DNA from: an uncultured delta proteobacterium
GTDB lineage: Bacteria; Myxococcota_A; Polyangia; Fen-1088
Reading direction: 5' to 3'
Assembly: GCA_963767925.1 (NCBI GenBank)
Contig: CAVYGB010000002.1
Location: 416,001 to 480,000 of the forward strand
DNA length: 64,000 bases
Both the position numbers and the translations under genes were made by a program. Below are positions 1-64,000 of this stretch, piece after piece. The notes beneath the pieces are model-generated. The model was given only the letters and a program-made list of their open reading frames with translations, had not been told where the DNA came from and did not search any database. Positions within the stretch are counted from its first letter, which is position 1. Every line of letters starts with the position of its first letter.

Positions 1-452
1 CATCTTCTCCGGCGCTGGGCATCCTGGTGCTGTTCGCGGTCGTCAAGAAGAACGCCATCTTGCAGATCGACCACACCAACCACCTGCGCGGCCGAGGGCA
101 TGGCCCGCGCTCGACGCCATCCTGCTGGCCAACAAGGACCGGCTGCGGCCCATCTTGATGACCACGCTGGCCTTCGTGGCCGGCATGATCCCGCTGGTGC
201 TGTCCGACGGGCATCGGCGCCGGGTTCAACCAGGCCACCGCCGGCGTGGTGGTCGGCGGGCAGATGCTGTCGCTGCTGCTGACCCTGGTGGCCACGCCGG
301 TCGCCTACTCGCTGTTCGACGACGCCCGCGCCTGGCTGGCCCGCCGCACCGGGAGCGCCGCCGGCAATCTCAATCCGGACGAGACCGGCGAGCTCCCCCT
401 CGACGGCAGCGCCCCCGCGCGCCCCGCCCTCCCCCAGCTCGCCCGCAACTGA
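1..452 (+). CDS. C-terminal end of an RND (AcrB/AcrD/AcrF-family) efflux transporter; partial and frameshifted in this sequence
   Basis: Motifs [30 protein letters not shown] and [25 protein letters not shown] are spread over several frames; stop at 450-452. Confidence 0.9.
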
Positions 453-512
453 CCCGGGCCGCGACGAGGGAGGCGGGTGCGGTCGGCGAGGTGGGCGGTG
501 GCGGGTGCGGTG

Positions 513-911
513 TCAGGGCTGGTCGGGGTTCGCGAGGCTCATCACCTCCCGCACCTCGATCGCCATGTTGAGGGGCTTGCCGTCCGGCCCCGGCGCCGCC
601 GAGGCGTGGGCGGCGATGGCCTGGGCCCGCTCCGGGCTGTCGACGTCGATGATCCAGTAGCCGGCCAGGAACTCCTTCGTCTCGGGGAAGACGCCGTCGG
701 TGATCGGCTGGCCACCCTGCCCGGCCCGCACCCGCCTGGCGCGGGCCGGGGGCGACAGGGCCTCGACGGCGACCAGCTCGCCCGCCTCCTGCAGGCCCTC
801 GTTGAGCGCGCGCCAGTAGTCGCCGTGGGCCTTCACCGCCTCGGGCGCCCAGCTGAAGATCTCGTAGCTCCCGTCGCCGCGCGGGGTGTTCATCATGAGC
901 ATGTATTTCAT
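513..911 (-). CDS. YciI/DGPF-family protein
   Basis: MKYMLMM start, [22 protein letters not shown] and IEVREV motifs. Confidence 0.9.
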
Positions 912-916
912 CGCGC

Positions 917-1483
917 TCAGCCTACCCGGTAGCGGAGGTTGACCACACCCGCGGCGAGCGGGCGGCTGTCGATGAGCTGCAGGCGGGTGGTGGGCACCCC
1001 CTCCTCGAACAGCCGCTTGCCGGCGCCCACCACGATGGGCTGGACCAGGAGGTGAACCTCGTCGACGAGCCCCAGCGGCAGCAGGGAGCGGACCAGCGCG
1101 GCGCTGCCGAAGATGAGGATGTCTTGCCCGGGCTGCTGCTGGAGCTCACGAATTTTGCCCGCCACGTTGCCGTCGAGGATGGTCGTGTTGTTCCAGTCGG
1201 CCCGCTTCAGGGTGTTCGAGGCGACGTATTTCGGGAGGCTGTTGAGCCGGTCGGCGATGCCCATCTCGTTGTTCTTCAGCCTGGACCAGTACTGCGACAG
1301 CATCTCGTAGGTGACCCGCCCGAACAGCAGGGCGTCGGCGGCGTGGATGGCGGCGTCGATGATCTGCCCGCGCTCGTCGGTGTGGTAGGGGGCGAACCAG
1401 GTGTCCAGGGTGCTCGCGTCGAACACCCCGTCCAGGGTGGTCCACTCCGAGGCGATGACCTTTCTCGTCCGTGCTTTTTCCAT
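917..1483 (-). CDS. Dihydrofolate reductase/RibD C-terminal domain protein
   Basis: TTLDGVF, LLFGRVTYE, GSAALVRSL, LVDEVHLLVQPIVVGAGKRLF; ATG at 1483 with AAGGAAGG RBS. Confidence 0.9.
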   Translation of the reverse strand: MEKARTRKVIASEWTTLDGVFDASTLDTWFAPYHTDERGQIIDAAIHAADALLFGRVTYEMLSQYWSRLKNNEMGIADRLNSLPKYVASNTLKRADWNNTTILDGNVAGKIRELQQQPGQDILIFGSAALVRSLLPLGLVDEVHLLVQPIVVGAGKRLFEEGVPTTRLQLIDSRPLAAGVVNLRYRVG

Positions 1484-1509
1484 GGTGCGTACCTTCCTTT
1501 CACCGGCTG

Positions 1510-1536
1510 GTCGGAGCCGCCGGGCGGGGCTCGACA
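1510..1536 (-). promoter_or_regulatory. Putative ECF42-type promoter (TGTCGA-N17-CGAC)
   Basis: Minus strand reads gaTGTCGA gccccgcccggcggctc CGAC with an A-rich tract upstream, ahead of the DHFR-YciI pair; a matching motif is at 58754-58779. Confidence 0.65.
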
Positions 1537-1810
1537 TCGCGGGCGCGATTTTCTTCTCGGGGAGGACTTTGCGTCCTGCGCAGCGCGCTGAATGCCCGGC
1601 CTGCCCCGTAGGCCGGGCCGGCAGGCGGGACGATTTGCGGGTTCCACCCACAGCGCCGGCGCCGGCCGGGGCCGGCGCCGGTCGCCGCCGCCGGGCATGA
1701 TCGGCGGGGCGTGGCGTCGGCGCCGGCCCGGAGCCGCGCGGGGCGGCGGAAAGGACGGGATGCGAGAGCCACGGCAGGCCGCAAAGGTTCCCCCGGCGGC
1801 GGCGCGCGCG

Positions 1811-2629
1811 ATGAACGCGCCGGAGGTTCGGCCACTGCGCCCCGCGATCCGGGCGGGATCAGCGGGGCGGTTCGGCCGAGAGCCGAGGTTTCCCGGAAGG
1901 GCGCCGCTGGCGGGGTCGGCGGCGCGCTTCGGGGGGGTGCTGGCCCTCGCGCTGCTCGCGGGGTGTGCGCGGCAGGCGGGGGGGCGGGCGGCGAGCGGGG
2001 CGATGGACACCGTGAGGGAGAAGGTCCAGCAAGGCGCACCGCCGGAGCAGAGCCCGGTCGAGATCGTGGCCGGCCGGGCCGTCGATGGCGCCCTCGATCG
2101 CCTGACCGCGCCCGAACACGTGGCGGCCCTGCGCCGGCTCATCGAGGAAGCAGCTGCTGGCGCGGTGGCCAGCGCGCTCCACGCTGCCGGCGACCCGCAG
2201 GCCGGTGAGGACGACGGACGGCTCGACCGGCTGGCCACCCGGGCGGCGACCGCGGTGCGGACCGCCCTGGCCGCGGGCCTCGTCGAGGACCTCGGCCCGC
2301 AGGGGCGGGGCCCCCTCGGCCACAGCTTCGCGGCGACGGTGGGCAGCGCGACCGGCTCGGCGACAGACGCCGCCCTCGCCCGCCTCGACTGCGAGCCGGG
2401 AGACGCCCGCTGCCTCGATCGCCGCCTGGCCGAGATCAGCCAGAGCGCCGCCAACGGCTTTCTGCGCGGCGTGCGCGATTCGCTGGGCGTCGGCCTGCTG
2501 ATCCTCGCCTTTCTCGCCGGCGCCGCCGCCGCCACCATCGTGAGCCTCGGCATCGCCCTCGCCCGCCGTCCCCGCCCCCCCACCCCGGTCGCCGACCGCC
2601 CCCGCGACTGGGCCGTCAAACCCGGCTGA
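1811..2629 (+). CDS. Hypothetical lipoprotein with C-terminal transmembrane helix (start uncertain)
   Basis: Lipobox-like LALLAGC, Ala-rich helical body, hydrophobic C-terminal segment. Confidence 0.6.
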   Translation: MNAPEVRPLRPAIRAGSAGRFGREPRFPGRAPLAGSAARFGGVLALALLAGCARQAGGRAASGAMDTVREKVQQGAPPEQSPVEIVAGRAVDGALDRLTAPEHVAALRRLIEEAAAGAVASALHAAGDPQAGEDDGRLDRLATRAATAVRTALAAGLVEDLGPQGRGPLGHSFAATVGSATGSATDAALARLDCEPGDARCLDRRLAEISQSAANGFLRGVRDSLGVGLLILAFLAGAAAATIVSLGIALARRPRPPTPVADRPRDWAVKPG

Positions 2630-2690
2630 CCGCCCCCCGGGCCGAATTAGAATTCGGCTACTCGGGAGATGATCGAAGCAAGTCCGCCAG

Positions 2691-2745
2691 CCGTTCGCCC
2701 TCGCCCCGCGGCAGCGGGGAGAGGGAGGGGTGAGGGGCTCCGGCG
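2691..2745. repeat. REP-like hairpin element, single copy between convergent genes
   Basis: CCGTTCGCCCTCGCCCCGCGGCAGCGGGGAGAGGGAGGGGTGAGGGGCTCCGGCG; near-identical to copies at 29.7-29.9, 44.05-44.75, 49.76 and 55.7-56.5 kb. Confidence 0.85.
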
Positions 2746-2753
2746 TCAGCGGT

Positions 2754-3842
2754 TCACACCGTTCGTCGCTCCAGACGAGAACCGTCGGGCTGAAACAGGT
2801 GCAGGCGGTCCCGGCGCAGGCGCAGGGGGAGCTCGGCCCCCTCGGTCACCGCCTGCTCGGCCGGGACCAGCACCCGCAGGGGCTGGCCGTCGAGCTGGGC
2901 GTGGCAGAGCAGGGTCGCGCCGAGCGGCTCGACCAGATCGATCCGGACGCGGCCGTCGGCCTCCCGGTCGTCTCCCTCGGCGCCGAGGAGCACGTCCTGC
3001 GGGCGCACGCCGAGGTCGAGGGGAGCGCCCTCTGGCAGATGCGCGGGCAGGTCGGGCAGGCGCAGGGTCAGGCCAGCGCAGCTCAGCGCCCCACCAGGGG
3101 CGACCCGCGCGGGCAACACGTTCATCTCGGGCGAGCCGACGAAGCTGGCGACGAAGCGGCTGGCCGGGCGCTGGTAGACCTCGAGAGGTGGGGCCACCTG
3201 CTCGAGCCGGCCGGCCCGCATGACCGCCACCCGATCGCCGAGGGTCATCGCCTCCTCCTGGTCGTGGGTGACGTAGACCATGGTGGCGCCAAGCCGCCGC
3301 TGCAGGCGCCCCAGCTCGGTGCGGGTGTGGACGCGCAGCTTGGCGTCGAGGTTGGAGAGCGGCTCGTCGAGCAGGTAGGCCCGGGCCTGGCGGGCGATGG
3401 CCCGCCCGAGCGCCACCCGCTGGCGCTGGCCCCCGGAGAGCTGGCCCGGCTTGCGGTCGAGCAGGCCGGCGAGGTCGAGCAGCGCGGCCACCTCGCCCAC
3501 CCGGGCCGCGATGGCGGCGCGCTCCACCCCCCGCATGCGCAGCCCGAAGGCGAGGTTCTCGCGCACGCTCTTGTGCGGGTAGAGGGCGTAGTCCTGGAAG
3601 ACCATGGCCACGTCGCGGGCCTGCGGCGGCGCGGCGGTGACGTCCTCGCCGTCCATCCAGATGCGCCCGGCCCCGGGCTGCTCGAGGCCGGCCAGCAGCC
3701 GCAAGATCGTGCTCTTGCCGCAGCCCGAGGGGCCCACCAGCACGAACAGCTCGCCGTCGGCGATCTCGAGGTCGAGATCGTCGACCGCCCGCTGGCCCCC
3801 CGGGAACTGCTTGCGCACGCCCTGCAGGCGAATGGCGGCCAT
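2754..3842 (-). CDS. Carbohydrate ABC transporter ATP-binding protein (MalK/UgpC family)
   Basis: Walker [37 protein letters not shown]-terminal TOBE-like region. Confidence 0.95.
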
Positions 3843-3865
3843 GGGCTATCGCCCCTCCGTCCGGG

Positions 3866-4684
3866 TCATCGGATCGACCCCGCGGTCAGGCCGCCCACGA
3901 TGCGACGCTGGAAGACCAGCACCAGCAGGACCACGGGCAACGTCGAGAGGACGGTGGCGGCGAGGATCTGGCCCCAGGGGATCTGGTGCTGGCCGCGGAG
4001 CAGGGCCACCGCCACCGACACCGTCTGCCGCTCGGGACCGGTGGTGAAGGAGAGGGCGAACAGGAACTCGTTCCAGCAATAGATGAAGGTCAAGATGGCG
4101 GTGGTGGCGAGGCCGGGCATCGCGATCGGCAAGACGATCTCCCAGAGGGTGCGCAGGCGGCCGGCGCCGTCCACCATGGCCGCCGCCTCCAGGTCCCGGG
4201 GGAGCTGGCGGAAGTAGCCGGTCAGCAGCCAGACCACCAGCGGCATGGCGAAGGTGAAGTAGGGCAACACCAGGCCGGGGTAGGTGTTGATCAGCCCGAG
4301 CGCACGCAGGCCGAGGTAGAGGGGCGAGACGACCGCGATCTGCGGGAAGACGCTCACCGCGAGCACGAGGGCGGTCAGGGCGTTGCGCCCCCGGAACTGC
4401 AGGCGGGCGATGGCGTAGGCGGCCAGGGCGCCCAGCGAGACACAGACAACCGTGGTGGAGGCCGCCACCACCAGGGAGTTCCGGAGCGGCATCCAGAAGT
4501 CGCGCTCGGCGAACAGGGCCCGGTAGTGCTCGAGCCCGAGCCGGTCGGGGCGCAGGCCCACCCCCTGGTAAAGGTGGGCCTCGGGCAGCAACGAGGAGAT
4601 CAGCGCCCAGTAGAGGGGAAAGGCGATGGCGAGCACGAGCGCCCCCACCGCTGCCCGGGCCGCCCAGCGCCCGAAGCCCGTCAC
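3866..4684 (-). CDS. Carbohydrate ABC transporter permease (MalG type)
   Basis: EAA-loop LEAAAMVDGA, WNEFLFAL, GGLTAGSIR C-terminus. Confidence 0.95.
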   Translation of the reverse strand: MTGFGRWAARAAVGALVLAIAFPLYWALISSLLPEAHLYQGVGLRPDRLGLEHYRALFAERDFWMPLRNSLVVAASTTVVCVSLGALAAYAIARLQFRGRNALTALVLAVSVFPQIAVVSPLYLGLRALGLINTYPGLVLPYFTFAMPLVVWLLTGYFRQLPRDLEAAAMVDGAGRLRTLWEIVLPIAMPGLATTAILTFIYCWNEFLFALSFTTGPERQTVSVAVALLRGQHQIPWGQILAATVLSTLPVVLLVLVFQRRIVGGLTAGSIR

Positions 4685-6876
4685 CGGCGGGTCCCTTCGC
4701 TGGCGCCAGGCCCGGCGCCGGCGAGCGCGCGGGTGTACAGGAGGGCCAGGCCGAAGGCCACCGCGAACACCACCACCGAGAGGGCCGAGCCGTAGCCGAA
4801 GCGCAGGTGGTGCAGCAGGGCGGCGAAGGTGTAGAGCGCCACCGGCTCGGTCGCCGTGCCGGGGCCGCCGCCGGTCAGCACGTAGACCAGGTCGAAGACG
4901 CGGAAGGCGTCGAGGCTGCGAAAGACCAAGACCACCAGCAGCGCGGGACGCAGCAACGGCAGCGTGATGTGCCAGAGCTGGCGGGCCGGGGTGGCCCCGT
5001 CAGTCCGGGCGGCCTCGTACAGGCGCGGGTCGATGCTCTGCAGCCCGGCCAGCAGCAGCAGGGCCACGAAGGGGGTCGTCTTCCAGATGTCGGCGAGCAG
5101 CAGGGGGACCCAGGCCAGCAGCGGCCGGGAGAACCAGGCCGGCCCGGCGTCGACGAGGCCGCTGGCGGCGAGCAACCGGTTGACCACCCCGACGTCGGCG
5201 AACATGAACTGCCAGACCAGCGCCGCCACGACGGTGGGCAGGGCCCAGGGCAGCAGGACGGTGGTGCGGAGCAGGCCGCGCCCGCGGGTCACGTGGTGCA
5301 GGGCGAGGGCCAGCACCAGGCCCAGCACGACCTCGGCGCCGACGGTGATGGCGGTGAACACCGCCGTGTGGGCCAGCGCCTCCCAGAAGCGGGCGGCGCC
5401 GAGCAGCTCGCCGTAGTTGGCCAGGCCGATGAAGGGGCGGCCCTGGGCGGGCAAGCGGAGGTCGTGCTGGTGCAGCGACTCCCACGCCGTCCAGAGCAGC
5501 GGGGCGAACCCCACGAGGGCCATCACGGTGAGGGCAGGGGCGAGCAGCGCCCAGGCGACCGGTCCATCGGCGCTCCGCTCGGGGGCGTCGGGTTCGCCGC
5601 GGCGGCGATGGCGGCGGCGGCGCCAGAGGAGAGCCGCCGCGGCGAGGACGAGCGCGAGCAGGGTGGCCCCGGCGAGGGGCGCCCGGCCGCCGGCCGTCGG
5701 GCGCGCGGTGGCCTGGGCCAGGATCCGCCGCATGCGCTCGGCCGCGGCGGCGAGGGCGGCGGCGGGCGCCTTCTGCCGGGTGAGGGCGGCGTGCAGCTCC
5801 ACCTGCAGCGCCGCCGAGGTCTCGGCGTAGAGCGGTGTCACCGGCCGGGCCACCGCCCGCTCGACGATGGCCCGCACGTCCGCCACCGGCACGGAGAGCG
5901 CGCGGGCCAGGCGCGGATCGTCGTAGAGGGATCGCCGCGCCGGGTATTGCCCCGCCAGGCGCGCCCGCTCGAGGCTCTGCTCGGGCGCGGTGAGGAAGCG
6001 GACCAGCTCGACCGCCGCCTCCGGGTGCGCCGAGCGGGCGTTGACCGCCAGCCGCGCCCCGCCGAGCGCCGCCGCCGGACGCCCGCCCGGCCCGGCCGGC
6101 AAGGCGGCCACCCCCACCCGCCCGGCCACCTGCGACCCCGCCGCGTCCGCCAGCAAGGGATAGGCGTAGGGCCAGTTGCGCATGAAGGCCGCCTGCCCGT
6201 TCTGAAAGGCGAAGCGCACCGGCTCCTCCTGCCAGGCCAGCGCAGCCTCCGGCACCAGCCCGGATCGCACCGAATCGCACATGAAGGCGAGCGCCCGCAG
6301 CGCCGCAGGCTCGTCGAGCCGCACCCGCCCCCCCTCGTCGAGGATCCGCCCGCCGAACGCCGCCAGGTGCTCGACGAACACCGTGACGAGCCCCTCGTAG
6401 CGGGCCCCCTGCCAGACGAACCCGTAACGGGCTCGCCCCGACCGCACCAGCGCCAGCCCCTGGTCCCGCAGCGCCAGGAGGTCCACCGGCGGCGCCGGCA
6501 CCAGGTCCCGCCGGTAATACAACATCCCCACGTCGACGAAGATCGGCAGCGCGAACAGCCGCCCCTCGAAGCGATCCGCCGCCAGCACCTGGGGAAAGAA
6601 GTCCGCCGCCTCGCTCTCGAGCGCGTCGAGCGGTCGAACCCACCCCGCCGAAGCCAGCTCCGGCGTCCAGACCACATCGAGCTGGAGAACATCGGGCTGC
6701 CGCGCCCCCGCGTTCAACCACTGCACATAGAGATGGTGCCGCTGATCCGCCCCATCCGGCGTCGGCTGCCGCGTGACCGTCCACCCCCGCTGCCCCCGCT
6801 CGAACGCCGCAAGCTGCCGTTCGAACACGGCCCCCTCCGCCCCCACCGCACTCCCAGAGAACACCAGCTCCGGCAT
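4681..6876 (-). CDS. Fused sugar-binding protein + MalF-type permease (trehalose/maltose-like); start uncertain
   Basis: N-terminal SBP (PDVLQLDVVW, QGARYEGL, FMRNWPY), a TM linker, then permease (DIWKTTPF, LYEAARTDGA, GGGPGTATE) in one open frame. Confidence 0.85.
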   Translation of the reverse strand: MPELVFSGSAVGAEGAVFERQLAAFERGQRGWTVTRQPTPDGADQRHHLYVQWLNAGARQPDVLQLDVVWTPELASAGWVRPLDALESEAADFFPQVLAADRFEGRLFALPIFVDVGMLYYRRDLVPAPPVDLLALRDQGLALVRSGRARYGFVWQGARYEGLVTVFVEHLAAFGGRILDEGGRVRLDEPAALRALAFMCDSVRSGLVPEAALAWQEEPVRFAFQNGQAAFMRNWPYAYPLLADAAGSQVAGRVGVAALPAGPGGRPAAALGGARLAVNARSAHPEAAVELVRFLTAPEQSLERARLAGQYPARRSLYDDPRLARALSVPVADVRAIVERAVARPVTPLYAETSAALQVELHAALTRQKAPAAALAAAAERMRRILAQATARPTAGGRAPLAGATLLALVLAAAALLWRRRRHRRRGEPDAPERSADGPVAWALLAPALTVMALVGFAPLLWTAWESLHQHDLRLPAQGRPFIGLANYGELLGAARFWEALAHTAVFTAITVGAEVVLGLVLALALHHVTRGRGLLRTTVLLPWALPTVVAALVWQFMFADVGVVNRLLAASGLVDAGPAWFSRPLLAWVPLLLADIWKTTPFVALLLLAGLQSIDPRLYEAARTDGATPARQLWHITLPLLRPALLVVLVFRSLDAFRVFDLVYVLTGGGPGTATEPVALYTFAALLHHLRFGYGSALSVVVFAVAFGLALLYTRALAGAGPGASEGTRR

Positions 6877-7126
6877 GGAAGCGCCATCATAGAGGATCAC
6901 CAGCGCTGCGCCCGCGCGCCGGGGCAATTCGCCGCGATTCACGCCGAGGGTTGGTCCCAGGTGAGGGCGAGCCCCGGCGATGGCGGGCGCCTCGGGCGCG
7001 CGAACCGCCGGGGCGCGAACCGCGGGGGAGCGGGGTGCGCGAGCGGGGTGCGGGGTGCGGGAGCGGGCCCGGCATCGCGCGCGGGGAACGTGGTCTCGGC
7101 TGCGAGCGGGCGGTGGGACCGTCCGT

Positions 7127-7498
7127 TCAGAGGACGATCGCGATGGGGCCGGGCAACGGCGCGGCGGGCGCGGCGAGCTGGGCGAGCAGACGGTGGACCT
7201 CCACCATGAGCGCCGCGACCGGCATCTCGCCCAGCAGCGGCCCGGGTCCACGCGACAACTTCTCGAGCCCCTTGCCGAGGAGCCCGGCCGCCGGACCGCG
7301 CCGCCCACCCTGCAGGTGGTGCAGCCCCGCCGCGATCTGGATGAGCCCCTGAACCCGCACCCGCTCGATCCCGACGGGCGCGTGCCAGACATCCTCCCAG
7401 TGCTCGTGCGCCTCGAAGTACCGCCCAGCATTGAAGGCCACCCGTCCCTCTTCGAGCCGCTCCCGCCAGAGGTCCTTCGCACCCGGGGACACCAGCAT
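7127..7498 (-). CDS. DUF309 domain protein
   Basis: FNAGRYFEAHEHWEDVW and QGLIQIAAGLHH. Confidence 0.9.
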   Translation of the reverse strand: MLVSPGAKDLWRERLEEGRVAFNAGRYFEAHEHWEDVWHAPVGIERVRVQGLIQIAAGLHHLQGGRRGPAAGLLGKGLEKLSRGPGPLLGEMPVAALMVEVHRLLAQLAAPAAPLPGPIAIVL

Positions 7499-7766
7499 CG
7501 ACTGTGGCACGTCGCCCGGAGATCCGGCAAGGCGGCCACCGGTCGACCCCGTACGGTCCCCCCTCACCACCAGCTCGCCCACTCGCCCCCTTTTCACCAC
7601 TCGCCCACCCGCCCGCGGGCCCCCTTCCCACTCGCCGACTCGCCGGCGCGGACTCGCCCTCACGGCGGCGGGACCTTGCCCGTGATGTGCGCCGGCGTTA
7701 CCTTGGCCCGGGGTGGACGGCGGGTTGTCGTCGCGCCCAGGATTCACCCGACGGAAGGCCACGGCG

Positions 7767-8102
7767 ATGAAGAAATTTCTCGTTCTCTACAAGGCCCCCA
7801 CCGCATCGTTCGAGCAGATGATGAAGGCCACGCCGGAGCAGCAGAAGGCCGGCATGGACGCCTGGATGGCCTGGGCCACCAAGGCCGGCCCCTCGATCGT
7901 CGACATGGGCGCCCCCCTCGGCAAGAGCCTCCAGGTCACCCCCACGGGCGCCTCCCCCATCAAGAACGACCTCGGCGGCTACTCGATCATGCAAGCCGAC
8001 TCCAAAGAAGCCCTCGCCGAGACCATGAAGGGCCACCCCCACTTCATGACCCCCAGCGGCACCGTCGAAATCACCGAGCTGATGCCCCTCCCCGGCACGT
8101 AG
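7767..8102 (+). CDS. YciI-like dimeric alpha/beta-barrel protein
   Basis: MKKFLVLY...AWMAW...DMGAPL...GGYSIMQADS...HPHF...VEITEL pattern. Confidence 0.75.
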   Translation: MKKFLVLYKAPTASFEQMMKATPEQQKAGMDAWMAWATKAGPSIVDMGAPLGKSLQVTPTGASPIKNDLGGYSIMQADSKEALAETMKGHPHFMTPSGTVEITELMPLPGT

Positions 8103-8305
8103 ACGCCCGGGCGCCAGGTGACGCCGGGGCGCCGGGGCCTCGATCGCCAATCGGCGGCCGCGGTCCCCGCCCGTGGCGGCCTGGGAGGTCGAGCACCCGC
8201 AGCCTCGACTTGGAGCTCTCACGCCCGGGTCGCTCCGCCAGTGGCCCCGTTCCGACCTCGGACACCCGCCCGACGTGAAATCCTCCCGCCTCGAGCGGAA
8301 CGGTC

Positions 8306-8334
8306 TTGATCTTTTACTGCGATCATACTATTAT
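8306..8334 (+). promoter_or_regulatory. Sigma70-type promoter of the transposase fragment
   Basis: TTGATC-N17-TATTAT in an AT-rich patch, 12 nt before ATG 8347; overlaps a TGATC-N9-GATCA inverted repeat. Confidence 0.55.
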
Positions 8335-8346
8335 CGCCCCATTCAA

Positions 8347-8643
8347 ATGACAATTGGCCCGCGTTGCGCTCAGCTCGCCTTGCCCCGGACCGGCGGGTGG
8401 GGAGGGCGACGGAGAGGGGCCGGGCGGCCGCCGATTCCGGGGCGGAGGCGGCTGGTGCCGCATCGGACGCGGCTGGCGCACAAGGGGGCTCACCCTTTGC
8501 ACGTGACCTTGCGCGCGAGGGCGGGCTTGCTCTCGCTGCGGTCGAAGCGGGTGTTCGGGGTGCTGCGGGCGTGTTTCCGGGCGGCGAGCCCGGCGGCCTT
8601 CCGGGTGGTGCAGTTTTCGGTGCAGGCCAACCACGTGCACCTG
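8347..8643 (+). pseudogene. 5' fragment of a RAYT/IS200-like (Y1 HUH) transposase
   Basis: GWGGRRRGAGRP, PLHVTLR, FRVVQFSVQANHVHL (HUH motif); similarity ends right after HUH. Confidence 0.8.
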
Positions 8644-8644
8644 C

Positions 8645-9085
8645 GCAGAGCGTTTGTGGCAGGCGCTGCCCGCTTTCGAATGGAGATGTTCGCTCCGGAC
8701 CTGGGTGTATCGCCTGGCACGGACCGCCTCGGCCGACGTCCATCGAAGGGCTCAGCGCCGCGCTCGCCACGAAGTTCGGCCCGCTACCTCAGCCGCCTAC
8801 GAAGAGCTCCAGGCCGAGGTGCGCACCGGAACCCTCTCGATGCTGAAGACGGCCAGGCGCGCGGAGCTCGAGCGGCTCCGCGACGAGTTGCCCGCAGAGG
8901 ATCGCCTGCTGCTGATCTTGCGGGTGGATCGTGATCTTTCCTGGCGTGACGTGGCCCTGGTGGTGTCGGATCTCTCAGAGAGCGCGGAGGAGACACTCGC
9001 GCAGGAGGCCGCCCGCCTGCGCAAGCGGTTCCAGCTCGTCAAAGATCGCTTGCGTGAAGCGGCTCGAGCGCGGCAGCTGATCTGA
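8645..9085 (+). pseudogene. 3' fragment of a myxobacterial-type ECF sigma factor (N-terminus missing)
   Basis: LWQALPAFEWRCSLRTWVYRLAR (region 2) and EDRLLLILRVDRDLSWRDVA...ARLRKRFQ (region 4). Confidence 0.75.
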
Positions 9086-9091
9086 ACGTGC

Positions 9092-9410
9092 TCACTCGGC
9101 CGGCGGGGGCGCCGGGCGTGGCAGTCGGCTGGCGAGGAACTCGCGCCAGCCAGGCGGGGCCCAGGCCAACCGTCTGTCCTCCTGGGGCTTCGAGGGGATC
9201 CCTCCTCCTGGCGGAAGACCTCTGGCCCGGTGGGGTTGTACGTCCGGGAGCAGGAGAGAAAGGCCGGAGAGACCCCGATCGGGACGGAGGCCGACCCGGG
9301 CGTTGCTCAGCGCGACCCGAAACGTGGCAATGCCGGCCCGATCGAACACGGCGAACTCCTCGAGCCGGTCGATGAAGCTTCCGATGTCGACGTAGTCGGA
9401 TCCTCGAGGA
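9092..9410 (-). pseudogene. Possible C-terminal remnant of a clostripain-like (peptidase C11) protein
   Basis: DYVDIGSF...SGLSLLLP...WREFL pattern resembles C11 C-termini; no N-terminal part present. Confidence 0.35.
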
Positions 9411-9460
9411 GGATCCGGCCCCCGCCGCCATTGCCGCCCGGCCTCGCCGGCGACCTGCGC

Positions 9461-10747
9461 TCAGCCGGCGGCGGCCGACCCGACCGGGGCCACCCCGACG
9501 GGCGCGCGCTCGGCGGCGGCGATGAAGGCCTGGACCTGGGGGTAGACCAGCTCGCGCCAGCGCCGGCCACTGAAGATGCCGTAGTGTCCGGCGCCGCCGA
9601 CGGTGAGGTGCCGCTTGCGCCCCGCCGGCAGGCCGGCGCACAGGACGTGGGCCGCCTCGGTCTGGCCGAGGCCGGAGATGTCGTCCAGCTCGCCCTCGAT
9701 GGTGAACAGCGCGGCGCTCGCGATGGCCTCGGGCGCCACCCGCTCGCCGCCCACCTGCCAGAGCCCGCGCGGCAGCAGGTGCTGCTGGAACACGATGCGG
9801 ACGCAGTCGAGGAAATACTCCGCCGGCATGTCGAGGGCGGCGTTGTATTCGTCGTAAAAGCGGCGGTGCTCGGCGGCGTTCTGGGCCTCGCCCCGCACCA
9901 GGTGCTCGTAAAAGGCGAGGTGGGAGCCGAGGTGGCGGGCGGGGTTCATCGCCATGAAGTTGCCGAGCTGGAGAAAACCGGGGCAGACGCGGCGGCCCCG
10001 GCCGGGGTAAGGCGCCGGCACCTGGTGCAGCAGGTAGCGCTCGAACCAGCTCAGCGGCTGGGTGGTGGCCAGCCGGTTTACCTCGGTCGGGCTGAACCGG
10101 GTGTCGAGGGGCCCGCCCATCAGGGTCAGGCTGCGCGGCTCGCGCTCGCCGGCCGCCGCGATCAGCGACGCCGCCGCCAGCGCCGGGACCGCCGCCTGAC
10201 AGACCGCCAGGAGGTGCAGGCGCTCCGGGCCGATGTGGCGGATGAACGTCCGCAGGTAGCCGACATAGTCCTCGAGCGAGAAGCCGCCCCGATCGGTCGG
10301 CACCAGGCGCGCGTCGGTCCAGTCGGTGACATACACCTGATGGCCGCCGAGCAGGCTGCGCACGGTGTCGCGCAGCAGGGTGGCGTGATGGCCCGACAAG
10401 GGCGCCACCACCAGCACCACCGGATCGCGGGCCAGCGCCCCCACCACCTCCGCCCGGTCGGCGAAGCGCTGGAACCGCTGCAGGCGGCAAAACGGCAAGT
10501 CGAGCACCGTCTGCTCGACCACCGCCACCTCGGCGCCGTGGGCCTGCACCGACGGGATGCCGAAGGTCGGCTTGTCGTAACGTTTGCCGAGCCGATAGAG
10601 CAGCTCGTAACCGGCCGCTACCTGCGCTGCGCCAGGGAGCTGGGAGAGCCAGCTCTCCGGGGCCGAGAAGATGTTGGCGCCGGCCCGGGCCAGATCCAGC
10701 CCCGGTCCGACGAAAGCGCGGTTGAGCTCGTGAAGCGCGTACAACAC
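9461..10747 (-). CDS. phaZ: Intracellular polyhydroxyalkanoate depolymerase
   Basis: MLYALHE-type start (GTG), VAPLSGHHATLLRDTV, AVCQ catalytic Cys box, TIEGELDDISG, GHYGIFSGRRW. Confidence 0.95.
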   Translation of the reverse strand: MLYALHELNRAFVGPGLDLARAGANIFSAPESWLSQLPGAAQVAAGYELLYRLGKRYDKPTFGIPSVQAHGAEVAVVEQTVLDLPFCRLQRFQRFADRAEVVGALARDPVVLVVAPLSGHHATLLRDTVRSLLGGHQVYVTDWTDARLVPTDRGGFSLEDYVGYLRTFIRHIGPERLHLLAVCQAAVPALAAASLIAAAGEREPRSLTLMGGPLDTRFSPTEVNRLATTQPLSWFERYLLHQVPAPYPGRGRRVCPGFLQLGNFMAMNPARHLGSHLAFYEHLVRGEAQNAAEHRRFYDEYNAALDMPAEYFLDCVRIVFQQHLLPRGLWQVGGERVAPEAIASAALFTIEGELDDISGLGQTEAAHVLCAGLPAGRKRHLTVGGAGHYGIFSGRRWRELVYPQVQAFIAAAERAPVGVAPVGSAAAG

Positions 10748-10788
10748 CTCGCTGACCCCCTGTCGCGTCCACAACGCGACAAGCGGGT

Positions 10789-10853
10789 ATCATACCAGCT
10801 TCACATCCGGTCTCGACAGCAATCCCTGTCGCTCACTGCGCTGTCGGTCACTG
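10789..10853 (-). promoter_or_regulatory. Putative internal phaZ promoter with repeated operator-like motif
   Basis: Extended -10 TGGTATGAT (10789-10797); direct repeat CTGTCG(C/G)TCACTG at 10826-10838 and 10841-10853; inverted CGACAG at 10814-10819. Confidence 0.4.
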
Positions 10854-10887
10854 AAACGGTCCTTCGGTTGTGTCCCTCGTGCCGTTC

Positions 10888-11685
10888 CTACTGTGCGGTC
10901 CAGCCTCCATCCACCACGATGGTCTGTCCGGTGATGTTGCGGGCGGCGGGCGAGAGCAGGAAGGCGGTGATGCCGGCCAGCTCGTCGAGTCCGATGAACA
11001 CGCCTTTCGGCATCGGGGCGAGCATGACCGTGCGGATCACCTCCCCTTCGGGCAGCCCGCGCACCCGCGCCTGGTCGGCGATCTGCCGGTCGACCAGCGG
11101 CGTCTTCACGTAGCTCGGGCAGATGGTGTTGATGGTGACGTCGGTGTCGGCGGTCTCGAGGGCGAGGGCCCGGGTCAAGCCCACCAGCCCGTGTTTGGCC
11201 GCCACGTAGGCGCTCTTGAAGGGGCTGGCCACCAGGGCGTGGATGCTCCCCATGTTCACGATCCGGCCGAAGCCCTGCCGGCGCATGCCGGGCAGGGCCG
11301 CCCGGGTCAGGCGGGCCACCCCGATCAACATCACCTGGATCAGCAGCTCCCAGCGAGCCGGCGGAAACTCCTCCAGCGGCGCGACATGTTGCAGGCCGGC
11401 GTTGTTCACCAGCACCTCGATCGGCCGCCCGAGCCGGGTCAGCGCGGCCGCGACGCTGGCGTCCGAGGTCACGTCCAGCACCAGCGCCTCGGCCGCCCCG
11501 CCCGCCTGGCGGATCCCGGCCGCCACCCCCTCGACCGCGCCGCGCTCGAGATCGCTCACCACCACCGCGTGGCCGGCCGCCGCCAGCTCCCGGGCCAGGC
11601 CGGCGCCGATGCCGCTGGCGGCGCCGGTGATCAGGATGTGGCGGGCGTCGGCGCGGGACCCGGCCCCCGGGGGTGAAGGACCCAT
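10888..11685 (-). CDS. bdhA: D-3-hydroxybutyrate dehydrogenase (SDR)
   Basis: TGAASGIG, NNAGLQHVAPLEEFP, SIHALVASPFKSAYVAAKHG, DGGWTAQ. Confidence 0.92.
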   Translation of the reverse strand: MGPSPPGAGSRADARHILITGAASGIGAGLARELAAAGHAVVVSDLERGAVEGVAAGIRQAGGAAEALVLDVTSDASVAAALTRLGRPIEVLVNNAGLQHVAPLEEFPPARWELLIQVMLIGVARLTRAALPGMRRQGFGRIVNMGSIHALVASPFKSAYVAAKHGLVGLTRALALETADTDVTINTICPSYVKTPLVDRQIADQARVRGLPEGEVIRTVMLAPMPKGVFIGLDELAGITAFLLSPAARNITGQTIVVDGGWTAQ

Positions 11686-11696
11686 CGCGGCGCCCG

Positions 11697-12686
11697 CTAC
11701 CAGTCGAGCAGGGCCGCGCCCCAGGAGAGGCCGCCCCCGAACCCGCACAACATGACCCGCGAGCCCCGCTGCAGCCGCCCGCTCTCCCGGGCCCGGGCCA
11801 GGGTCAGCGGGATGCTGGCGGCGGCGGTGTTGCCGTAGGTCTCGACGGTCGTCACCGTCCGTTCCATCGGCAGCTCGAGCGACTTCATCATCGCCTCGAT
11901 CATCCGCAGGTTGCTCTGGTGCAGCACCACCAGGTCGAGGTCGTCCGGCTCGAGCTGGTGCTCGTGCAGCAGCGCCCGGATGGTGCGGGGGACGGTGGTG
12001 ACGGCGAAGTCCCAGACCTTGGGCCCGTCCATCATGAAGGTGTTGAGGCGCCGGGCCAGCACGTCGGCGTCGACCGGCTGGCGGGTGCCGCCGGCCGGCA
12101 CCTGGATGCAGCGGCTGCCCCGGCCGTCGCTGCCCAGCCGGAAGTGGATGCGCCGGTCGTGCTCCTCGGTCTGCGACAGCAACACCGCCCCCGCCCCGTC
12201 GCCGAAGAAGATGCAGGTGCGCCGGTCGTTCCAGTTGAGCACCTTGGTGAAGGCGTCGGTGCCGATGACCAGCGTGTTGCGAAACTGCTCGGGCGCCGCC
12301 AGCATCATGCTCTGGGCCACGTCGAGGGCGAACACGAACCCGGCGCAGACCGAGTTGACGTCGAAGGCCGGGCACTGCCGCTCGCCCAGCCCCAGCTTCT
12401 CCTGGATCAGGCAGGCCACCGCCGGCTGCGACTGATCGGGCGTCGCGCAGGCCACCACGATGAGGTCGACCTCCGACCGATCGAGGCCACCCTGGCTCAG
12501 GCAGCGCAGCGCCGCCTGGCAGCCCATGTCGCTGGGGGCCTCACCGGGCGCGGAGATCCGCCGCTCCTCGATCCCGGTCTTGGTGAGAATCCAGTCGTGC
12601 GAGGTGTCGACCTGGCGGGCCAGCTCCTCGTTGCTCATCGTCCTGCTGGGTACGTAGGCCCCCACGCCGGCCACTCGAATGCCCAT
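11697..12686 (-). CDS. KAS III (FabH-family) condensing enzyme; candidate NphT7-like acetoacetyl-CoA synthase
   Basis: Cys-His-Asn triad in FDVNSVC, LHQSN, YGNTAAAS; also TPDQSQP and VPAGGTRQP; lies inside the PHA cluster. Confidence 0.9.
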   Translation of the reverse strand: MGIRVAGVGAYVPSRTMSNEELARQVDTSHDWILTKTGIEERRISAPGEAPSDMGCQAALRCLSQGGLDRSEVDLIVVACATPDQSQPAVACLIQEKLGLGERQCPAFDVNSVCAGFVFALDVAQSMMLAAPEQFRNTLVIGTDAFTKVLNWNDRRTCIFFGDGAGAVLLSQTEEHDRRIHFRLGSDGRGSRCIQVPAGGTRQPVDADVLARRLNTFMMDGPKVWDFAVTTVPRTIRALLHEHQLEPDDLDLVVLHQSNLRMIEAMMKSLELPMERTVTTVETYGNTAAASIPLTLARARESGRLQRGSRVMLCGFGGGLSWGAALLDW

Positions 12687-12700
12687 GGTCAACGCGCCTT

Positions 12701-13708
12701 TCAATCCCGCAGCGACGGTTGCGCCTGCTCCCAGAGCAGGGCCCCGCCCATCCGGACCTCCCGCTCGCGCAGGAACCAGCGGCACTTGGTCCGCCCGTAT
12801 TCGCGCAGCTCCTCCAGCATCTCGGGGCGGCGATCCAGCTTCGACCGGTAGTTCAGCTCGCGATCGAGGGCGATGCGCGAGACCTGGATGGGGTGGAAGC
12901 GGGGATCGTTGATCCGCCCCTGGGCGATGGCCCGGTTGATCTCGTCGATGAAACGCAGCTCCTGCTCCATCGACAGGTTGCCGGCCAGGGCGTTGCGGCG
13001 GTCGAGGATCTCGTGGGTCTCGGTGGGGATGCGGGGGCAGGTGCTCGAGTTGATCTGGATCAGCCACAGCTCGTCGAGCTGGTGCTCGATGAGGTCGTGG
13101 ATCGGCGGGTTCTGGGAGAAGAGGCCGTCCCAGAACACGCCCCGCCCCGGCACGTGGACCGCCCGGAACAGCTCCGGCACGGCGGCCGAGGCCAGCAGGC
13201 TCTCGACGCACAGGTCCTCGCCGGTGAAGATCTCGAAGTGCCCGCTCAGGACCTCGACCGCGCCGATCTGGAGGATGGGAGCGCCCGGCTGGCGGGCCAG
13301 CCGGCGCAGCTCCTCGAAGTCGAAGTGTTGCTCGAGGATGGCCCGGAAGCGCTCCTCCCCCAGGGGCGGCAGGTGGTAGGGGCTCACCTCGGGCAAGATC
13401 ATGAGGTCGCGCAGGCCCATGATCCCCATCAGGGTCTGGTTGAGGATCCGGTCCCCCATCTCCCGGGCCGAGACCGCCTGCCAGAAGGCCTGCAGCTTCT
13501 GGACCGCCCGCTGGGGATCGCCCCGCAGCAGGCCGTCCCAGGCCAGGGCGGCGCACATCGCCCCGCCCGAGGTGCCACTCAGCGCCACCACCTCGACGTC
13601 CTCCGGGAGGTTCGCCAGCAGGTTCTGCAGGACGCCCGCGGTGAAGGCGGTGTGGCTGCCTCCTCCCTGGCAGGCGATCGCTACCCGACTCCGTGTCCCG
13701 TTTGACAT
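12701..13708 (-). CDS. Patatin-like hydrolase, possible PhaZh1-type PHA depolymerase
   Basis: IACQGGGSHTAFTAG (oxyanion loop), GTSGG nucleophile elbow, WDGLFSQNPP. Confidence 0.88.
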   Translation of the reverse strand: MSNGTRSRVAIACQGGGSHTAFTAGVLQNLLANLPEDVEVVALSGTSGGAMCAALAWDGLLRGDPQRAVQKLQAFWQAVSAREMGDRILNQTLMGIMGLRDLMILPEVSPYHLPPLGEERFRAILEQHFDFEELRRLARQPGAPILQIGAVEVLSGHFEIFTGEDLCVESLLASAAVPELFRAVHVPGRGVFWDGLFSQNPPIHDLIEHQLDELWLIQINSSTCPRIPTETHEILDRRNALAGNLSMEQELRFIDEINRAIAQGRINDPRFHPIQVSRIALDRELNYRSKLDRRPEMLEELREYGRTKCRWFLREREVRMGGALLWEQAQPSLRD

Positions 13709-13714
13709 GGCTCT

Positions 13715-14872
13715 CTACTCCGTTCCTGGGTTGGCGTGACCGGACTGGTTTGCGGGGGAGGGTGCGGGGCGGGAGGCGGGCGTGGAGCGCGCGGCCATCC
13801 AGCGCGTCGCCTCGGGCCAGAGCGTGCGCTGGGCCTTGCCCCCGACGATCAGCCCGACGTGCCCGGCGTCGATGGTGAACGAGCGGATGTCGCGGGACCC
13901 GACGAGGGGGCGGATGCCCTCGGTCGAGGCGGGGGCCACCAGGTGGTCGTTGCGGGCGGTGAGCAGCAGCAGGGGGCAGACGATCCGGCTCAGGTCCACC
14001 GCCCGCTCCCCGAGGTGGAGCTGGCCGCGGGTCAGCTCGTTGCCCTGGTAGAGCTTCTTGACGAACTCGCGGAAGGTCTCGCCGGCGACCGGGATGTTGT
14101 CGTTGATCCAGCGCTCCATCGCGAAGAAGCTCGACACCGCCTGCAGGTCGTCCATCTGCTCGTAGAAGGCCAGGTTCTTCTCCAGCATGTTCTGGACCGG
14201 CTTCATGCTCAGGAAGCAGGCCTGGAGGAACCAGGCCGGGCAGTTGCCGTGGGCGTCGACGAAGGCGTCCACGTCGAAGTGCTGGCGGTCGGCCCAGAGC
14301 TGCAGGAGGGACTCGCGCCCGGAGAAATCGATGGGGGCGGCCAGCAGGGTGAGGCTGCAGATCGTCTCGGGGTGGAGCGCCGTGAACAGCGCCGATATCG
14401 TCCCGCCCATGCAGTAGCCCAGCAGGTGCAGGTCGCGGCGGCGGTGGGCCCGCAGGATGAAGTCGACGACCCGCCCGAGAAAGCCGCCCACGTAGTCGGC
14501 CAGCGCGAGGTGGCGGTCGCCGTCGCCCGGCACCCCCCAGTCGATCAGGTAGACGTCGAAGCCCTCGCGCAGGTAGCGGGCGGCCACGCTCTTGTCCGGC
14601 TGCAGGTCGAGGATGTAGGCCCGGTTGATGAGGGCGTAACAGAGCAGCACCGGCTCGGCGTGGGTGGCGGGCGTCTCGCGCCGGTAGCGCAGGAGCTTGA
14701 ACATCGGCTCCTCCAGCACGACGTCGCGAGGGGTGGTGCCGACCCTCGTGCCCGAAGCCACCTCGACCACCTGGGGGAAGCTGAGCAGCCGCCGCCACAT
14801 GCGCTGCTGCTCGGCGAACATCGCCGCCAGGGGCTCGAAGTCGACCCGCGCCCGTCCCGTTCCCGCGTCCAT
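13715..14872 (-). CDS. phaC: PHA synthase PhaC, class III/IV size (385 aa)
   Basis: GTTPRDVV, YALINRAYILDLQPDKS, lipase box GYCMGG, RNDHL (Asp), AGHVG (His); GGAGGAG RBS. Confidence 0.95.
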   Translation of the reverse strand: MDAGTGRARVDFEPLAAMFAEQQRMWRRLLSFPQVVEVASGTRVGTTPRDVVLEEPMFKLLRYRRETPATHAEPVLLCYALINRAYILDLQPDKSVAARYLREGFDVYLIDWGVPGDGDRHLALADYVGGFLGRVVDFILRAHRRRDLHLLGYCMGGTISALFTALHPETICSLTLLAAPIDFSGRESLLQLWADRQHFDVDAFVDAHGNCPAWFLQACFLSMKPVQNMLEKNLAFYEQMDDLQAVSSFFAMERWINDNIPVAGETFREFVKKLYQGNELTRGQLHLGERAVDLSRIVCPLLLLTARNDHLVAPASTEGIRPLVGSRDIRSFTIDAGHVGLIVGGKAQRTLWPEATRWMAARSTPASRPAPSPANQSGHANPGTE

Positions 14873-14912
14873 GGGGGCTCCTCCGGTTTCCATCTTCTGG
14901 TGGTCCCGGCCT

Positions 14913-15707
14913 TCACATCGCCATGCCGCCGTTGACGTCGAGGACGTGGCCGGTGACGAACCCGGCCGCCGGCGAGGCCAGGTAGAGCACGCTGGCCGCG
15001 ATCTCCTGGGGATCGCCGAGCCGGCCGACCGGCGTCTGATCGAGGACCGATTGCAGGGCGGCCTCGGGGACACCCTCCAGCATGCGGGTCTTGACGAAGC
15101 CGGGCGCGATCGCGTTGACCGTGACGCCCTTGCGGGCATATTCGCGGGCCAGGGCCTTCGTCAGCCCGATCAGGCCCGCCTTGGCGGCGGCGTAGTTGGT
15201 CTGCCCGAAGTTCCCGATGCGGCCCACGATGCTCGAGATGTTGATGACCCGCCCCCACTTGCGCGCCGCCATCCCGTCGATGAACCGCTTGGTGACGTCG
15301 AAGACGCTGTTGAGGTTGGTGTTGATCACGCTGTCCCAGTCTGGCCGCTCCATCTTGCGGAAGGTGCCGTCGCGGGTGATGCCGGCGTTGTTGACCAGGA
15401 TGTCGATCACCTGAAAGTCGTCGATCACCCGGGTACACATCTTCTCCACCTCGGCCGGGATCCCCACGTCGAAGGGGTAGGCCTTCGCCTGCCTGCCCCC
15501 CTCCCGGATCTCCCGGCAGACCTGCTCGGCCGACTCGGCCCCCAGCGGGCTGGATCCGATGGCGACGTCGGCGCCCGCCGAGGCGAGCATGAGGGCGCAG
15601 GCCCGCCCGATGCCGCGCGAGCCCCCGGTTATGAACACCTTCTTGCCGAGCAGGCTGAAGCCGGGGACGAGGACGCCGCTGCCGGGGACGAGATCGAGAG
15701 ATGTCAT
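14913..15707 (-). CDS. phaB: Acetoacetyl-CoA reductase (PhaB/FabG-type SDR)
   Basis: TGGSRGIG, NNAGITRDGTFRKM, GNFGQTNYAAAKAG, VNGGMAM; directly upstream of phaC. Confidence 0.85.
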   Translation of the reverse strand: MTSLDLVPGSGVLVPGFSLLGKKVFITGGSRGIGRACALMLASAGADVAIGSSPLGAESAEQVCREIREGGRQAKAYPFDVGIPAEVEKMCTRVIDDFQVIDILVNNAGITRDGTFRKMERPDWDSVINTNLNSVFDVTKRFIDGMAARKWGRVINISSIVGRIGNFGQTNYAAAKAGLIGLTKALAREYARKGVTVNAIAPGFVKTRMLEGVPEAALQSVLDQTPVGRLGDPQEIAASVLYLASPAAGFVTGHVLDVNGGMAM

Positions 15708-15997
15708 GGGAGGTTCTCCTGTCCGAGTCGCGCCGGACCGTTGCGGCCGGTCGAGAGGGCCAAAGTTCTGAGGTTCCGTTGCATGAGGTCCAGGAACACC
15801 GGCGACCTCAGGTAGCGATCGGAGGCGCGGGTCACCTCGGCCAGCCAGGGGACGCGCTGGCGGCGGGAATCGGCGAGCAGAGCCGCCGCCGCCAGCAGGC
15901 CGCCGCCGCCGACCGCCCCCATCTGCTGGCACAGGCGCAACCACTGCTCGGTGAGGGCGACGAGCGGATGGGGGGGGGTGGGTGCGGGGGGAATCAC
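15704..15997 (-). CDS. Small protein (97 aa), PhaE-like segment
   Basis: GTG start with GGAGAG RBS; stop overlaps phaB start (ATGA); contains WLAEVTRASDRYLRSPVFLDLMQRNL. Confidence 0.55.
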   Translation of the reverse strand: MIPPAPTPPHPLVALTEQWLRLCQQMGAVGGGGLLAAAALLADSRRQRVPWLAEVTRASDRYLRSPVFLDLMQRNLRTLALSTGRNGPARLGQENLP

Positions 15998-16028
15998 GGG
16001 GACTCTCCGGCGGGCGTCGGCGGTTCCG

Positions 16029-16460
16029 TCAGGAGACCTCGGTGGCCGACTCGGACTGGGCCTTCTGGACCATCTCCGCGGTCCGCTCCGACCACTTCTG
16101 GAACTCGCGGAACTGCGTCTCGGACTGCTGCTTGAACGTCTCGAACAGCTTGCGCCCGAGGTCTTCGGCCACCTTGCGGTAGTCCTCGGGGGACTTGGCC
16201 TCCGAGACCCGGAAGGTCTGCTCGACCGCCTGGATGGCCGACTTGTAGGCGTTGTCCAGCGAGGTCCGGTGGTCATTGAGCATCTCGAGGGTCAGATCGA
16301 CCCAGCGCTTCTGCAGATCGCGGGCCCACTCGGTCGAGGCGCCGGTGGCGCTGGTGGGCGCGGCCTGCCACTGCTGGGTCCATTGCTTGAAGACGTCCTG
16401 CTGCATCTGCAGGGAGGACTCGGATGCCTTGCGAAAGCTCTCGAAGATCTGATCGAACAT
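16029..16460 (-). CDS. Amphipathic helical protein (143 aa), phasin/PhaE-like
   Basis: Gln/Glu/Lys-rich all-helical sequence (MFDQIFESFRKASESSLQMQQDVFKQW...), first gene of the PHA cluster, GGAGGA RBS. Confidence 0.7.
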   Translation of the reverse strand: MFDQIFESFRKASESSLQMQQDVFKQWTQQWQAAPTSATGASTEWARDLQKRWVDLTLEMLNDHRTSLDNAYKSAIQAVEQTFRVSEAKSPEDYRKVAEDLGRKLFETFKQQSETQFREFQKWSERTAEMVQKAQSESATEVS

Positions 16461-16752
16461 GGTCTTCCTCCGTTTCCTTGGTGCGGACGTCGGGCCGCTG
16501 GCCCGGGTCTGCGTCGCCGGGCGTGGCTGCGCCCATCTCTGACGATCGACTGGGCCGATGCGCGAGGGGGTGAAGCTCCGGACCCTCGCGTTCCCTTCGT
16601 TCTGGCGACGACAGTGTATGGTCGGCCGCGCTCGCGGAAACATCCGGCAACTGTCTGATTCGAGCCGCGGCGACGGCGGCTCGGGGTGGGGACGGACAGA
16701 AGGGCGCTCATCGCGGCCCGCGCGGACGGGGACGGGACGGACGGGACGAAGG

Positions 16753-17253
16753 TCAGGGGGAGAGAGAGATCGTCCTGGCCAGGAGGGTGTTCAGATTTTT
16801 CCAGGAGCGTTTCCAGGCGGTGCGGCTGGCTTCGCGGTCCATGGTCGTCATGAGCTGATCCTGGCGGAGGGTGATCTCGGTGGAGTGGGGGGCGGTCGAG
16901 CGGAAGTCGAGGGAGAGCAGGGTTGGATGGCGATCCGACTTGCCGTTGCGCTCGCGGACCCAGGTCTGCACCAGGCGCTGGTCGGGCAGGATCTCGACGT
17001 ATTCGCCACTGGTGATGGTCTGGCCTCCGAGGAGGCGGCGGACGACGAGGCGGTGGTGGCCGCCGACCCGCAGGTCGGCGCTGGCCTCGACGACCTTGCT
17101 GGGCCAGGGCGCCAGCCAGCGGCGCAGCAGGGCGGGGTCGGTCCAGGCGGCGAAGACCGCGGTCACCGGGGCGGCGAAGGTCTGTACCAGGTGGATCGAG
17201 GTGGAGGGAGGGCTGGGGGCTTCGCTGCCGGGCACGTTCGACTGGAACTTCAT
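16753..17253 (-). CDS. SRPBCC/AHSA1 domain protein
   Basis: APVTAVFAAWTDPALLRRW, DLRVGG, GEYVEILPDQRLVQTW; GGAGGAGG RBS. Confidence 0.88.
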   Translation of the reverse strand: MKFQSNVPGSEAPSPPSTSIHLVQTFAAPVTAVFAAWTDPALLRRWLAPWPSKVVEASADLRVGGHHRLVVRRLLGGQTITSGEYVEILPDQRLVQTWVRERNGKSDRHPTLLSLDFRSTAPHSTEITLRQDQLMTTMDREASRTAWKRSWKNLNTLLARTISLSP

Positions 17254-17375
17254 GTGTCCTCCTCCTCGATCGGGGTGTGGGCGACAGTCAACCATCTGCT
17301 CGGTCATTCTTCGATCGCCGACGCGGCGGCGCCGTTGATCCGGGGGAACGCGTGTGACAGACAAGAGGGCTCTCC

Positions 17376-19346
17376 ATGTGCGGAATCGTCGGGCTGATTG
17401 ATCCAGCGCGGGTCGCGCCCTTCGGGCCGGGCGGGCCGGCGGCGGGCGAGGAGGCGGCGCCGGGCGAGGTGCGGGCGGCGCTGGCGGCCATGAGCCGGGC
17501 GGTGGCGCCGCGGGGGCCGGACAGCGCGGGGACCTGGTTCGCCCCCGGGGTGGCGCTCGGGCACCGCCGGCTGAAGGTCATCGATCTCTCGGACGCGGCC
17601 GCGCAGCCGATGGGCAACGCGGACGGATCGGTGCAGGTGGTGTTCAACGGCGAGATCTACAACTTCGCCGACCTGCGCGCCGAGCTCATCGCCCAGGGGC
17701 ATCGCTTCCGCAGCCGGTCGGACACCGAGGTCCTGGTGCACGGCTACACCCAGTGGGGCGAGGGGCTGCTCGACCGGCTGGTGGGCATGTTCGCCTTCGG
17801 GCTGTGGGACGCCCGCCGGCGGCGCTTGCTGGCCGCCCGCGATCGCATGGGGAAAAAGCCCCTGTACTTCGCCCAGGTGGTCCGCGCCGGCGCCCCGCCC
17901 CTGTTCGCCTTCGCCTCCGAGCTGAAGGGCCTGCTGCCGGTGCCCGGCTTCGAGCGCCGCCTCGACCCGGCGGCGCTGGCCCGCTATCTCACCTTCGAAT
18001 ACGTGCCCCCGCCCCGCTCGATCTTCCAGGAGGCGCGCAAGCTGGACGCCGGCGAGCGGCTGCTGCTCGACCTGGCCGGCGACGCCGGGGCGGCGCCCGA
18101 GGTGCGGCGCTACTGGGACCTGCCCCTCCCCACCGAACACGCGCCCTGGCCGGCGGCGCCGGCGGCCGAGGAGCTGACCGCCCTGCTGCGGCGGGCGGTC
18201 GAGCGGCGGCTGGTGGGGGACGTGCCGCTGGGGGCCTTCCTGTCGGGGGGCCTCGACTCGTCGGCGGTGGTGGCGATGATGGCGGAGATCGCGGGCGCCG
18301 ACCGCATCGAGACCTTCTCGCTGGGGTTTGCCGAGCCCTCCTTCGACGAGAGCGCCCACGCCCGCCTGGTAGCCCGCCACCTGGGGACCCGGCACCACGA
18401 GCTGCGGCTGGACGCCCCCACCCTGCTGGCCACCTTGCCCGAGGTGACGGCATTCCTCGACGAGCCGCTCGGCGACGCGTCCATCGTGCCGACCTTCCTG
18501 CTCGCCCGCTTCACCCGGGGGCAGGTGACGGTCGCGCTGAGCGGCGACGGGGGCGACGAGCTGTTCGCCGGCTATCCGACCTTCGCCGCGGATCGCGCGG
18601 GGGGCCTGTACTTCGACCGGCTGCCGGCCCGCGCCCGGGCGCTGGTGGCGGCGGCGGCGGGGCGGCTGCGCGCGCGCAGCGGGTACTTCAGCCTGGACTT
18701 CAAGGTGAACCAGTTCCTGCGTGGCGGGAGCGAGCCGGGCGCCCACCGGCACCAGCGCTGGCTGGCCTCCTTCCTGCCCGAGGAGCTCGACGACCTGCTG
18801 GCGCCCGGGGCGACCGCCGCGCTCGCCGCCGACCGCGACCCCCTGGCCGATCTCGACCGCCTGGCGGGGGCCCGGGCCGGGTGGCACCCGCAGGATCGCC
18901 TGCTCGAGCTCTACGCCCGGTTTTATCTCGCCAACGACGTCAACGTGAAGGTGGACCGGGCGGCGGGGGCGGTCGGGCTGGAGGTGCGGGCGCCGCTGCA
19001 GGACACCGACCTCGTCACCTTCGCCTGCCAGCTCCCGCCCGCCCTGCGGCTGCGCGGCCTCACCCCGAAGTACATCCTCAAGCGGGCCATGCGCGGCCGC
19101 CTGCCGGAGTCGGTGCTGGCTCGGCGCAAGCAGGGGTTCGCGGTGCCGGTGGCCCGCTGGCTGCGCGAGGAGCTGCGCGAGCCGCTGCTCGACGAGCTGG
19201 CGCCGGCGAAGCTCCGGCGCGAGGGGCTGTTCCAGCCGGCCGCGGTTGCCCGGCTGATCGACGACCACCTGTCGGGGCGGCGCGATCGGCGCAAGCAGCT
19301 CTGGACGCTGTTCCAGTTCGAGCGCTGGCTGGCCGCCTGGGGCTGA
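17376..19346 (+). CDS. asnB: Asparagine synthase (glutamine-hydrolysing) family amidotransferase
   Basis: MCGIVG, RGPD, FNGEIYN, FLSGGLDSS, SGDGGDELFAGY, RKQGF. Confidence 0.95.
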   Translation: MCGIVGLIDPARVAPFGPGGPAAGEEAAPGEVRAALAAMSRAVAPRGPDSAGTWFAPGVALGHRRLKVIDLSDAAAQPMGNADGSVQVVFNGEIYNFADLRAELIAQGHRFRSRSDTEVLVHGYTQWGEGLLDRLVGMFAFGLWDARRRRLLAARDRMGKKPLYFAQVVRAGAPPLFAFASELKGLLPVPGFERRLDPAALARYLTFEYVPPPRSIFQEARKLDAGERLLLDLAGDAGAAPEVRRYWDLPLPTEHAPWPAAPAAEELTALLRRAVERRLVGDVPLGAFLSGGLDSSAVVAMMAEIAGADRIETFSLGFAEPSFDESAHARLVARHLGTRHHELRLDAPTLLATLPEVTAFLDEPLGDASIVPTFLLARFTRGQVTVALSGDGGDELFAGYPTFAADRAGGLYFDRLPARARALVAAAAGRLRARSGYFSLDFKVNQFLRGGSEPGAHRHQRWLASFLPEELDDLLAPGATAALAADRDPLADLDRLAGARAGWHPQDRLLELYARFYLANDVNVKVDRAAGAVGLEVRAPLQDTDLVTFACQLPPALRLRGLTPKYILKRAMRGRLPESVLARRKQGFAVPVARWLREELREPLLDELAPAKLRREGLFQPAAVARLIDDHLSGRRDRRKQLWTLFQFERWLAAWG

Positions 19347-19361
19347 CCGCGCGGGTCCCGC

Positions 19362-20153
19362 TCAGCGCGGATCGACCTTCGGCAGGTCGGTGAGGGTTGT
19401 CGGGGAGCGGGGGGGCGCCGGGCGCTCGGCCTGGGCAGGGGACGGCGGGCCGACATCGACGGTGGATGTGGGCAGGGCCGCGGCGGCCTCGGCGGCGACG
19501 GCCCCGGCGGCTGCCGCCAGGGGGGCGGTCTTGGTGAGCAGCTCGCGCCGGCGCGCGCGGCGGTAGCGGGCCAGCTTGAAGAGGACGAACCCGGCCCCGA
19601 CGATGGCGATGACCAGGATGCCGTATTCGGAGCGGCGGGCCCAGCGGACCACCCGGTCGATGTGCTCCCCGAAGATCCAGGCCAGATAGACCAGGAAGGG
19701 GACCGACAGCAGGGCCGCCATGCTGTTGTAGACCAGGAACACGGCCGGGCGGACGTGCAAGGTGCCGGCGGAGAAGAAGATCGAGAAGCGCAGGCCGGGC
19801 AGAAAGCGGCCCACGAAGATCACCTTGCTGCCGTACTTGCGAAAATAGGCCCGCACGCGCAGCTGTTTGCGGGCGCTGAACAGCCGCTGGAACGGCCCCC
19901 AGCCCAGGATGCGGCGGCCGAAATAGCGCCCGAGAAAAAACGCCGCGCAGTCACCACCGAGCACGGCGCCGAGGCAGACCAGGAACACGGTGTGGACGTT
20001 GACCACCCCGAGGTGGGCCATGTAGCCCCCCGAGATGAGCGAGATGTCCTCCGGAATGGGCAGCCCGAGGCCGCACAGGAGCAGAATTCCCGCCAGGGTC
20101 AGGTGAACCGACGTCGGCTCGAGCCTCAGGAGATGATCGAGCAGCCATTCCAT
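19362..20153 (-). CDS. DedA family membrane protein
   Basis: GLGLPIPEDI, GAVLGGD, GRFLPGLR. Confidence 0.92.
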   Translation of the reverse strand: MEWLLDHLLRLEPTSVHLTLAGILLLCGLGLPIPEDISLISGGYMAHLGVVNVHTVFLVCLGAVLGGDCAAFFLGRYFGRRILGWGPFQRLFSARKQLRVRAYFRKYGSKVIFVGRFLPGLRFSIFFSAGTLHVRPAVFLVYNSMAALLSVPFLVYLAWIFGEHIDRVVRWARRSEYGILVIAIVGAGFVLFKLARYRRARRRELLTKTAPLAAAAGAVAAEAAAALPTSTVDVGPPSPAQAERPAPPRSPTTLTDLPKVDPR

Positions 20154-20265
20154 GGGCGAAAGCCCGTCCGCGGACGCTTCAAGCTCCCTCCCCATAGCAT
20201 GAACCCCGTCGAGGGACCCGGACGGAAGCGCAGCGATGAGAAAGCGTGGCCTGCCCGATTCTGCG

Positions 20266-20295
20266 TTGACACATCCCTGCGTAGTCTCATAGGTT
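20266..20295 (+). promoter_or_regulatory. Sigma70-like promoter upstream of the pal-like gene
   Basis: TTGACA-N18-TAGGTT, 25 nt before ATG 20321. Confidence 0.45.
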
Positions 20296-20320
20296 TTGCG
20301 TCGTGGGCGAGGTCCGTTCG

Positions 20321-21091
20321 ATGTACACCAGGATAAAGTCTCCTGTCTTCGGCGTTCTGCTGGTCGGCCTGGGCATCGGCGTGGTTGTGGGTGTTTCGAG
20401 CTGCAAACCCGACTACCCCGCGTGTGAGTCCGACGGGGACTGCAAGCCCAGGGAGTTCTGTGTAAACCGTAGGTGCCAGCAGTGCCGGGACAACCGGGAC
20501 TGCCCCCCGGGTAGCTCCTGCGCGGCGGGCCGCTGCGCCCCCGTGGCCGGCTATTGCCAGGACAAGAGCCAGTGCCCCCCCGGGCAAGAGTGCATCGCGA
20601 ACCGCTGTCGGCCCTGCGTCGCCGACGGCGAGTGCCCCTCGGGCATGAAGTGCCTGCAGGGCGCTTGCCGCAAGCCCCAGTGCACCACCGACGATCAGTG
20701 CGCCCAGGACCAGGAGTGCCAGAACGGCTTCTGCGTGAGCGCGCGGCCCAACGCGGTCGCGGCCGCGCCCTGCCAGCTCGAGAGCGTGTACTTCGACTTC
20801 GACCGGGCCACGTTGACCAACGAGGCCACCACCGCGCTGGGCAACAACGCGGGCTGCCTCAAGCGGAGCGATCGCCCCGTGAACCTGGTGGGACGCGCCG
20901 ATTCGCGCGGCACGCCGGAGTACAACATGGCGCTGTCCGACCGGCGGTCGCAGGCGGTCAAGGACTACCTGCAGCGGCTGGGGCTCCCCACCAACCGCCT
21001 CATCCCCGTGCCGCGTGGTGAGCTCGACGCCGCCGGAGGCGACGAGGCCGGGTGGGCCCGCGACCGGCGGGTCGACTCGGAATGGCAGTGA
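20321..21091 (+). CDS. Pal-like OmpA-domain lipoprotein with Cys-rich N-terminal repeats
   Basis: Lipobox VSSC, C-x4-C-x5-C-x4-C-type repeats, VYFDFDRA, GRADSRGTPEYNMALSDRR, WARDRRV. Confidence 0.88.
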   Translation: MYTRIKSPVFGVLLVGLGIGVVVGVSSCKPDYPACESDGDCKPREFCVNRRCQQCRDNRDCPPGSSCAAGRCAPVAGYCQDKSQCPPGQECIANRCRPCVADGECPSGMKCLQGACRKPQCTTDDQCAQDQECQNGFCVSARPNAVAAAPCQLESVYFDFDRATLTNEATTALGNNAGCLKRSDRPVNLVGRADSRGTPEYNMALSDRRSQAVKDYLQRLGLPTNRLIPVPRGELDAAGGDEAGWARDRRVDSEWQ

Positions 21092-21895
21092 GGCCACCGG
21101 TGGCCCGCCGCTGGGCGCTCGTGGGCCTCGTGCTGGCCACGGGCTGCGTCACGACCGGCGAGGGCGACATGATGCGCAAGGACATCACGCTCCTGCGCCA
21201 GCGGCTCGAGCACATGGAGCGGCGGGGGTCGGAGGCCGAGGAGCAGATGACCCGGCTGCGCACCATCCTCGACGAGGCCACCGCGCTGCTGGCGCGCAAC
21301 AACGCCGACGTGGGGGCCCGGGTGCAGAAGACCGAGATGGACCTCGGCGCCATCTCCGGCAAGCTGGAGGAGGCCAAACACCTGCATCGAGCAGGTCCAG
21401 AAGAAGCAGGTCGAGGACACCGGCCGGCTGACCGCGCTCGAGCAGGGGCAGCAGAAGATCGTCGACCGGGTGGCCCCGGCCATGGCCGAGGACCCCGCGA
21501 CGCTGTGGAAGCAGGCGCAGGAGCGGATGGCGGGGGGCATGCGCGAGGACAGCCGGCGGTTCTTCCGCGGCTTCATCCAGCGCTTCCCCCAGGACCCGCG
21601 GGCGCCGCAGGCTTATCTGGAGATCGGGCGCTCCTACGCGCTCGAGGGGAAACACACCCAGGCGGCGGCGGAGTACCAGCGCGTGCTGGACGCCTTCCCG
21701 AAGTCGCCCGAGGTCCCCGAGGCGATGTGGCTGATCGGCCAGTCTTTCGTCGACCTGAAGTTCTGCACCGACGCCCGGGCCTTCCTGCAGGATCTCGTGC
21801 GCCGCTACCCGCGCTCGCCCCGGATCAACGAGGCGAAGACCCGCCTGCGCGACCTGCAGAAGCTGATCAAAGACAAGCGCGTCTGCGCCAGCTAG
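21088..21895 (+). CDS. cpoB: Tol-Pal system protein CpoB/YbgF-like (coiled coil + TPR); +1 frameshift near 21385
   Basis: GTGA overlap with the pal-like gene, lipobox ATGC, coiled coil, TPRs (FIQRFPQDPRAPQAY, FPKSPEVPEAM, LVRRYPRS). Confidence 0.75.
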
Positions 21896-22036
21896 CCGGG
21901 CCCGAGCCCAGCGAGGGGACCCGGCTATTTTCTACGGCGTTGTCCTGGCCAAGCCGGCCAGGCGCGCGCCGGACGGTTCGAGCGCGCCAAGCCGGTGGGC
22001 GGACGTTCGCGCCGGCCCGGAGTAGGATGTCGGCCA

Positions 22037-23493
22037 TGCGAAGCGACCGCGACAGCTTGCCAGGGGGGTGGGCGGCGCGCAGGCGCCGGCAGGCGGCACG
22101 CAGCGATCGCCCGGGACGCGGCTGGCGGCCGGCGGGCGCGGCGACCAGAGCGGCGCTTTTCCTGATTGCGGGCCTGTCCGGGGCGTGCGCGACTACCCGG
22201 GCGGTGCAGACCGGGCAGACCGAGCAAGCGGAGGATACCCGCCACCCCAACGACCTCGCCATCGGCGATCCGGGCCGGCGGGACAACGTGCTGACGGTGC
22301 CGGCGGGGGCCCTGCTCGACACGCGGCGGGGCGATCGGGTCAGCGCCGACGAGATGGCGGCGCGCCTCGATGACGTGCGCCTGGTGTTCGTCGGGGAGAC
22401 CCACGCCAACCCGGCGGCGCAGGAGACGGAGCTGCGGGTGCTCGAGGCCCTGGCCCGGCGGGGGCGCAAGGTGCTGGTGGGGCTGGAGATGTTGCCCGCC
22501 TCGGTGCAGCCGGCCCTCGATCGCTGGGTCGCCGGCGACGGGAGCGAGGACGACCTGCTGCGTGGGATCCACTGGTACAAGCACTGGGGCTTCCACTTCG
22601 GCTACTACCGGCCCATCTTCCAGTTCGCCCGCGACAACAAGGCCCCCATGGTCGGGGTCAACGTCGAGCGCGAGGTGATCACCAACGTCCGCAAGATCGG
22701 CCTCGACAAGCTGGCGCCCGAGGACCGGGCCAAGCTGCCGCCGCGGCTCGATCTCGACAACGCCGAGCACCGCGCGCTGTTCACGGCTTACATGGGCGGG
22801 GCCCACGAGATGCCGCCCGACATGCTCGAGGGGATGTTCCGGGCCCAGTGCGCCTGGGACGGGGTGATGGGCTGGAACGCGGTGCGGGCGCTGCAGGCCG
22901 AGCCGGATCCCCGGGCGGTCATGGTGGTGCTGATCGGGGTGGGCCACGTGGCCTACGGCCTGGGGGCGCAGCGGCAGGCCGACCTGTGGGGCAACTTCAA
23001 GGCGGCGTCGGTGGCCTCGGTGGCCGAGGCCGACGAGGACGGCGCGGCCCGGACCGTGCGCGGCTCGTTCGCCGACTTCATCTGGGGGGCGCCGGCGCCC
23101 GACAAGGCGCCCGTCTACCCGACGCTGGGCGCGTCGCTGACCGACAAGCCGGGCGCGACCGGCCCGGCCATCTCGGGGATCCGACCGGGCTCGCCGGCGG
23201 CCAAGGCCGGCCTGGCAGCGGGGGACATGGTGACGGCGATCGACGGGGTGGCCACGCCCGACAAGGAGGCGACCCTGTTCGAGATGGCCCGCAAGGGCTG
23301 GGGCGACACGGTGGCGGTCGAGGTGGTGCGCAAGGAGGGCAAGAAGACCCTCTCCGCCCTGCTCGAGCGAGCGCCCGCCCCGGCCGTGACGCCGGCCCCC
23401 ACCTCGCCGGCGCCGGCTCCGGGCGAGGCGAAGCCCCCTGACACCGCGCCCCCGACCGGAGCCAAGCCGCCCACCGCGCCCCACGGCAAGTGA
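22037..23493 (+). CDS. ChaN-family lipoprotein with C-terminal PDZ domain (start uncertain)
   Basis: LSGAC lipobox, VFVGETH, VGLEML, YRPIFQFARD, AQCAWD, GHV; PDZ GSPAAKAGLAAGDMVTAIDG. Confidence 0.85.
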
Positions 23494-23594
23494 GCCCGGC
23501 GCGGCGCGGGCGGCGGTCCTGCGCTGCGTTTGCTGCCGGAGGCGGCTGGTGGAACCGGTTCCACTGGGAGGGGGGTCGGTGGTAGGAGTCGCTC

Positions 23595-24671
23595 ATGCGA
23601 AGTTTGCTGGCGGCCCTGGGTTGTCTTGCCGTGGCGCTGGGCGGTGTGGGGGGAGCGCGGGCGGCTGACCCGCCGCTGCCCACGGGGAACGTCAAGGACT
23701 TCAAGGTGCGGGCGGCCCTGCACTCGATCGGGTACGCGGGCATCTGGCGCGGGCAGGCGCGGCTCTCGGTCGACGACTTCCTCAAGAAGGCCAAGCACCT
23801 CGGCTACGAGGGCGTGGCCCTCATGGCCAAGCGGCCCCACGTCTCGCCCTACGACTACGACGACAAGGCCCGCAAGGCCCTGCGCGCCCGGATGGACGAG
23901 CTGGGGCTCAAGCTGGCCTTCCTCGCGGGGTACACCGACTTCACCGCCGGCATCGACAAGCCCGGCATCCCCCACCTCGAGATCCAGGCGCTCTACGTGG
24001 GCGAGGTGGCCCGCCTGGCGCGCGACCTCGGCACCCCGATGGTGCGCATCTTCACCGGCTACGAGCGCCCGGGGATCCCCTACGACAAGCAATACGAGCT
24101 TGTAGCCGAGGGGTTGAAGATGGCCGGGCGGGAGGCGGCCAAATACGGCATCACGCTGGCGGTGCAGAACCACCACGACATCGCCATCCACCACGACGCC
24201 ATGAGCTGGCTGATCAGGGAGGTGGGCCTGCCCAACGTCAAGGTGGGCTGGGACGCCTGGTCGCCCCAGCTCGAGGGCCTCTCCGCCGCGGAGATCCGCC
24301 GCTCGGTGCTGAGCATGAAGCCCTGGCTGATCAACACCATCGCCGCCGACTACGTGCGCCTGCCCCGCTACACCTACCAGAACGAGCTCACCAACTACCG
24401 GGCCCAGGAGAGCCTCATGCGGGCGGTGCCGATGGGCAAGGGCATCGTCGACTACAAGACCTTCATCGGCGCCCTGCGGGACATCGGCTACCAGGGCTTC
24501 ATCACCTACGAGATGTGCGAGGTGCTCGACGGCGGCGGGTCGATCGAGAACCTCGACCGCACCGCCCGGGGCTTCCTCGACTACGTCAAGCAGTTCGACC
24601 CACGTCAGCGAAAGAACGCGACGTGGACGTTGAACGAGGCGGCGCCGCCGGTGCCGCCCGGGTCGAGGTAA
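23595..24671 (+). CDS. Secreted sugar-phosphate isomerase/epimerase (xylose isomerase-like TIM barrel)
   Basis: Signal peptide; LGYEGV, LAVQNHHD, VGWDAW, MGKGIVDY, GYQGFITYEMC. Confidence 0.85.
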   Translation: MRSLLAALGCLAVALGGVGGARAADPPLPTGNVKDFKVRAALHSIGYAGIWRGQARLSVDDFLKKAKHLGYEGVALMAKRPHVSPYDYDDKARKALRARMDELGLKLAFLAGYTDFTAGIDKPGIPHLEIQALYVGEVARLARDLGTPMVRIFTGYERPGIPYDKQYELVAEGLKMAGREAAKYGITLAVQNHHDIAIHHDAMSWLIREVGLPNVKVGWDAWSPQLEGLSAAEIRRSVLSMKPWLINTIAADYVRLPRYTYQNELTNYRAQESLMRAVPMGKGIVDYKTFIGALRDIGYQGFITYEMCEVLDGGGSIENLDRTARGFLDYVKQFDPRQRKNATWTLNEAAPPVPPGSR

Positions 24672-26473
24672 TAGAAGGTCGCGGCGGCGCGGCCCTCGGC
24701 CGCCACCGCGACCTCGGGGTGGTAGGCCTGCAGGCCGTCGACGGTGCCGAGCACCACCTCCGCCTGCCAGCCCACCGCCGCGACCGAATAGCGGCGCACG
24801 ATCACGCTGGCGGTGTCGGCCGTGGCGCTGACCTTGCGCCGCCAGACCGCGTGGACGTTGCCGGCGGCGTCGAGGCCCAGCCGGGGGATGGGGTCCTCGG
24901 TGGTCAGGCCGCTGGCCTGGTTGCTGGTCTCCAGGGCCTGGGCGCCGGTCCAGCCGGTCTGGGGGTGATAGCGGGTGTGCACGACGTTCCAGCGGTAACC
25001 TACGATGGGCTGGGTGAAGGCCACGGTGGCCTGGCCAGTGGCATCGATGACCACCGCCGGGGCGCTGACCCAGTCGGCGGTCAGGACGCGCTGGGGACCC
25101 CGCCAGCCGCTGCCGCTGGCCGGCGTCCACGCGTTGTAATAGAGGTCGGCGGTGTTGTCCCCGCGCTGCTGCCAGACCGCCATGCCCCGGCTGCCGTCGG
25201 CGGCGATGGCGACGTCGACCTCACCGGCGGCGTCGCCGTAGCTGTCGAGCGGGGCGGGGGTGCCCACGGCGCCGGCGGTGAGCTCGGCGGCCCAGATGCT
25301 GTCCTCGCCGTCGTCGTCGTCCTGCACCCAGGCCAGCAGGCCGGCGCCCCCCTCGGACATCGCCACCCGGGGGTAGCGCTCGTCGGCGTCGGAGCCGGGC
25401 TTCACCTCGGCCACGTCCGAGAAGGTCGTGGTGGCGGGATTGAGGTGGGCCGACCAGAGGCTGTTGATGTTCTCGCTCGACTCCTGCCAGGCCACCCGGG
25501 CGGCGCCGTCGGCCGCCACCGCCAGCGCCAGCTCGTGGTAGACGGGGCCGGCGTGCACGAGCACCGGCTCGGACCAGGTGGCGCCCGCGTCGGCCGAGTG
25601 GCGGGCCCACAGGCCCTGCAGGCCGGGGTCCACCTCGGAGGTGCGCATGTACCACACGATGACGGCGCGGCCGCCGGCCGACATCGCCACCTGCACGGCG
25701 TCGGTGGTGCCGCGCGACTCGATGGTCTGCACGGCGCCCCAGGCGCGGGTGGCGCCGTCCTGGCGGCGGAGCTTGACGCCCACCCCTTCGCGCCAGGCGA
25801 CGATCACGTTGCCCCGGCCGTCGATGGCGACGTCGGGGGTGTACGAGCCCGCCAGCGGGTCCTGCTCGATGTCGGCGCCGGGGGTCCAGGTCCGGTTCTC
25901 GACGACGGGCGCGTCGCCGGGGCTGTCGACCGGCAGGTCGGGGCTGCCGCCGTCGGGCACGGGGCCGTCGGTGGGCGGGGCGCCGTCGGATCCGCCGGGG
26001 CCGTCGGCGCCCGCATCCGGGCGGTCGCCGCCGGCGTCGCCGCTGCCCCCGTCGCCGCCGGGCACCTCGGGCGCCAGCAGGAGCTGCACCAGCAAGGCCC
26101 GCTCGCCCTCGCCCACCGTGAGGGTGATCCGGCTGGCCGAGGCGATGGCCACCCCGGCGGCGTTGTAGCCGCGGGCGCCCACCGAGACCGATCCGGAGTA
26201 GCCGTCGGGCAGGTAGACGCCCACCTGCAGGGGGGTGCCGGCGGCGGCGGTCCAGTCGAAGCGCTGCCGCCGCACCTCGCGCTCGGTGTTGCCCACCACC
26301 TCGGCCACCGACACGTCGACCGTTCGCAGGCCTGCCACCGACCCGGGGGCGATGTCGACCGGGATCAAGGCGCGGGCGCCGGAGCCCCCGCAGCCAGCCA
26401 GGGCCACGACAAGGGCGACGCCCAGAGCGACGGCGGCCGGCCCGCCGGCGCGCACGGTAGCTGCGCCGGTCAC
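24605..26473 (-). CDS. Lipoprotein with about 8 beta-propeller-like repeats
   Basis: LAGC lipobox, Gly/Asp/Pro linker, eight P-x-V-A-x-x-x-x-G-x-x-x-x-x-W-type repeats; GTG start overlaps upstream stop. Confidence 0.8.
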   Translation of the reverse strand: MTGAATVRAGGPAAVALGVALVVALAGCGGSGARALIPVDIAPGSVAGLRTVDVSVAEVVGNTEREVRRQRFDWTAAAGTPLQVGVYLPDGYSGSVSVGARGYNAAGVAIASASRITLTVGEGERALLVQLLLAPEVPGGDGGSGDAGGDRPDAGADGPGGSDGAPPTDGPVPDGGSPDLPVDSPGDAPVVENRTWTPGADIEQDPLAGSYTPDVAIDGRGNVIVAWREGVGVKLRRQDGATRAWGAVQTIESRGTTDAVQVAMSAGGRAVIVWYMRTSEVDPGLQGLWARHSADAGATWSEPVLVHAGPVYHELALAVAADGAARVAWQESSENINSLWSAHLNPATTTFSDVAEVKPGSDADERYPRVAMSEGGAGLLAWVQDDDDGEDSIWAAELTAGAVGTPAPLDSYGDAAGEVDVAIAADGSRGMAVWQQRGDNTADLYYNAWTPASGSGWRGPQRVLTADWVSAPAVVIDATGQATVAFTQPIVGYRWNVVHTRYHPQTGWTGAQALETSNQASGLTTEDPIPRLGLDAAGNVHAVWRRKVSATADTASVIVRRYSVAAVGWQAEVVLGTVDGLQAYHPEVAVAAEGRAAATFYYLDPGGTGGAASFNVHVAFFR

Positions 26474-27110
26474 TGGCATTGCCGCCCCGGATCGCAGGCG
26501 GGCATGTCGGGGCCGCCGGCGGCGAACGCCAGCGCGACGCCGCCGAGCACGGCGACGCCCACCGCCGTCCAGAACCACCAGCGCCGGTAGATCGGCGGGC
26601 GCCGGGGGTCGGGCGGGGGCGCGGTGATCTGCAAGTTGACCGGAGCGGGGGCCGGGTCGACCGCGGCGGGCAAGGGAGGTGGCGCCGGCTCGGGCTCGGC
26701 CGCAGCAGCGGCCACGGCCGCCGCGCGGCTGTCGCGGAGCTGCTCCATCTCCTGGATGTAGCCCTGGATCTCCTCGCGCTCGTCGCGGTCGGCGTTGCGA
26801 GCCTTGCGCAGGTACTCCTTGAACGACCGGATGGCCTTCTCCGGCTCATCCAGGTTCTGGTAGCAGCGCCCGATGTTGCGCAGGTAGTTGGGGTGGAGCT
26901 TCTCGGCGTAGAGCTTCACGTACAGGTCGAGCGCGTCCTGGTAGCGGCCGGCGGCGTAGGCCTCCCGGGCCCGCATCTCGCGCCGGTCCTTCACCGGCGC
27001 GGCCTCCGCCAGGTTGGGCGCGACGATCGCCCCGGCGACGGCGCCGACCCCGCCCGCGAGCCACAGCAGCACCCCAATCGCCGCCCAGCGCCGATGCGCC
27101 CGCAGCTCCC

Positions 27111-27114
<4 letters not shown>
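26470..27114 (-). CDS. TPR protein with signal peptide and C-terminal membrane anchor
   Basis: [45 protein letters not shown] overlaps at both ends. Confidence 0.85.
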
Positions 27115-28603
<1,489 letters not shown>

Positions 28604-28769
28604 TATCTCTCGAAACGCCTCGCCAGGTCCTCTCCCGAATCGCAGTTTCCTCGACGGACGGGCGTTCCCCTGGCCCCACCTCTCGCACCTTCACCGATTT
28701 CGGCCCCGCTGACCTCGATAGCCATACAGCGCGCCCACCTTTCCGGTCGCCGCGCGCTATGCTCGGCCG

Positions 28770-29558
28770 GTGCGCACGAGGGAATCTGGATCCGCGAGCC
28801 CCCCGGGGGAAGGCGCCGGCGACGACGCCGAGCGCGAGGAGCACAGCGCCGCGGTGGAGCGCTGGCGGCGGGCGCGCACCGCGCGGCTGGTGGCGCCGGC
28901 CGGCTGGCTGACCCTCGTCGATCGCCTGCTCCTGTCCGAAGGGGACAACGACACGCCCATCGGGCGGGTCCGGGTGGCCGAGGGCCGGGCCTGGCTGCGC
29001 GCGCGCAGCGACCTGCCGGTCAGCATCGACGGGGTGCCGCTGACCGGCGAGCGCGAGCTGCACACCGAGGACGGGGGCGGCCTGACGCCGGTGCTGGCGG
29101 CGGGGATGATCTACGAGCTGGCGCGCATCGAGGGCCAGCTCTCGCTGCGGGTCAAAGATCCCGACTCGGCCGCGCGCCTCGCCTTCCAGGGGCTGAGCTA
29201 CTACCCCGCCGACCCGTCCTGGCGCCTGCAAGCACGCTTCGAGGTGCCGGCGCCGGGCGGGCCAGGGATCGCCCACTTCTCGATCGGCGGGCGGCCCCTG
29301 TCGCTGTCGACCGAGCGGCCAGCGGCCGCGCGCCTGGTCTTCGTCTTCGCCGACGAGACCAACCGCACCGACACCTACCCCGGGGGCCGCTTCCTGTACG
29401 CCGACCCGCCCGCGGGGGGACAAGCGGTGATCGACTTCAACTACGCCTTCAACCCCCCGTGTGCGTTCACCGCCCACGCCATCTGCCCGGCGGTGCCGCC
29501 GGGGAATCGCCTCCCGATCGCGGTGACAGCGGGCGAGCGGCGCTACGAAGCGGGCTGA
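28770..29558 (+). CDS. DUF1684 domain protein (start uncertain)
   Basis: GWLTLV, FADETNRTDTYPGGRFL, IDFNYAFNPPCAF...CP..PPGNRL...AGE. Confidence 0.9.
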   Translation: MRTRESGSASPPGEGAGDDAEREEHSAAVERWRRARTARLVAPAGWLTLVDRLLLSEGDNDTPIGRVRVAEGRAWLRARSDLPVSIDGVPLTGERELHTEDGGGLTPVLAAGMIYELARIEGQLSLRVKDPDSAARLAFQGLSYYPADPSWRLQARFEVPAPGGPGIAHFSIGGRPLSLSTERPAAARLVFVFADETNRTDTYPGGRFLYADPPAGGQAVIDFNYAFNPPCAFTAHAICPAVPPGNRLPIAVTAGERRYEAG

Positions 29559-29644
29559 GGGGCCTCAGCGACTGAGCGACCAGCCCCCTGCTATGGAAAT
29601 GGCGTAACCGCTCGAGATCACTGATCTCACCATTTCCGTCAGTG

Positions 29645-29886
29645 GGGGTGAGGCCGTCTCCGGCGTCACGAAGACTCTCCCCGCTGCCGCGGGGCGAGGG
29701 CGAACGGACAGCGGAACGCGAAGGTCTCGCCCAGATCCGCCGCAGCTCCCCGCTCGAGGTGATCATCGGGCACCTTGCCGTTCCTTCGCCAGAATCCGAC
29801 GTGGATCACCCTCGTGATGATGACCCGGGCACCCAGCTGATTGTTCGCCCTCGCCCCGCGGCAGTGGGGAGGGGTGAGGGGTCCGG
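29645..29886. repeat. Inverted pair of REP-like hairpin elements (REPIN/BIME-like)
   Basis: CTCTCCCCGCTGCCGCGGGGCGAGGGCGAACGG at 29675-29707 and its reverse-complement version at 29843-29886, about 135 bp apart. Confidence 0.8.
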
Positions 29887-30063
29887 GCGCGGCTCGAACC
29901 CCCTTCGTCTGCATTGTCAGGCTGGCAAGACTACCCGCTTGCTTTCGCCACTCCCGAGATCCGATCTGACAACCCGTGACCGCGGAGACACGCGGCTGTG
30001 CGCGAATGCCGCGGCCGCCGCGCCCGGCTCGCCCTGGCACGACAGGTGCACCAGGCCTGCTCC

Positions 30064-31062
30064 ATGGTTCACAAAGCCCAGCTACGTGGAGTCTGGCGTC
30101 GCCGTCTCGCCCGTGCCCTGCCCGCCCTGCTCCTCATCGGCCTCGGCGGGCTCGCGCTGGCCATCGATCTCAGAACCGGCGCCACCCGACGGCTCGACGC
30201 CGCCGAGCAGGACTTCGCCGCCGCCTTCGGTCGCGAAGCGCTGGCCCGGGTGCAGGCCGCGCTGGACCGGCCGCCGGAGCTGGCGCAGCGGCTGACCGCT
30301 GCGGTCGCGTCGGACCTCCTCGACCCGGTCGAGAGCAAGCGCCTGTTCGAGCTGGCCAGCGCGGAGACGCCGCCGGCCGCGCTCGCCGGGTGGCGCGCCC
30401 GATGCGACCGGTTGCTCGCGACAATGGACCGCACACGCCAGGCGCCCGCTGTCGCCGTGGTGGAGTCAGCCGGCTCCCGGCCCGGACGCGCGGCCTGGCG
30501 GTCGGGCGAAACCATGCGGACGATCACCTCCGTGCAAGCCTGCGGGCTGGCGGCGGCGGCGCAGGGCGAACGGGCAGCGGCCATCGTCGCCGTCGAGCTG
30601 CTGGGGGCGCTGGCCCGCAACCTGGAGGCGTGGCCGCAGCGGCTGTCGCTCATGGTCGGAGTCCACGCCGAGAAGGGCCAGCTCGATCTGGTGAAGCGCC
30701 TGCGCGGAGGCGCCGACCGGGCGGAGCGATCCCGCATCCTCGCCGCCCTCTCCCCCGAAGATCTCCCGCGCCGCCACCGCGACGCCATCGCCGGCGAGGT
30801 GCTCCACGCGCTCGACGGCTGGCACGCGCGCCGGCCTCCGGGCCAACAATCGCTCGAAGCCTGGTACCTCGCCCCGTTCGAGGCCGGGGCCTACGTCCGC
30901 GCGCTCACCCGGTACCTGGTGGCCGACGAGCGCCCCCCATCGTGGCCCGACTCGATCTTCGCCGACGCCCACTCCCAGGGACCCTTCCTCGAGAAGGAGC
31001 AGGCCCGGCAAGGCGATCTGTCCGTCCGTCGTGAAGACGAGCACCACGCCCTCGCGGAGTAG
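30064..31062 (+). CDS. Hypothetical protein with N-terminal membrane anchor
   Basis: Long ORF with GC-biased third positions; hydrophobic LPALLLIGLGGLALAI. Confidence 0.6.
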   Translation: MVHKAQLRGVWRRRLARALPALLLIGLGGLALAIDLRTGATRRLDAAEQDFAAAFGREALARVQAALDRPPELAQRLTAAVASDLLDPVESKRLFELASAETPPAALAGWRARCDRLLATMDRTRQAPAVAVVESAGSRPGRAAWRSGETMRTITSVQACGLAAAAQGERAAAIVAVELLGALARNLEAWPQRLSLMVGVHAEKGQLDLVKRLRGGADRAERSRILAALSPEDLPRRHRDAIAGEVLHALDGWHARRPPGQQSLEAWYLAPFEAGAYVRALTRYLVADERPPSWPDSIFADAHSQGPFLEKEQARQGDLSVRREDEHHALAE

Positions 31063-31123
31063 GGTTGCCTGGGAGGTCGAGCTCCTCGCAGCGCGGGGCG
31101 GGGGATTCGCTCTGGCGTTCCCC

Positions 31124-31605
31124 ATGATCTTCGTCGAATGACGCGAGGAGTAAACCGCCGCTCGCCGGGACCAACGGCGGAGGGAAGAGCAGCATCGGCG
31201 GCGCCATGTTTCGCGAGAACGGCGCCGACTACTTCGACCCCGATGAAGCGGCGCGGGCATTGATGATGGCTAACCCCAGTCTCACCCGGCCCCAGGCCAA
31301 CAGCACGACCTGGCAGCAAGGCAAGGGGCTGCTCGAGAGGGCCATCGCGGAGCGACTCGACTTCGCGTTCGAGACGACCCTGGGAGGGAGCACGATGGTG
31401 GGACTTCTGGCCAAGGCCCTCCTCGATGGGGTGGAGGTCCGGGTCTGGTATGTCGGCCTCACCAGCCCCGAGCTTCACATTGCGCGCGTCCGGTCGCGGG
31501 TAGCCTGAGGTGGCCACCCTGTCCCCGATGAAGACGTCTACCGGAGATACGAGCGTGGGCGCGCCAACCTGATCCGGCTTCTGCCGACGCTCACCGAGCT
31601 CGCCC
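31124..31605 (+). pseudogene. Zeta-toxin-like/AAA P-loop ATPase pseudogene
   Basis: IFV..LAGTNGGGKSS, YFDPD, FAFETTLGG, RVRSRVA*GGH; 25-nt insert at 31136-31160, in-frame TGA at 31506, truncated C-terminus. Confidence 0.8.
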
Positions 31606-31664
31606 GGATGAGACAGGCCGCCGAGCAGGGGCTGGCGAGCGGGTCGTTTTCAGGGCGGCTCGGA

Positions 31665-31920
31665 TCAGCGGGCTGGCTTCGGTGAGAGGCGGAAGACCTC
31701 GGTCTCCTTGCTGGCCACCGGCTCCACCGTCAGGCCCACCGAGGCCAGGGTGTCGACGAACAGCGCGTGGGCCTCGTCCAGGGTCATCCGCGTCGGGGAC
31801 AGGGGGGTGACCTTCTTGCCCTGCAGGCGGCGCGTAGAGGAACGTCCGACAGGTGATGATGCTCATCCAGGAGACCAGGTCGGCGACCTCCGAATCGGGC
31901 TTCACGTTGAGCTTCAGGAC
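31665..31920 (-). pseudogene. Fragment encoding a GspD/secretin N0-like domain
   Basis: LKLNVKPDSEVADLVSWMSIITCRTF...GKKVT.LSP..MTLDEAHALFVDTLASVGLTVEP; one frameshift and an in-frame stop upstream. Confidence 0.55.
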
Positions 31921-31942
31921 GCAATTCGGCTGCTACGCTTGA

Positions 31943-33001
31943 TTGCATGGCACAGCGGGAGCCAGATGGGGACAACGTGGAGGCTGGTGTCGCCGGGCTT
32001 CCGGCCGGCCCGGCAGGCCGGTGGACCTGAGCTCCGGGTTCGGGGGGAGCGGCTTGCGGGTCTTCGGGCTCGTCGCGATCGTCCTGGCCGGGTGGTGGGT
32101 CGCAGCCTGCTCCTCGGGATCGGCTGGAAACACGGGTGGGCAGGACGCGGCAGTCGAGGCCGGGCCGGACGGCGATCCGGACGAGTCGACGAACGCCGAT
32201 GGGCGCTGCGTGATGACCCGCGAGACCTTCTTTGCCCGGGTCCAGGGGTGCCTCGGGACGTGGTCCGACACGCTGGCCAGCATCGACGCGGCCTGCGCCG
32301 CCCGCTCCGGCGCGCCGGTCATGGCGACCTGCGCGGGGCGAATCACGGTCGGCTACCTCGACAGCGTCGGCAGCGGCACCCGCTGCACCTACGACCCCGC
32401 GACGGGGGCCTTCCTCGGTGGATCGCTCGAACAGGATACCCGCCGCCATTGCGGCGGCTCGTCTTTCAACGTCCACACCGAGCCGCCGGTCGACCACTGC
32501 TATGTCGGCCCGAGCTGGGTCCATCCCCTCTATTGCGGCGCCGGCGGCTACGGCCTGCCGGTCGATCCTGGCCCCGCTCGCCCCGTCACCTTCACCGTCC
32601 GCAACGAGACCACCGCGACGATCGATCTGTCCAGCGACGGCACCACCGGCGTCCAGGCCTGGCGGATCACCTCCCAGGGGCAACCGCTGCCCGTCCACAA
32701 CTCCGGACGGTGCGACTGCCCCAACCACCACTGCGTCGTGGTCCACCAGCCGCCGCCGTCCACCCTCGTCGGCGGCGGTGGAGAGACCACCTTGACCTGG
32801 GACGGAAGGCTCTGGAAGGACGTCGAGGGTCCGGCGCCTACGCTCCGCTGCGAGCAGCCCGAGCTGGCCCCCGCCGGACCGATGGTCATCCAGGTCAGCT
32901 ACCGGATCCCCACGGCCAGCGGCGGCTACACAGCCCAGACGACCGTCGAGGCAGCGTTCGACAACCCGCCCGCCGGTCCGGTGGTCGTCACCGTCCGCTG
33001 A
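31943..33001 (+). CDS. Hypothetical Cys-containing lipoprotein (true start probably near 32050)
   Basis: VAAC lipobox, DAAVEAGPDG linker, GC-biased third positions. Confidence 0.65.
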   Translation: MHGTAGARWGQRGGWCRRASGRPGRPVDLSSGFGGSGLRVFGLVAIVLAGWWVAACSSGSAGNTGGQDAAVEAGPDGDPDESTNADGRCVMTRETFFARVQGCLGTWSDTLASIDAACAARSGAPVMATCAGRITVGYLDSVGSGTRCTYDPATGAFLGGSLEQDTRRHCGGSSFNVHTEPPVDHCYVGPSWVHPLYCGAGGYGLPVDPGPARPVTFTVRNETTATIDLSSDGTTGVQAWRITSQGQPLPVHNSGRCDCPNHHCVVVHQPPPSTLVGGGGETTLTWDGRLWKDVEGPAPTLRCEQPELAPAGPMVIQVSYRIPTASGGYTAQTTVEAAFDNPPAGPVVVTVR

Positions 33002-33323
33002 TTCTCCCGCGCCTGGCGTTCAGGGGCCCATCGTTGCAGGCCAGCTCGGTGAGCGGGGCCTCGCACACGCGGCGCACGGCCAGCACCGTGTCCATGGTCG
33101 AGACAACCTCCAGCTCGACCAGGCCCGCTCCGCCACCCGCAACAGGTAGAGCGCCTCGGAACCGCCGGTGTCCTTGCTGCGCGTGCAGGTTGTCGAGCCG
33201 TTGCGGCTCGTCGCAGCCGACTCCCGCGCTCACGCCCGGGAGCAGGAGAGCGCTCCTCACGAAGCTGGCGCGCGCCGTCGTGACCCCGGCGAGGCGCGTG
33301 TGGGCAAACATGCCCGACCGCAC
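32988..33323 (-). pseudogene. Remnant of a myxobacterial extracellular (PPC-like) domain gene
   Basis: MDTVLAVRRVCEAPLTELACND motif in a short degraded ORF. Confidence 0.4.
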
Positions 33324-33566
33324 TTCGACATCCGTGCCCCTGGGGCGGGCGACCCGATCCCCGCCAGGCTATCGTCGTAACGCGCTTTGCTGCGTGCGGA
33401 ACCGACATTTCCACGACAGGGCTGTCCGATCCCGGTCGCCCCGGCGCGATGCGCAGGGGGCAGCGACAAAGGCGGGCGACCTCAAACGCGTGCGACAGAC
33501 CGTTGCTGCCGCCGTCAGAAGAAGGCGAAGCTACCATCCCTGAGCGCCACCCGGCGGGAGGCTCCC

Positions 33567-36086
33567 TTGCAGCGATCGGTCCTGGTTCCCTCGTCGTCCT
33601 CGTCTCTCCAGTCCTTCTTCTCTTACCTGGTCTCCTGGATTCGCCGCGCCCCGCGCAGCTTCGGGATCGCCATCCCCCTGCTGCTCTTCGCGACAGCGGC
33701 CTGCGAGGACGGGGGCGCGGGGGAGCTGCTCGACGCCGGCGGCGGCGAGGACGGCCCCGGGGTGGAGGTGGGCGTCGAGGCTGGCGGCGGTGACACCCCG
33801 GTCACCCCGCTGCCGTCGCCCCGGGTGGCCTTCTCCGAGATCATGTACAACCCGGTGCTCTCGAACGACGACGACAACGACCACGAGTTCATCGAGCTGC
33901 ACAACCCCGGCGATCAGCCGGTCGACCTCACCGGCTGGCGGCTGCAGGGCGAGGTGGCCTTCACCTTCCCCGCCGGCAGCGCCCTCGCGCCCGGCCAGTA
34001 CCTGGTGGTGGCGCGCAACCGGGCCCGCCTGCTGGCCCTCGCTCGCCATGACCTCGGCCCGCGCGCCGCTGCCGTGCTGGGCGACTACCAGGGCGCCCTC
34101 GACGACGGGGGCGGCCGCCTGCTGCTGACCGACGCCCGCGGCGCGACGGTGGACGCCGTCCGCTACGACGACGCCTTCCCCTGGCCGCTGGCCGCCGACG
34201 GCTTCGGCGCCAGCGACGGCTGGTTCGAGGAGCCGGCCTGGTTCCCGGCCAGCGATCCCCGCCGCGATTTCACCCCCCACCGCTACCTGGGCCACTCGCT
34301 CGAGCGGGTCAGCTTCGACCGGCCGGCCAGCGACGTCGCCAACTGGGTGCCCTCCCCCCTCGACGGCGCCACCCCCGGCCGCCCGGGCGCCACCGGCGGC
34401 ACGCCCCCGGCCATCGTCGAGGAGCTGGCTGTCGGCCCCCGCGATCGCCCGCTCGAGCGGGTGATCCGGGACAGCGACGAGGTCCTCGTGCGGGTTCGCC
34501 TCACCGCCGGCAGCCCCGTCGAGGACGTCCAGGTGGAGTCCTGGGTCGAGTTCGATCAGGCGCGCCACGTCGCCACCCGCCCCGCGCCCACCCGGGTGGC
34601 CATGACCGCCGGCCCCGACGGCGGCCTGCGGGCGGTGTTGCCCGCCCGCCCGGCCCGCAGCCTCGTCCGCTACCGCATCGTCGGCGCGCGCACGCCCGGG
34701 CAAAGCGTGGCCCTGTCGCCCCGCCCGACCGATCCCCTGCCCCACGGGCACCACGCCTACTACGTCAGCCCCAACCTGGCCGGCAAGCCCTACTACGAGA
34801 TCCTCATCGCGCCCGACGATTGGGGGCGGATGTGGACCAACGTGTCGCCCGACGGGGCCGTGCTGGGCTGCCCCTCCGACTACCTCGACGAGCCCTGCCG
34901 GGCCTGCGAGGAGAACCCGCGCTGGAACGCGCGCGTCCCCGCCGTGTTCGTCTCGGGGGGCGAGGCCTACGACGTGCGCACCCGCTACCAGGGCAGCATG
35001 GAGGGGCGCACCAGCGCCGACGACATCAGCGACTGGCCCCCCGACCGCCCCGGCCCCAGCGTGGGACCGATCAAGGCCATGAGCTGGAGCCTGTCTTTAC
35101 CGCGCTACCACCGCTTCGAGGACCGCCGCCGCCTCCTGCTCAACCGCCTGCAGCAGTCCTGCCCCGGCTTCTCCCACGCCCTGGCCGCCGCCCTCGACGA
35201 GGACGAGCGGGGGGGCCGCATCCCCGCTCCCCGGGTGCGCCGCTGGGCCCGGGTGTTCGTCAACGGCGCGCCCTACAACTACATGATGGACCTCGAGCCG
35301 ATCGACGAGGGCTACCTCGAGCGCTTCCACGGCGACGACCTGCCCATCGGCGACGTCTACAAGGTGTTCAGCACGGGCGACGACCACGGCCCCTGGGCCG
35401 CCGGCACCGGCCAGGAGATCGAGCCCTCCCCCTGGTGCCCGGCCATCCCGGTGGCCACCCGCTACGAGCGGACCTACGAGCGCCACAGCAACACCTGGCG
35501 ATCGATCGACGAGCTGATGGGCCTTGTCACCGGCTTCGCGGCGGCGCGCGACGGGGATACCGCGGCGGTGCGCGCCTTTCTCGCGGCCAACTTCGACGTT
35601 CAGGCCACCTTGAAGTACTACGCCGTCCAGCAGTGGGGCGCCCCCTGGGACGACAACGGCAAGAACTACAACATCTACAAGCTGCCGCCGCACGCCGTGC
35701 GCCCGGGGGCCGGCCCGTTCGCCATCACCTCCTGGGACGTCGACCGCATGTTCGGTGTCACCTTCTGCGAGGCCAACGACTGCACGCGCGCCGACATCCC
35801 CGTCCACTGCGGCACCGACGACCTGCCGGTGTGCAACCGCTGGAAGCGCGCCTTCATCGAGGAGATGCGCCCGGAGTACGACGCCAAGCTGCGCGAGCTG
35901 AACGAGACCCTGTTCCAGCCGGCCAACATCAAGCGCATCGTCGACGAGACCCTGGCCCGCTACGACGCCAGCGAGGCCAACCAGATGCTCAACACCCCGA
36001 GCTGCGACGCCGCCGTCGAGGCCGAGGCGATGAAGCGCTTCGCCGATCGGCGCTACCTGGCCGTGCGGCAGCAGCTCGACTACTGA
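33567..36086 (+). CDS. Lipoprotein with lamin-tail domain and CotH kinase-like domain
   Basis: TAAC lipobox; FSEIMYNP..EFIELHN..VDLTGW (LTD); RVFVNG..Y...EPID, KNYNIY, WDVDRMFG (CotH); TTG start after GGGAGG. Confidence 0.85.
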   Translation: MQRSVLVPSSSSSLQSFFSYLVSWIRRAPRSFGIAIPLLLFATAACEDGGAGELLDAGGGEDGPGVEVGVEAGGGDTPVTPLPSPRVAFSEIMYNPVLSNDDDNDHEFIELHNPGDQPVDLTGWRLQGEVAFTFPAGSALAPGQYLVVARNRARLLALARHDLGPRAAAVLGDYQGALDDGGGRLLLTDARGATVDAVRYDDAFPWPLAADGFGASDGWFEEPAWFPASDPRRDFTPHRYLGHSLERVSFDRPASDVANWVPSPLDGATPGRPGATGGTPPAIVEELAVGPRDRPLERVIRDSDEVLVRVRLTAGSPVEDVQVESWVEFDQARHVATRPAPTRVAMTAGPDGGLRAVLPARPARSLVRYRIVGARTPGQSVALSPRPTDPLPHGHHAYYVSPNLAGKPYYEILIAPDDWGRMWTNVSPDGAVLGCPSDYLDEPCRACEENPRWNARVPAVFVSGGEAYDVRTRYQGSMEGRTSADDISDWPPDRPGPSVGPIKAMSWSLSLPRYHRFEDRRRLLLNRLQQSCPGFSHALAAALDEDERGGRIPAPRVRRWARVFVNGAPYNYMMDLEPIDEGYLERFHGDDLPIGDVYKVFSTGDDHGPWAAGTGQEIEPSPWCPAIPVATRYERTYERHSNTWRSIDELMGLVTGFAAARDGDTAAVRAFLAANFDVQATLKYYAVQQWGAPWDDNGKNYNIYKLPPHAVRPGAGPFAITSWDVDRMFGVTFCEANDCTRADIPVHCGTDDLPVCNRWKRAFIEEMRPEYDAKLRELNETLFQPANIKRIVDETLARYDASEANQMLNTPSCDAAVEAEAMKRFADRRYLAVRQQLDY

Positions 36087-36100
36087 CCCCGGCGCTCAGA

Positions 36101-37192
36101 TCAATCGAAGGCGACGCCGGTCTGCCGGCTGACGAAGCGGAGGTCTTCCACCACCGGCATCAGCAGGGGGATGCCGTCGCGGCGGCGCTCCTGCTCGGCC
36201 ACCCGCTCGGGGTCGCCGGGCACCAGGGGGGCGGGGGCGCCGGGCGCCGGGCGGGTGCTGCGCAAGGTGCGGACCAGATCGTCGATCTGGCGCTTGAAGT
36301 CGGGCGGATCGATGAAGCCGTCGATGCGCATCGACCCGAAGAAGTGCCCCAGCCCCTTGCCCACCGAGCGGGTGGGCAGCCCCTGCTGCACGGCGAAGGG
36401 CGGCGCGAAGGGCCCCCAGTTCGCCCCCGACAGCACGGCGCTGAGCACGTCGACCATCAAGGCCAGCGCGTAGCCCTTGTGCCCGCCGCGCTCGCGGTCC
36501 GACCCCAGCGGCAGCAGGGCCCCGCCGTCGACCATCTCGTCGGGATCGTCGGTGTCGCGCCCGTGCTTGTCGATGGCCCAGCCGACCGGGATGCGCACCC
36601 CCTTGCGCCGGGCGATCTCCAGCTTGCCGTAGGCCGCCGCGCAGGTGGCCATGTCGATCACGATGGGCGGCTCGTCCTGGCCGGGGAAGGCGATGGCGAT
36701 GGGGTTGGTGCCGAGCCGGCGCTCGGCCCCCCACAGCGGCGCCACCAGCCCGGTGGCGTTGGTCATCGACCAGTTGATGAGGTCGCGCGGCAGCCCCTCC
36801 ATCACGTACCAGCCGGCGATGCCGTAATGGTTGCTGTTGCACACCGCCACCCAGCCGGTGCCGGCCGCGTCGGCCTTCTCCATGGCGAGCGCGTTGGCGA
36901 AGGGCCCCACCACCAGCCCCAGCCCGTTGTCTCCGTCCACCGTCGCCGTCGAGGCGGTCTGCCGCACCACCTTCGGCTGCGGCCGGGGGTTGATCCGCCC
37001 GGAGGTCATCATCTCGACGTAGGCCCGCAGCCGCGCCACCCCGTGCGAGTCGATCCCGCGCAGGTCGGCCGAGGCCAGCACGTCGGCCGCCCGCCGCGCC
37101 TCCCCCGCCGGCACCCCGAACCCCTCGAACACCCGGACGCAGAACTCGTGGAGCTGGGGCAGCGGGTACCGCCGGATCTCGACCGTCTTCAT
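36101..37192 (-). CDS. Ldh_2 family (type 2 malate/L-lactate dehydrogenase-like) oxidoreductase
   Basis: ADLRGIDSHG, NSNHYG, GTNPIA, DMAT, GGHKGY, PGDPE. Confidence 0.93.
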   Translation of the reverse strand: MKTVEIRRYPLPQLHEFCVRVFEGFGVPAGEARRAADVLASADLRGIDSHGVARLRAYVEMMTSGRINPRPQPKVVRQTASTATVDGDNGLGLVVGPFANALAMEKADAAGTGWVAVCNSNHYGIAGWYVMEGLPRDLINWSMTNATGLVAPLWGAERRLGTNPIAIAFPGQDEPPIVIDMATCAAAYGKLEIARRKGVRIPVGWAIDKHGRDTDDPDEMVDGGALLPLGSDRERGGHKGYALALMVDVLSAVLSGANWGPFAPPFAVQQGLPTRSVGKGLGHFFGSMRIDGFIDPPDFKRQIDDLVRTLRSTRPAPGAPAPLVPGDPERVAEQERRRDGIPLLMPVVEDLRFVSRQTGVAFD

Positions 37193-37408
37193 GCGCCGCA
37201 ACTTACCGCCGGGCCCGCCTTCGCGCTGTGTCCGGGATCGGTTTAATCGCCGCCGGACGCTCGATGACGCCCGGGGCCGGGGTTTCCTGCCGGTCGGTCC
37301 GTTTCCCGCCGTCGATCCGGCGCTTTACAACGGCGAAAGGGCTCTGGAAGATGCCTGCGGGCGGGCGAAGCAGGGCGGGTGGTGGGTCCCCAATCAGGAG
37401 GCATCGAG

Positions 37409-39106
37409 ATGTCGCCATTCGTACGCGCGCGGGTTTGCTCTATAGGTCTCGTCACCCTGTTCGCCTCGCTGGCCGGCTGCGGCGAATCGAGCGAGCCAGG
37501 CACCCCGCCGGTGGTGCAACCTCCTGGCGGCGGCGCCGGCGGCTCGACCCGGCCCGATCCGCCCACCCTGGGCACTGGCGGCAGCGGCGGCTCCACCGAA
37601 GGCACCGGTGGCAGCGCGGGTAGCGCCGGCGCCGGCGGCAGCGCGGGCTCCGGTGGCAACGCCGGCAGCGCCGGCCAGGCCCCACCGATGGCCGGCAGCG
37701 GCGGCAGCGCCCCGGTCGACGCCGGCGGCGGCGGCAGCGACGCCGGCCCCGCCATGCCCCCGCCCCTCGCCCCCGAGCCTCCCCTGCCCCCCTGCAAGCG
37801 CACCGTGCAGGTGGCCAACGGCGGTGCGCTCGGCGGCGCCATCGCCGGCGCCCAGCCGGGCGACTGCCTCGTGCTCGCCGACGGCAACTACACCTTCCCC
37901 GGCATCAGCAAGCGCGGCACCGCCGAGTCGCCGATCGTCATCCGGGCCGCCAATCGCCTGCAGGCGGTGGTCCCTAACGGCAACATCAGCCTCAACAACT
38001 CCGCCCACGTCATCCTGGAAGGCCTGCGCTTCAGCAGCAGCGGCAACATCACCTTCAACAACAGCGAATATTGCCGCCTGAGCCGCTCCCGCTTCACCCC
38101 CACCAACCAGGCGGCCAACGACTGGGTGATCATGAACGGCACCACCCACCACACCCGCATCGACCACAACGAGTTCGGCCCCCGCACCCTGGTCGGCAAC
38201 ACAATCATGTTCGGCGGCGAAGGGTCGCAGATCGTCCAGAACAACCGGATCGACCACAACTACTTCCACGACATCGCGGGAGGCGGCGGCAACGGCTGGG
38301 AGACTCTCCGCATTGGTCTCTCGGGCCGCGCGCAGAGCGAAGGCGCGAATCTGGTGGAGTTCAACCTGTTCAAAGGCGCCACCGGCGACCCCGAGACAAT
38401 CTCCGTCAAGTCGTCGAAGAACATCATCCGCTACAACACTTATCGCGCCACTAACGGCGAGATCACGCTCCGCCACGGGAACGGGAACCTCGTCTACGGC
38501 AACTTCATGCTCGGGGAAGGCCTCACCGAGGCGAAGGGCATTCGCGTCCTGGGCGCCGACCACCGGATCTTCAACAACTACTTCGAGGATATCGTCGACA
38601 GCTCCGCCATCCTCCTTCGCGGTGGCACGAACGCGGCCACGAACGAGAACGGAACCGACTTCTACCGGGTGTATCGAACCCAGGTCGTCAACAACACGGT
38701 CGTCGGTGGCAAGGGCATCTCGGTGGGAAGCCGGGACATGCCCCCCGCGGACTGCGTGGTGGCCAACAACATCGTTCAAAATGGGATCGGTCCGGCGATC
38801 ATCGACCTGGGACAGGGCACCCGCATCGAAGGCAACATCGTGAACCCGATCGGGGCGATGACCACTCCCGGCGTCATGCAAGGCGTGCGCGTCGTCGATC
38901 CCATGCTCATGAAAGTGGATGGGGTCTTCAGACTTTCGATTGGCAGCCCAGCGGTCGATGCGGCCATCGGGCAGTTCGACTACGTCGTCGACGACATGGA
39001 CGGTCACGCCCGGGCGAAGGCCGACGTCGGCGCAGACGAGCTCGCCCCCGGCGTAGTGACCCGCCGCCCGTTGACCCAGGCCGACGTGGGACCCGACGCT
39101 CCCTGA
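37409..39106 (+). CDS. Polysaccharide lyase family 6 (alginate lyase/chondroitinase B-like) lipoprotein
   Basis: LAGC lipobox, Gly-rich linker, RIDHNYF, NGWETLRIG, ETISVKS..NIIRYNT, GEITLRHG. Confidence 0.9.
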   Translation: MSPFVRARVCSIGLVTLFASLAGCGESSEPGTPPVVQPPGGGAGGSTRPDPPTLGTGGSGGSTEGTGGSAGSAGAGGSAGSGGNAGSAGQAPPMAGSGGSAPVDAGGGGSDAGPAMPPPLAPEPPLPPCKRTVQVANGGALGGAIAGAQPGDCLVLADGNYTFPGISKRGTAESPIVIRAANRLQAVVPNGNISLNNSAHVILEGLRFSSSGNITFNNSEYCRLSRSRFTPTNQAANDWVIMNGTTHHTRIDHNEFGPRTLVGNTIMFGGEGSQIVQNNRIDHNYFHDIAGGGGNGWETLRIGLSGRAQSEGANLVEFNLFKGATGDPETISVKSSKNIIRYNTYRATNGEITLRHGNGNLVYGNFMLGEGLTEAKGIRVLGADHRIFNNYFEDIVDSSAILLRGGTNAATNENGTDFYRVYRTQVVNNTVVGGKGISVGSRDMPPADCVVANNIVQNGIGPAIIDLGQGTRIEGNIVNPIGAMTTPGVMQGVRVVDPMLMKVDGVFRLSIGSPAVDAAIGQFDYVVDDMDGHARAKADVGADELAPGVVTRRPLTQADVGPDAP

Positions 39107-39223
39107 TCCGGTTTGAGGACGGGACGGTCTGACAGCCGTTCCCGCAGAGTGTCTCTGCGGTCGCCAGGCGAGTGGCTTCGGCTCGCCGTTGCTTCCATAG
39201 ATACCGAGCCGTGTAGGTTCCGG

Positions 39224-39252
39224 TAGACATACCTCCGCCTCGCGGCTAGGCT
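39224..39252 (+). promoter_or_regulatory. SigA-like promoter for the Cys-rich protein
   Basis: TAGACA-N17-TAGGCT followed by GAGGGAGG RBS and GTG at 39286. Confidence 0.5.
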
Positions 39253-39285
39253 GCGCCAAGTAATTTTTTTGAGGGAGGGAGAGCC

Positions 39286-41289
39286 GTGACCGCACCAGGC
39301 TTTCGACTGACCACGGCCCTGATGTTGGTGTCTTTCCTCGGCTGCCTCTCGCAGCCAAATCGGTACGCCGGCGATCCCGCGCAGCTCTTTCCCGACGCCT
39401 CCGCGCCGAGGGCGACCTCGGACGGGCCCGCGCCGTCCGGCCAAACAGGTTGTGTCCCGGCTGCGCCCTGTGTCCTCCCGGACAAGCCGTGCATCGCCGG
39501 AGCAACGATCTGCGAAGGGGACGGCACATCGAGATGTGGAGAGACAGCCTCCTTGCGGCCGAACGGCACTGCGTGTGGCGGAGGGGATTCGGTCTGCTCC
39601 GACGGCGTTTGCAGCGCCTGCAAAGCAGGTCTCGATTGCCAGCTCCCCGGTCAGCCATGCCGCCGCGGCGCGATCGACTGCGCCTCGGGAAGACCCGAAT
39701 GTGTTGAATCCGGCCTCGCACCCAACGGCCTCGAATGCGGTCAGCCGATGATGGTGTGCCAGGAGGGGGCTTGCGCGAGCTGCACGGCCGGAAGCCCATG
39801 TGTGCCGACCAACCCCTGTCACGAAGGCACCCTGACCTGCAGTGGGACGGTATCGTGTACCGACTCGGGTGTCTCCAGGCCGCCAGGAAGCGCTTGCGGC
39901 ACCGGCATGGTGTGCGATCCGAGCGGAGCCTGCGTCTCTTGTAGCAGTGGAATGGCCTGCGACCTTCCGAGCACTGAACCCTGCAAGATCGGAACGATCG
40001 AATGCAGCGGTGGCGGTCCCAAGTGCGCCGCCTCGGGCAACGCGCCGAATGGGAAGGCGTGCGGCAGCGGGCGCGTTTGTCGCGACGGAGCGTGCGAAGT
40101 ATGCAGCGATGGGATGCCCTGCACCCCTGAGGGAAACCGCTGTCATCGCGGAACCCTCACGTGCAGCAGTGGCAATCCGGTGTGCGCCGACAGCGGGGCC
40201 AACGTCCCCGACGGCATGATGTGCGGCACGAACCAGTTCTGCAGGGAGGGCAACTGTCAGGCGTGCACGCCGGGAGTCGCCTGCTCCCCAGAAGGCAACC
40301 CCTGTCGCACGGGACGGACCTCGTGCACCACCGGATCGTCTCGTTGCGAGGCCTCCGGGAATGTTCAGGACGGGCGCAGCTGCGGAGAGCGTATGTTCTG
40401 CCGCGGAGGCGACTGCCAGTTCTGTAACCAGGGCGCGCCCTGCAATCCTTCGAATTCCTGCAAAACAGGAAGTATCTCGTGCTCGACCGGGTCCGAGGCC
40501 TGCGCCGAGTCGGCCAACGTCCGGGACGGAACCAGCTGCGGCGCAAACAGGGAGTGTGCCGCCGGCGGATGCCAGGACTGCGGACGCGACAACGACCGCT
40601 GCTGCAGTGGAAACCAGTGCCGAAGCGGAAACTTCGAATGCCGTGGCAACCAGTGCGTACGACGCTGTGGACCTGCGGACGGACAGTGCCCAGCCGGCTG
40701 TAGCTTCAACCAGGACGACGACTGCAAGCGACCGAACGGACAGGGTTGCGGCGCCGATAGCCAGTGCCAGAGCAACAGCTGCGCCGGCGGAGTCTGCTGC
40801 AACGGCGGCCAGAATGGCTGCGGTGGCCGGTGCGTGGGAAACAACGACGTGAATGCCTGCGGAGCGAGCTGCATCGACTGCCCCGAACCCGACCGATCGA
40901 CCGCTCAGTGTGCCAACGGCCGCTGCGACTTCAGATGCGACAGCGGCTTCATGAAGTCCGGCGGCGGCTGTGTCCCGCAATGTGGAAACCGCGGCCAACG
41001 CTGCTGCGGCGGCGCCTGCCCCGGCGCCGGCAACCTCCAGTGCATCAACGACAGCTGCGTCGCGTGCAACTGTCGCGCAGATCAGGTCTGCCAACCGAAC
41101 GGAACCTGCCTCTCCGAGGTGAACGGTATCTGCCAGCGAGACTCAGACTGCGCGCCACGACCATCCGACAGGCCCGCCCTCATCTGCGGCGGACTCTGCC
41201 TCTTCGCCAAGACATTCTGCATAGTCGACGACGACTGCCTCATCGGCGACGAATGCCCCCCCTCCGGCCGCGTCTGCACCGAGGAGTAG
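39286..41289 (+). CDS. Cys-rich repeat lipoprotein
   Basis: FLGC lipobox; seven ~53-aa repeats with 8 Cys each, then further Cys-rich modules; more A/T-ending codons than neighbours. Confidence 0.85.
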   Translation: MTAPGFRLTTALMLVSFLGCLSQPNRYAGDPAQLFPDASAPRATSDGPAPSGQTGCVPAAPCVLPDKPCIAGATICEGDGTSRCGETASLRPNGTACGGGDSVCSDGVCSACKAGLDCQLPGQPCRRGAIDCASGRPECVESGLAPNGLECGQPMMVCQEGACASCTAGSPCVPTNPCHEGTLTCSGTVSCTDSGVSRPPGSACGTGMVCDPSGACVSCSSGMACDLPSTEPCKIGTIECSGGGPKCAASGNAPNGKACGSGRVCRDGACEVCSDGMPCTPEGNRCHRGTLTCSSGNPVCADSGANVPDGMMCGTNQFCREGNCQACTPGVACSPEGNPCRTGRTSCTTGSSRCEASGNVQDGRSCGERMFCRGGDCQFCNQGAPCNPSNSCKTGSISCSTGSEACAESANVRDGTSCGANRECAAGGCQDCGRDNDRCCSGNQCRSGNFECRGNQCVRRCGPADGQCPAGCSFNQDDDCKRPNGQGCGADSQCQSNSCAGGVCCNGGQNGCGGRCVGNNDVNACGASCIDCPEPDRSTAQCANGRCDFRCDSGFMKSGGGCVPQCGNRGQRCCGGACPGAGNLQCINDSCVACNCRADQVCQPNGTCLSEVNGICQRDSDCAPRPSDRPALICGGLCLFAKTFCIVDDDCLIGDECPPSGRVCTEE

Positions 41290-41484
41290 CGACGCCGAGG
41301 CAGATGTCAGCCGCCTCCTCGCCTACCGCTGCGAGGAACATGGCGGGCGCCCCATACGACCCCGCGTATTCCGGCCGATCTGGCGTTCGTTCGTTCCGGA
41401 AGGATCTGCGCGTTCACAAGGGGGGGCGAATCGGTCGGTGGACGGCAACCGCGATGGCGCCCGCCGACAGCGTGTGGCCTCCGG

Positions 41485-42364
41485 TCAGGTTGGCGAGGAG
41501 TCGCTTGTTAGCTGCGGCGTGACGGGGCGGTCGGGGCGACGGCGGATCCAGACTTGGCCGTCGGGGGGAGGGGTGAGGACGTGGGTCAGGGGGGCGCCGC
41601 GCGAGGGGGGCGCTTCGCCGGTGGGGTCCACGACGGTCGACAGCATGCCTGCCGCCTCCACTTCGTCGCCGGGCGCGAGGGTGACTTCGCTGAACGGTGA
41701 GCTGGGCCAGAAGCGCGACTTCCGTACGGCCGCGCCGAGCGATCGCAGGGTCTCGGGTGGCAAGTCGGTGACTGCTCTGGGTTGGTCGTCGACGAGCAGG
41801 TCCTCTGGGTGCAGGCGGACCGAGCGGCCGTCGGGCAGTCGGACGCGGAAGGGGACGCCGCGGATCTCCTCGCGGGCGGTGGCGCTCGGGCGCTCGTTGC
41901 GCCCGCTCTCATGGAACATGCTCCGCATACACGACCGGGCGGGCCGAGCCGGGCGTGGGGAACGCGTCCTGCGAGGCCTCGATGGTGCCGGCGATCCGCA
42001 CCACCTGTGGCGCCGGCGTGGGGCCAACTCGCTCGAGCAACGGGATCCGACCGAACCGGCGCGCTCGCCGCCAGCGCTTGACGACCTTCCGCATGTCGAA
42101 AGATGAAGTCACGAGGAACATGAGCAGCGCCACCGGGAGGTCGTCCGGGGCGATGAGGAGCGCGAAGATCGTGACGCCACCGAGGACCAGACCATAAGGC
42201 TTGAGATAGGCCTTCGGGCTCAGGTTCGACTCGAAGATCTCCCCCGCCAGCCCCCACCGCACACGAACACGGGGGCCGAACGAATCAGCCGCGGCCAACG
42301 CTGTCGCGGCCGGCGACGCTGCAGGGACGACGAGCGCCCCGCCCCAATCAGACGGGCTGTCCAT
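41485..42364 (-). CDS. Hypothetical membrane protein; apparent frameshift near 41925
   Basis: Two overlapping ORFs (41909-42364 with 2 TM segments; 41485-42027 with EVTLAPGDEVEAAG) appear to form one gene. Confidence 0.5.
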
Positions 42365-42667
42365 CTCCGCGACTATACACCCCTCGCGGACAGGGTTTGG
42401 TGCAGCGGCGCCGGCTCGTCACCTATCGTCGGTCGTCTGGAACGTGATTGGGGCACATGTCGTGGCGGGCCGAAAACGCCGAGGACTGTCTCGAGCAGGT
42501 CGAGCTGCCCTACAAAAGGACGCTCATCACGCCGGCCGACCTGGGAGCCATGCGACGCCGGGGAGGGAGGTCCCCACCCCCTCCCCGGGGGCGGTCTACA
42601 TCTTCTCTGCCCTTGGAACTTGATTGGGGCACATGTTGGTGGAGGGAAGGCCCCCCCCGCCCCCAGG

Positions 42668-43978
42668 TCAGCGGGGGACGATGGGGCGGGTGCAGTTGCT
42701 TACGGCGGGGATGTCTTCGAAGCGGTAGTCGCGGATGCGCCACCAGCGGGTGCTGGCTTCGGCGGTCTGGCCGGCGGCGTTGAACTGGATGAGGCCGGAG
42801 AGGCCGATGTATTCGATCTCCTGGCCTTCTTGCAGGAGGGCCAGGCCGCGGGCGATCTCGTTCCAGAGGACGACCTGGCCGCCGGGGCGGGTGACGGCGA
42901 CGATGTGGCCGGGGAGGGTGCGCTCGTCGGGGATGGCGGCTTCGCCATCCCCGACGAGCGCACCCTCCCCGTTGCCTGCAGCGCCACCCTTGCCGTCCTG
43001 GAAGAGGGCGCGTTGCAGGGCCAGGACGGCGATGACGCCGGCGTCGTAGAAGGCGTAGGCGTCGTCGAGGGGGGCGTCTTGCCAGCGGGCGGAGAAGCGT
43101 TCGCGGAAGTCGGCGGAGCCGGCGGCGGTGCCGGAGGTGACGCCGCGGGCGCCGTTGAAGGTGCCGCGGGGGATCGACTCGAGGAAGGCGGGGGTATGCA
43201 GGGTTGGCGACAGGTACCAGCGTTCGGGCTCGAGCTTGCCGAGGGCGGCCAGGGCGGAGACCAGGGATGAGGCGGAGGCGGGGGAGGCGGCCAGGATGTA
43301 AGAGTCGGCGGTGGCGGAGGTGATGCGCTGGAGGATCTGGTCGGTCGAGGCGGGATCGTTGGAGAGGATGGTCTTCGACAGGCCGTAGAGCAGGCCCAGC
43401 TCCCAGACCAGGGTGTTGTTCTGCCCGTCGGGGTTGGTGATCAGCAGCGGCTGCCGGCGGTTGTCGACGGCCTGCTGGGCCATCAGCTCGCAGGCCAGGC
43501 GGGCGGTGCTGGGGCCCATGATGAACCAGCTGGCCGGTTTCCACTTCACGTCGGAGGTGGTGTTCAAGCTGGGGAGGATGACCGTACGGTCGATCAGGGT
43601 GGCGCGCAGGTGGGCGGTGAGGTCGGTGTTGTCGGGGCCGATGAACAGCTTCACGCCGGCGGCCAGCAGCTCCTGGGCGGGGGGGCCCACCAGCTCGGCC
43701 GAGCTGCCGGTGTCGCGGGCCAGGACCTGGATCGGCTGGCCGTTCACGCCCCCTGCCTGGTTGGCGCTCTCGATGGCCAGCAGCAGGGCCCGCTCCGAGC
43801 TGATGCTGCTGGCGGCCAGGTGCCCGGAGTACGACAGCAGCAGGCCGATCGACAGCCCGCCCCCGGGCGGCCCTGCCTGCTGCTGGCAGGCGCCCAGCAC
43901 GAGCAGCGCGGCCAGGGCGATCGCCGTCAGGGCCGCCTTGAGCCCCGCCGCGCCCGACCGCACCCCCACGCGCCCCAC
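42668..43978 (-). CDS. Type 1 periplasmic-binding lipoprotein (LivJ/Peripla_BP_6-like)
   Basis: LGAC lipobox, IGLLLSYSG, ANQAGGVNGQPI..LARDT, YDAGVI..LA, YIGLSGLIQFNAAG. Confidence 0.88.
   Translation of the reverse strand: MGRVGVRSGAAGLKAALTAIALAALLVLGACQQQAGPPGGGLSIGLLLSYSGHLAASSISSERALLLAIESANQAGGVNGQPIQVLARDTGSSAELVGPPAQELLAAGVKLFIGPDNTDLTAHLRATLIDRTVILPSLNTTSDVKWKPASWFIMGPSTARLACELMAQQAVDNRRQPLLITNPDGQNNTLVWELGLLYGLSKTILSNDPASTDQILQRITSATADSYILAASPASASSLVSALAALGKLEPERWYLSPTLHTPAFLESIPRGTFNGARGVTSGTAAGSADFRERFSARWQDAPLDDAYAFYDAGVIAVLALQRALFQDGKGGAAGNGEGALVGDGEAAIPDERTLPGHIVAVTRPGGQVVLWNEIARGLALLQEGQEIEYIGLSGLIQFNAAGQTAEASTRWWRIRDYRFEDIPAVSNCTRPIVPR
42910..42971. repeat. Perfect 29-bp inverted repeat with 4-nt loop inside a coding sequence
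   Basis: CGGGGAGGGTGCGCTCGTCGGGGATGGCG-GCTT-CGCCATCCCCGACGAGCGCACCCTCCCCG. Confidence 0.9.
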
Positions 43979-44053
43979 ATGTGATACATCGACCCCTCCC
44001 GGGCGGACCTTGAGCGGCGCGGTCTCCTGGAGCGCCGCACGGTTGGCCGAGCG

Positions 44054-44757
44054 GCCGGAGACCCCTCACCCCTCCCTCTCCCCGCTGCCGCGGGGCGAGG
44101 GCGAACGGTCACGGCGGTGCACAGATCTCCGGCCAATCCGCCGTCAGGCACCTCTCGGAGGATGACCGGCGCCGGAGACCCCTCACCCCTCCCTCTCCCC
44201 GCTGCCGCGGGGCGAGGGCGAACGGTCACGGCGGTGCACAGATCTCCGGCCAATCCGCGCGTCAGGCACCTCTCGGAGGATGACCGGCGCCGGAGACCCC
44301 TCACCCCTCCCTCTCCCCGCTGCCGCGGGGCGAGGGCGAACGGTCACGGCGGTGCACAGATCTCCGGCCAATCCGCCATCAGGCACCACTCGGAGGATGA
44401 CCGGCGCCGGAGACCCCTCACCCCTCCCTCTCCCCGCTGCCGCGGGGCGAGGGCGAACGGTCACGGCGGTGCACAGATCTCCGGCCAATCCGCGCGTCAG
44501 GCACCTCTCGGAGGATGACCGGCGCCGGAGACCCCTCACCCCTCCCTCTCCCCGCTGCCGCGGGGCGAGGGCGAACGGTCACGGCGGTGCACAGATCTCC
44601 GGCCAATCCGCCGTCAGGCACCACTCGGAGGATGACCGGCGCCGGAGACCCCTCACCCCTCCCTCTCCCCGCTGCCGCGGGGCGAGGGCGAACGGTCACG
44701 GCGGTGCACAGATCTCCGGCCAATCCGCCGTCAGGCACCACTCGGAGGATGACCGGC
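44054..44757. repeat. Tandem array of 6 x 117/118 bp units, each with one REP-like hairpin
   Basis: Units start at 44054, 44171, 44289, 44406, 44524 and 44641; they differ at only a few positions. Confidence 0.97.
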
Positions 44758-44760
44758 CCG

Positions 44761-47262
44761 TCAGTAACTGACGCGGAGGCCGGCCTGGCCGAGGATGCCG
44801 GCCTGGGGGACGCGGGGGGCGGCTTGCTGGCTCACGGGGCCGCCAGGGCGGTAGTAGTGGCGGTCGAGCACGTTCTGGACGCGGGCCCAGATCTGGAAGT
44901 TGTCGGTCTCCCAGACTGCCGAGACGTTGAGCAGGAAAAACGGGGGCAGGCCGGTCGCCACAAGGTTCGAGTCGCCGACGTCGGTGCGCATGCGGGTGCG
45001 GCTGTACCAGACCGCGGTGGGGACCACGAACAGGCGGCGCAGGGGCTGGAGCTGGAAGCCGCCCTTGATCTGGTGGGCGGCCTGGTTGGCGAGGTAGTCG
45101 GTGGTGCTGCCGGTGCCGGTGCGGGTCGGCGTCTCGATCTGGCGGCCCAGGGCCAGGGCGTAGCTGGCCCAGGGGCGCAGCCACTCGCCGATGTCGGCGG
45201 TCAGCACCACCTCGCCGCCGTAGGCCCGCACCTTGCCCCCGTTTTCGCTGGTCAAGATGTTGAGCCCCCGCGGGATTGTGAGAGCAGGCAGGTCGGGGAA
45301 GGCGGGTGTGTAGGGCACGTCGACCAGGGTGGTCAGCCGCCGCTGCCGCAGCAGATAGTTGTCGTTGGCGGTGTGGAAGGCCGAGACGTCGAGCAGCAGG
45401 CGCTTTTGCAGCAGCACCGCCGCGACGCCGAGCTCGAGGGTGAGGTAGTCCTCCGGGCGCAGCTCGGTGTTGGGGATGGCGCCGATGGTGTCGGTGCCGG
45501 GGAAGGCCTTGTTGTTGAACCCCTCGAACTGATAGGCGGGGGCGGGCACCAGGTAGGCCCGGGCGGCGCTGGCCCGGAAGGTGAAATCGTCGATGGGCGA
45601 GACGGTGATCCCCACCCGCGGGTTGAAGGCCGGCTTGTAGTGCCAGACCTTGTCGACGCTGATCCCCGCCACCAGGTTGACCCGCTCGAAGGCCTCGTAC
45701 TGGGCCTGGAAGTAGCCGCCGAGGGCGTGGAAGTTCACCTCGCCGTTGGGGACCGCCGGGTTGGTCTGGTAGGTGAGCGGGTAACGCAGGTTGGCCGGCT
45801 GGCCGGTGACAGTGGAGATCTTGGTGAGGCTGTAGATGTCCTCGAAGCGGAAGCCCAGCACGAGCTGCAGCTTGTGGCCCAGGGGGCTGCTGGTGTGGAC
45901 CAGCTCCTGCGCGGCACCCATGCGGATGCTGCGGAACATCTTGTAGTCCTTGCGGGTGTAGCTCATGCCCGCGTCGAAGAAGTTGTTGATGAACTGGGTC
46001 TTGGGGTCGCACTGCTGGTGGGTGTAGGTCAGCAGGGTGCGCAGCACGAGCTGGTGGCTCAGCGCCAGCTCGTGGGTCAGGCCGACGTTGTCCTGGTACC
46101 AGGCCCACGTGTTCTCCTTCGAGAACTCGAACAGCGGCGGCAGAAAGCCCATCGCCGACTGCTCCTCGCTGTAGATGCGCAGGTAGTGCAGGCGGGTCTC
46201 CGCCCCCAGGTTGGCCAGCACGGCCAGGTGGTACGAGATCGAGGGCGCCTCCCAGACCGGATTGCCCCGGCCATCGAGCTGGCCCCCCTGGCGCACGTAT
46301 TCGGGCGCGCGCAGCGAGGCGTAATATTCGCCGTAGTCGCGCAGGAGGTCGGGCCCGTCGCTCCGGTGAAAGGCGCCGTCGACCCGCACGTTGAGCTGGT
46401 TGATCCGGAAGCCGGTGGCCAGATCGGCCTCCACCGTGTTGTACAGGCCATAGCCGGCGGTCCCCTCGACGACGTGCCCGTCGAGATCGTTCCAGTCCTT
46501 GGGCACGATGTTGATCACCGCCGACACGGCGTCGGCGCCGTACAGGGCGGAGGCGGGGCCGTAGATCAGCTCGACCCGCTTGACGTTGGCCAGCGACCAG
46601 TTGTGCCGGCCGAAGATGAAGTCCTTGCCCTCGGGCGAGGTGATCTTGTGGCCGTTGTAAAGGACGAGGATCTTGTTGTTTTGCCAGATGCCCCGCACGA
46701 TGACGTGGGCCCCCGTCTCGGCCTCCACGTAATTCATGGTCTGCAGGCCGGGCAGGTCCTCGAGCAGCTCGATCAGGTAGCGGTAGCCGCGGCGCCGGAT
46801 CTGCTCGTCGGTCACCACCTCGACCCGGTTGGGGATCTGCAAGATCGGGGTCAACGTCTTTGTCGCGGCCTCGAGCCGCTGGTTGATGAGCTGCTCGAGC
46901 GACATGCCCGACACCACGGCCAGATCGTCGCGGGCGGGCGGGGGCCGCTCGGGCGACGGCTCCGGCTCCTCGGGGGGCAAGGCCTCGACCGGCGCGCTGG
47001 CCGGATCCTCTTCCGGGGGGGCGAGCGGGGCGACGGGGGGCGGGTCCTGGGCCCGCCGCGCAGGGAAGAGGGGCAAGCCCGGGCGCAGGTCGCTCACGAC
47101 CCGGGCCGACCGGTGATCGGGCGGCAGCGAGGACGCGGGCGTGGGGGACGCCGGATCGGGACCCTGCCCGGCGCGCGCCAGGCTGGACCCCTGCCCCAGC
47201 ACGGCGACGGCGAGGGTGCAGGCGAGCGCGTGCGCCCGGCTGCGGTCCTTTGGCGATCTCAT
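44761..47262 (-). CDS. TonB-dependent receptor
   Basis: Signal peptide, Pro-rich linker, MSLEQL, plug motif RVELIYGPASALYGADAVSAVINI, NPRVG, VQNVLDRHYY, terminal aromatic residue. Confidence 0.92.
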   Translation of the reverse strand: MRSPKDRSRAHALACTLAVAVLGQGSSLARAGQGPDPASPTPASSLPPDHRSARVVSDLRPGLPLFPARRAQDPPPVAPLAPPEEDPASAPVEALPPEEPEPSPERPPPARDDLAVVSGMSLEQLINQRLEAATKTLTPILQIPNRVEVVTDEQIRRRGYRYLIELLEDLPGLQTMNYVEAETGAHVIVRGIWQNNKILVLYNGHKITSPEGKDFIFGRHNWSLANVKRVELIYGPASALYGADAVSAVINIVPKDWNDLDGHVVEGTAGYGLYNTVEADLATGFRINQLNVRVDGAFHRSDGPDLLRDYGEYYASLRAPEYVRQGGQLDGRGNPVWEAPSISYHLAVLANLGAETRLHYLRIYSEEQSAMGFLPPLFEFSKENTWAWYQDNVGLTHELALSHQLVLRTLLTYTHQQCDPKTQFINNFFDAGMSYTRKDYKMFRSIRMGAAQELVHTSSPLGHKLQLVLGFRFEDIYSLTKISTVTGQPANLRYPLTYQTNPAVPNGEVNFHALGGYFQAQYEAFERVNLVAGISVDKVWHYKPAFNPRVGITVSPIDDFTFRASAARAYLVPAPAYQFEGFNNKAFPGTDTIGAIPNTELRPEDYLTLELGVAAVLLQKRLLLDVSAFHTANDNYLLRQRRLTTLVDVPYTPAFPDLPALTIPRGLNILTSENGGKVRAYGGEVVLTADIGEWLRPWASYALALGRQIETPTRTGTGSTTDYLANQAAHQIKGGFQLQPLRRLFVVPTAVWYSRTRMRTDVGDSNLVATGLPPFFLLNVSAVWETDNFQIWARVQNVLDRHYYRPGGPVSQQAAPRVPQAGILGQAGLRVSY

Positions 47263-47519
47263 CCGGTGGCTTCCTCCGTGAAGGTGAAGGTCGAGGGAAA
47301 TGGACCTGCGACGCCGGCGGAGAAGCGCACGGCGCGGGGGCCGCGCGACTTCATCACGGGGTCCGCGAACTTTCAAGGACCGGGCCTATCGTCGTGGAGG
47401 CTGGCGTACACTCGGTCGGACGCCGTCGGATTCGACCCCCCGGGCAGCGCGGCAGACCCGGCCCGGCGGCTAAGCTTGCCGGGGGGTTCGGCCGACTGTT
47501 CTGGGGTGGGGGCGGGCGC

Positions 47520-47978
47520 ATGACCGGTCAGGACGGACAGGACAGCAGCAAGGATCTGATCCTGGTCGTCGAGGACGACAACAACGACGAGTTCCTGACC
47601 CTGCGCACCTTGCGAAAGTTGAGGCTGGCCAACGAGGTCATCGTCATGCGCGACGGGGCCGAGGCGATCGACTTCCTGTTCGCCCAGGGCGCCTTCGCCG
47701 ACCGGGGCCCCGCGCCCCTGCCCCGCCTCGTGCTGCTCGACCTCAAGCTGCCCAAGCTGAGCGGCCTGGACGTGCTGCGGACCATCCGCGCCGAGCCCCG
47801 CTTCCAGGAGCTGCCGGTGGTGGTTTTCACCTCCTCCTCCGAGGACCCCGACATCGAGGCGGCCTACCAGCACGGGGCCAACAGCTACGTTACCAAGCCC
47901 GTCGACCACGAGAGCTTCATCAAGACGGTGACCAACGTGGGCCTTTACTGGATGGTCACCAACCGCATCCGCTCCTGA
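47520..47978 (+). CDS. Single-domain response regulator (Rcp1-like)
   Basis: ILVVEDD, LVLLDLKLPKLSG, FTSS, GANSYVTKPVD, GLYW. Confidence 0.93.
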   Translation: MTGQDGQDSSKDLILVVEDDNNDEFLTLRTLRKLRLANEVIVMRDGAEAIDFLFAQGAFADRGPAPLPRLVLLDLKLPKLSGLDVLRTIRAEPRFQELPVVVFTSSSEDPDIEAAYQHGANSYVTKPVDHESFIKTVTNVGLYWMVTNRIRS

Positions 47979-48039
47979 CCCCGGGCGACCCGACCGACCC
48001 GGTCGCCTTGCCGGCCGGATTGGTTCACCATGGACCCGG

Positions 48040-49728
48040 ATGGCGAGCCGACTGGCACGACGCGAAGGCCCGGGCGGGCGGATCGCGCGGGCGGCCCTGG
48101 TCCTGGCCCTGGCGCTCGCGGGAGCCAGCGGGTGCGCGGGACCGTTTCGCTGTCCCGCCGCCGGGGGGCCGGCCTGGCGCGAGCTCTCGAGCCAGCACTT
48201 CGCCCTGGCGACCGATCTCCCCGCCGAGGAGGCGCGCGAGGCGGTCGAGGATCTGGAGGACTTCCGGGCCACCCTCATCGCCACCGCCTGGCCCCGGCTC
48301 GAGACGCCGCCCGGGCGGGTACGGGTGGTCATCGTGGGGCGCGAGATCGACTGGCGCGCCTTCGAGGACACGCGCGATGGGTTTTACACCGATGCCCTGT
48401 TCCAGCCCTTCATCGCCCTGCGGGCGGGGGGCAGCGACACGACCCGGCTGCGCATCCGCCACGAGCTGACCCACCACCTCAGCCGGTTTCACGTGCGCAC
48501 CCAGCCCGACTGGCTGGCCGAGGGGCTGGCCACCTTCTTCGAGACGCTGGTGCACGACCGGGCCAGCGGCGAGGTCCTCATCGGGCTGCCCCAGCCGGCC
48601 CACCTGAACCTGCTGGCCCAGCAGGGCAAGCTCAAGGTGGCCGAGACCCTCGACGGCTCGCTCAAGGGCGAGGACCAGGGCGTGTTTTACGCCACGAGCT
48701 GGCTGATGGTGCACTACTTCATCAGCCGGCAGCGGGAGGCGTTCACCCGCTACATGCGCGCGCTCGACGGCGGGACCGCCGCCGACCTGGCCTGGCGGCA
48801 GAGCTTCGGGGACCTGTCGCCCGAGGTCCTGCAGGCGGAGCTGCGCGGCTACGGCCGCATCGGCCACTCCCTGGTGGTCAGCGGGCGCTACCGCCCGCCC
48901 GATCCGACAATCGCCGAGCGCCCCCTGCCCGACGCCGAGGTGCACGCCCTGCGGGCCCTGCTGCACCTGCGAGCGCTGGCCAGCGAGGCCAAGCCCGCCG
49001 CCCGCGAGCGGGCCCGGGCCGAGCTCGCCGAGGCGCTCCGGCAAGATCCCCACAACGTGCTGGCCCAGGCGGTGCGCACCTTCGCCCTCGACGAGCCGCC
49101 CGATCGGCCGGCCGCGCGCGCGCTGACCACGCAGGCGCCGGAGAGCTGGCTGGCCTGGCTGGTGCGCTACCGCGCCGAGGGGGGCACCCTGGCCACCGTC
49201 GAGGGCCGCCGGTCGGCGCTCGCCGCCGTCCGCCTCGCCGCCGCCAACCCGGCCGTCAAGCTGCCCCTGGGCCCCGCCGGACCGCTGTTCACCAGCGCCG
49301 CGCCCGAGCTGCGCGCCTGCCCCGCCACGCCGCCGCCGCCCCTGCGGGCCCACCTGCAGGCCACCCGGGGGCTGGCCGCCTGCCCCTCCGGCCCGCCGCT
49401 GTCGGCCGAAGACGCCCTGGCCGAGCTGCGGGCCATCGTCACCTCCGACGTCTCCTGGTGCTTCTTCGATCTGCCGACCTGGCGCCCGCTCACGGTGGCG
49501 ATCGACATCGACGAGCGCGGCCGCCCGGCCGCGATCTGCCTCGACCGCCCCGCGCCCGCGGCGGCAGCGCCCCCCGATCCGGCCGCCGATCCCGAGCTGG
49601 CCGCCTGCGTGACCCGGGCCCTGGCGCCGCTGGCCTTCCCCGCCCTGCCCACCTGCCCCCGCCAGCGCCTGTTCCAGCTCGCCCCCGCCACCGACGGCCA
49701 CGTCCAGGTCTTCGGCTCCGCCCGCTGA
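48040..49728 (+). CDS. DUF1570/gluzincin-like lipoprotein with TPR-like region
   Basis: ASGC lipobox, WRELSSQHF.LATD, HELTH, PDWLAEGLATFFET, FYATSWLMVHY. Confidence 0.8.
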   Translation: MASRLARREGPGGRIARAALVLALALAGASGCAGPFRCPAAGGPAWRELSSQHFALATDLPAEEAREAVEDLEDFRATLIATAWPRLETPPGRVRVVIVGREIDWRAFEDTRDGFYTDALFQPFIALRAGGSDTTRLRIRHELTHHLSRFHVRTQPDWLAEGLATFFETLVHDRASGEVLIGLPQPAHLNLLAQQGKLKVAETLDGSLKGEDQGVFYATSWLMVHYFISRQREAFTRYMRALDGGTAADLAWRQSFGDLSPEVLQAELRGYGRIGHSLVVSGRYRPPDPTIAERPLPDAEVHALRALLHLRALASEAKPAARERARAELAEALRQDPHNVLAQAVRTFALDEPPDRPAARALTTQAPESWLAWLVRYRAEGGTLATVEGRRSALAAVRLAAANPAVKLPLGPAGPLFTSAAPELRACPATPPPPLRAHLQATRGLAACPSGPPLSAEDALAELRAIVTSDVSWCFFDLPTWRPLTVAIDIDERGRPAAICLDRPAPAAAAPPDPAADPELAACVTRALAPLAFPALPTCPRQRLFQLAPATDGHVQVFGSAR

Positions 49729-49756
49729 GGGCGCGGCCGGCGGGCCGCTGCGAGCG

Positions 49757-49816
49757 CCCCTCACCCTTTCCCTCTCCCCGCGGCGGACCGCGGGGCGAGG
49801 GCAAACGGGCAGCGGA
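49757..49816. repeat. REP-like hairpin element (variant) between convergent genes
   Basis: CCCCTCACCCTTTCCCTCTCCCCGCGGCGGACCGCGGGGCGAGGGCAAACGGGCAGCGGA. Confidence 0.8.
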
Positions 49817-49824
49817 GGGGTCGG

Positions 49825-50604
49825 CTACTTGTAGTCGAGGACGACGATCTCGGCGGCGCCGGGCTTGGCGGCCTTGGCGGCGGCCAGGGTGAGGGTGTTG
49901 CCCTTGTGGCGGCGGACCTTCTTCTTGCCGGCGAGAAAGGCGTCGACCGGGGCCAGCTCCTTGATGGTGAGGACGTCGGTCTTGTAGTGCATCGGCACCA
50001 CGATCAGCCGCGGCTTGAGCTGGGCCAGCACCTTCGTCGCCTGGGCGGCGTCGATTGTGTAAAAGCCGCCCACCGGCACCAGGGCCACGTCGACCGCGCC
50101 GATCTCGGCGACCTGCTTGTCGCTCAGCAGGTGGCCCAGATCCCCGAGGTGGGCGACGCGCAGGCCGTCGACCTCGAAGAGGAAGACGGCGTTGAGCCCG
50201 CGCTTCTTCCCCTCCTCCTCGTCGTGGTAGACGCCGACCGCGCGGATGGCCACGTCCTTGATCTTCTCGTCGATCGTGTTCCAGCCCTTCTTGTCCTCGC
50301 TGAGGCCGCGCAGGATCTTGGGCTTGCCGTTCACCAGGGCGACGTTGTTGTGATCCCCGTGCTCGTGGCTCACGGTGATGGCGTCGGCGGCGAGGGCGGC
50401 CGGCGGGGTGTAGCCGATCCCCGCCGGCAGCGGATCCATCACCACGCGCGCGCCCGCCTTGCTCTCGAGCAAGAAGAAGGCCTGGCCGAACCAGGTCAGC
50501 TTGGTGGCCGGGGCCTGCGCGCGCGAGGCTGTCGCCACCACCAGCGCCATCCCGGTCAGCAGGACCGTGTAGAGGACCCGGGCCCGGATTCCGATCTTCT
50601 TCAT
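49825..50604 (-). CDS. Secreted MBL-fold metallo-hydrolase
   Basis: Signal peptide, SHEHGDHN, YHD, HLGDLGH, PVGG, PMHYKT. Confidence 0.92.
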   Translation of the reverse strand: MKKIGIRARVLYTVLLTGMALVVATASRAQAPATKLTWFGQAFFLLESKAGARVVMDPLPAGIGYTPPAALAADAITVSHEHGDHNNVALVNGKPKILRGLSEDKKGWNTIDEKIKDVAIRAVGVYHDEEEGKKRGLNAVFLFEVDGLRVAHLGDLGHLLSDKQVAEIGAVDVALVPVGGFYTIDAAQATKVLAQLKPRLIVVPMHYKTDVLTIKELAPVDAFLAGKKKVRRHKGNTLTLAAAKAAKPGAAEIVVLDYK

Positions 50605-50752
50605 GGGCGCAAGCTAGCGCCGAAGCGAAAGCTTGGCTACCGCGGCTGCCGGCTTGGCCACCAGCCTGGCGCGACCGGTCAGCCCGGACGGACGAAGCAG
50701 CTCGCGAGCGAGCCCGCCGTCAGCCCTCGCCGAGCGCGGGGCCGGAGCGGGC

Positions 50753-50980
50753 TCAGCTGCGCAGCTCGGACTCGGCCTTGAACCAGTGGTCGAGGTGGCG
50801 GCCTTGCGGGCAGCCCTCTTCGAGGTAGATCAGATAGGCCCGTCGGGCCACGTCGGTCTCGGTCTGCACGACGGGCGTGGCCACCGCGCGCGAGCGCTTG
50901 GCGGCGACCGTGCGGCGGCTCTTGCGGTTGACGTTCACGGTTGTTGTGTCGGTGCTGGTGCTGTCGTTGGAGTTGGGCAT
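50753..50980 (-). CDS. DUF2934 domain protein
   Basis: VARRAYLIYLEEGCPQGRHLDHWFKAESEL. Confidence 0.9.
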   Translation of the reverse strand: MPNSNDSTSTDTTTVNVNRKSRRTVAAKRSRAVATPVVQTETDVARRAYLIYLEEGCPQGRHLDHWFKAESELRS

Positions 50981-50986
50981 GCCGCC

Positions 50987-51015
50987 AACGTGCGGCCACT
51001 CGCGGCGGCTGTCAA
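50987..51015 (-). promoter_or_regulatory. Sigma70-like promoter giving a probably leaderless DUF2934 mRNA
   Basis: TTGACA-N17-CACGTT, 6 nt before the ATG; T-tract upstream. Confidence 0.5.
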
Positions 51016-51207
51016 AAAAATGCTTGACTACCCGATCGTCGACGGACGTTTGGTTACTTGTCGGAAAAACGAGGGCCCGGGCGCGACCCCGGCGTCATCT
51101 TTGCAACCCCCCCCGCCGGCACCCCCGAGAGACCTGAGGCCGGCCGCTGTCGGCGCCCGGATCCGCCCCGCCCCGCCCAAACTTCTTCCCTGCAGCGCAG
51201 ACACCCC

Positions 51208-51259
51208 TGAAATGGCATTCTCTCCACCTCATCAATAACCGCCGAGCTGACGATGGCTT
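51208..51259 (+). ncRNA. Degenerate or variant fluoride (crcB) riboswitch-like element upstream of sucA
   Basis: TGAAATGGCATTCTCTCC-N11-AACCGC-CGA-GCTGACGATGGCT follows the GGAGATGGCATTCCTCC...AACCGC...GCTGATGATGCCT layout, with a weakened P1 and one pseudoknot mismatch. Confidence 0.45.
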
Positions 51260-51285
51260 GGCCACGCAGGATCAACCCTTTACCC

Positions 51286-54200
51286 ATGTCTGAGCCAGAG
51301 ACCCCGGACGGTTCCTGGGAGGTGAGCCCCTCCAACCTGTCGTTTGTCGAGGACCTGTACCTCGCCTATCTGCAGGATCCCACTTCCGTGGACGAGACCT
51401 GGCGGGCGCGCTTCGCCGCCGTCGCCGGTCAGGACCCGAGCGCCGGCCTCCGCCGCACGCTCCGTCCCCCGCCCACCTCCCCCTCCAGGAACGGACACCC
51501 CTCGAACGGGAGCAGCAACGGCGAGCCGGCCAATGGCCACCGGGCGGCCGAGCCCGCCCCCCGCGCGCTCCCCCCGTCCCGTTCCCCGGGCGGCGACGGG
51601 CGGCGCACCGACAGTGGCGCCCTGGTGTCGCTGCGCGGTCCCCAGTCCGGCTCGCCCGAGCCGACCGGGGGCGAGCCGAGCGGCCCCGAGCAGACCTCAC
51701 TCGCCGCGGCGGCCGCCCAGCGGGCCATCGAGGGCAAGCGCGTCCGCCGCCTCATCGAGGACTACCGGGAGATGGGCCACCTGTCGGCGGCCCTCGATCC
51801 CCTGGGCCTCAACGTCCGGCGGGCCCGGCCCCTGCGCCTGGCCGACTACGGCCTGACCGAGGACGACCTGGAGGGCCTGGTCGAGGCCGAGGGGATCGCC
51901 CAGGGCCGGCCGGTGCGCCTCGGCGAGCTGATCGAGCTGCTCGAGGAGACCTACTGCCGCCACATCGGGGTCGAGCTGGCCCACATCTACAGCAACGAGG
52001 TGCGAGGCTGGCTGCAGAGCCGCATGGAATCGACCCGCAACCGGGTGCGCCTCACCCGCACCGAGCAGCTCCAGCTCCTGACCCGGGTCACCGAGGCGGA
52101 GGTGTTCGAGCAGTTCCTCCAGACCAAGTTCCTGGGAGCCAAGCGCTTCTCGCTCGAGGGGGCGGAGAGCGTCATCCCCCTGCTCGACCGGATCATCGAG
52201 CGCTCCTCGCGGGCTGGCGTCACCCAGATCGTCATCGGCATGGCCCACCGGGGCCGCCTCAACGTGCTGGCGAACGTGCTCGGCAAACCCCCGGCCGAGA
52301 TCTTCTCCGAGTTCCTCGACCGGGCCACCGACCTGCGGGGCGACCCGGGCGGCGACGTGAAGTACCACCTCGGCTACTCGAGCGACCGGGTCACCAGCAC
52401 CGGCCGGGTGCACATCTCGCTCACCTTCAACCCCAGCCACCTCGAGTGGGTCGACACCGTCGTGCAGGGCCGCATGCGCGCCAAGCAGGACCGCATCGGC
52501 GACCGCAGCCGGACCCACGGCCTGCCCATCCTGCATCCACGGCGACGCCGCCTTCGCCGGGCAGGGCGTGGTGGCGGAGGCCCTCAACATGTCGGGGCTC
52601 GACGCCTACAACGTGGGCGGCACGATCCACATCGTCGTCAACAACCAGATCGGCTTCACCACCAGCCCGCGCGACGCCTACCCGACGAACTACCCGACCG
52701 ACGTCGCCCGGATGTTGCCCATCCCCATCATCCACATCAACGGCGAGGACCCCGAGGCGCTGGCCCAGGCCGTCGACCTGGCCGTCGACTTCCGCCAGAC
52801 CTTCCACCGCGACGTCATCATCGACATGTGGTGCTACCGCAAGCTGGGGCACAACGAGGCCGACGAGCCCACCTTCACCCAGCCCATCATGTACAAGGCC
52901 ATCGCCGGCCGGCCGCCGCCCCGGGTGGCCTACCTCGACCACTTCACCCGCGCCGCCACCGACAAGGCCATCACCCCCGCCGAGGCGGAGGACATCGCCG
53001 CCAGCAGCCGGGCCACGCTCGAAGCAGGCGCTGATCGAGTCGCGCAAGGCGCAGGCCCCCACCCGGCCGAGCACCTTCTCGGGCGTCTGGTCGCGCGTGC
53101 GCGGCGGGCCCGACTCGGCGGTGCGCGACGTCTCGACCGTCGTCTCGGAGGACGCCATCGCGGCGGTCGGCCACTCGCTGTCCACCGTGCCGCCGAGCTT
53201 CACCCCCCACCCCAAGCTGGTGCGCCTGCTCAAGGACCGGGCGGCCATGGCGGCCGGGGACAAGCCGATGGACTGGGGCATGGCCGAGGCGCTGGCCTTC
53301 GGCACCCTGCTGGGCGAGGGGATCCGCGTGCGCATGTCGGGGCAGGACGTCCGGCGCGGCACCTTCAGCCACCGCCACAGCGTGCTGGTCGACTACAACA
53401 CCGGGGCCGAATACACCCCGCTCGAGCACGTGGCCGAGGACCAGGGGGCCCTCGAGATCCGGGACAGCGCCCTGTCCGAGGCGGGCGCCCTCGGCTTCGA
53501 ATACGGCTACAGCCTCGACATGCCCGAGGGGCTCGTGATCTGGGAGGCCCAGTTCGGCGACTTCGTCAACGGGGCCCAGGTGATCATCGATCAGTTCCTG
53601 GTCTCCTCGGAGGCCAAGTGGAATCGGGTCAGCGGGCTGGTGCTGCTGCTGCCACACGGGATGGAGGGCCAGGGCCCCGAGCACTCGAGCGGCCGGCTCG
53701 AGCGCTTCCTCAACATGTGCGTCAACGACAACATACAGGTCTGCAACGTCACCACCCCCGCGCAGTTCTTCCACCTGCTGCGGCGGCAGGTGATGCGCCC
53801 CTATCGCAAGCCGCTCATCGTGATGAGCCCCAAGAGCCTGCTGCGCCACCCGGCGGTCGTCTCGACCCGCGAGGAGCTGACCCGCGGCCGCTTCCAGCAC
53901 GTCATCCCCGACACGACCGTCGATCCCCGGGGGGTCGACCGGGTGCTGCTGTGCAGCGGGCAAGGTTTACTACGACCTGGCCGCCGCCCGCGAGGTGCAC
54001 GCCCGAAACAACGTGGCGATCATGCGGGTCGAGCAGCTTTATCCACTGCGCCCCGAAGAGATCCTGGAAAATCTCTCCATGTATTCCGAAGGCATCCGGG
54101 TCACCTGGGTGCAGGAAGAGGCCCGCAACATGGGCGCCTGGACCTACATGAACCGGGTCCTGCCCGCGCTGCTGGTCAGCTCGTTCAAATGGACCGGGGT

Positions 54201-54348
54201 CAGCCGACCCCTGTCCGCCAGTCCCGCCACCGGCTCCCTGTCGCGCCACAACCTCGAACATGCGAAGCTGATCGAAGAGGCGCTCGGACTCCCCCCGGGC
54301 AGCGTCATCGTCGACAAGGGACAGATCAAAAAAGGCCCCGTGTTATGA
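51286..54348 (+). CDS. sucA: 2-oxoglutarate dehydrogenase E1; +1 frameshifts near 52534, 53023 and 53960 (alternative start 51253)
   Basis: [88 protein letters not shown]. Confidence 0.95.
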
Positions 54349-55693
54349 GCACCCTGTACCTGAAAGTGCCGGCTCTCGGTGAATCGATCGCCGAGGCCAT
54401 GATCGGCAAGTGGAAGCGCGCCGAAGGGGAGTCGGTCAAGGCGGACGAGCCGCTGGTCGAGGTCGAGAGCGACAAGGCCACCGTGGAGCTGCCCGCTCCC
54501 GGGGGCGGCGTCCTCCGGCGCATCCTGCACAAGTCCGGCGCCACCGTCGCCATCGGCGAGGTGATCGCGGAGATCGAGGAGGGGGCCACCGCCGCGGCCC
54601 CCGCGGGCAACGGGGCGGCCGCGGCCAAGGCGGCCGGCGGCACGCCCCAGCCCGGCCCGGAGGTCGCCCAGCTCGGCGCCCCCACCCCCACGCTCCGCCC
54701 CGACGGCAAGGCGCAGCCGGCCGAGCCGGCAGACGACGAGCCGGAGCACGAGGACGGCGGCGCGGTGAAGGGCTCACCGGCCGTGCGGCGGCTGATGGCC
54801 GAAAAGGGGCTCTCCGCCCACGACGTGCGGGCCAGCGGCCCCGGCGGCCGCATCGAGCGCGGCGACGTCGAGCGCGCGCTCGAGGCCCGGCGGCAGGCCA
54901 GCGAGGCCTCCAGCGAGGCGCTGAGCGAGGCGGTGCGCGAGCGCTCCGACGACCGCGACGGCGCCCGCCAGGGCCGCCCGGCCCGCCCCCCGGCGAGCGC
55001 GAGCGCCTGGTCCCGATGACCCCCCTGCGCAAGACGGTGGCCCGGCGGCTGCTCGAGGCCCAGAACAGCGCCGCCATCCTCACGACCTTCAACGAGGTCG
55101 ACATGAGCGAGGTCATGGCCCTGCGCGAGCGCTTCCAGGACGGCTTCGTCAAGCGCCACGGCATCAAGCTCGGCTTCATGTCCTTCTTCGTGAAGGCGGC
55201 GGTCGACGCCTTGAAGAGCTTCCCCATCGTCAACGCCGAGGTGCGGGGCAACGACATCCTGTACAAGGACCACTACGACATCGGGGTGGCGGTGGGCGGC
55301 GGCAAGGGCCTGGTGGTGCCGGTGGTGCGCGAGGCCGACCGCCTGTCGATGGCCGAGATCGAGAAGACCATCGCCGACCTGGCCAGCAAGGCGAAAGAGA
55401 ACCGCATCCAGCTCCCCGACCTCGAGGGCGGGACCTTCACCATCTCCAACGGCGGCATCTACGGCTCGATGCTGTCGACGCCGATCCTCAACCCGCCCCA
55501 GAGCGGCATCCTGGGCCTGCACAACATCCAGAAGCGCCCGGTCGCGGTGGGCGACCAGATCGCCCTGCGCCCGATGATGTACGTGGCGCTCTCCTACGAC
55601 CACCGCATCGTCGACGGCCGCGAGGCCGTGCAGTTCCTGGTCCGCATCAAGGACTGCATCGAAGCCCCCGAACGCCTCCTGATCGAGGTGTAG
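54345..55693 (+). CDS. sucB: Dihydrolipoamide succinyltransferase E2; frameshift in the linker at about 54.9-55.0 kb
   Basis: ATGA overlap with sucA; lipoyl domain VESDKA, E3-binding [40 protein letters not shown]. Confidence 0.95.
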
Positions 55694-55713
55694 GTCAGCG
55701 AGCAAGGCCGCCC

Positions 55714-56496
55714 AGACCCCTCACCCCTCCCTCTCCCCGCTCCGCGGGGCGAGGGCGAACGGGCAGCGGAGAAGGCGGAAATTCCGGGGAAAGCCGCCGT
55801 CCATCGCCTGCCCATCCATCGTCAGGGGCGGTGGGGATCGGGGGGAAGTGGCGCACCTGGATAGTCGTTCGCCCTCGCCCCGCGGCAGCGGGGAGAGGGA
55901 GAACGGGCAGCGGAGAAGGCGGAATTTCCGGGGAAAGCCGCCGTCCATCGCCTGCCCATCCATCGTCAGGGGCGGTGGGGATCGGGGGGAAGTGGCGCAC
56001 CTGGATAGTCGTTCGCCCTCGCCCCGCGGCAGCGGGGAGAGGGAGAACGGGCAGCGGAGAAGGCGGAATTTCCGGGGAAAGCCGCCGTCCATCGCCTGCC
56101 CATCCATCGTCAGGGGCGGTGGGGATCGGGGGGAAGTGGCGCACCTGGATAGTCGTTCGCCCTCGCCCCGCGGCAGCGGGGAGAGGGAGAACGGGCAGCG
56201 GAGAAGGCGGAATTTCCGGGGAAAGCCGCCGTCCATCGCCTGCCCATCCATCGTCAGGGGCGGTGGGGATCGGGGGGAAGTGGCGCACCTGGATAGTCGT
56301 TCGCCCTCGCCCCGCGGCAGCGGGGAGAGGGAGAACGGGCAGCGGAGAAGGCGGAATTTCCGGGGAAAGCCGCCGTCCATCGCCTGCCCATCCATCGTCA
56401 GGGGCGGTGGGGATCGGGGGGAAGTGGCGCACCTGGATAGTCGTTCGCCCTCGCCCCGCGGCAGCGGGGAGAGGGAGGGGTGAGGGGGCTCCGGCG
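55714..56496. repeat. Tandem array of 5 x 144 bp units bracketed by inverted full REP-like elements
   Basis: Units start at 55757, 55901, 56045, 56189 and 56333; left element 55714-55761 and right element 56443-56496 are in opposite orientations. Confidence 0.97.
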
Positions 56497-56564
56497 AGGC
56501 TCAGCACGGCGGGGCCGTGGTTGTGTGTGGCAGTAACTAAAGTAAGGGTTCATACTACATGTAG

Positions 56565-56957
56565 ATGAACTACGTTGCGGTTCGACGGTCCGGGACGGTC
56601 TGGCGGGAGGTGCTTCGGGGGGCGGATGCCTCGACGCCGCGCCGGCGGGGGCAGCACCTCGAGACCCAGCAGCGGCTGGGGATCGTGCCCACCTGGACGT
56701 TCTGGAACCGGCGCGACGTCTGGCGGCTGGCCCGCTGGTACGCGCACCCGATGACCTTCGTGGCGCTGCAGGCGGGCTTCTGGGTGCCGACCTGGCTCGA
56801 CCTCGCGCCGGCGGCCCGCGTGCTGGCCTCCCCGGCGATCGGCGTCGGCGTGCTGGCCCTGGCCCTGGGGGCGCTCGAGCGCTACATCCGCAGCCGCCTG
56901 CCGGGGCGCCGGGCCCGGCCGTCCAGCACGGCGCTCACGGCCGCCCGCGCGCGCTGA
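56565..56957 (+). CDS. Hypothetical membrane protein
   Basis: 130-aa ORF with two hydrophobic segments after an AT-rich promoter-like patch. Confidence 0.55.
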   Translation: MNYVAVRRSGTVWREVLRGADASTPRRRGQHLETQQRLGIVPTWTFWNRRDVWRLARWYAHPMTFVALQAGFWVPTWLDLAPAARVLASPAIGVGVLALALGALERYIRSRLPGRRARPSSTALTAARAR

Positions 56958-57045
56958 CGGCGCTGGGATCCGATAAGGCGGCGTCAGGCGCGCTCGCCTC
57001 CCGGAGGCGGCGTCAGTCGCTCGCGCTCGCCTCCCGAAGGCGGCG

Positions 57046-58317
57046 TCAGTCGCTCTGGGCTTCCGCGGCGGCGGTGACTTCGCCGAGGCGGCGGAGCAGG
57101 TAGGCGCGCTGGGCGGCGTTGGTGGCGAGGGCGAGGGCGCGCTCGTAGGCAGCGCGGGCCAGGGCGGGGCGGCCGGCGCGGCGGAGGAGGTCGGCGCGGG
57201 CGGCTGGGAGCAGGTAATAGTCGCGCAGCTCGTCGCGGGCCTCGATGCGCGCGATCCAGTCGAGGCCCTGCCAGAGGGCGTCGGGGCCGCCAGTCATCGC
57301 CAGCGCCACCGCGGCGTTGAGCTCGACAACCGGGGTGGGCAGGTCGCGCAGCAGGCCGGCGTAGAGAGCGGCGATCTGGGGCCAATCGGTGTCCTGCGGG
57401 CGCGGCGCCCGGGCGTGGAGCGCGGCGATGGCCGCCTGGACCTGGTAGGGGCCGGGCCGGCGCAGGGCCAGGGCGTCGTCGAGCACCGCCAGCCCCTCGG
57501 CGATGGCCGCCTTGTCCCAGCGCGTGCGGTCCTGCTCCTCGAGCGGCACGATCTCACCCGAGCGGGCCAGCCGCGTCTCCCGCCGCGAGTCGTGCAGCAA
57601 CATGAGGGCCAGCAGCCCGCGCGCCTCGGTCTCGTCGGGCAGCAGGTCGACGACAAGGCGCCCCAGGCGGATCGCCTCGGCGGCCAGATCGTGCCGCACC
57701 GGCGCCTCGCCGCTGGTGGCGGCGTAGCCCTCGTTGAAGACCAGGTAGACCACCTCGAGCACGGCGGCCAGTCGGGCGCCAAACTGATCCCGGGCCGGGA
57801 CCTCGTAGGGGATGCGGGCCGCGAGGATCTTCTTCTTGGCCCGCACCAGCCGCTGCGCGGTCGTCACCTCGGGCTCGAGGAAGGCGCGGGCGATCTCGGC
57901 GGTGGAGAGCGAGCACAACGTGCGCAGGGCCAGGGTCACCTGCACGGTCTGGCTCAGCGCCGGGTGGCAGCAGGTGAACAGCAGCCGCAGGCGGTCGTCG
58001 GGCAGCTCGTCGGGCAGCTCGTCGGCCTCGGGCTCCTCGGGGGCGGGGGCCGGACGCTCCGGGACGACGCCGACCGGCCTGGGCGCCGTCCGCCGCCGCC
58101 GGAGCAGGTCGATGGCCCGTCGGCGGGCGACGGTGGTCAGCCAGGCGCTGGGGCGAGCGGGGATGCCCTCCTCGCTCCAGCGCTCGAGCGCCCGGACGCA
58201 GGCGTCCTGCAGCGCCTCCTCGGCGATCTCGAAGTCGCCGACCGAGCCGATGAGCGCGGCGAGGACCCGGCCCCCCTCCGCGCGCACCACCGCCTCGATA
58301 GCCTGCTTTCCGGGCAC
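57046..58317 (-). CDS. ECF42-type RNA polymerase sigma factor with C-terminal TPR extension
   Basis: AEEALQDA, DDRLRLLFTCCHPAL, AQRLVRAK, YLVFNEGY, LEEQDRTRW, GPYQVQAAIAALH, TDWPQI; YciI gene upstream. Confidence 0.93.
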   Translation of the reverse strand: MPGKQAIEAVVRAEGGRVLAALIGSVGDFEIAEEALQDACVRALERWSEEGIPARPSAWLTTVARRRAIDLLRRRRTAPRPVGVVPERPAPAPEEPEADELPDELPDDRLRLLFTCCHPALSQTVQVTLALRTLCSLSTAEIARAFLEPEVTTAQRLVRAKKKILAARIPYEVPARDQFGARLAAVLEVVYLVFNEGYAATSGEAPVRHDLAAEAIRLGRLVVDLLPDETEARGLLALMLLHDSRRETRLARSGEIVPLEEQDRTRWDKAAIAEGLAVLDDALALRRPGPYQVQAAIAALHARAPRPQDTDWPQIAALYAGLLRDLPTPVVELNAAVALAMTGGPDALWQGLDWIARIEARDELRDYYLLPAARADLLRRAGRPALARAAYERALALATNAAQRAYLLRRLGEVTAAAEAQSD

Positions 58318-58343
58318 CGTCGGTCAGGCTATCACGCGTCCGA

Positions 58344-58700
58344 TCAGGACTTGGGGATCTCCATGATCGGGCGCACCTCGATCGAGCCGTAGGCCGCGCC
58401 CGGGCACTTGGCCGCCCAGGAGAGCGCCTGATCCAGGTTCGCCACGTCGATCAGGTAAAAGCCGCCGAGCTGCTCCTTGGTCTCCGCGAAGGGCCCATCG
58501 GTGTTGCGGGCGCTGCCGTTGCGCACCCGCACGGTGGTCGCGGTTCCGATCGGCTGCAAGGCCTCGCCCCCGCGCATGACCCCCGCGGCGCCGAGATCCT
58601 TCGTGTATTGCATCCAGCGGGCGAAGTCCTGGTTCTGCTCCTCCTGGGTCATCTTCCCGGCCTGCTTCTCGTCTCCGTAGATCAGGATCGCGTACTGCAT
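58344..58700 (-). CDS. YciI/DGPF-family protein
   Basis: TDGPFAETKEQLGGFYLIDV, GSIEVRPI. Confidence 0.95.
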   Translation of the reverse strand: MQYAILIYGDEKQAGKMTQEEQNQDFARWMQYTKDLGAAGVMRGGEALQPIGTATTVRVRNGSARNTDGPFAETKEQLGGFYLIDVANLDQALSWAAKCPGAAYGSIEVRPIMEIPKS

Positions 58701-58753
58701 GGTGGGTCTCCTCGTCATCGTCATGGGCCGGACTGCCCGGCTTTCAGCGAAAC

Positions 58754-58779
58754 GACGCAGGCCCCTCCCCGGATCGACA
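58754..58779 (-). promoter_or_regulatory. Putative ECF42 autoregulatory promoter (TGTCGA-N16-CGTC)
   Basis: Minus strand gaTGTCGA tccggggaggggcctg CGTC with an A8 tract upstream, ahead of yciI-ECF42. Confidence 0.7.
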
Positions 58780-58822
58780 TCCCCCCTGCATTTTTTTTCG
58801 GGGCTCGTACGCAGCGCGGCGA

Positions 58823-59188
58823 TCAGTCGCCGACGAGCTTGCGGACGGCGGCCAGCAGGAGGGCCGGGCGGAAGGGCTTGACGATCCAGGCCTTGGCGCC
58901 GGCCTTGCGGGCCCGCTCGATGAGGCTGGGCTGGGCCTCGCTGGTGAGGAGGACGAAGGGGGTCTTTTCGAGGCGGGAGGTGCGCGCGAGGACGTCGAGC
59001 AGGTCGAGCCCGTTCATGCCGGGCATGTTGACGTCGCACAGGACGAGGGCGACGTCGGCTTCGGCCTCGAGCTTGCGGATCGCGTCGGCGCCGTCGACGG
59101 CCTCGAGCGCCTGGTAGCCGCCGCCGAGGGCTTCCCGCACCTGCTCGCGCACGGTCGGCGAGTCGTCTATCACGAGGATCTTCTTCAT
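58823..59188 (-). CDS. CheY-like single-domain response regulator
   Basis: ILVIDDS, CDVNMPGMNG, LTSE, GAKAWIVKPF. Confidence 0.93.
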   Translation of the reverse strand: MKKILVIDDSPTVREQVREALGGGYQALEAVDGADAIRKLEAEADVALVLCDVNMPGMNGLDLLDVLARTSRLEKTPFVLLTSEAQPSLIERARKAGAKAWIVKPFRPALLLAAVRKLVGD

Positions 59189-59322
59189 CGGGTGGGCGCC
59201 GCCGCTTCCCGGGCGCGGGCACGGCTGTTTCTGCACATCGGCCGACCGGCCCGGAACTTGCGCGGCGGGCTCCGTTCAAGGTGGCCCCGGCTTCTGTCGA
59301 AGTCTCCCCGGAGGCCGTGCGC

Positions 59323-59847
59323 ATGTCCGATCCGACGCCGCAGCAGCACCGAGAGCGCATCCGCGAGATCACCCACCGGGCTTGCCAGGCGCTGCTGGCC
59401 CACTACGGCCTGCCGCTGCGCGCGGTGCCGCCGGCGGCGGTGGATCCCCGCCCGCTCCAGCACTTCGGGGTGATGGCGTTCGCCGGCAAGGGGCTGCGGG
59501 GGCGGCTGGTGCTCGGCGCCTCGAACGAGCCGCTCACCGCCTCGAACCCGGCGAAGGACGCCCCCATCCAGGCCTGGATCAGCGAGCTGGCCAACCAGCT
59601 CCTCGGCCGGATCAAGAGCCAGCTCCTGCTGCACGCGCTGGAGATCGACATCGGCACCCCGGTCGCCGTGCGGGACGTGCACGTCCCGGAGCTCACCGCG
59701 CGCACGCCCCCCTCGGGCGCCTGGCAGGCCACAGGCGGGCTGCTCTGCGTGTGGCTCGAGCTGACGCTGGGCAAGGGCTTTCACATGACCGAGCGCCCGG
59801 ATCCCAGCCGGGCCGGCCCCCGCGAGAGCGAGACCATCCTGTTCTGA
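59323..59847 (+). CDS. CheX-like phosphatase
   Basis: G.LRGRLVL and WISELANQLLGRIK (E-x2-N motif), IGTPV. Confidence 0.75.
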   Translation: MSDPTPQQHRERIREITHRACQALLAHYGLPLRAVPPAAVDPRPLQHFGVMAFAGKGLRGRLVLGASNEPLTASNPAKDAPIQAWISELANQLLGRIKSQLLLHALEIDIGTPVAVRDVHVPELTARTPPSGAWQATGGLLCVWLELTLGKGFHMTERPDPSRAGPRESETILF

Positions 59848-59868
59848 CCGGCGCCCGGGCGCGCGCGC

Positions 59869-62274
59869 TCAGGCGGTCAGCCGCGAGGAGGCGCGCTCGC
59901 GCGGGCCGTCGCGCTCGGCGGACCGGTCGCCGCCCTCGTCGCCCGCGAACCTCCCCTCGTGAGACCGCAGGGCGGTGGCCGGGAAGGTCAGCCGCCAGGT
60001 GGTGCCCTGGTCCGGGCGGGTCTCCACCGCGATCTGGCCCTGCAGCTCCTCGACCCGGGCCGCCACCGCCGCCATCCCGATCCCGCGGCCGGAGGTGGCG
60101 GTCACCCGGGTGCGCGCGCTGACCCCGGGGGCCAGCAAGGCCGCCTGCAGGTCGGCGGGGGTCTCGGCGGGCTGGCCCTGCGCCCGGGCGGCCTGGCGGA
60201 TCGCCTCCCAGTCGATGCCCCGGCCGTCGTCGGCCACCTCGATAACCAGCCCGGCCTCCGGACGCAGGGACGCGGACAGCCGCAGCCGCGGGCGCGGGGG
60301 CTTGTCGGCCGCGCGGCGCTCGGCCCCGGTCTCCAGGCCGTGGTCGACGGCGTTGCGCACCAGATGGACGAGCTCGATCCACAGCGGCCCCCAGCGCCCG
60401 GGATCGAGGCGCAGGCCGCCGCCATCCACCTCCACCTCGAGGTCGCCCTTGCCCAGGCGGCGGGCCAGCAGGTGGCCGCCGTGGGCCAGCCGGGCGAAGG
60501 TCCGCTCGACCGGCTCGCAGCGCCAGGCCAGCAGCCGCTGCGCGGTCGCCGCGGGGGCCAGGCCACGCTGGACGTCGTCGGCCAGCCGCTCGATCTCCGG
60601 GCTGGCGAGCTCGACCCGGTCGCGCGCCCGGTCCCCCACGAAGGCCCGCACCGCCTCGCGCACCGTCCTCCAGCGCTGGTCCAGCGCCGCCAGGTGTGGC
60701 GAGGGCCCGGTGAGCGCGCCGGCGTCGAAGGCGTCCTCGGCCGCGTGGCACAGGCCCGCGACGACCTCGAGCGAGAACAGGGCGGCGTTGCCCTTGAGGG
60801 TGTGGAGCCGCCGGCGCCGCTCGGCGGCCTCGCCGACGCCGAGCTGCTGCACGATCTGATCGCCCTCGTCGCAGAAGGAGAGGAAGCCCAGCCGGTCGCG
60901 GGCCAGCGCGTGCAACACCGCCACCAGCTCCCGCTGCTCCGCCTCCTGCTGGGCCAGCAGGAGCTGCTCGGTGACGTCGTGGAACACGATGAGCAGCCCG
61001 TCCTGCTGGTCACCGCCGTTGACCGTCAGGTAGCTCACCTGGTAGGCGCGGGGCCCCGCGCGCAGGCGGGCCGGGAGCTGGGCCAGGCACAGCTCGACCG
61101 GCAAGACGTCGTCGCGCAGCGCCTGCAGCCCCACCTCGAAGGAGCGGGCGAAGTCGCCGTCGATCCGGGCGGCGTAGTCGACGAAGCGGGTGGGGCCCGC
61201 ATAACCCCCGAACCAGGCGTCGATCTTGGCCGAGCGCTCCTCGGCCAGCCAGCCGTCGGGGCTCATGCGCAGCAGCCCCTCGTTGACGGTGTCGAGCACC
61301 AGGCGAATGGCCCGGTTGCGCTCGACCAGCGCCTCGGTGCGCTCCTGCAGCCGCCGCACGAGCTGGCCGATGCGCGCCACCACCAGCAGGAACAGGGTCG
61401 CCGAGCTGAAGGCGATGGCCACCCCGTCGGTGACCTGCCCCCGCAGGGCCTCCAGCAGCAGGATGCCGGGGGCGATCAGCGAGGCGACGGTCAGCCCGAG
61501 CATCATCCCCGGCCCCAGGCGCGCCCGGTTGGCCTCGCCGACGCTCAACATCTCGTGCACCGAGGGGTGCAGCAGCGAGGCGCCGATGAACGCGTAGGCC
61601 GACATCGAGGCCATCTCGAGCGCGCGCTGGTACACCGGCCCGGCCTCGATCTGGAGCTGGGTGAAGCTCGCCCAGCCGACGTCGGCCACCAGGAAACACA
61701 ACATCCCCGCCACCAGCAGGCGGAACGACAGGTTGCGGGCCCCCCCGCCGAGCAGCAAGCGGACCATCAGGCCCAGCACGACGATGTCGGCGATCGGGTA
61801 GGCCAGCGTCACCGCCCGCCCCAGCGGCGTGACCAGGGGGTTGTCGAGCTGGGGGCGCAGCAGGTACACCCAGGACAGCAGCCCCAGGCCGGTCGTGATG
61901 ATGGTGGTGTCGATCAGGGTCGCCCAGTCCCGCTGGCGCGACCGCGCCCGGATGAGCAGCACCGTCCCGCCGATCACCCCGGGATAGAGGCTCAGGAAGA
62001 AGGGGTCGGCCAGGGTGGGCGGCTCGGAGAACCCGGTCAGGTGCGAGACCAGGATCCCGGCCGCGTTGAGGAGCACCCCGGCCCCGAACAGGAAAAACAG
62101 CGCGCGGTGAGCCGGCCGGTGGTGCCAGACCGCGACCACGGCGAAGGCCGCGGCCGTCCAGCCGACCGCCACCTGCCAGACGAGGTGGAGGAGGTGATCG
62201 AGCGGCACCAGCGGGAACAGGGCGATCGCCAAGGCCAGCCCCGCGGCATATGCGGGAAACAGCTTCGACTTCAC
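59869..62274 (-). CDS. Membrane-anchored CheA-like kinase (multi-TM sensor + PAS-like + Hpt + HATPase, no CheW domain); start may be 62337
   Basis: About 9-10 TM segments; RRLHTLKGNA (Hpt); HLVRNAVDHG, DDGRGID, SGRGIGM, GTT (CheA-type ATPase). Confidence 0.88.
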   Translation of the reverse strand: MKSKLFPAYAAGLALAIALFPLVPLDHLLHLVWQVAVGWTAAAFAVVAVWHHRPAHRALFFLFGAGVLLNAAGILVSHLTGFSEPPTLADPFFLSLYPGVIGGTVLLIRARSRQRDWATLIDTTIITTGLGLLSWVYLLRPQLDNPLVTPLGRAVTLAYPIADIVVLGLMVRLLLGGGARNLSFRLLVAGMLCFLVADVGWASFTQLQIEAGPVYQRALEMASMSAYAFIGASLLHPSVHEMLSVGEANRARLGPGMMLGLTVASLIAPGILLLEALRGQVTDGVAIAFSSATLFLLVVARIGQLVRRLQERTEALVERNRAIRLVLDTVNEGLLRMSPDGWLAEERSAKIDAWFGGYAGPTRFVDYAARIDGDFARSFEVGLQALRDDVLPVELCLAQLPARLRAGPRAYQVSYLTVNGGDQQDGLLIVFHDVTEQLLLAQQEAEQRELVAVLHALARDRLGFLSFCDEGDQIVQQLGVGEAAERRRRLHTLKGNAALFSLEVVAGLCHAAEDAFDAGALTGPSPHLAALDQRWRTVREAVRAFVGDRARDRVELASPEIERLADDVQRGLAPAATAQRLLAWRCEPVERTFARLAHGGHLLARRLGKGDLEVEVDGGGLRLDPGRWGPLWIELVHLVRNAVDHGLETGAERRAADKPPRPRLRLSASLRPEAGLVIEVADDGRGIDWEAIRQAARAQGQPAETPADLQAALLAPGVSARTRVTATSGRGIGMAAVAARVEELQGQIAVETRPDQGTTWRLTFPATALRSHEGRFAGDEGGDRSAERDGPRERASSRLTA

Positions 62275-62460
62275 CCCCCCGGCATCGCCAGATTCGCGGG
62301 GTGGAATGAGACCGCCGTCGCTGGGGCGGCGGGCCATGACTCTTCGCTCCGGGGGGCCGGCTTCCCGCAAGTGGGCAGGGGCGTGTAAAGCCCGCACCCG
62401 GACCGGCGTTCGACCGGGCGGCGCCGGTGCGGTAGGAAGCTTCGAAACGAGGACGCCCCC

Positions 62461-62817
62461 ATGATGACCTTGCGAGGCATTTTCCTGACCTCGGACCAGC
62501 CTGCCCGGACCGCCCGCTTCTACCGGGACGTGGCCGGCATGGCCCTCGAGGAGATCAACCACGAGGGCGGCTACGTGTACTGGAAGCTCGACGACGGCCG
62601 CCTGCAGATCGCCATCCACGACGCCAAGGCCTACGCCGACTACACCTTCCCGCCCGAGCGCGGCTCGAACCTCACCCACCTGTACTTCCAGATCCCGGAC
62701 CAGGGCGGGTTCATCGAGCGCCTCGCCGAGCTGGACCTCACCCCCCACGCCCTCGACGAGGTCGTCGTCACCGTCGTCGATCCCGACGGCCGCAAGGTCA
62801 TGTTCGGCACCGCCTGA
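62461..62817 (+). CDS. VOC/glyoxalase family protein
   Basis: ARFYRDVAGM, HLYFQI, VDPDGRKV. Confidence 0.85.
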   Translation: MMTLRGIFLTSDQPARTARFYRDVAGMALEEINHEGGYVYWKLDDGRLQIAIHDAKAYADYTFPPERGSNLTHLYFQIPDQGGFIERLAELDLTPHALDEVVVTVVDPDGRKVMFGTA

Positions 62818-62947
62818 CCGCGGCACGGGACGCGAGCGGCAGGCGGCCGGAGCGGGGGGATGACTCCCCCCGTTTCCCCACCCTCACCCGGGGTGTGGGC
62901 GGGGGGTTCAAGCGGGTCGGGGGCAGGGTCGATGACAGGGACCACCC

Positions 62948-64000
62948 ATGGATGAGTCACCGGCGAAAGGCGCGGCCCTGCAGGCGGGGGAGATGCTGGA
63001 CGGCAAGTACCGGGTCGTCCGACAGCTCGGCGAAGGTGGGATGGGGATCGTCTACGAGGCACACCACCCGCTGCTGCAGAAGACCGTCGCCATCAAGGTG
63101 CTCCGGCCCGAGCTGGCGCGCATGGAGGAGCGCCGCGACCGGTTCGAGGCGGAGGCGCGCGCCACCGCGGCCATCGGCCACCCCAACATCGTCGCGGTCA
63201 ACGACATGGGGGAGACGGCCGACGGCGCCCTGTACTTCGTCATGGACCGGCTCAACGGCGAGACCCTGGCCGAGCGGATCGGGCGGCTGGGCAAGCTCGA
63301 CCTGCGGAGCGCGGCGGTGATCGCCCTCGACGTGCTGTCCGGGCTCGAGGCGGCCCACGCCCTGATGCTGGTACACCGCGATCTCAAGCCCGACAACATC
63401 TTCATGGCCCGCTCGCCGGGGGGCCGCGAGATCGCCAAGGTGCTGGACTTCGGGATCGCCAAGGCGCTGGCCAGCGCGGGCAAGCGCAAGGGGGGGACCC
63501 AGCTCGGGTTCACGGTCGGCACGCCGATGTACATGGCGCCCGAGCAGGCGCTGGCCGACCCCAACATCGACGCCCGGGCCGACCTGTGGGCGCTGGGCGT
63601 GATCTTCTACGAGATGGTCAGCGGGCGGCCCCCGTTCCAGTCGGAGGACACGGTGGAGGTGCTCACCCGGGTTGTGTCGGGCAACCGCGCGCCGCTGGCC
63701 GCGGTCTGTCCGGAGGCGCCGCCGGCGCTGGTGGCGCTGATCGAGTCTGCGCTCACGGCGGAGCGGGCGAAGCGGCCGCAGACGGCCGGGGAGTTTGCGG
63801 GGCGGTTGCAGCAGGCGGTGTTCGGGACGGCGGCCCCGACGCCGGGGGTTATCACGGGGCTGGGGGCGCTGGGGGCGCTCGCGGGGGCCGGCGGGCCGGA
63901 CCTCGGGGCGCTGGACCGGCCGGAGCTGGTGGCGCTCGAGCCGGTGGTAGGAGAGGGCGCGGGGGGATCGCGGGCGGCGGTGGCTGGTGCGCAGCGGCCG
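62948..64000 (+). CDS. Ser/Thr protein kinase, runs off the end of the window
   Basis: [56 protein letters not shown]; no stop before 64000. Confidence 0.93.
   Translation, partial: MDESPAKGAALQAGEMLDGKYRVVRQLGEGGMGIVYEAHHPLLQKTVAIKVLRPELARMEERRDRFEAEARATAAIGHPNIVAVNDMGETADGALYFVMDRLNGETLAERIGRLGKLDLRSAAVIALDVLSGLEAAHALMLVHRDLKPDNIFMARSPGGREIAKVLDFGIAKALASAGKRKGGTQLGFTVGTPMYMAPEQALADPNIDARADLWALGVIFYEMVSGRPPFQSEDTVEVLTRVVSGNRAPLAAVCPEAPPALVALIESALTAERAKRPQTAGEFAGRLQQAVFGTAAPTPGVITGLGALGALAGAGGPDLGALDRPELVALEPVVGEGAGGSRAAVAGAQRP

Follow-up and report, generated by a model that had tools for sequence, protein, structure and literature searches.

A PHB-type gene cluster of uncultured Polyangia with a KAS III enzyme in the usual place of thiolase: a candidate malonyl-CoA route

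The textbook route to PHB comprises three steps, PhaA-PhaB-PhaC, and the substrates of PhaC and the reductase are CoA thioesters. In E. coli FabH, Zhang et al. 2001 reportedly assigned an ACP-docking role to the basic tunnel-mouth residues R36, K214, and R249. When over-expressed with PhaC, E. coli FabH shows 3-hydroxyacyl-ACP:CoA transacylase action. NphT7 from Streptomyces sp. CL190 (EC 2.3.1.194) is a KAS III-fold enzyme with a Cys-His-Asn triad whose gene adjoins that of HMG-CoA synthase in a mevalonate cluster. According to the accessible part of PMC5432608, its primer is acetyl-CoA and it lacks an arginine needed for ACP binding, which is the published explanation for its having no KAS III activity (PMC5432608, citing Okamura 2010). 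In the literature extracts available to us, the NphT7 malonyl-CoA bypass appears only as an engineering means against the unfavourable thiolase equilibrium.

Here we describe a pha-type cluster in a window of 64,000 nucleotides (the whole stretch of DNA analyzed) from an uncultured member of the Polyangia. Like the canonical pathway, the cluster provides the reductase and synthase steps, but its operon contains no thiolase; a KAS III gene lies between the patatin and bdhA genes. The route proposed for it is the bypass of the engineered NphT7-PhaB-PhaC strains (Pseudomonas putida and cyanobacteria in those extracts), whereas the arrangement in the window is natural and conserved.

Gene organization of the cluster

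GC3 frame analysis and ORF calls identified eight consecutive co-oriented genes on the minus strand between positions 9461 and 16460 (Table 1). Their order along the operon is phasin-like, small protein, phaB-like, phaC, patatin, KAS III, bdhA, and phaZ, with intergenic distances of 31, -4, 40, 6, 14, 11, and 113 nt, respectively. Family searches detected no thiolase, ACP, or fab gene in the 64-kb window, and tblastn using the genome's own AcpP, FabD, and FabF and two thiolases as queries gave no match within it at E<=1e-3. These searches and the ORF calls bore out the initial annotation, which had described eight co-oriented pha-type genes free of thiolase, ACP, and fab genes; the five peptide strings that it quoted for KAS III were all present in the translation. 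A promoter-like site upstream of phaZ (10816-10789) and a terminator-like hairpin downstream of it (9278-9264) were found as consensus matches only.

Table 1. Features of the pha-type cluster and the matches on which their assignment is based.
Feature	Position	Strand	Basis
Phasin-like protein, 143 aa	16029..16460	-	Pfam Phasin_2, weak, 19.1 bits (under 24.9 cut-off)
Conserved small protein, 97 aa; candidate PhaC-binding subunit (mini-PhaE/PhaR analogue)	15704..15997	-	Conserved position, predicted PhaC interface
PhaB-like NADPH-type SDR (acetoacetyl-CoA reductase or FabG-like), 264 aa	14913..15707	-	TIGR01829 288.3 bits (cut-off 302.1); TIGR01830 291.5 bits (cut-off 297.75)
Class III-like PHA synthase PhaC	13715..14872	-	TIGR01836 (class III) 361.5 bits (cut-off 365.3); PhaC_N + Abhydrolase_1
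Patatin-like serine hydrolase, 335 aa	12701..13708	-	PF01734 61.9 bits; GTSGG and DGL motifs
pha-linked KAS III, 329 aa; proposed acetoacetyl-CoA synthase	11697..12686	-	PF08545 91.8 bits; PF08541 121.8 bits
3-Hydroxybutyrate dehydrogenase BdhA	10888..11685	-	TIGR01963 342.5 bits (above 307.05 cut-off)
Intracellular PHB depolymerase PhaZ	9461..10774	-	TIGR01849 528.5 bits (above 300.75 cut-off); PHB_depo_C

Both members of the mobilisation pair, PhaZ and BdhA, scored above their family-model cut-offs. Translation of bdhA starts at the ATG at 11685, 11 nt past the KAS III stop, and TTG 10774 and GTG 10747 are the candidate starts of phaZ. The reductase, which is 72-81% identical across related loci, fell just under the cut-offs of both the acetoacetyl-CoA reductase (TIGR01829) and FabG (TIGR01830) models. 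Homologues of the phasin-like protein (43-62% identity) were located at the head of the cluster in related loci.

Close to the class III synthase PhaEC in family score, the window PhaC falls 3.8 bits under the cut-off of the class III model; it carries a GYCMGG lipase box, which was invariant across 21 orthologues, and its start is the ATG at 14872, preceded by GGAGGA (alternative, 14893). In contrast to PhaEC, the window yielded no match to PhaE (PF09712) at E<=10 and contains instead the 97-aa protein. The small ORFs matched no Pfam family. This gene starts with GTG at 15997 downstream of GGAGAG, and its stop codon overlaps the phaB ATG (ATGA). Orthologues with the motif LRSPAFLELMRxNL occur between the phasin and phaB genes in most loci. 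PhaC binding was predicted for this protein (ipSAE 0.62, against 0.00 for the best of 3 controls), with the predicted contact at PhaC residues 187-232, and an atlas comparison pointed weakly to a PhaE cluster (score 0.79).

Relationship of the KAS III enzyme to FabH and NphT7-type enzymes

The catalytic triad of the window KAS III (Cys114-His256-Asn286) is intact and was invariant in 29/29 orthologues. On the fabH model TIGR00747, the enzyme scored 327.9 bits, above the cut-off of 292.1, and NphT7-type enzymes scored 281-294 bits on this model. A housekeeping FabH scoring 385 bits is encoded on contig C8 of the same genome in the operon rpmF-plsX-fabH-fabD-fabG-acpP-fabF and shares 35.6% identity with KAS III. 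The window KAS III is therefore a second copy and not the fatty-acid starter enzyme, in line with the earlier claim that it differs from housekeeping FabH. Compared with E. coli FabH (PDB 1hn9), it has the same domains and triad and keeps W32, R151, N247, and R249, but it lies outside a fab operon and carries R36K, F87Q, K214D, and I250M. Its best PDB match scored 278 bits, the closest solved chain being 4ryb. The family is discrete: a single cluster at 50% identity scored 557 bits and the next best 288 bits, and relatives at 74-84% identity fall into more than 100 clusters, nearly all of 329 aa.

Three enzymes that follow HMG-CoA synthase (HMGS) in actinomycetes (L050, L051, and L052) were identified as NphT7-type references by this mevalonate-cluster context. 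In the ML tree, the 34 rows of canonical FabH, with E. coli FabH and the genome's own among them, separated at 100/100 with the pha enzymes outside, and the pha enzymes and the three references formed one 22-row clade with a support of 99/95. A PMSF quick tree gave the identical clade (SH-aLRT 92). However, the AU test did not reject a tree in which the pha enzymes were constrained to fall with FabH (delta lnL 27.8, p 0.176). The grouping with NphT7 suggested previously is thus found in the ML tree, apart from canonical FabH, but the AU test leaves room for the other placement. Identity of KAS III to the NphT7-type enzymes (~40%) was no higher than that to ordinary FabH (39-44%).

The motifs TPDxxQP and FDVNAVC, named for NphT7 in the initial annotation, were indeed present in the context-identified enzymes (STPDRPQP and AFDVNAVC); the window enzyme has TPDxxQP and FDVNxVC (ATPDQSQP and AFDVNSVC), and the genome's own FabH reads VTPDHPFP and AFDLSAAC. 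The VPAGG(S/T)RxP motif is also common to the window and NphT7-type enzymes. An AGGSR-type motif has been proposed to serve CoA recognition in NphT7; GG(S/T)R was found in 12/14 pha enzymes (PAGGTR in the window) and 3/3 NphT7-type enzymes, but also in 25/115 canonical FabH-like representatives, including the genome's own FabH.

Residues were compared, in E. coli numbering, among 29 pha enzymes, the three NphT7-type enzymes, and the 115 canonical representatives. K36, Q87, V111, a basic residue at 152, and M250 are common to KAS III and the NphT7-type enzymes; among the canonical rows, Q87 occurred in 0, V111 in 11, M250 in 5, and K152 in 5/115, and position 36 was R in 109/115. Position 87 was Q in all pha enzymes, position 36 was K in 27/29, and position 257 was mostly S. 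At position 214, K or R was present in 106/115 canonical rows and D or E in 27/29 pha enzymes, whereas the NphT7-type enzymes have Arg. Arg249 (R261 in the window) was kept in 29/29 pha enzymes, whereas it is Val in 3/3 NphT7-type enzymes. Across 12 columns, listed without bias, in which the FabH and pha consensus differ, the NphT7-type enzymes agreed with pha in 4 and with FabH in 6. Eight further pocket or channel positions (C62, C80, S110, F156, W213, L243, S246, and A276) were family-specific and invariant in the pha enzymes, a lineage separate from NphT7.

Conservation of the neighborhood and thiolases elsewhere

PHA genes adjoined KAS III in 30/30 related loci found with KAS III as the query (61-81% identity), and in 24/30 phaC was directly upstream, with or without patatin in between. 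Because it recurs in 30/30 related loci, this operon arrangement is more than chance. Among the loci found with PhaC, 18/19 had KAS III within 1.5 kb downstream; in the remaining genome (G1013), KAS III was part of a phasin-KAS3-bdhA-phaZ cluster on a different contig from phaB-phaC. Neither the 30 KAS III-found nor the 19 PhaC-found loci yielded a thiolase. The linkage to phaB/phaC without thiolase, which the initial annotation had put forward for checking, is therefore conserved, with the loci not counting as independent because the genomes share a single collection and lineage. Patatin immediately preceded KAS III in the window, in 8/30 KAS III-found and 5/19 PhaC-found loci, and in three stand-alone phasin-patatin-KAS3 modules, which lie between MscS and Lon genes in three MAGs.

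Thiolases are encoded elsewhere in the genome, one of them acetyl-CoA acetyltransferase-like (contig C10), and 5/5 other cluster-bearing genomes checked had 3-4 thiolases each. Because of these unlinked thiolases, the term phaA-independent, used in the initial annotation, describes only the structure of the operon.

Proposed route and alternative explanations

Like NphT7, KAS III is a stand-alone paralogue within a CoA-thioester pathway operon, and because it occupies the usual operon place of thiolase, malonyl-CoA is the probable source from which it forms the first precursor of PHB. In the proposed pathway, Cys114 would be primed by acetyl-CoA, and decarboxylative condensation with malonyl-CoA would yield acetoacetyl-CoA. 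This irreversible step would replace PhaA and would consume the ATP that acetyl-CoA carboxylase uses. The PhaB-like reductase would convert acetoacetyl-CoA to (R)-3-hydroxybutyryl-CoA, and PhaC, probably with the 97-aa subunit, would polymerise it. The phasin and the patatin-like hydrolase may reside on the granule, and PhaZ and BdhA would mobilise the polymer, with the unlinked thiolases serving breakdown. The eight genes would then make up a self-contained operon for storing and mobilising PHB, belonging to one lineage of uncultured Polyangia at the family level; taken whole, including the role of KAS III as acetoacetyl-CoA synthase, we give this explanation an even chance. About the same even odds apply to the reading of KAS III as an acetoacetyl-CoA synthase of a new lineage that supplies PhaB and PhaC. 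Somewhat less probable, and put forward tentatively, is the full picture of a natural thiolase-free, ATP-driven PHB route, in which a so far unrecognised KAS III lineage, akin to NphT7 yet separate from it (Arg249 kept, Lys214 reversed), forms a granule-bound module with the patatin-like protein and produces acetoacetyl-CoA there from malonyl-CoA, and a 97-aa mini-subunit replaces PhaE of the synthase.

Counted in favor of malonyl-CoA were the conserved pha linkage, the separate housekeeping FabH, the discreteness of the family, its place in the ML tree, the residues shared with the NphT7-type enzymes, the D/E at 214, and the CoA-thioester substrates of PhaC and the reductase together with a 64-kb window free of ACP, FabD, and FabF; the conserved Arg249, the AU test, the 12-column comparison, the TIGR00747 score above the cut-off, the thiolases elsewhere, and the non-independence of the loci were counted against it. 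Of these, Arg249, the AU test, and the TIGR00747 score also suit an ACP-linked route, in which malonyl-ACP is still the substrate of KAS III, or the enzyme serves as a 3-hydroxyacyl-ACP:CoA transacylase, and C4 units are thereby drawn from fatty-acid synthesis. In this case the ACP ester would be reduced by the FabG-like enzyme, and transfer of the unit to CoA for PhaC would fall to KAS III or the patatin-like protein. Such a route is consistent with the equal scores of the reductase as FabG and acetoacetyl-CoA reductase, with the tight patatin-KAS III coupling, including the three stand-alone modules, and with the ability of FabH to turn R-3-hydroxyacyl-ACP into a CoA ester for PHA synthase, described in the accessible part of PMC8231600 (citing Nomura 2004). 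We nevertheless consider it unlikely: the window holds no ACP, FabD, or FabF and tblastn found only one AcpP-like gene in the whole genome, position 214 has changed from a basic residue to D/E and S prevails at 257, KAS III lies outside canonical FabH in the ML trees, and a dedicated paralogue conserved at 74-84% would be needless if housekeeping FabH did the job.

Two further readings appear improbable, each to a similar degree and clearly more so than the ACP-linked route. KAS III may perform the same chemistry on another primer, its Q87 pocket taking propionyl-, butyryl-, or hydroxyacyl-CoA, so that it sets copolymer composition in a BktB-like manner rather than simply replacing PhaA. The eight invariant family-specific pocket and channel positions would fit this, as would Q87 itself, since residue F87 sets the primer chain length of FabH (PMC8231600, accessible part); however, the NphT7-type enzymes also have Q87 and their published primer is acetyl-CoA (PMC5432608, accessible part), and the operon's BdhA is, by family, specific for the C4 monomer. 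Alternatively, KAS III and the patatin-like hydrolase could carry out another acyl-transfer or lipid reaction, or mobilisation, on the granule surface and not supply monomer, as the stand-alone modules and the position of KAS III in G1013, away from phaB-phaC, might suggest. Against this, the invariant triad is that of decarboxylating condensing enzymes, and the three MAGs with stand-alone modules also hold the full cluster with KAS III behind phaC. Furthermore, we know of no mobilisation step in the PHB cycle that requires a Claisen condensation.

If the malonyl-CoA route is correct, acetoacetyl-CoA synthesis (KAS III) and breakdown (thiolase) would be the work of separate enzymes, and evolution would have reached the engineers' solution in a natural, conserved operon with KAS III in place of thiolase. 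A second acetoacetyl-CoA synthase lineage would become available to metabolic engineering, and the 97-aa PhaC partner, if real, would broaden the subunit types known for PHA synthases. The route could also explain carbon storage by these soil predators at a low acetyl-CoA/CoA ratio.

Gene content of the PHA operon and its genome

Because the G+C content of the window is about 72%, genes were called by third-position GC and reading frame rather than by ORF length. Eight genes were found in succession on the minus strand at 9461-16460, bearing out the initial annotation of eight co-oriented and closely spaced genes; all of the KAS III peptide strings quoted in that annotation were present in the translation. 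After the starts were refined on the DNA, the small ORF began at GTG 15997 with GGAGAG ahead of it, and its TGA overlapped the phaB ATG, indicating translational coupling. The remaining intergenic gaps were 6 to 113 nt. The operon is bordered on one side by genes encoding an AHSA1-like protein and an asparagine synthase, and on the opposite side by unassigned ORFs and a sugar ABC transporter. The 952-aa ORF listed below may encode a fusion protein; alternatively, a missed stop may have joined two genes.

Genes of the PHA operon and other features of the window
Feature	Position	Strand	Evidence
Phasin-like	16029-16460	-	Phasin_2, 19.1 bits, under cut-off
Small ORF, 97 aa	15704-15997	-	No family match
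PhaB/FabG-like SDR	14913-15707	-	TIGR01830 291.5, TIGR01829 288.3, both slightly below cut-off
PhaC	13715-14872	-	TIGR01836 (class III) 361.5, cut-off 365.3
Patatin	12701-13708	-	PF01734
KAS III	11697-12686	-	PF08545 and PF08541; TIGR00747 327.9, above cut-off 292.1
BdhA	10888-11685	-	TIGR01963 342.5
PhaZ	9461-10774	-	TIGR01849 528.5
952-aa ORF	4681-7539	-	Coding-like GC3; joins SBP_bac_1 and BPD_transp_1 domains
Stretch between ABC transporter and phaZ	7713-9400		Weak frame signal; no family match for three ORFs tried
Terminator-like hairpin	9278-9264		Within 7713-9400

The claim that thiolase, ACP and fab genes are absent nearby also held, as tblastn queries with AcpP, FabD, FabF and two thiolases from this genome found no match anywhere in the 64-kb window. 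The genome, which is 84% complete and spans 9.3 Mb in 13 contigs, carries a separate FabH of 385 bits on contig C8, inside rpmF-plsX-fabH-fabD-fabG-acpP-fabF, and the window KAS III was accordingly rejected as the housekeeping enzyme. Thiolases were detected outside the window: a PcaF-like gene on contig C13, another on C10 that stands alone and resembles acetyl-CoA acetyltransferases, and a third, split gene on C8. In addition, all five further cluster-bearing genomes examined contained three to four thiolases above the cut-off. The operon without a thiolase is thus real, yet the genome does encode thiolases, so that the PHB route is a candidate phaA-independent one by the structure of its operon. 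The split gene (C8, 1654804-1655822; 6814-7823 of retrieved locus L106) is FadA-like, was matched as two pieces in differing frames, which reflects a frameshift, pseudogenization or faulty assembly.

Conservation of the linkage between KAS III and pha genes

Homology searching listed 120 clusters at 74-84% identity to the window KAS III, nearly all of 329 aa. Against 1.84 billion representatives, the family formed a single 50% cluster (557 bits), and the next full-length match reached only 288 bits. A scan of the genome collection returned 39 loci, 30 with a KAS III of 61-81% identity and nine with ordinary FabH (38-47%) or a decayed copy. The 30 loci came from Polyangia- or Myxococcota-type MAGs, one of them labelled Acidobacteriota, and PHA genes flanked KAS III in every case. 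phaC lay directly upstream in 24, with patatin intervening in seven of these; three were stand-alone phasin-patatin-KAS III modules, two were cut at contig ends yet had bdhA or phaZ downstream, and one was frameshift-ridden, with phaB, patatin and bdhA.

Since these 30 loci had been ascertained through KAS III, the survey was redone with PhaC as the starting point, over a sample of 401 genomes from the class (orthologous PhaC defined as E<=1e-110). Orthologous PhaC was present in 20 genomes, including the window's own; the others comprised 18 of 71 genomes in the window's family and a single genome among 33 in a second family, with none elsewhere. Leaving out the window's own locus, KAS III lay within 1.5 kb downstream of PhaC in 18 of 19 loci, directly next in 13 and behind patatin in five. 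In the sole exception, genome G1013, a KAS III (74%) was found on a different contig in a phasin-KAS III-bdhA-phaZ cluster. Thiolase was not detected in any locus of either survey. The two surveys are not independent, because both rely on one genome collection and a single lineage. These results indicate that the link between KAS III and pha genes is conserved, and the recurring phaB/phaC neighborhood without thiolase, named as a check in the initial annotation, was recovered.

We also surveyed 401 sampled genomes of the phylum for a complementary distribution, in which a thiolase would replace KAS III beside orthologous phaC. Apart from the window's own, just one genome had orthologous PhaC; the other 160 matches were PhaC-like genes of 31-42% identity. 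In the 19 PhaC-like loci retrieved with flanks, neither thiolase nor pha-type KAS III lay alongside, and five had at most a weak SDR match (33-38%) nearby. These Myxococcota genes often came in pairs of divergent copies some 9-10 kb from each other, with no further pha genes (L100 8257-10276 in genome G611; L088, L091, L092, L097-L099 and L101). A non-canonical KAS III of another kind (TPDQPSP, GGASR) directly adjoined a PhaC-like gene in one genome.

The stand-alone modules (L008 6538-8984, L012 6436-8949 and L033 6544-8981) occurred in MAGs that also carry the full cluster, and had an MscS channel gene and Lon/DnaJ genes on their flanks, suggesting that patatin and KAS III act together. Locus L043, from the MAG shared with L008 and L018, held a third, decayed-looking cluster copy with partial, low-identity matches to phaB, phaC, KAS III, bdhA and phaZ. 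In-frame stops within the KAS III of L032 and L038 are possibly long-read indel errors.

Relationship of the KAS III to FabH and NphT7-type enzymes

Reference sequences were gained by genomic context. HMG-CoA synthase (HMGS) exceeded the cut-off in three of 401 sampled actinomycete genomes, and each of the three had a KAS III gene following it in a cluster with mevalonate kinase, decarboxylase, phosphomevalonate kinase and IDI-2. NphT7, the Streptomyces acetoacetyl-CoA synthase, is reported to hold this post-HMGS position, and on that basis the three enzymes were called NphT7-type. They scored 281-294 bits on the fabH model, so this HMM cannot part the two functions. The window KAS III was 35.6% identical to the genome's own FabH, 39-44% to other FabHs and about 40% to the NphT7-type enzymes. 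Its nearest solved chain was a FabH (4ryb, 278 bits), and none of the 60 solved chains listed was named acetoacetyl-CoA synthase.

In a careful maximum-likelihood tree (65 rows, LG+G4), the 34 canonical FabH rows, among them those of E. coli and of this genome, separated at 100/100, and the pha enzymes, that is, the window KAS III and its orthologues in PHA operons, grouped at 100/100. A 22-row clade (99/95) united the pha enzymes, the NphT7-type enzymes and ten other representatives. Quick trees were concordant (LG+G4 with 90 rows, 98; PMSF mixture, 92/99 SH-aLRT). The NphT7-like grouping suggested initially was recovered in these trees with the NphT7-type enzymes, but a constraint moving the pha enzymes to the side of FabH cost only 27.8 log-likelihood units and was not rejected (p-AU 0.176). 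Scanning metagenomes with P0129, the closest relative outside the pha enzymes, found only relatives of at most 50% identity.

Residues of KAS III enzymes (E. coli numbering; 115 canonical FabH-like rows)
Position	pha enzymes	NphT7-type	Canonical
36	K	K	R in 109/115
87	Q	Q	Q in 0/115
111	V	V	V in 11/115
152	R	K	K in 5/115
250	M	M or L	M in 5/115
214	D/E in 27/29	R	K/R in 106/115
249	R in 29/29	V in 3/3	R in 114/115

The pha and NphT7-type enzymes share TPDxxQP, FDVNxVC and VPAGG(S/T)RxP, and the first two motifs were correctly noted in the initial annotation. By itself, GG[ST]R is not diagnostic, since 25 of the 115 canonical rows carry it, the genome's own FabH among them. PMC8231600, citing Nomura 2004, states that FabH residue 87 governs chain length, and PMC10054515 locates R36, R151 and R249 at the tunnel mouth. 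PMC5432608 explains the lack of KAS III activity in NphT7 by its having lost an arginine required for binding ACP. The pha enzymes retain this arginine, but their charge at 214 is reversed. At 12 unbiased columns where FabH and the pha consensus differ, the NphT7-type enzymes had the pha state in four and the FabH state in six; eight states were found in the pha family alone. Given the kept arginine, the reversed charge, these column counts and the unique states, the window KAS III is a separate lineage and not an NphT7 orthologue.

Proposed roles of the KAS III and the 97-aa protein

The most economical reading is that the KAS III would condense acetyl-CoA with malonyl-CoA to acetoacetyl-CoA, which would then be reduced and the product polymerized. 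We hold this reading with evenly balanced confidence, because both adjoining enzymes take CoA thioesters, the gene occupies the usual phaA place, the KAS III is a dedicated, strongly conserved paralogue, and no carrier protein is encoded nearby. The main rival, an ACP-linked role for the KAS III, appears unlikely, although the retained arginine 249 and the FabG-like score of the operon reductase agree with it. According to PMC8231600, citing Nomura 2004, FabH can convert ACP-bound 3-hydroxyacyl groups into the CoA thioesters used by PHA synthase. The ACP-docking residues of FabG were uninformative for this reductase, since R129 is also missing from the genome's own FabG. Use of a different primer by the KAS III, or its action with patatin at the granule surface, are lesser alternatives to acetoacetyl-CoA synthesis.

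The 97-aa protein encoded between phasin and phaB was conserved over the loci, with the motif LRSPAFLELMRxNL. PhaE (PF09712) had no match within the window, and a language-model search gave a weak lead from the 97-aa protein to a PhaE cluster (0.79). Binding of the protein to PhaC is supported by a complex predicted from custom alignments: its ipSAE was 0.62, versus 0.00 for the best of three controls, passing a mark that 116 of 157 solved complexes attained, as did 2 of 215 mismatched pairs; at least 38% of contacts agreed between runs, and partner pLDDT was at least 54. The predicted contact joins the conserved C-terminal half of the protein to PhaC residues 187-232 (cap region). This pass may reflect likeness to a PhaEC-like complex, if one has been solved. 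The 97-aa protein may represent a new small-subunit type for class III-like PHA synthases.

In the openly accessible full-text literature searched, no PHA operon with a naturally occurring KAS III was described, and NphT7-to-PHB routes appeared in engineered strains only. The chemistry proposed here for the KAS III is unproven; as a conserved arrangement, the placement of a KAS III gene where a PHA operon would usually have its thiolase is well supported.
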